A stretch of 17,657 nucleotides of DNA from Calditrichaceae bacterium. GTDB taxonomy: Bacteria; Calditrichota; Calditrichia; Calditrichales; JBFXGD01. The notes below the pieces were generated by a model, which was not told where the DNA came from, ran no database searches, and was given only the letters and a program-made list of their open reading frames with translations. The translations under genes were made by a program, and so were the position numbers. The stretch covers positions 1 through 17,657 of the forward strand of contig JBFXGD010000062.1 in the NCBI GenBank assembly GCA_050178385.1. Reading direction: 5' to 3'. Shown here piece after piece: positions 1-17,657 of the stretch; within the stretch, counting starts at the first letter, position 1; every line of letters starts with the position of its first letter.

Positions 1-367
1 ATTCAAAATCTTTATCTTTATTTGAAGCGTTTACCACAAGCAGAAATTTATCGCTGTACCGATAAACCAGCAGATCATCGACGATTCCGCCGTTCTTATA
101 ACACATGGCTGAATACTGCACCTGGCCGATGTCCAGTATCGACGCGTCATTTATTGTTATAAGCTGCGTCATTTCGAGCGCGCGGGGGCCGGTAATTTCA
201 ATTTCCCCCATATGTGAAACATCAAATACACCGACAGATTTCCTTACTCTTCTGTGTTCATCCCGAATACTGTGATATTGAATCGGCATTTGGAATCCGG
301 CAAATTCGACCATACGCGCACCGAGCTTTTCATGCACTTCGTATAATGCCGTTTTCTTTAACTCCAT
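1..367 (-). CDS. gcvT: Glycine cleavage system aminomethyltransferase T (N-terminal part; runs off the left edge)
   Basis: Not in the ORF track. Manual minus-strand translation from ATG at 367 gives [60 protein letters not shown]...[22 protein letters not shown]...[15 protein letters not shown], containing the GcvT motifs FDVSHMG, GGIVDD and VNASN. GGAG RBS lies in the end of plsY. Confidence 0.95.
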
Positions 368-371
368 TTTT

Positions 372-986
372 TTATTCTCCGTTATTAATAGAAATTCTTT
401 TGTGTTCTACAAGATCCGGAATACGCTCCAGATGTTTAAAGAATATAAGCATACAAACCGGCAAAATCATCAACAGAATATCATTTGTATAAAGCCATTC
501 TCTTGTAAAAAAAACGATTACCGGAAGTAAAAATGTGGCTACCATATTGGCAACGATATGCTTGCGTATCAGCAAATAGAATATACCCCAAACCGCCAAC
601 CAGATGAGCACCAGGGTCGGCTCAAGGGCAAGAAGCGCCCCGGCGGTTACCGCCAGCCCCCGGCCGCCTTTAAATTTCAGCCAAACAGGGTAAATATGTC
701 CGGCCAGAACACCGGGAACCAATGCCATGAGAAAGATAAAATCCATCGGCATAATCCGGGTAAAATACCAGGCAGGCAGAAATCCTTTCAGCAGATCGAG
801 AATCAGCACCAGGATACCGACAGCGGCATTCCGGCTGGTTCTGAATGCATTCAATGCCCCCACATTCCCCGACCCCTGTTCGCGAACATCTTTTTTTGAT
901 GTAAATTTAATAATCAGATACGCGCTTGGAAAAGATCCGAACAAGTAGGAGACAATAAAAAGCAGAATGTAATTTGTAAATGTCAT
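372..986 (-). CDS. plsY: Glycerol-3-phosphate acyltransferase PlsY
   Basis: 204-aa hydrophobic protein with PlsY motifs [42 protein letters not shown] and C-terminal KHLERIPDL. Confidence 0.93.
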
Positions 987-1176
987 TTTACGCGGCCTTC
1001 GGTATCAATGAATTGATGTTACCAGTCTTTATATTACCCTGGGATAAAGTATTCATTTTAATTCCGGATCGCAACCGCCATCCGGCTGACCCGGGATTTA
1101 AACAGTATCTCCCATTCAGGCATCGCCCGAAATTAAACCCTGCCAACTTTTAAATCAAGTTCGATCCGGTAAAATT

Positions 1177-4008
1177 TTATCGTCCGTTTTGAAATTCAAT
1201 ATCAAGGAATTTTCCGGTGTACGAGTCAGGTGATACCGCCACCTCCTCAGGAGTCCCGGAAGCAACAACCAACCCGCCCCTGTCGCCTCCTTCAGGACCG
1301 ATATCGATTATCCAGTCGGCTGTTTTAATCACATCCAGATTATGTTCAATCACAACGACCGTATTTCCTTTATCCACCAGTTTATTGAGCACATTTAACA
1401 GCATATTGATATCTTCAAAATGCAGTCCCGTCGTTGGCTCATCCAATATATACAATGTATTGCCGGTTCCGACTTTTGAGAGCTCTGTGGCCAGTTTTAC
1501 CCGCTGAGCCTCGCCTCCTGAGAGGGTTGTGGCCGACTGCCCCAGATGTATATAACCGAGACCCACATCAGAAAGCGTTTTCAATCGGCGGTAAACTGCG
1601 GGAATATTCGCGAGAAACTCCATCGCCTGATTGACGGTCATATCCAGCAGTTCGGCGATCGATTTCCCTTTGTATTTTATCTGCAATGTCTCCCGGTTAT
1701 AGCGTTTGCCCTTGCATGCCTCACACTGAACATATACATCCGGCAAAAAGTGCATCTCGATTTTTTTGATGCCGTCGCCTTCGCAGCTTTCACATCTACC
1801 GCCCTTAACGTTAAAACTGAATCTGCCGGGCTTATACCCGCGGATTTTTGCTTCGGGGAGCTGACTGAAGATATCCCTGATTGGTGTAAAGAGTCCGGTA
1901 TAAGTAGCCGGATTGGATCGAGGCGTTCGGCCAATCGGCGACTGATCCAGATCTATCACTTTATCAATATGGTTGATTCCTTTGATACGTTCATGAGGAA
2001 GCGGAGTCTTTTTCGCGCTATAAAAATGACGCGCAAGCGCGGCAAACAATGTTTCATTCACTAAAGAACTCTTCCCGGAACCGGAAACACCTGTCACGCA
2101 AATCAGTTTTCCAAGCGGGAAACGGGCATTTATTTTTTTCAGATTATTACCCCGGGCGCCTATCACTTCAAGAAATTTCTTATTCCCTTTACGACGATCC
2201 GGCGGCACTGGAATCTTTTTTATATTTGAAAGATACATCCCGGTCAGGCTGTTTTTATTGGCCGCGATTTTAGAAGGCGATCCGGCAGCGACCACTTCTC
2301 CGCCATGAATACCGGCGCGCGGACCAAGGTCAATCACATAATCCGCCGATTCAATCGTCTCGCGGTCGTGCTCTACTACAAGAACCGTGTTCCCGAGATC
2401 CCGTAGATGTTTTAATGTGTGTATGAGTTTTTGATTATCCCGCTGATGAAGACCGATACTCGGCTCATCTAATATGTAAAGCACACCCACCAACTGTGAA
2501 CCAATTTGCGTGGCCAGTCGGATACGCTGAGCTTCTCCGCCGGAAAGTGTGCCGGCCGCTCTGGTAAGTGTTAAATATTCAAGACCGACATTCACCAGAA
2601 ACTGCAGACGCTGTTTTACTTCTTTTAAAATCTGATGGGCGATTGTTTTATCCTGTTCGTTCAGCTTAATATTTTCAAAAAAAACCGCCTGCTCTTTGAT
2701 GGACAAATCCGTCAGCTGTGAGATATTCGTGTCATTGATTGTGATGGAAAGTGCTTCTTTTTTTAGCCTTGTCCCGCCGCACTCACTGCATTCAACATTG
2801 TTCATATACCCTTCAATCCATCTGCGGACATGCTGGGAACTGGTTTGTTTATAGCGGCGAAGAAGATTGTTTACAATTCCCTCATAACGGCTAAGCCATT
2901 CCACATAGGTATTCTTACGTTTGTAAGTGAACTTTACTTCCTCTTCCCCGAGACCGTAAAGAATGATGCTTCTGATCTTTTCGGGCAGCTTTTTCCAGGG
3001 AGTATCCAGACTGAAATCATAGGCGTTGGAGAGACTTTGAACCATTTCAAACAACCAGCCCTCATTCCGTCCACCCAGAACTTTTATTGCCCCCTGCCTG
3101 ATGGTCAGATTTACATCCGGGACAATAAGATCCGGATCGATTTCGGTCAACGCGCCCAACCCGTCACATTTCGGACAGGCCCCGTATGGACTGTTAAATG
3201 AAAACATACGCGGCACCGGTTCTTCAAAAGAAAGATTACAATGCGGACAGGCAAATTGCTCACTGAAAAGTACATCTTCCTTTGTATCGGCTTTGTTGAT
3301 AAAAACAAGACCTGATGATTGTTTTAAGGCGAGTTCAACTGAATCCGTGAGGCGCTTTTGTATATCGGATCCGACGACAAGACGGTCAATGACCAGCTCG
3401 ACATCGTGCTTTTTGTTTTTTACCAGCTCAATTTCATCATCAAGAGAATAAATTTTACCGTCAACCCTGGCCCGGACAAATCCATCCTTCGCGAACTGGT
3501 TGAACAGTTCTTTGTATTCACCCTTTCGTCCGCGTATCACCGATGCCAGAACCTGAATTTTAGTTCCTTCAGGCCAGGCAAGTATTATATCCACAATCTG
3601 CTGAACGGTCTGTTTTTCAACCGGCCGGCCGCATTGATAGCAATGCGGTTTTCCGATTCTTGCAAAGAGCAGACGGTAATAATCATAGATTTCGGTCACT
3701 GTTCCGACTGTTGATCGCGGGTTGCGGCTGGTGGATTTTTGTTCGATTGAGATGGCGGGTGATAGGCCGTCTATATAATCCACATCCGGTTTTTCCATCA
3801 ATCCCAAAAACTGACGGGCATACGCGCTCAGGGATTCCACATAGCGGCGCTGTCCTTCCGCGTAGATGGTATCAAAAGCCAAACTTGATTTTCCTGATCC
3901 GGACAACCCGGTAATGACTACAAATTTATCTCTCGGTATCTGAACATCTATATTTTTTAAATTATGTTCACGCGCGCCTTTAACAACGATTAAATTCTTT
4001 CTCGACAT
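1177..4008 (-). CDS. uvrA: Excinuclease ABC subunit A
   Basis: GAREHNLKN start motif, two Walker A motifs ([18 protein letters not shown]), two LSGGEAQR signatures, CxxC zinc fingers and LDEP Walker B. Start placed at ATG 4008 ([11 protein letters not shown]) rather than the ORF-track start at 4101. Confidence 0.97.
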
Positions 4009-4059
4009 ATATCTTTTCCAGACCTTAATTTTAATTCCGGTAAAAGGGAATCTGATGAT

Positions 4060-4091
4060 AAAAAATCCGGCCGTCAGATGACCGGATTTTT
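4060..4091. terminator. Probable intrinsic terminator between the usp gene and uvrA
   Basis: AAAAAATCCGG-CCGTCAGATGA-CCGGATTTTT: GC-rich inverted repeat with an A-tract on the left and a T-tract on the right, ~60 nt past the usp stop codon. It could act on either strand. Confidence 0.7.
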
Positions 4092-4150
4092 CCATATTCA
4101 TATTGCGGAAAATCGTTATCCGGGAAGATTAAACTCAAATTTCCGGCTGC

Positions 4151-5041
4151 TTAAATGACCCTCTCTAATTTAAGGCTCAGTATCGGCCGGTCAACCGATC
4201 TGATTACTTTTTCAGTGGTACTGCCAAGCAGGAACCGGTCAAGACCGACCAGTCCGTGTGTTGCCATAACAATCAGATCAATATCATTATCGGTGACAAA
4301 TTTGGCTATTTCTTTTGAAGGAATTCCTTCCACAACTCGTTTATTTATTTTTACCTTTTTTGAATTTTTGATCTCCGCGATAACCTCATCCATTCTTTTT
4401 TTGGCTTTCTCCCTGATATCCGGAATCACATCAAAAATTGATTTCATCCCCCAGGCATATAAGGCGGGATGCACATCTTTATCAACCACATACAACAAAT
4501 TCAGTTCCGCGTTCTGTGATGTGGTAAATGAAAGAGCCGTTTCCAGAGCCAGTCTCGCATGATCGCTAAAATCAAATGGTACAAGCATTTTTGTAAACGC
4601 TCTGTCAAATATAAAATTCCGGTTAATTGTCAGCACCGGGCAGGGAGCGTAACGTACAATTTTTTCGGCAACGCTGCCGATTAAAAAGTGTCCAATGCCC
4701 GTTCTTCCGTGTGTGCCGATAACAACAAGGTCAAAAGGATTGTCATTTAAATATCCAAGAATAGCCGATGGCGCGGAGTATCCCTTAACAATACTGTGTT
4801 TAAAGCGAATATTTTCATGTTTTTGTAATTTGACTTTTATCTCATTGTTCAGCCGTTTTTCTATCTCGTCGAGATCCATCATTTTGTTGGCAATTTTTGA
4901 AGGATCATCTTCGTACATAACACGGGCATGCAACACCACCAGTTCCGCGTCATGCTCCACCGCCAGATAGATCGCCTGATCAAGCGCGTGATTCGCTGTC
5001 TCTGAAAAATCGGTGGGCATCAAAATTCTATCAATTTTCAT
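4151..5041 (-). CDS. Universal stress protein with two tandem USP domains
   Basis: Two USP repeats: ILMPTDFS...DLVVIGTHGRTGIGHFLIGSVAEKIVRYAPCPVL and MLVPFDFS...DLIVMATHGLVGLDRFLLGSTTEKVIRSVDRPIL. Confidence 0.95.
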   Translation of the reverse strand: MKIDRILMPTDFSETANHALDQAIYLAVEHDAELVVLHARVMYEDDPSKIANKMMDLDEIEKRLNNEIKVKLQKHENIRFKHSIVKGYSAPSAILGYLNDNPFDLVVIGTHGRTGIGHFLIGSVAEKIVRYAPCPVLTINRNFIFDRAFTKMLVPFDFSDHARLALETALSFTTSQNAELNLLYVVDKDVHPALYAWGMKSIFDVIPDIREKAKKRMDEVIAEIKNSKKVKINKRVVEGIPSKEIAKFVTDNDIDLIVMATHGLVGLDRFLLGSTTEKVIRSVDRPILSLKLERVI

Positions 5042-5297
5042 CTTTCACCCCCAATTAATATTGATGTATAATTTAATTCAATATTAGCGTTTGTCACAAT
5101 TATTTTTCTGAAAGTTTTAAAAACATGAAAGTCAGGCAGGCCGGAAGAATTTTGAGTTTTTTAAAATATTGAAATTACGATTTCTGTATAGAGCAGTCGT
5201 AAAAAATTATTCAGATCATTGCAAAGATCCGATGGTTTCAACGACGTTTCGCCTTATGCTGTGCGGAAGTTCCTCCGGTTGAGCAGATGCCCAATTC

Positions 5298-6653
5298 TTA
5301 TGTAATATTGTATTTCTTGAGCTTTGACATGAATGTACTTCGATTAATTTTGAGCATTTTTGCTGTCTGAAATTTATTGAAATTATTTTTCTCGAGAGCG
5401 TCAAGAATCATATTTCTTTCAAAATCATCGACAAGATTTGATAATCCGCCATTCAGATCATAATGGGCAACATCTTTCTGCAATTCCGCGATATATGGAG
5501 GCAGGTCATCCATTTTAAACATATTTGATTTATTCAGAACAACAATCCGTTCAATCAAGTTTTCAAGTTCACGGATATTCCCCGGATAATCATAATTTTC
5601 TAATAACTTAAGCACCTTTGGCTCAATATCTCTGATTTTTTTACCGTAGATTTTATTGAATTTCTCCATAAAATGGTAAATCAGGTACTTAATGTCATCG
5701 CGCCGCTCTTTTAACGGCGGGACTTCGATTGGAATGACGTTCAGACGATAATATAAATCGTGCCGAAACGTTCCTTCTTCCATAGCCTTTTCGAGATTTT
5801 TATTGGTTGCCGCCACAATCCGGACATCAACCTTTATGGTTTCGGTGCCCCCTACCCGCTCAAATTCTCCTTCCTGGATCACACGCAGTAATTTTAGCTG
5901 CATATTCAGGGAAATATCCCCGATTTCATCCAAAAATAACGTTCCGCCATTGGCGAGTTCAAACCGTCCTATTTTATCCTTTATCGCGCCCGTGAAAGCT
6001 CCGCGTACATGACCAAACAATTCGCTTTCCAAAAGGCTTTCCGCAAGAACGCCGCAGTTAATTTTCACAAACGGTCTTTTAAATCTGAGGCTGTTATAGT
6101 GAATGGCGTTAGCGATCAATTCCTTACCGGTTCCGCTCTCGCCGCGTATTAAAACCGTAGTGTTTGTTTGCGCCACATCTGTAACAAGCCGGAACAGTTC
6201 TTTAATTTTATCGGTTTTACCGATCATATTTGTAAAATCATATTTTTGCTGAAGTTTATTCAGCAGATATTCATTTTCCTTAAGCAGTGAGCTTAACTGA
6301 GAAATCCGCTCCACCTTCGCCAGAATCTCATCAAGTCTCAATGGTTTTAAAATATAATCCCGCGCGCCCATTTTCATAGCTTCGACAGCAGTCTCGATCG
6401 TTCCGTGAGCAGTGACCATGATGACAGGAATGTTCGGGTACTCTTTGTTCAAAACCTGTAAAAACTGCATTCCGTCCATCTCCGGCATCCGGATATCCGT
6501 CAGAATGATATCAGGTTCATCTTCTTTAATACAGGCGAGAGCTTCCAGCCCGTTTGTGGCGGTTGCCGCTTCATATCCTTTACTTTCAAAGAGTTCTTCC
6601 ATTAACTCAAGAGCATCAATCTCATCATCGACAATCAATAACCTGGTTTTCAT
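5298..6653 (-). CDS. Sigma54-dependent response regulator, NtrC/AtoC family (receiver, AAA+ and Fis-type HTH)
   Basis: Receiver LIVDDE...ILTDIRMP...YILKP, Walker A GESGTGKE, ESELFGH, GAFTGA, LFLDEIG, DLYYRLNV, YPGNIREL and C-terminal HTH. ATG at 6653 overlaps the upstream TGA (TGATG), with a GGAGG RBS. Confidence 0.95.
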   Translation of the reverse strand: MKTRLLIVDDEIDALELMEELFESKGYEAATATNGLEALACIKEDEPDIILTDIRMPEMDGMQFLQVLNKEYPNIPVIMVTAHGTIETAVEAMKMGARDYILKPLRLDEILAKVERISQLSSLLKENEYLLNKLQQKYDFTNMIGKTDKIKELFRLVTDVAQTNTTVLIRGESGTGKELIANAIHYNSLRFKRPFVKINCGVLAESLLESELFGHVRGAFTGAIKDKIGRFELANGGTLFLDEIGDISLNMQLKLLRVIQEGEFERVGGTETIKVDVRIVAATNKNLEKAMEEGTFRHDLYYRLNVIPIEVPPLKERRDDIKYLIYHFMEKFNKIYGKKIRDIEPKVLKLLENYDYPGNIRELENLIERIVVLNKSNMFKMDDLPPYIAELQKDVAHYDLNGGLSNLVDDFERNMILDALEKNNFNKFQTAKMLKINRSTFMSKLKKYNIT

Positions 6654-8101
6654 CAAACCTCCGCATGAATATTCCCCGGAACGGGAAATAATATGGTGAG
6701 TATTTCTGTGGATTTATCTATTTGCTCCGTCTTAATCCTGCTGTTGTAATGGTTTAATATATGTTCAATAACGGTTAAATCAATCGATTTGGTTTTAGCT
6801 CCTGAACTGTCTGTTCCAAAAAAAGAACAAAAAGTCATTTCCTTGTTTATAATTTCTTCCTCATATTTCAGCCGGATATGCAGCCCGATCCGGTCTTCAC
6901 CCGAACTCATTTTCTGGAATTCCGTAACTACTTCCAGCTTCCCGTCCGATTTCAGATATTTAATTCCCAGTCCGACCAGGGTTTTCATTAAAATTTCAAA
7001 ATGCGAAATCTGTCCTGCCAGCGCGGGGATATTTTTATCAAATCTGAAATTTAGCATCTTCTCCGCTTTTATGACATCCGGCGCCAGTAACAGATTCTGC
7101 AGGATATCATTAATGTTTATCTTTTGAGGTATCGTGTCCTGTTTTAATCTGGCAAAACTGGTCAACTTGGTAATAATATCATTTATCCTATAAAGCTGAG
7201 AATTCATGGTATCAATATTTTTATCCATTTGTGTCTGATCAGCCTTCTCCGTTTTGAGCAGCTGAAGCCGTCCGGACATGATATTTACCGGATTAATCAA
7301 TTCATTCGCGATTGAATCCGCGAATTTTTCCAGAATTTTGTGTTCCGTGCTGATTAACTCCGGTACTTTCACATCAGCCGGCTTATTTGAACTCAACAGA
7401 TAAAGTGTTTCCGCCGTCTTGATAGGCGCGACGGTCACAAACCCTTCAATCTCATGATTTCCGGCGTCCCGAAACCGCAATTGATAATCTCTGACGCTGC
7501 CTCCCGGGTCGCTTAAAATCTCAATAAAGTATTTCCAAATCTTTTCACCGTCAACAAAATAATCCAGAAGTGAAGTTTCGGTATAAATCTCACCCGTAAT
7601 TTTCAGAAGGCTTTCCGCGGCCCGGTTCAGGAATAAAATATCTGCATCGTGATCAACAATTGCAACAAAATTTTCAAGAGCGGAAATGGACTCCCTTAAA
7701 ACTTCAATATCTGATATCCTGTCTAATTGCTTTTCCTGAAGCGAGTGATAAACATCGCCCAGAAGCACCGGCAGTTTAGAAGACAGCGAATCTTCCGTTA
7801 CAACATACCTGTATGGATGCTGAATGAGATCGTCTTTCCGGGGCAGATTTTTTAAGATCAGGATCAGGTGCGTATCCATCAATTGTGTGATTAAGGATTC
7901 ATCCGGGCTTCTTAAATGCCCGCTAAATTCGTAATCAACCAAAACAATATGATATTTTTTCTCTGCGACTAATTTTATGAATTTATTTAATGATGAAGAA
8001 CGATCAATGTTTTTGGGGACCGAATTAAAGACAGCTCCGGCAATTTTCGAAATAGTCGATTTTTTTTCAAAACAAAGAATGTTTAATATCGATTTACTCA
8101 T
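6653..8101 (-). CDS. Degenerate histidine-kinase-like protein (receiver-like, PAS, HisKA-like and eroded HATPase regions); probable pseudokinase
   Basis: N-terminal receiver-like pattern (NILCFE...YHIVLVDY), PAS-like AIVDHDADILFLNRAAESLL, H-box-like ADSIANELINPVNIMSG, X-box-like IITKLTSFAR and terminal LTILFPV. Canonical His, N-box and G-boxes are not recognisable. Confidence 0.7.
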   Translation of the reverse strand: MSKSILNILCFEKKSTISKIAGAVFNSVPKNIDRSSSLNKFIKLVAEKKYHIVLVDYEFSGHLRSPDESLITQLMDTHLILILKNLPRKDDLIQHPYRYVVTEDSLSSKLPVLLGDVYHSLQEKQLDRISDIEVLRESISALENFVAIVDHDADILFLNRAAESLLKITGEIYTETSLLDYFVDGEKIWKYFIEILSDPGGSVRDYQLRFRDAGNHEIEGFVTVAPIKTAETLYLLSSNKPADVKVPELISTEHKILEKFADSIANELINPVNIMSGRLQLLKTEKADQTQMDKNIDTMNSQLYRINDIITKLTSFARLKQDTIPQKININDILQNLLLAPDVIKAEKMLNFRFDKNIPALAGQISHFEILMKTLVGLGIKYLKSDGKLEVVTEFQKMSSGEDRIGLHIRLKYEEEIINKEMTFCSFFGTDSSGAKTKSIDLTVIEHILNHYNSRIKTEQIDKSTEILTILFPVPGNIHAEV

Positions 8102-9539
8102 CTTGAATTTGCCGGATATACCCGATAGCTTTCTCTAATCTTCTTAACACCTTATTTTTCCCAAGAATATATACCAGTTCAAATATTCCGGGACTGACTG
8201 TTTTACCCGTCAGGGCTAATCGTAACGGGTGTATAATTTTTGCGGCTGAAATATTATTCTCATCCGCTAAATTACGAATAAAATTTTCAGGTTCAATCGT
8301 GTTCTCATATACCGTGGACTCCGATTCAGCAAGCTCCCTGTTTAAAGACATCATCAATTCCAGGACACCATCCTTCAGAAAATGTTTCCGCACACCCTTT
8401 TCATCAAATTCCTTTGGATCTTCAAAATACAGACAAAGGGAATCCATTAGCTCTGATATGGTTCGCACCCGGTCTTTTTGCAGCTCTACCAGCAAATCAA
8501 ATCGCTCTTTATCGGATCCGGGGATGGCGATATCCGCTTTTTTCAGCCTCCGTTCTACTTCCGGCAGCACTTCCGTGACGGACATATTTGACAAATATTT
8601 ACCGTTCATCCAGTACAGCTTAGTTATATCAAACACAGCGGAACGTTTATTAATTCTCTCTTCGTCAAATCTTTTGATTAATTCATCTCTGGTCATAATT
8701 TCTGTGTCATCACCGGGTGACCATCCAAGCAGACAAAGAAAATTAAATAAAGACTCCGCGAAAATACCGTCTTTTTTGAATTCTTCAACGGAAGTGGCGC
8801 CGTGTCTTTTTGATAATCGCACCTTGTCCGGCCCCAGAATTAGCGGAACGTGACCAAATTCTGGAATTTCCCACCCCATTGATTTATATAACAAAATCTG
8901 CTTTGGGGTATTTGAGAGATGATCGTCACCCCGCAGCACTTTGGTGACCCCCATATCATGATCATCTACGACTACCGCCAGCTGATATACGGGAGTACCA
9001 TCCGATCGAAGGATAATAAAGTCATCAATTGTCTCATTTTGGACCCTGTTTTCACCATGAACCAGGTCGCTAAAAACCACTTCTCCGGCGGGGATTTTAA
9101 GTCTGACCGAATATGGCTCCCCCGCCTCAAGTTTAGTTTGAATTTCTTTTTCGGACAGATTCCGGCACGCTCCGTCATAACGGTAAATTTGTTTCTCTTT
9201 TTGCGCCAGTGACCGCTTTCCATCAAGGACATTTTTACTGCAGAAACAACGATAGGCATGGCCTTTTGCTACTAATTCATCAACAACTTCTTTGTGTCTT
9301 TCCTCCCGATGGCTTTGGTATTGGACCTCATCATCCCAGTCAATTCCGAGCCATTTGAGACTATCCAGTATTTGCTGTATTGATTCATCTGTAGAGCGTT
9401 CCCGGTCTGTATCTTCAATCCGCAGTAAAAATTTACCGCCTGATTTTCTTGCCGAAAGCCAGTTAAAAATAGCCGTCCTCGCCCCGCCCACGTGTAAGTA
9501 ACCTGTAGGGCTTGGAGCAAAACGTAATACCTGATTCAA
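8094..9539 (-). CDS. gltX: Glutamate--tRNA ligase
   Basis: RFAPSPTGYLHVGG (HIGH), LLRIEDTD, CFC...YDGAC zinc-site region, RGDDHL, LSKR (KMSKS) and PLRLALTG anticodon domain. TTG start with GGAG RBS. Confidence 0.96.
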   Translation of the reverse strand: MNQVLRFAPSPTGYLHVGGARTAIFNWLSARKSGGKFLLRIEDTDRERSTDESIQQILDSLKWLGIDWDDEVQYQSHREERHKEVVDELVAKGHAYRCFCSKNVLDGKRSLAQKEKQIYRYDGACRNLSEKEIQTKLEAGEPYSVRLKIPAGEVVFSDLVHGENRVQNETIDDFIILRSDGTPVYQLAVVVDDHDMGVTKVLRGDDHLSNTPKQILLYKSMGWEIPEFGHVPLILGPDKVRLSKRHGATSVEEFKKDGIFAESLFNFLCLLGWSPGDDTEIMTRDELIKRFDEERINKRSAVFDITKLYWMNGKYLSNMSVTEVLPEVERRLKKADIAIPGSDKERFDLLVELQKDRVRTISELMDSLCLYFEDPKEFDEKGVRKHFLKDGVLELMMSLNRELAESESTVYENTIEPENFIRNLADENNISAAKIIHPLRLALTGKTVSPGIFELVYILGKNKVLRRLEKAIGYIRQIQDE

Positions 9540-9635
9540 TTCTCACTCCATTTCTGAAATTTGCAAAAATTCACTTCCAAATTTTGATTATTAAACTACT
9601 ATTTTAATTTAGTTTAGTTTTGTTTTCAAGGCAAG

Positions 9636-9650
9636 TGATTTGACAAATCA
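9636..9650. promoter_or_regulatory. Candidate operator (7-1-7 palindrome) containing a TTGACA hexamer in the divergent gltX/MFS intergenic region
   Basis: TGATTTG-A-CAAATCA is a perfect inverted repeat, with TTGACA at 9640-9645. No well-spaced -10 element was found. Confidence 0.3.
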
Positions 9651-9756
9651 GATAATCCGGGCTTTCTCCGAAAAAATGAAATTTATTATTTTTAATTTTA
9701 TAAATACCCGCGGGTTTAATAAATTGTACATCCAGAATATCAAGAAAGTATAATAA

Positions 9757-11025
9757 ATGCAGATCATGCCTGTATCATTGCAATACTACAAATTTTGCGC
9801 TTATGGTTTTCTAAAAAATCTGCGTTTTTTTGATGTTTTCTTTCTGCTCTTTCTGCGTGAATCCGGGATAAGCTTTCTTCAGATAGGAACGCTCTATTCC
9901 ATTCGTCAGATTACCATCAATATTTTTGAAATCCCCTCCGGAATTGCGGCGGACGCGTTCGGCAGAAAAAGCGCTCTGATGTTTTCAATGTTTTCCTACA
10001 TCATCTCCTTCGCGATTTTTTATCTCGCGGATAATTTCGGATTATACGCCTTTGCAATGATTGCCTTTGGTATCGGCGAAGCCTTTCGCACCGGAACGCA
10101 CAAGGCGATGATTTTGGATTATCTTAAACAAAATAATCTGCTGCAGTTCAAAACCCGTTATTACGGCAGTACCCGCTCATGGTCGCAAATCGGATCGGCG
10201 CTCAGTTCGCTTTCCGCGATGGTGATTGTTTTTCTGACCGGCAATTACCGGGAAGTTTTCCTGATCACCACCATACCCTATCTGCTTGATCTGATCCTCA
10301 TCGGCACATACCCTTCTTCTTTAAATAAACGTCCAAATAAGGATGCGGGTCAGTCGATTGTCCCTTCACTCAGGAAGGAAGTCTTAGCCATTTGGCGGTC
10401 ATTTTTGGAAATTTTTAAATCCGCGAGCTCAATGCGGGCGATTTTCAGCACATCAGCCTATATTTCACTGTTCAAAAGCACAAAAGATTACATTCAGCCG
10501 GTCCTGGAAACCATGGCGCTTACCTTACCTCTTCTTGTGGCGTTTGAAGACCAAAAAAGATCGGCGATCGTCATCGGGGTCACCTATTTCCTGATTTTTC
10601 TCATGACATCATTTGCCGCCCGCAACGCCTGGAAACTGGAAGCGCGATTCAAAAATCTGCCGCTCTCCATTGATGTCGCCTATCTGATAGGGGTGACAGG
10701 CATCGGCATATCAGGTATTTTATTGAAGCTGGAGTATCCAATCCTCGCGGTTATCGCCTTTATCAGTCTTTATCTGATACAGAATATCCGCCGGCCTCTC
10801 GCGGTGAGTTACCTGAGCGAACTGATTTCACAGGATGTGATGGCTTCCGGATTGTCCGTTGAATCACAGATGGAGACTTTGCTTGTCGCTGTTTTTGCCC
10901 CGGTCCTGGGTCTGGTGATTGATTACGCGGGGATAGGGGGCGGATTGATGTTCGCGGGTTTCAGTTTTCTGCTTATGTATCCCTTTCTCCGTCTTTCCCG
11001 GGGCGCCGAATCCGATAAATCATGA
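9757..11025 (+). CDS. Major facilitator superfamily transporter
   Basis: 422 aa with many hydrophobic segments and MFS motif A-like EIPSGIAADAFGRK, plus GIGEAFRTGT. Substrate unknown. Confidence 0.9.
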   Translation: MQIMPVSLQYYKFCAYGFLKNLRFFDVFFLLFLRESGISFLQIGTLYSIRQITINIFEIPSGIAADAFGRKSALMFSMFSYIISFAIFYLADNFGLYAFAMIAFGIGEAFRTGTHKAMILDYLKQNNLLQFKTRYYGSTRSWSQIGSALSSLSAMVIVFLTGNYREVFLITTIPYLLDLILIGTYPSSLNKRPNKDAGQSIVPSLRKEVLAIWRSFLEIFKSASSMRAIFSTSAYISLFKSTKDYIQPVLETMALTLPLLVAFEDQKRSAIVIGVTYFLIFLMTSFAARNAWKLEARFKNLPLSIDVAYLIGVTGIGISGILLKLEYPILAVIAFISLYLIQNIRRPLAVSYLSELISQDVMASGLSVESQMETLLVAVFAPVLGLVIDYAGIGGGLMFAGFSFLLMYPFLRLSRGAESDKS

Positions 11026-11065
11026 TCATCCTGTCCGGAGGAATGGGTTAAAATGTCTTCTTGAA

Positions 11066-11829
11066 ACTATTTTTCTACTAAGGTTAACAAAATATAAAAT
11101 AAGGTTTTTTTCAGGTTGGCTGATCGATTATTAAACCTTATTTTTGTCTTCCAAACCTTAGTAGAAATACAGAACATAACTCAATCTAAATCTTATACAT
11201 TATTAATAAAACAAATAGGTTAACAAAATATAAAATAAGGTTTTTTTCAGGTTGGCTGATCGATTATTAAACCTTATTTCTGTCTTCCAAACCTTAGTAG
11301 AAAAACAAAACACAACTCAATCTAAATCTTATACATTATTATTAAAACAAACCGGAGAAATAAAATTTGAACTCAAAATCAAAACATTTTAAATAAGGTA
11401 TAACATTATTGGGATACTATTTTTCTACTAAGGTTAACAAAATATAAAATAAGGTTTTCTTCAGGTTGGCTGATCGATTATTAAACCTTATTTTTGTCTT
11501 CCAAACCTTAGTAGAAATACAGAACATAACTCAATCTAAATCTTATACATTATTAATAAAACAAATAGGTTAACAAAAAATAAAATAAGGTTTTTCAGGA
11601 TGGCTGATCGATTATTAAACCTTATTTCTGTCTTCCAAAACCTTAGTAGAAATACAGAACATAAATCAATCTAAATCTTATACATCATTAATAAAACAAA
11701 TAGGTTAACAAAAAATAAAATAAGGTTTTTTTCAGGTTGGCTGATCGATTATTAAACCTTATTTCTGTCGTCCCAAGCCTTAGTAGAAAAACAAAACACA
11801 ACTCAATCTAAATCTTATACATTATTAAT
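11066..11829 (+). repeat. Upstream array: five direct copies of a nested palindromic unit plus AT-rich tail
   Basis: The anchor AGGTTAACAAAA occurs at 11081, 11217, 11431, 11567 and 11702 (periods 136, 214, 136, 135). Core: AATAAGGTTT..TCAG-GTTGG-CTGA-TCGATTATT-AAACCTTATT..TGTCTTCCAAACCTTAGTAGAAA. Tail: ..CTCAATCTAAATCTTATACATTATT. Confidence 0.97.
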
Positions 11830-11848
11830 GGAAAGGTAAATAAAGAAA

Positions 11849-12304
11849 ATGAAAATCGAATACAACAATCTTTATACACACTTTGTGTTTACCACCTATC
11901 AACGTCAACCGATCATTCCGGAACATAACCGAATTAGAATAGAAAAATATATTACCGGAATTATAAATAATAATGATTCGAAATTATATGCTATTTACGC
12001 TAATCCGGATCATGTCCATTTTTTAGTATCACGAAGTCCTGCAATTTCTGAAGAAAAATTAGCAACAACTGTATCTGATAGCAGCCTGCGTTTTATTAAT
12101 GAAAATAAACTTGCCGGAAATAATTTTGCATGGCAAAATACTGCATCGGCTTTTTCTGTATCCAAATCTGATGTTGATAAAATATGCAAATATATTTTGA
12201 ATCAACCAATACACCATAAAAAAGTGTCATTTGATGAAGAATATGAAAAATTTATAAAATTTCATCAAACCAATTTACAGAAAATACGAAACAAGGATAA
12301 ATGA
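11849..12304 (+). CDS. tnpA: IS200/IS605-family Y1 (HUH) transposase, TnpA/RAYT-like
   Basis: 151 aa with N-terminal YTHFVFTT..R, HUH motif NPDHVHFLV, FAWQ...AFSVS and catalytic-Tyr helix KYILNQPIHH. Purine-rich GGAAAGG lies upstream. Confidence 0.88.
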   Translation: MKIEYNNLYTHFVFTTYQRQPIIPEHNRIRIEKYITGIINNNDSKLYAIYANPDHVHFLVSRSPAISEEKLATTVSDSSLRFINENKLAGNNFAWQNTASAFSVSKSDVDKICKYILNQPIHHKKVSFDEEYEKFIKFHQTNLQKIRNKDK

Positions 12305-12349
12305 TTGAAACATAAAATAATAATGTCAATAACTACATGAATAAATCTA

Positions 12350-12677
12350 TCTACTAAGGTTTACAAAAAATAAAATAAGGTTTATTCAGGATAGCTGATC
12401 GATTATTGAATCATATTTTTGTCTTCCAAAACCTTAGTAGAAATACAGAACATAACTCAATCTAAATCTTATACAGTATTAAAAATACAAACCGGAAAAA
12501 TAAAATTTAAACTCAAAATCAAAACATTTTAAATAAGGTATAACATTATTGGGATACTATTTTTCTACTAAGGTTTACAAAAAATAAAATAAGGTTTATT
12601 CAGGATGGCTGATCGATTATTGAATCATATTTTTGTCTTCCAAAACCTTAGTAGAAAAACAAAACACAACTCAATCT
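12350..12677 (+). repeat. Downstream array: two more direct copies of the palindromic unit
   Basis: Anchor AGGTTTACAAAA at 12357 and 12571 (period 214). Both copies have full CTACTAAGGTTT...AAACCTTAGTAG arms and are joined by the same 79-nt linker seen at 11352-11430. Confidence 0.97.
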
Positions 12678-12824
12678 TAACCTTATTACTTTATGTCAGG
12701 CAGAATTTTAACTTCCCAAATTTTGGCTAAAAATTTTTACTTATTTTCAAAAACTCCCATTTATTCCTTCATCGCGAGTCAGTATGATTGACAATGCATG
12801 CCCGCTACTCCAAACTCTTAACTT

Positions 12825-12858
12825 TTCCTACTTCCTACTTCCTACTTCTTACTTTTAC
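12825..12858. repeat. Short heptamer tandem repeat (TTCCTAC)n
   Basis: TTCCTAC x3 (12825-12845), followed by the degenerate copies TTCTTAC and TTTTAC. Confidence 0.8.
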
Positions 12859-12927
12859 TAGGCGGGCTTCACAATTTCCCAATCAATTTTTGTATTAAAT
12901 TAACTTTCAAGGAAAATAGTTTTTTGA

Positions 12928-13716
12928 TCATAAAAGCTTTTGCTGTATTGTATCAAGAAGCGATATCATCTGGCGGGCATTTTTGATTGCCTTACCGTTG
13001 GGGTGATTATTAAAGTAAATATATGTTTTGTACGTTTTTTTCATCAGATTACTGATGTGAATCAGCCATTCCTTTAGTTCTTCTTCCTTATATTCATAAT
13101 CATACCGCGCCGATCCCTGACCGCTCCACCAGCTGTCTTCATTACGGCCATGAAACCGGATATACCCTGTCTCCGTCGTCGCGATTTCCTGACCGGGAAT
13201 CAAACCTTCCAGCGCCGGTTCATCAACGTTGACGTAACCGATGCCATGATCGTGCAAAAAGGGTACGATTTGCGGCTTGTTCCATGATGAATTCCTGAAC
13301 TCCGCGAATAATGGTAAATTTCCCGCGTATTTTCTTGTTTCTATCAGATATTTTCTATTGATTTCATTGTTTTTGAACGAATACGGAAATTGAGCCAGAA
13401 ACCCGCGGAATTTGCCTGACTCGATCAGCGGCTGGACGGCATCGGTCAGTTTTTTAAACGCGGATTCATTTTCCAGTCTGCGATGGGTCGTTTCCTGATT
13501 GGTTTTGACAATAAATTCAAACTGTTTAGGCGTTTTTTCGGCCATTCTGCTGAATACGGAAACGGATGGAATCGTATAATATGTCGCGTTTATTTCGACC
13601 GTACCAAAATGCCGCGTATAATATTCAAGCATGTCTTTTTTTTGCATTCCATCCGGATAAAAGACTCCGCGCCAGTCATCATAACTGTAACCGGATGTAC
13701 CGATTTGAATCTTCAT
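12928..13716 (-). CDS. DUF72 (YecE-like) domain protein
   Basis: IGTSGYSYDDWRGVFYP, VEINATYY, LAQFPYSF, EFRNSSW, YIRFHGRN, RYDYEY and YFNNH..G.AIKNA motifs. Start placed at ATG 13716, downstream of GGAGG. Confidence 0.92.
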   Translation of the reverse strand: MKIQIGTSGYSYDDWRGVFYPDGMQKKDMLEYYTRHFGTVEINATYYTIPSVSVFSRMAEKTPKQFEFIVKTNQETTHRRLENESAFKKLTDAVQPLIESGKFRGFLAQFPYSFKNNEINRKYLIETRKYAGNLPLFAEFRNSSWNKPQIVPFLHDHGIGYVNVDEPALEGLIPGQEIATTETGYIRFHGRNEDSWWSGQGSARYDYEYKEEELKEWLIHISNLMKKTYKTYIYFNNHPNGKAIKNARQMISLLDTIQQKLL

Positions 13717-13861
13717 ATTTTTGGATAACCCTCCGCCTTTTCCAAGACGATTTCCCGGAAACCATAATTTGATCATTCAAATTTACTTGTAAATAGCGCT
13801 GATCACGATTATTTTTATCAACTTAAATACCTCTGTCATAAAAGGAAAGAATATTTTGCAA

Positions 13862-14632
13862 ATGAAAAAAGTGATCATCATCGGATGCACCTCCGGGATT
13901 GGATTCGAACTCGCCCGCCAATATCTTAAAATGGGATATATTGTTGGCGGAACCGGCCGTCGCGCACAAATTCTTGATGATATGGAGAAAGAATGGAAGG
14001 GCCGGTTCTTTGGCGCCACGCTTGACATGACAGAATACGACACTGTCGCTCCTGTCTGCGCATCTCTGCTTTCCAAAACAGGAGGCATGGATCTCTTCAT
14101 CATTTCTGCCGCGTTCAGCAGCAAAAACAAATCCCTTGAGTTCGCGGTTGAAGATGATATTATCCGTACAAACGTGAACGGATTTGTGGCGTCCGCGAAT
14201 TTTGCGGCTAAATATTTTATAAATCAAAAAAGCGGACATCTCGCGGGCATCTCCTCCGTGGCAAAATATTTTGGGAATCCGGGCAGTCTCGCATACAACG
14301 CGTCAAAAGCATTTATATCCACCTACATGGAAGGTCTGAGCCTTCGTCTCGAGAAGCATTCGGTATCTGTCACGGATATAAGACCGGGATTTGTGGATAC
14401 ACCGATGATTGCGGGCCTTAAACATTCATTCTGGCTCGTATCGGTCGAAAAAGCAGCGCGTCAGATTATTCAGTCGATCGGAAAAAGAAAAAGGATTGTC
14501 TATATTTCAAAACGTTGGAGAATCGCGTCGTGGATATTACCCCACCTTCCATATCGCGTTTTTCGTGTTTTAAATAAAGTCGATACCGGGGATCATCATT
14601 TAAAGGGTGAAACAGAACCGCCGTCCAAATAA
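13862..14632 (+). CDS. Short-chain dehydrogenase/reductase family oxidoreductase
   Basis: Rossmann motif IIIGCTSGIG, ISSVA, catalytic YNASK (YxxxK) and IRPGFVDTPM. ATG at 13862 is the likely start. Confidence 0.93.
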   Translation: MKKVIIIGCTSGIGFELARQYLKMGYIVGGTGRRAQILDDMEKEWKGRFFGATLDMTEYDTVAPVCASLLSKTGGMDLFIISAAFSSKNKSLEFAVEDDIIRTNVNGFVASANFAAKYFINQKSGHLAGISSVAKYFGNPGSLAYNASKAFISTYMEGLSLRLEKHSVSVTDIRPGFVDTPMIAGLKHSFWLVSVEKAARQIIQSIGKRKRIVYISKRWRIASWILPHLPYRVFRVLNKVDTGDHHLKGETEPPSK

Positions 14633-16830
14633 CCCAGATAGCTTGTATCCTGCTCAATTCTAAAATTATTATTCAACAGTTTATACGCCCAGTAATTTTT
14701 CATTACTTTCCGCACATAATCCCTTGTTTCATAAAATTCTATATTTTCGATAAATACATCCATTTGATCTGATCCGTCTATTTTCATCCAGCGCTTTACC
14801 CGGTTCGGCCCGGCATTATAGGCAGCCAGAACGAGCTCAGGTCGCTCGTCAAACTGACGGAATAACTGTTTTACATAAAGTGAACCAAGATGAATATTAA
14901 ATTCCGGATCAAATAACTGTTCCGTCGAATGATATTTCACACCTGCCAAACGGGCCATATCCTTTGCGGTAAACGGCATCAGCTGCATTAATCCGTAAGC
15001 GTTTGCCCGTGACCGTACTTTTGACTCGAACACGCTTTCCTGCTTCATGACCGAGAGAAGCATCTCCTTCTCAAGACCATAACGGTGGGCATATTTATCG
15101 ACGATATTGTCATAATAAAACGGGAAACGCTCTTTCAACATAAATGATTTTTCAACAAATGAGACATCGCCAAAAAATTTTTTGTTTATATAATCATAAA
15201 CACGGTACGCTTTTCCATATGCTCCCAGCTTTTTGTAGATCTCGGCCAGCGCGATCCATTCTTCTCTTGTACTTGCCGAAAGTTTGATATCAGAAAGGGC
15301 GGCATAGGCATATTCGTCTCCGAGCAGTTCTCTCACTATAAACGCGTTTTCGAACTGGTCAATAAAATTCGCGAAACCGTTTGCATAATATTGCAGCGGG
15401 TTTGGTGTATTCTTAAACTCCCTGATCATACTCCAGTTGGAATCGATGAATGCCTTCTGCATCAGATAACTTTTCATCGTGTAGTAGTCATCCCACATGT
15501 TCTTTGCCAGGGATAACCTTAATCTGTTTGCCGAAACACTGTCCCCTGCCGCGTCCCTGCATAGAGATGACCAATACTGAGCGCGGTTTGTGTGCAGATC
15601 AGGCCATCTTTTATACCTGATATCCATAAATACCGCATCCGCTTCCAAATACCTGCCCAACCGGTAATGCGTGAATCCTTCCCTGAAACTCGCCTCTTTC
15701 GCAAACTCATTTCTCGGCCAGCGTGTTCTTACTTCACGATAGAGAGCCGCCGCATTTTCCAACTCATGTAATTCTTCATAAATCCAGGCGGCCTTCCAAA
15801 CCGATTCAGCCGCGTTACGTCTTCTCGGGTAACGGTTAGCATAATCTTCATAAGCGTCAATGGCATCCTGCTTCTTTCCCTGCTTATAATAAATTCGCGC
15901 GATATAAAGGCGGATATAGGGCTCCAGATTTTTATTCTTCAGAATATTTAACTGATCCTTAAAACCATAAAGGGCGGTCTGATATTTTCCCTCCGCGTAG
16001 TAAAGCTTAATCAGATAATATCTGGCTTTTTCCTTGTTTGGTTCGTTTGCTTCGGTCTTGATATAATTCTCGAGCATTCCCCTGAGCCGGTTGTATTTCT
16101 GATTCCCGAAATAAATATCAACGACATCAAAAAACTGCTCTCTGTAAAATGCTGGTTCTTTCTCCTCAAGCCATTCAGCCAATTCTCTCGCTGCCTGTGA
16201 TGACTGGTATTTAGCGAGAATCTGATTGAATTCCTTCAATGCCATTGATTTTTTACCGTCAAAATATAATGACATTGCCGATCGGATCCGCAGATATGCC
16301 GGATCAGACATATTGATATTACGATTCATCGATTCGGAATAATATTTATATGCATCCGCGTACATTTTCATATTAAAAAGTTCATCCGATAGAACGATCA
16401 GTAGTGAATCGGATAGTGAATGGCGGTCGTACTTGTCAATAAAATATTTGCTTTCTATCACCGCCTGAACACGATCCGATTCCCATAAACTTTTGATATA
16501 AAAATAATGGCAGTATTCATTCAGAAACTGGTATTCCTCCTTCAAATTCCTGAACATTGCCCCGGAAGTGGCGTATTTTTCTGTTCTGTAAAATGAGTAG
16601 GCGATTTTAAATTCGGTTTGTACATTAAAGCGGTTTTGAGTTTTTGAACGGGCTTCGAGATATACATCCAGAGCCCGGCGGTATTCGGCCCGGTTATAGA
16701 GACTGTCGGCTGCCTGATAAATATTGCTGACCAGGATTAAATCATCGCTGTTGTTTATCTCCCCGTGAGATACACTTGTCACAAGAATCAACAATAGAAA
16801 AAATATCCGGATCAGTAATTTCTTTAACAT
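14596..16830 (-). CDS. Soluble lytic murein transglycosylase (Slt-like) with N-terminal TPR/helical region
   Basis: Signal-peptide-like N-terminus, TPR-like repeats, and a C-terminal SLT domain with catalytic MKQES, AYGLMQL, NIHLG..Y, AAYNAG and ETRDYV. Confidence 0.92.
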   Translation of the reverse strand: MLKKLLIRIFFLLLILVTSVSHGEINNSDDLILVSNIYQAADSLYNRAEYRRALDVYLEARSKTQNRFNVQTEFKIAYSFYRTEKYATSGAMFRNLKEEYQFLNEYCHYFYIKSLWESDRVQAVIESKYFIDKYDRHSLSDSLLIVLSDELFNMKMYADAYKYYSESMNRNINMSDPAYLRIRSAMSLYFDGKKSMALKEFNQILAKYQSSQAARELAEWLEEKEPAFYREQFFDVVDIYFGNQKYNRLRGMLENYIKTEANEPNKEKARYYLIKLYYAEGKYQTALYGFKDQLNILKNKNLEPYIRLYIARIYYKQGKKQDAIDAYEDYANRYPRRRNAAESVWKAAWIYEELHELENAAALYREVRTRWPRNEFAKEASFREGFTHYRLGRYLEADAVFMDIRYKRWPDLHTNRAQYWSSLCRDAAGDSVSANRLRLSLAKNMWDDYYTMKSYLMQKAFIDSNWSMIREFKNTPNPLQYYANGFANFIDQFENAFIVRELLGDEYAYAALSDIKLSASTREEWIALAEIYKKLGAYGKAYRVYDYINKKFFGDVSFVEKSFMLKERFPFYYDNIVDKYAHRYGLEKEMLLSVMKQESVFESKVRSRANAYGLMQLMPFTAKDMARLAGVKYHSTEQLFDPEFNIHLGSLYVKQLFRQFDERPELVLAAYNAGPNRVKRWMKIDGSDQMDVFIENIEFYETRDYVRKVMKNYWAYKLLNNNFRIEQDTSYLGYLDGGSVSPFK

Positions 16831-17119
16831 ACACCAATACTCGGTTTGTTAAGCTTTTTTATGAGACAAATATAAGTATTTATTTATATAATTTGTAAGA
16901 CAGCGGTCACATTTTAGTTCCAATTCAGCAAAATCACACAATCCGGCGCTAATCTCATTGTGTTAAACATTTCCCGTGCCCGTTTTATTCTCTCGGCTCT
17001 CAGCCGGATCAGGAACTTTCACAAAAGCGATTCTTCCGCATCATGCGTTTTTTGAAAAGAGGAGGGATAATTAAAGGAGAGTGAAACCGGCCTCAGCCGG
17101 AAAACAAAAAAGCAGTGAA

Positions 17120-17656
17120 TTATTTCACTGCTTTCAATGCATTCTCTATATCCTGCAGAAGATCTGCTTCATCTTCAATTCCTACCGAAAGCCGAATCAG
17201 TCCGTCAGTCAAGCCAAATTTTAAACGCTCTTCTTTTGGTACCGAGGCATGCGTCATTATGGCGGGGTGATCAACCAGACTTTCCACGCCTCCCAGACTT
17301 TCAGCCAGCGCGAAAATCCTGACAGTTTCCGCAAAAGCCTTCGCCCTTTCGAGCGATCCGAGTTCAAACGATACCATCCCCCCAAAACCGCTCATCTGTT
17401 TCTTGGCCAGTTCGTGCTGAGGGTGGCTTGTCAGTCCCGGATAATATACCTTTTCGATCTTCGGGTTCTTTTCCAGATAAGCCGCAACCGCCTTTGCGTT
17501 TTTTTCATGTTCACGCATACGCAGCGCGAGCGTTTTTGTTGAACGCAAGACAAGAAAACAATCCTGAGGACCGGGTACGGCGCCCACCGCGTTTTGTAAA
17601 AAATATAGTTTATCGGCCAGAGCATTATCAGAAAGTACCAGAATCCCGCCGACGAT
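17120..17656 (-). CDS. Cystathionine gamma-lyase/synthase family PLP enzyme (C-terminal part; begins beyond the right edge)
   Basis: The frame stays open to the edge (IVGGILVLSDNALADKLYFLQNAVGAVPGPQDCFL...). Motifs: VYYPGL, QMSGFGGMVSF, LAESLGGVESL, HPAIMTH and LIRLSVGIED. Confidence 0.93.
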   Translation of the reverse strand: MVGGILVLSDNALADKLYFLQNAVGAVPGPQDCFLVLRSTKTLALRMREHEKNAKAVAAYLEKNPKIEKVYYPGLTSHPQHELAKKQMSGFGGMVSFELGSLERAKAFAETVRIFALAESLGGVESLVDHPAIMTHASVPKEERLKFGLTDGLIRLSVGIEDEADLLQDIENALKAVK

Positions 17657-17657
17657 A

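Follow-up and report, generated by a model that had tools for sequence, protein, structure and literature searches.

In the portions available of the published work surveyed, every studied Y1 enzyme of the IS200/IS605 or REP-associated type recognizes a small DNA hairpin. The TnpA-REP enzyme of E. coli cuts at the consensus CC^T and is reported to be inactive on double-stranded DNA (PMC3333891), and its helix alphaC enters that hairpin's minor groove (PMC3479197). In the classification of Quentin et al. 2018, Table 1 lists TnpA-Y1 subclass 1.2 with the entry 'REP: no' (PMC6006769). The locus described here encodes a protein with the signatures of subclass 1.2, and it fits neither the ends of IS200 nor canonical REPs, as the original prediction stated.

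The window, which is the whole 17,657-nucleotide stretch of DNA that was analyzed, corresponds to contig C62 of the genome G000. The assembly has a GC content of 41.8%, compared with 30% for the tnpA-Y1 gene and 25% for the repeat array. The gene (11849..12304, forward strand) is a single open reading frame for a protein of 151 amino acids, recognized by its Pfam match and motifs. The array is bordered on the left by an MFS transporter gene (9757-11025) and on the right by a DUF72 gene (12928-13776, reverse strand). No other open reading frame of at least 80 amino acids is present from the end of the MFS gene at 11025 to that of the DUF72 gene at 12928, in agreement with the claim that the locus lacks tnpB and cargo genes. 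A scan for promoters and terminators found 12 promoter-like sites, compared with 11.1 expected, and no terminators.

The protein belongs to the HUH/Y1 TnpA superfamily, with the HuH motif, a single catalytic tyrosine, and the Y1_Tnp fold. The DHVH motif is formed by residues 54-57 (His55 and His57) and the tyrosine is Tyr115. Y1_Tnp (PF01797) is the sole Pfam domain, with a score of 66.8 bits (cut-off 23). The three catalytic residues are unvarying across 30 aligned homologues, and EHVH replaces DHVH in most homologues. The protein scores 54.6 bits with the NCBIfam IS200 model NF033573 (cut-off 55) and 27.4 bits with the RAYT profile NF047646, which is below the cut-off of 80. The Y---NP motif of RAYTs is absent from the protein, which has YILNQ. 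The motifs DHVH, WQ, and YILNQPIHH, together with the length of 151 amino acids, are signatures of subclass 1.2, and the protein appears to fit this subclass by its signatures, short length, and low copy number. A homologue search identified at least 4,413 relatives. In a quick version of a tree of 73 proteins, with 11 intended rows omitted for want of a parsed open reading frame, 34 close relatives form one group with a long stem (SH-aLRT 100). The monophyly of this group is partly by construction and the grouping is descriptive, because the box-type rows were picked by similarity. The group lies beside other Y---Q--HH proteins (SH-aLRT 87) and apart from class 2 (SH-aLRT 99), and the tree placement proposed as a check of the original prediction puts the protein in class 1.

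The predicted structure is an ordinary Y1 fold without an added DNA-binding domain. It is nearest to the TnpA proteins of ISDra2 and IS608, with a Foldseek E-value of 4e-8 to ISDra2 TnpA. The homodimer model has a score of 0.67, compared with 0.00 for the best control, where 20 of 30 solved homodimers attain the score mark, as does 1 of 23 single chains; the contacts agree to at least 95% and the pLDDT is at least 81. The score may reflect likeness to the solved dimers of IS608 and ISDra2. The median dN/dS of the gene, 0.06 for 519 non-independent pairs, indicates that it is under purifying selection. The close-clade gene is single-copy in the genome of the window and in 35 of 39 genomes, and no close homologue was found in the plasmids, phages, and viral contigs searched (best plasmid match 43.6%, best phage match 25.4%, no viral match). 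These comparisons show a conserved, low-copy protein that has kept its catalytic residues. The genome of the window has at least three further Y1 genes, L102-L104 on contigs C240, C284, and C243, which score higher on the RAYT model.

The repeat array is composed of seven units, five upstream and two downstream of the gene, with start-to-start distances of 136, 214, 135, 137, 654, and 214 nt and a mean column identity of 88% across the aligned units. The true repeating element is a ~75-nt module formed by an outer box, a core box, and an inner box: AACCTTATT, ~12 nt, AACCTTAGTAG, ~23 nt, and AACCTTATT(ACCTTATT). Since the window contains seven rightward and four leftward core boxes, the array is one of alternating inverted modules, with the gene between an inward-pointing pair. 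The original description of the units as direct repeats conceals this anatomy.

Unit 1 (11075..11204) is a long palindrome, in which a leftward module remnant (core box 11075-11085, outer box 11098) and a rightward module stand back to back, the latter having its outer box at 11134, its core box at 11154-11164, and a degenerate inner box at 11189. Unit 2 (11217..11340) is a rightward module (core box 11290-11300) that forms no long stem, the core box of its leftward partner being deleted. It is followed by a linker with the inner box (11392) of the next leftward module (11341..11424), which is the equivalent of the spot held by the gene further on. Unit 3 (11425..11554) is a complete back-to-back pair with a leftward core box at 11425-11435 and a rightward one at 11504-11514, and is 99% alike to unit 1. 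In unit 4 (11567..11690), a rightward module with its core box at 11639-11649, the left arm is deleted. Unit 5 (11702..11826) is a rightward module (core box 11776-11786 with one mismatch, inner box 11811) and forms the left end of the gene cassette. The right end is the leftward module of unit 6 (12320..12480; core box 12351-12361); the rightward module to which it stands back to back has its core box at 12430-12440. A second linker with an inner box at 12532 (12481..12564), 96% like 11344-11416, separates unit 6 from unit 7 (12565..12687), which is a complete back-to-back pair with core boxes at 12565-12575 and 12644-12654 and an inner box at 12679.

Long palindromes are formed by units 1, 3, 6, and 7 only, each consisting of two inverted copies of the ~75-nt module. 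When folded as DNA, units 1, 6, and 7 have z-scores of -4.1 to -6.2, with none of 200 shuffles as good and both strands alike, whereas the fold of unit 2 is no better than that of shuffled sequences (z -0.8). The prediction of five ~95-nt hairpin units upstream and two downstream was correct in the unit counts, but not in the hairpins, as the left CTAC arm is absent from units 2, 4, and 5. Contigs from two sequencing runs of different studies bridge the junctions between the MFS gene and unit 1 and between the units and the gene (X1: 10677-11095 and 11800-12379; X2: 10913-11133, 11658-11822, and 12206-12380). The bridging pieces reach the junctions and none extends across the full array, the copy number of which is given as assembled. 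A run of 4.3 TTCCTAC heptamers at 12825-12854, with very high depth in one metagenome run, is a separate common repeat.

The module accompanies the gene in other organisms. The layout 5' AACCTTATT, ~12 nt, AACCTTAGTAG, ~23 nt, AACCTTATTACCTTATT, and start codon, with the reverse complement downstream, was found at 80 genomic loci with 68-78% identity, mostly from Bacteroidota, but also from Ignavibacteria, Calditrichia, KSB1, and a few other groups. The outer box is absent from many Chitinophagaceae loci. The flanks of homologues, proposed as a check, bore out the association: an inward core box is present on at least one side of the gene at 70 and on both sides at 47 of the 78 genomic loci with enough flank (from 84 loci, one of which is counted twice). 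The corresponding numbers are 52 and 36 for the 69 of 79 metagenomic loci with flanks, a few of which are the same elements as genomic loci. Just 8 of 291 core-box matches lie more than 1.5 kb from the gene. At three loci (L011, L082, and L083) the upstream module is directed away from the gene.

Across phyla, each position of the core box is 78-99% invariant, and CC^T is present in every box. The spacer of the core box is conserved in length (19-32 nt, mode 22-24 nt), but not in sequence: left and right spacers within an element (0.33) are no more alike than those between genomes (0.32; 43 pairs). The box starts are ~21 and ~34 nt apart. Of the 113 modules, the first 70 were folded individually and none gave z<-2 on either strand, and the gap between inverted back-to-back modules varies from 7 to ~90 nt. 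Judging from these loci, a long palindrome requires two modules to meet in inverted orientation, and what is conserved is a non-folding box module. The predicted partnership of an HUH nuclease with its own class of long palindromes is upheld as far as the gene has its own repeats at homologous loci and dispersed elsewhere, but the class is that of the box module rather than of a palindrome. Whole cassettes are predicted to fold as a panhandle, with the core boxes paired at P>0.5 in 23 of 25 cases and at 0.86 in the window, although the prediction assumes equilibrium, was made on stretches cut out at the boxes, and is what the inverted layout by itself would lead to. With the two core boxes paired when whole cassettes are folded, the partner module could be the source of the stems.

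The sister relatives of subclass 1.2 type, with 30-47% identity, have a different arrangement of the ends, consisting of a hairpin, 9 nt, a GTAG/ATAG-type tag, ~23 nt, and a hairpin. In 26 of 27 matches, the hairpin center precedes the tag by 16 nt. Hairpins were detected in 40 of 54 flanks of the sister lineages (1.9 expected), in contrast to 7 of 168 flanks of the box clade (3.2 expected). The box clade lacks the hairpins and shares the geometry of tag plus ~23 nt with the sister lineages. Residue 76 is a lysine in all 27 hairpin-type proteins and in all five IS200 proteins, but an alanine in 91% of 79 box-clade proteins and a serine in the protein from the window; Lys17 is likewise replaced in the box clade. 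Position 76 belongs to the helix 68-85 of the predicted structure and aligns with the lysine of KGRSSR in IS608 TnpA. On the basis of the model, the helix is probably the equivalent of alphaC of TnpA-REP. As the loss of the hairpins and the change of Lys76 coincide on one branch, they represent one event and not a correlation. Rules for guide and cleavage-site pairing in IS608 were set aside, as the hairpin-type examples did not conform to them. In one genome (G078), three hairpin-type subclass 1.2 genes, L160-L162, are identical, as are their flanks over the 200 nt inspected, which may be a larger duplication or assembly redundancy.

Modules also occur apart from the gene. The exact 11-mer of the core box is present in 24 copies in G001, 42 in G009, 38 in G011, 62 in G019, 10 in G000, and 7 in G008, and in 0-2 copies in the other related genomes (35 of the 41). 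In a set of 40 genomes selected because they carry the gene, the number of exact boxes ranges from 0 to 31, and many have 0-3. A close gene was found in G000, G001, G009, and G011, and a part of one in G034 (one box). It was not found in G019, which has the most boxes and is 85% complete, or in G008, which has seven boxes and is 99% complete. The dispersed copies often form inverted pairs 100-135 nt apart or alternating arrays, but single and same-direction modules also occur, for which pairing with a near partner is impossible. The expected dispersal was thus confirmed by tens of copies in G001, G009, G011, and G019, but not in the host genome, where one degenerate module on contig C177 and one doubtful match were found, compared with five control matches. 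Spread of the module within the genome of the window is slight.

Both the MFS and the DUF72 gene have syntenic counterparts, 85% alike, in G001, a genome of the same genus; between them lie 16 modules with a period of ~212 nt and no gene (L113, C13:77500-79150). A linker of this array matches the one at 11341..11424 in the window, the final module ends directly after GTAG (a single case), and the window segment 12690-12925 has no counterpart at this site. The gene of G001 is located on another contig and encodes a protein 74% identical to that from the window. Because the G001 interval consists of modules without a gene, either a gene-less array was present at this site in the common ancestor or the gene has since been lost. 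In a core-box exchange test on 131 modules of one genus, linkage across the core box was weaker in G019, with 35 linked and 96 unlinked pairs, compared with 115 and 26 for the inner box, the pairs being non-independent; this contrast is absent from G009 and G011, and the clustering version of the test was uninformative. An inward module pair that is single in G011 is tandemly doubled at the orthologous site of G019 (L143 and L127). At L114, L115, L118, and L123-L128, other palindromic repeats alternate with the box modules or enclose them, which gives the impression that such sites collect several families.

The reading that we favor, and hold to be somewhat probable, is that the gene and modules are partners in a REP/RAYT-like system that belongs to the IS200 side of the Y1 family and is free of hairpins, with paired boxes and with an enzyme that would be active on them. 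Comparison of the loci establishes that the gene is normally bracketed by two inward modules, and that modules are also found where the gene is absent, in inverted pairs and in arrays. The enzyme would act as an IS608-like dimer on single-stranded DNA, such as that at replication forks. Two inverted modules would pair, so that the boxes become short stems with unpaired loops of constant length (~12 and ~23 nt) between them, and these stems would take the place of the small local hairpins of the sister lineages. The enzyme would read the invariant sequence of the boxes, nick in or next to a box, each of which contains the CC^T cut by E. coli TnpA-REP, and rejoin the strands, by which module pairs would be moved and reshuffled. 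Such rejoining, or ordinary slippage, may account for local tandem growth and for units 2, 4, and 5, which are partial, and the long palindromes of the window would be by-products of back-to-back modules. The presence of a close gene in three of the four box-rich genomes (G001, G009, G011, and G019) argues for the partnership. Arguing against it are the box-rich G019 and G008, with no close gene found, and the near lack of spread in the window's own genome, as well as the many gene-bearing genomes with 0-3 boxes, the lone, same-direction, and outward modules, and the unfixed position of the gene.

The cassette might instead be an autonomous low-copy insertion sequence that comprises module, gene, and module, with the modules as inverted ends and the gene-less inward pairs as miniature deletion derivatives. 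We consider this unlikely, but it has a definite chance of being correct. The position of the gene is not conserved between relatives: the cassette of G063 fills an interval that is ~1 kb shorter in all 12 aligned relatives, and similar cassettes occupy other places in G045 and G088. Related cassettes often cease to be homologous just outside the core box. L120 contains two gene-less inward pairs (700-900 and 1510-1690), ~800 nt apart and enclosing the first 11 codons of the gene, as expected of internal deletion derivatives. The predicted IS608-like dimer and the patchy spread over several phyla are also in line with an insertion sequence. However, the gene has one copy in nearly all genomes and none in the plasmid, phage, and viral collections searched, and the relatives compared offer no clean empty site at base resolution, as presence and absence are seen but the sequences are too diverged to define the ends.

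Furthermore, a part of the movement has another cause. Outer 25-bp inverted repeats bracket the cassette in 28 of 168 loci (at both ends in 14), with 8-bp target duplications in several. They were rejected as products of the Y1 enzyme itself, as they are also found flanking ISL3/ISAon1 transposase fragments and cassettes of the hairpin type, and are absent from the window and from all 48 array loci checked. This part of cassette movement is best read as hitch-hiking on ISL3/ISAon1-type ends, and the sole near-identical pair of cassettes in one assembly (L008 and L060, 95.7%) carries them. At L063, L292, L008, L060, L258, L263, L289, L333, L335, and other loci, Y1 cassettes of both the box and the hairpin type, as well as a gene-less derivative, lie between 25-bp ISL3/ISAon1-type ends with 8-bp duplications, and the sequences indicate that the cassettes are passengers of a DDE carrier. 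In a second ISL3-ended cassette of G074 (L328:1502-2338), an unrelated 88-amino-acid open reading frame on the same strand takes the place of the central part of the Y1 gene.

A less probable alternative retains the partnership but dispenses with pairing between modules: the protein would bind the boxes as direct repeats, in an iteron-like manner, on double-stranded or unstructured single-stranded DNA, and nick at a fixed distance. The invariant boxes, with spacers free in sequence and fixed in length, the loss of the helix lysine, and the existence of lone and tandem modules speak for such binding. However, modules are mostly in inverted pairs, the Y1 fold has no added DNA-binding domain, and E. 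coli TnpA-REP does not act on double-stranded DNA (PMC3333891). It is considerably less probable still that the boxes are passive, being control sites or relics of gene ends spread and multiplied by host recombination, slippage, and other mobile elements. Gene-less arrays persist, partial units resemble simple deletions, modules of G009, G011, and G019 are interleaved with other palindromic repeats, and ISL3-type carriers do move cassettes; however, there are tens of copies on many contigs, none of the 48 array loci has ISL3-type ends, the core box is largely invariant across phyla, and the catalytic residues are invariant. An array of structured RNAs partnered with a nuclease, the other alternative of the original prediction, or an assembly artefact can hardly account for the locus: full units fold well as RNA (plus strand, z -5.7 for unit 1 and -2.8 for unit 6) and no read spans the whole array, but both DNA strands fold about equally, three of seven units have no stem, modules occur in both orientations, none of 12 consensus pairs in ten aligned back-to-back pairs is compensatory, all pairs being invariant boxes, no relevant Rfam match was found in window positions 9500-13000 or at 12 related loci, the units carry diagnostic differences, the junctions are bridged in two studies, and a related array is present in G001.

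Replication-initiator HUH proteins read iterons. By analogy, the box clade could have given up hairpin recognition to read spaced direct-repeat boxes (AACCTTA) by sequence and cut at a fixed distance, which we regard as doubtful. If this were true, the clade would contain the first IS200/RAYT-type enzyme with a substrate set by boxes and their spacing instead of a local stem-loop, and the change of lysine to alanine in the hairpin-binding helix would mark the switch. In this large and well-sampled clade, the spacing of the sister lineages is kept, the hairpins are swapped for boxes, and the matching helix is changed. The box and hairpin types constitute a natural pair for testing substrate choice and the origin of repeat families. 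Should the enzyme prove to cut and join DNA at short, defined boxes, it would be a 150-amino-acid candidate for single-strand DNA joining tools.

The closest described proteins are those of TnpA-Y1 subclass 1.2, which share HuH, WQ, and Y---Q--HH, a length of ~150 amino acids, low copy number, and a Bacteroidetes-rich distribution with the protein described here; in the part of the paper available, no REP is listed for them (PMC6006769), whereas the present clade has partner repeats in the form of hairpin-free boxes. The published view of subclass 1.2 as lacking partner repeats is thereby corrected, and we read the entry as an oversight of description and not as an exclusion of this protein. 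The IS200 'Group 3' of Bertels et al. 2017 is similar in having an IS200-side protein, neither duplicates nor plasmid copies, and abundant flanking 16-mers, the nature of which the available text does not describe (PMC5581495), and it may equal subclass 1.2 or take in this clade. IS200/IS605 elements such as IS608 and ISDra2 provide the closest solved folds, and the dimer interface is predicted in equivalent strands; in contrast to them, the locus has no subterminal hairpins, no tnpB, no multicopy identical elements, no close homologue in the plasmids searched, and symmetrical inverted ends.

The E. coli REPtron, with its BIMEs, resembles the locus in its single gene among alternating inverted units with linkers, gene-less arrays, GTAG tag, and CC^T. 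However, according to the accessible parts of the reports, GTAG of the E. coli REP is at the 5' foot of the hairpin, whereas here it is followed by ~23 unpaired variable nt, and TnpA-REP is a monomer, whereas the window protein is of class 1 (Y---Q) and a predicted dimer (PMC3333891, PMC3479197, PMC8266576). A further difference is that the position of the window-type gene shifts between relatives. In the TIRtrons described by Di Nocera et al. 2013, a Y1 gene is likewise located between inverted repeats that form dimers and clusters elsewhere. As far as the portion consulted describes them, TIRYTs are mostly of subclass 2.1 and are marked by an HTH at the C-terminus and a GGGGWSAS motif, neither of which is present here, and the window-type ends share boxes only, with unrelated spacers and no continuous repeat (PMC3733652). 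The RAYT-like trait of cognate repeats that flank the gene and are dispersed without it is present, although weak in the window's own genome. The suggestion that the system is undescribed does not extend to the protein, which carries the catalogued subclass 1.2 signatures, but stands for the boxes: no published description of them was found in the mainly open-access literature searched, and the box strings are absent from the available supplement text of Quentin et al. 2018 (PMC6006769). The best reading of these comparisons is that hairpin-free box repeats at a subclass 1.2 gene are new, and that the kind of system to which they would belong, REP/RAYT-like, is already known.
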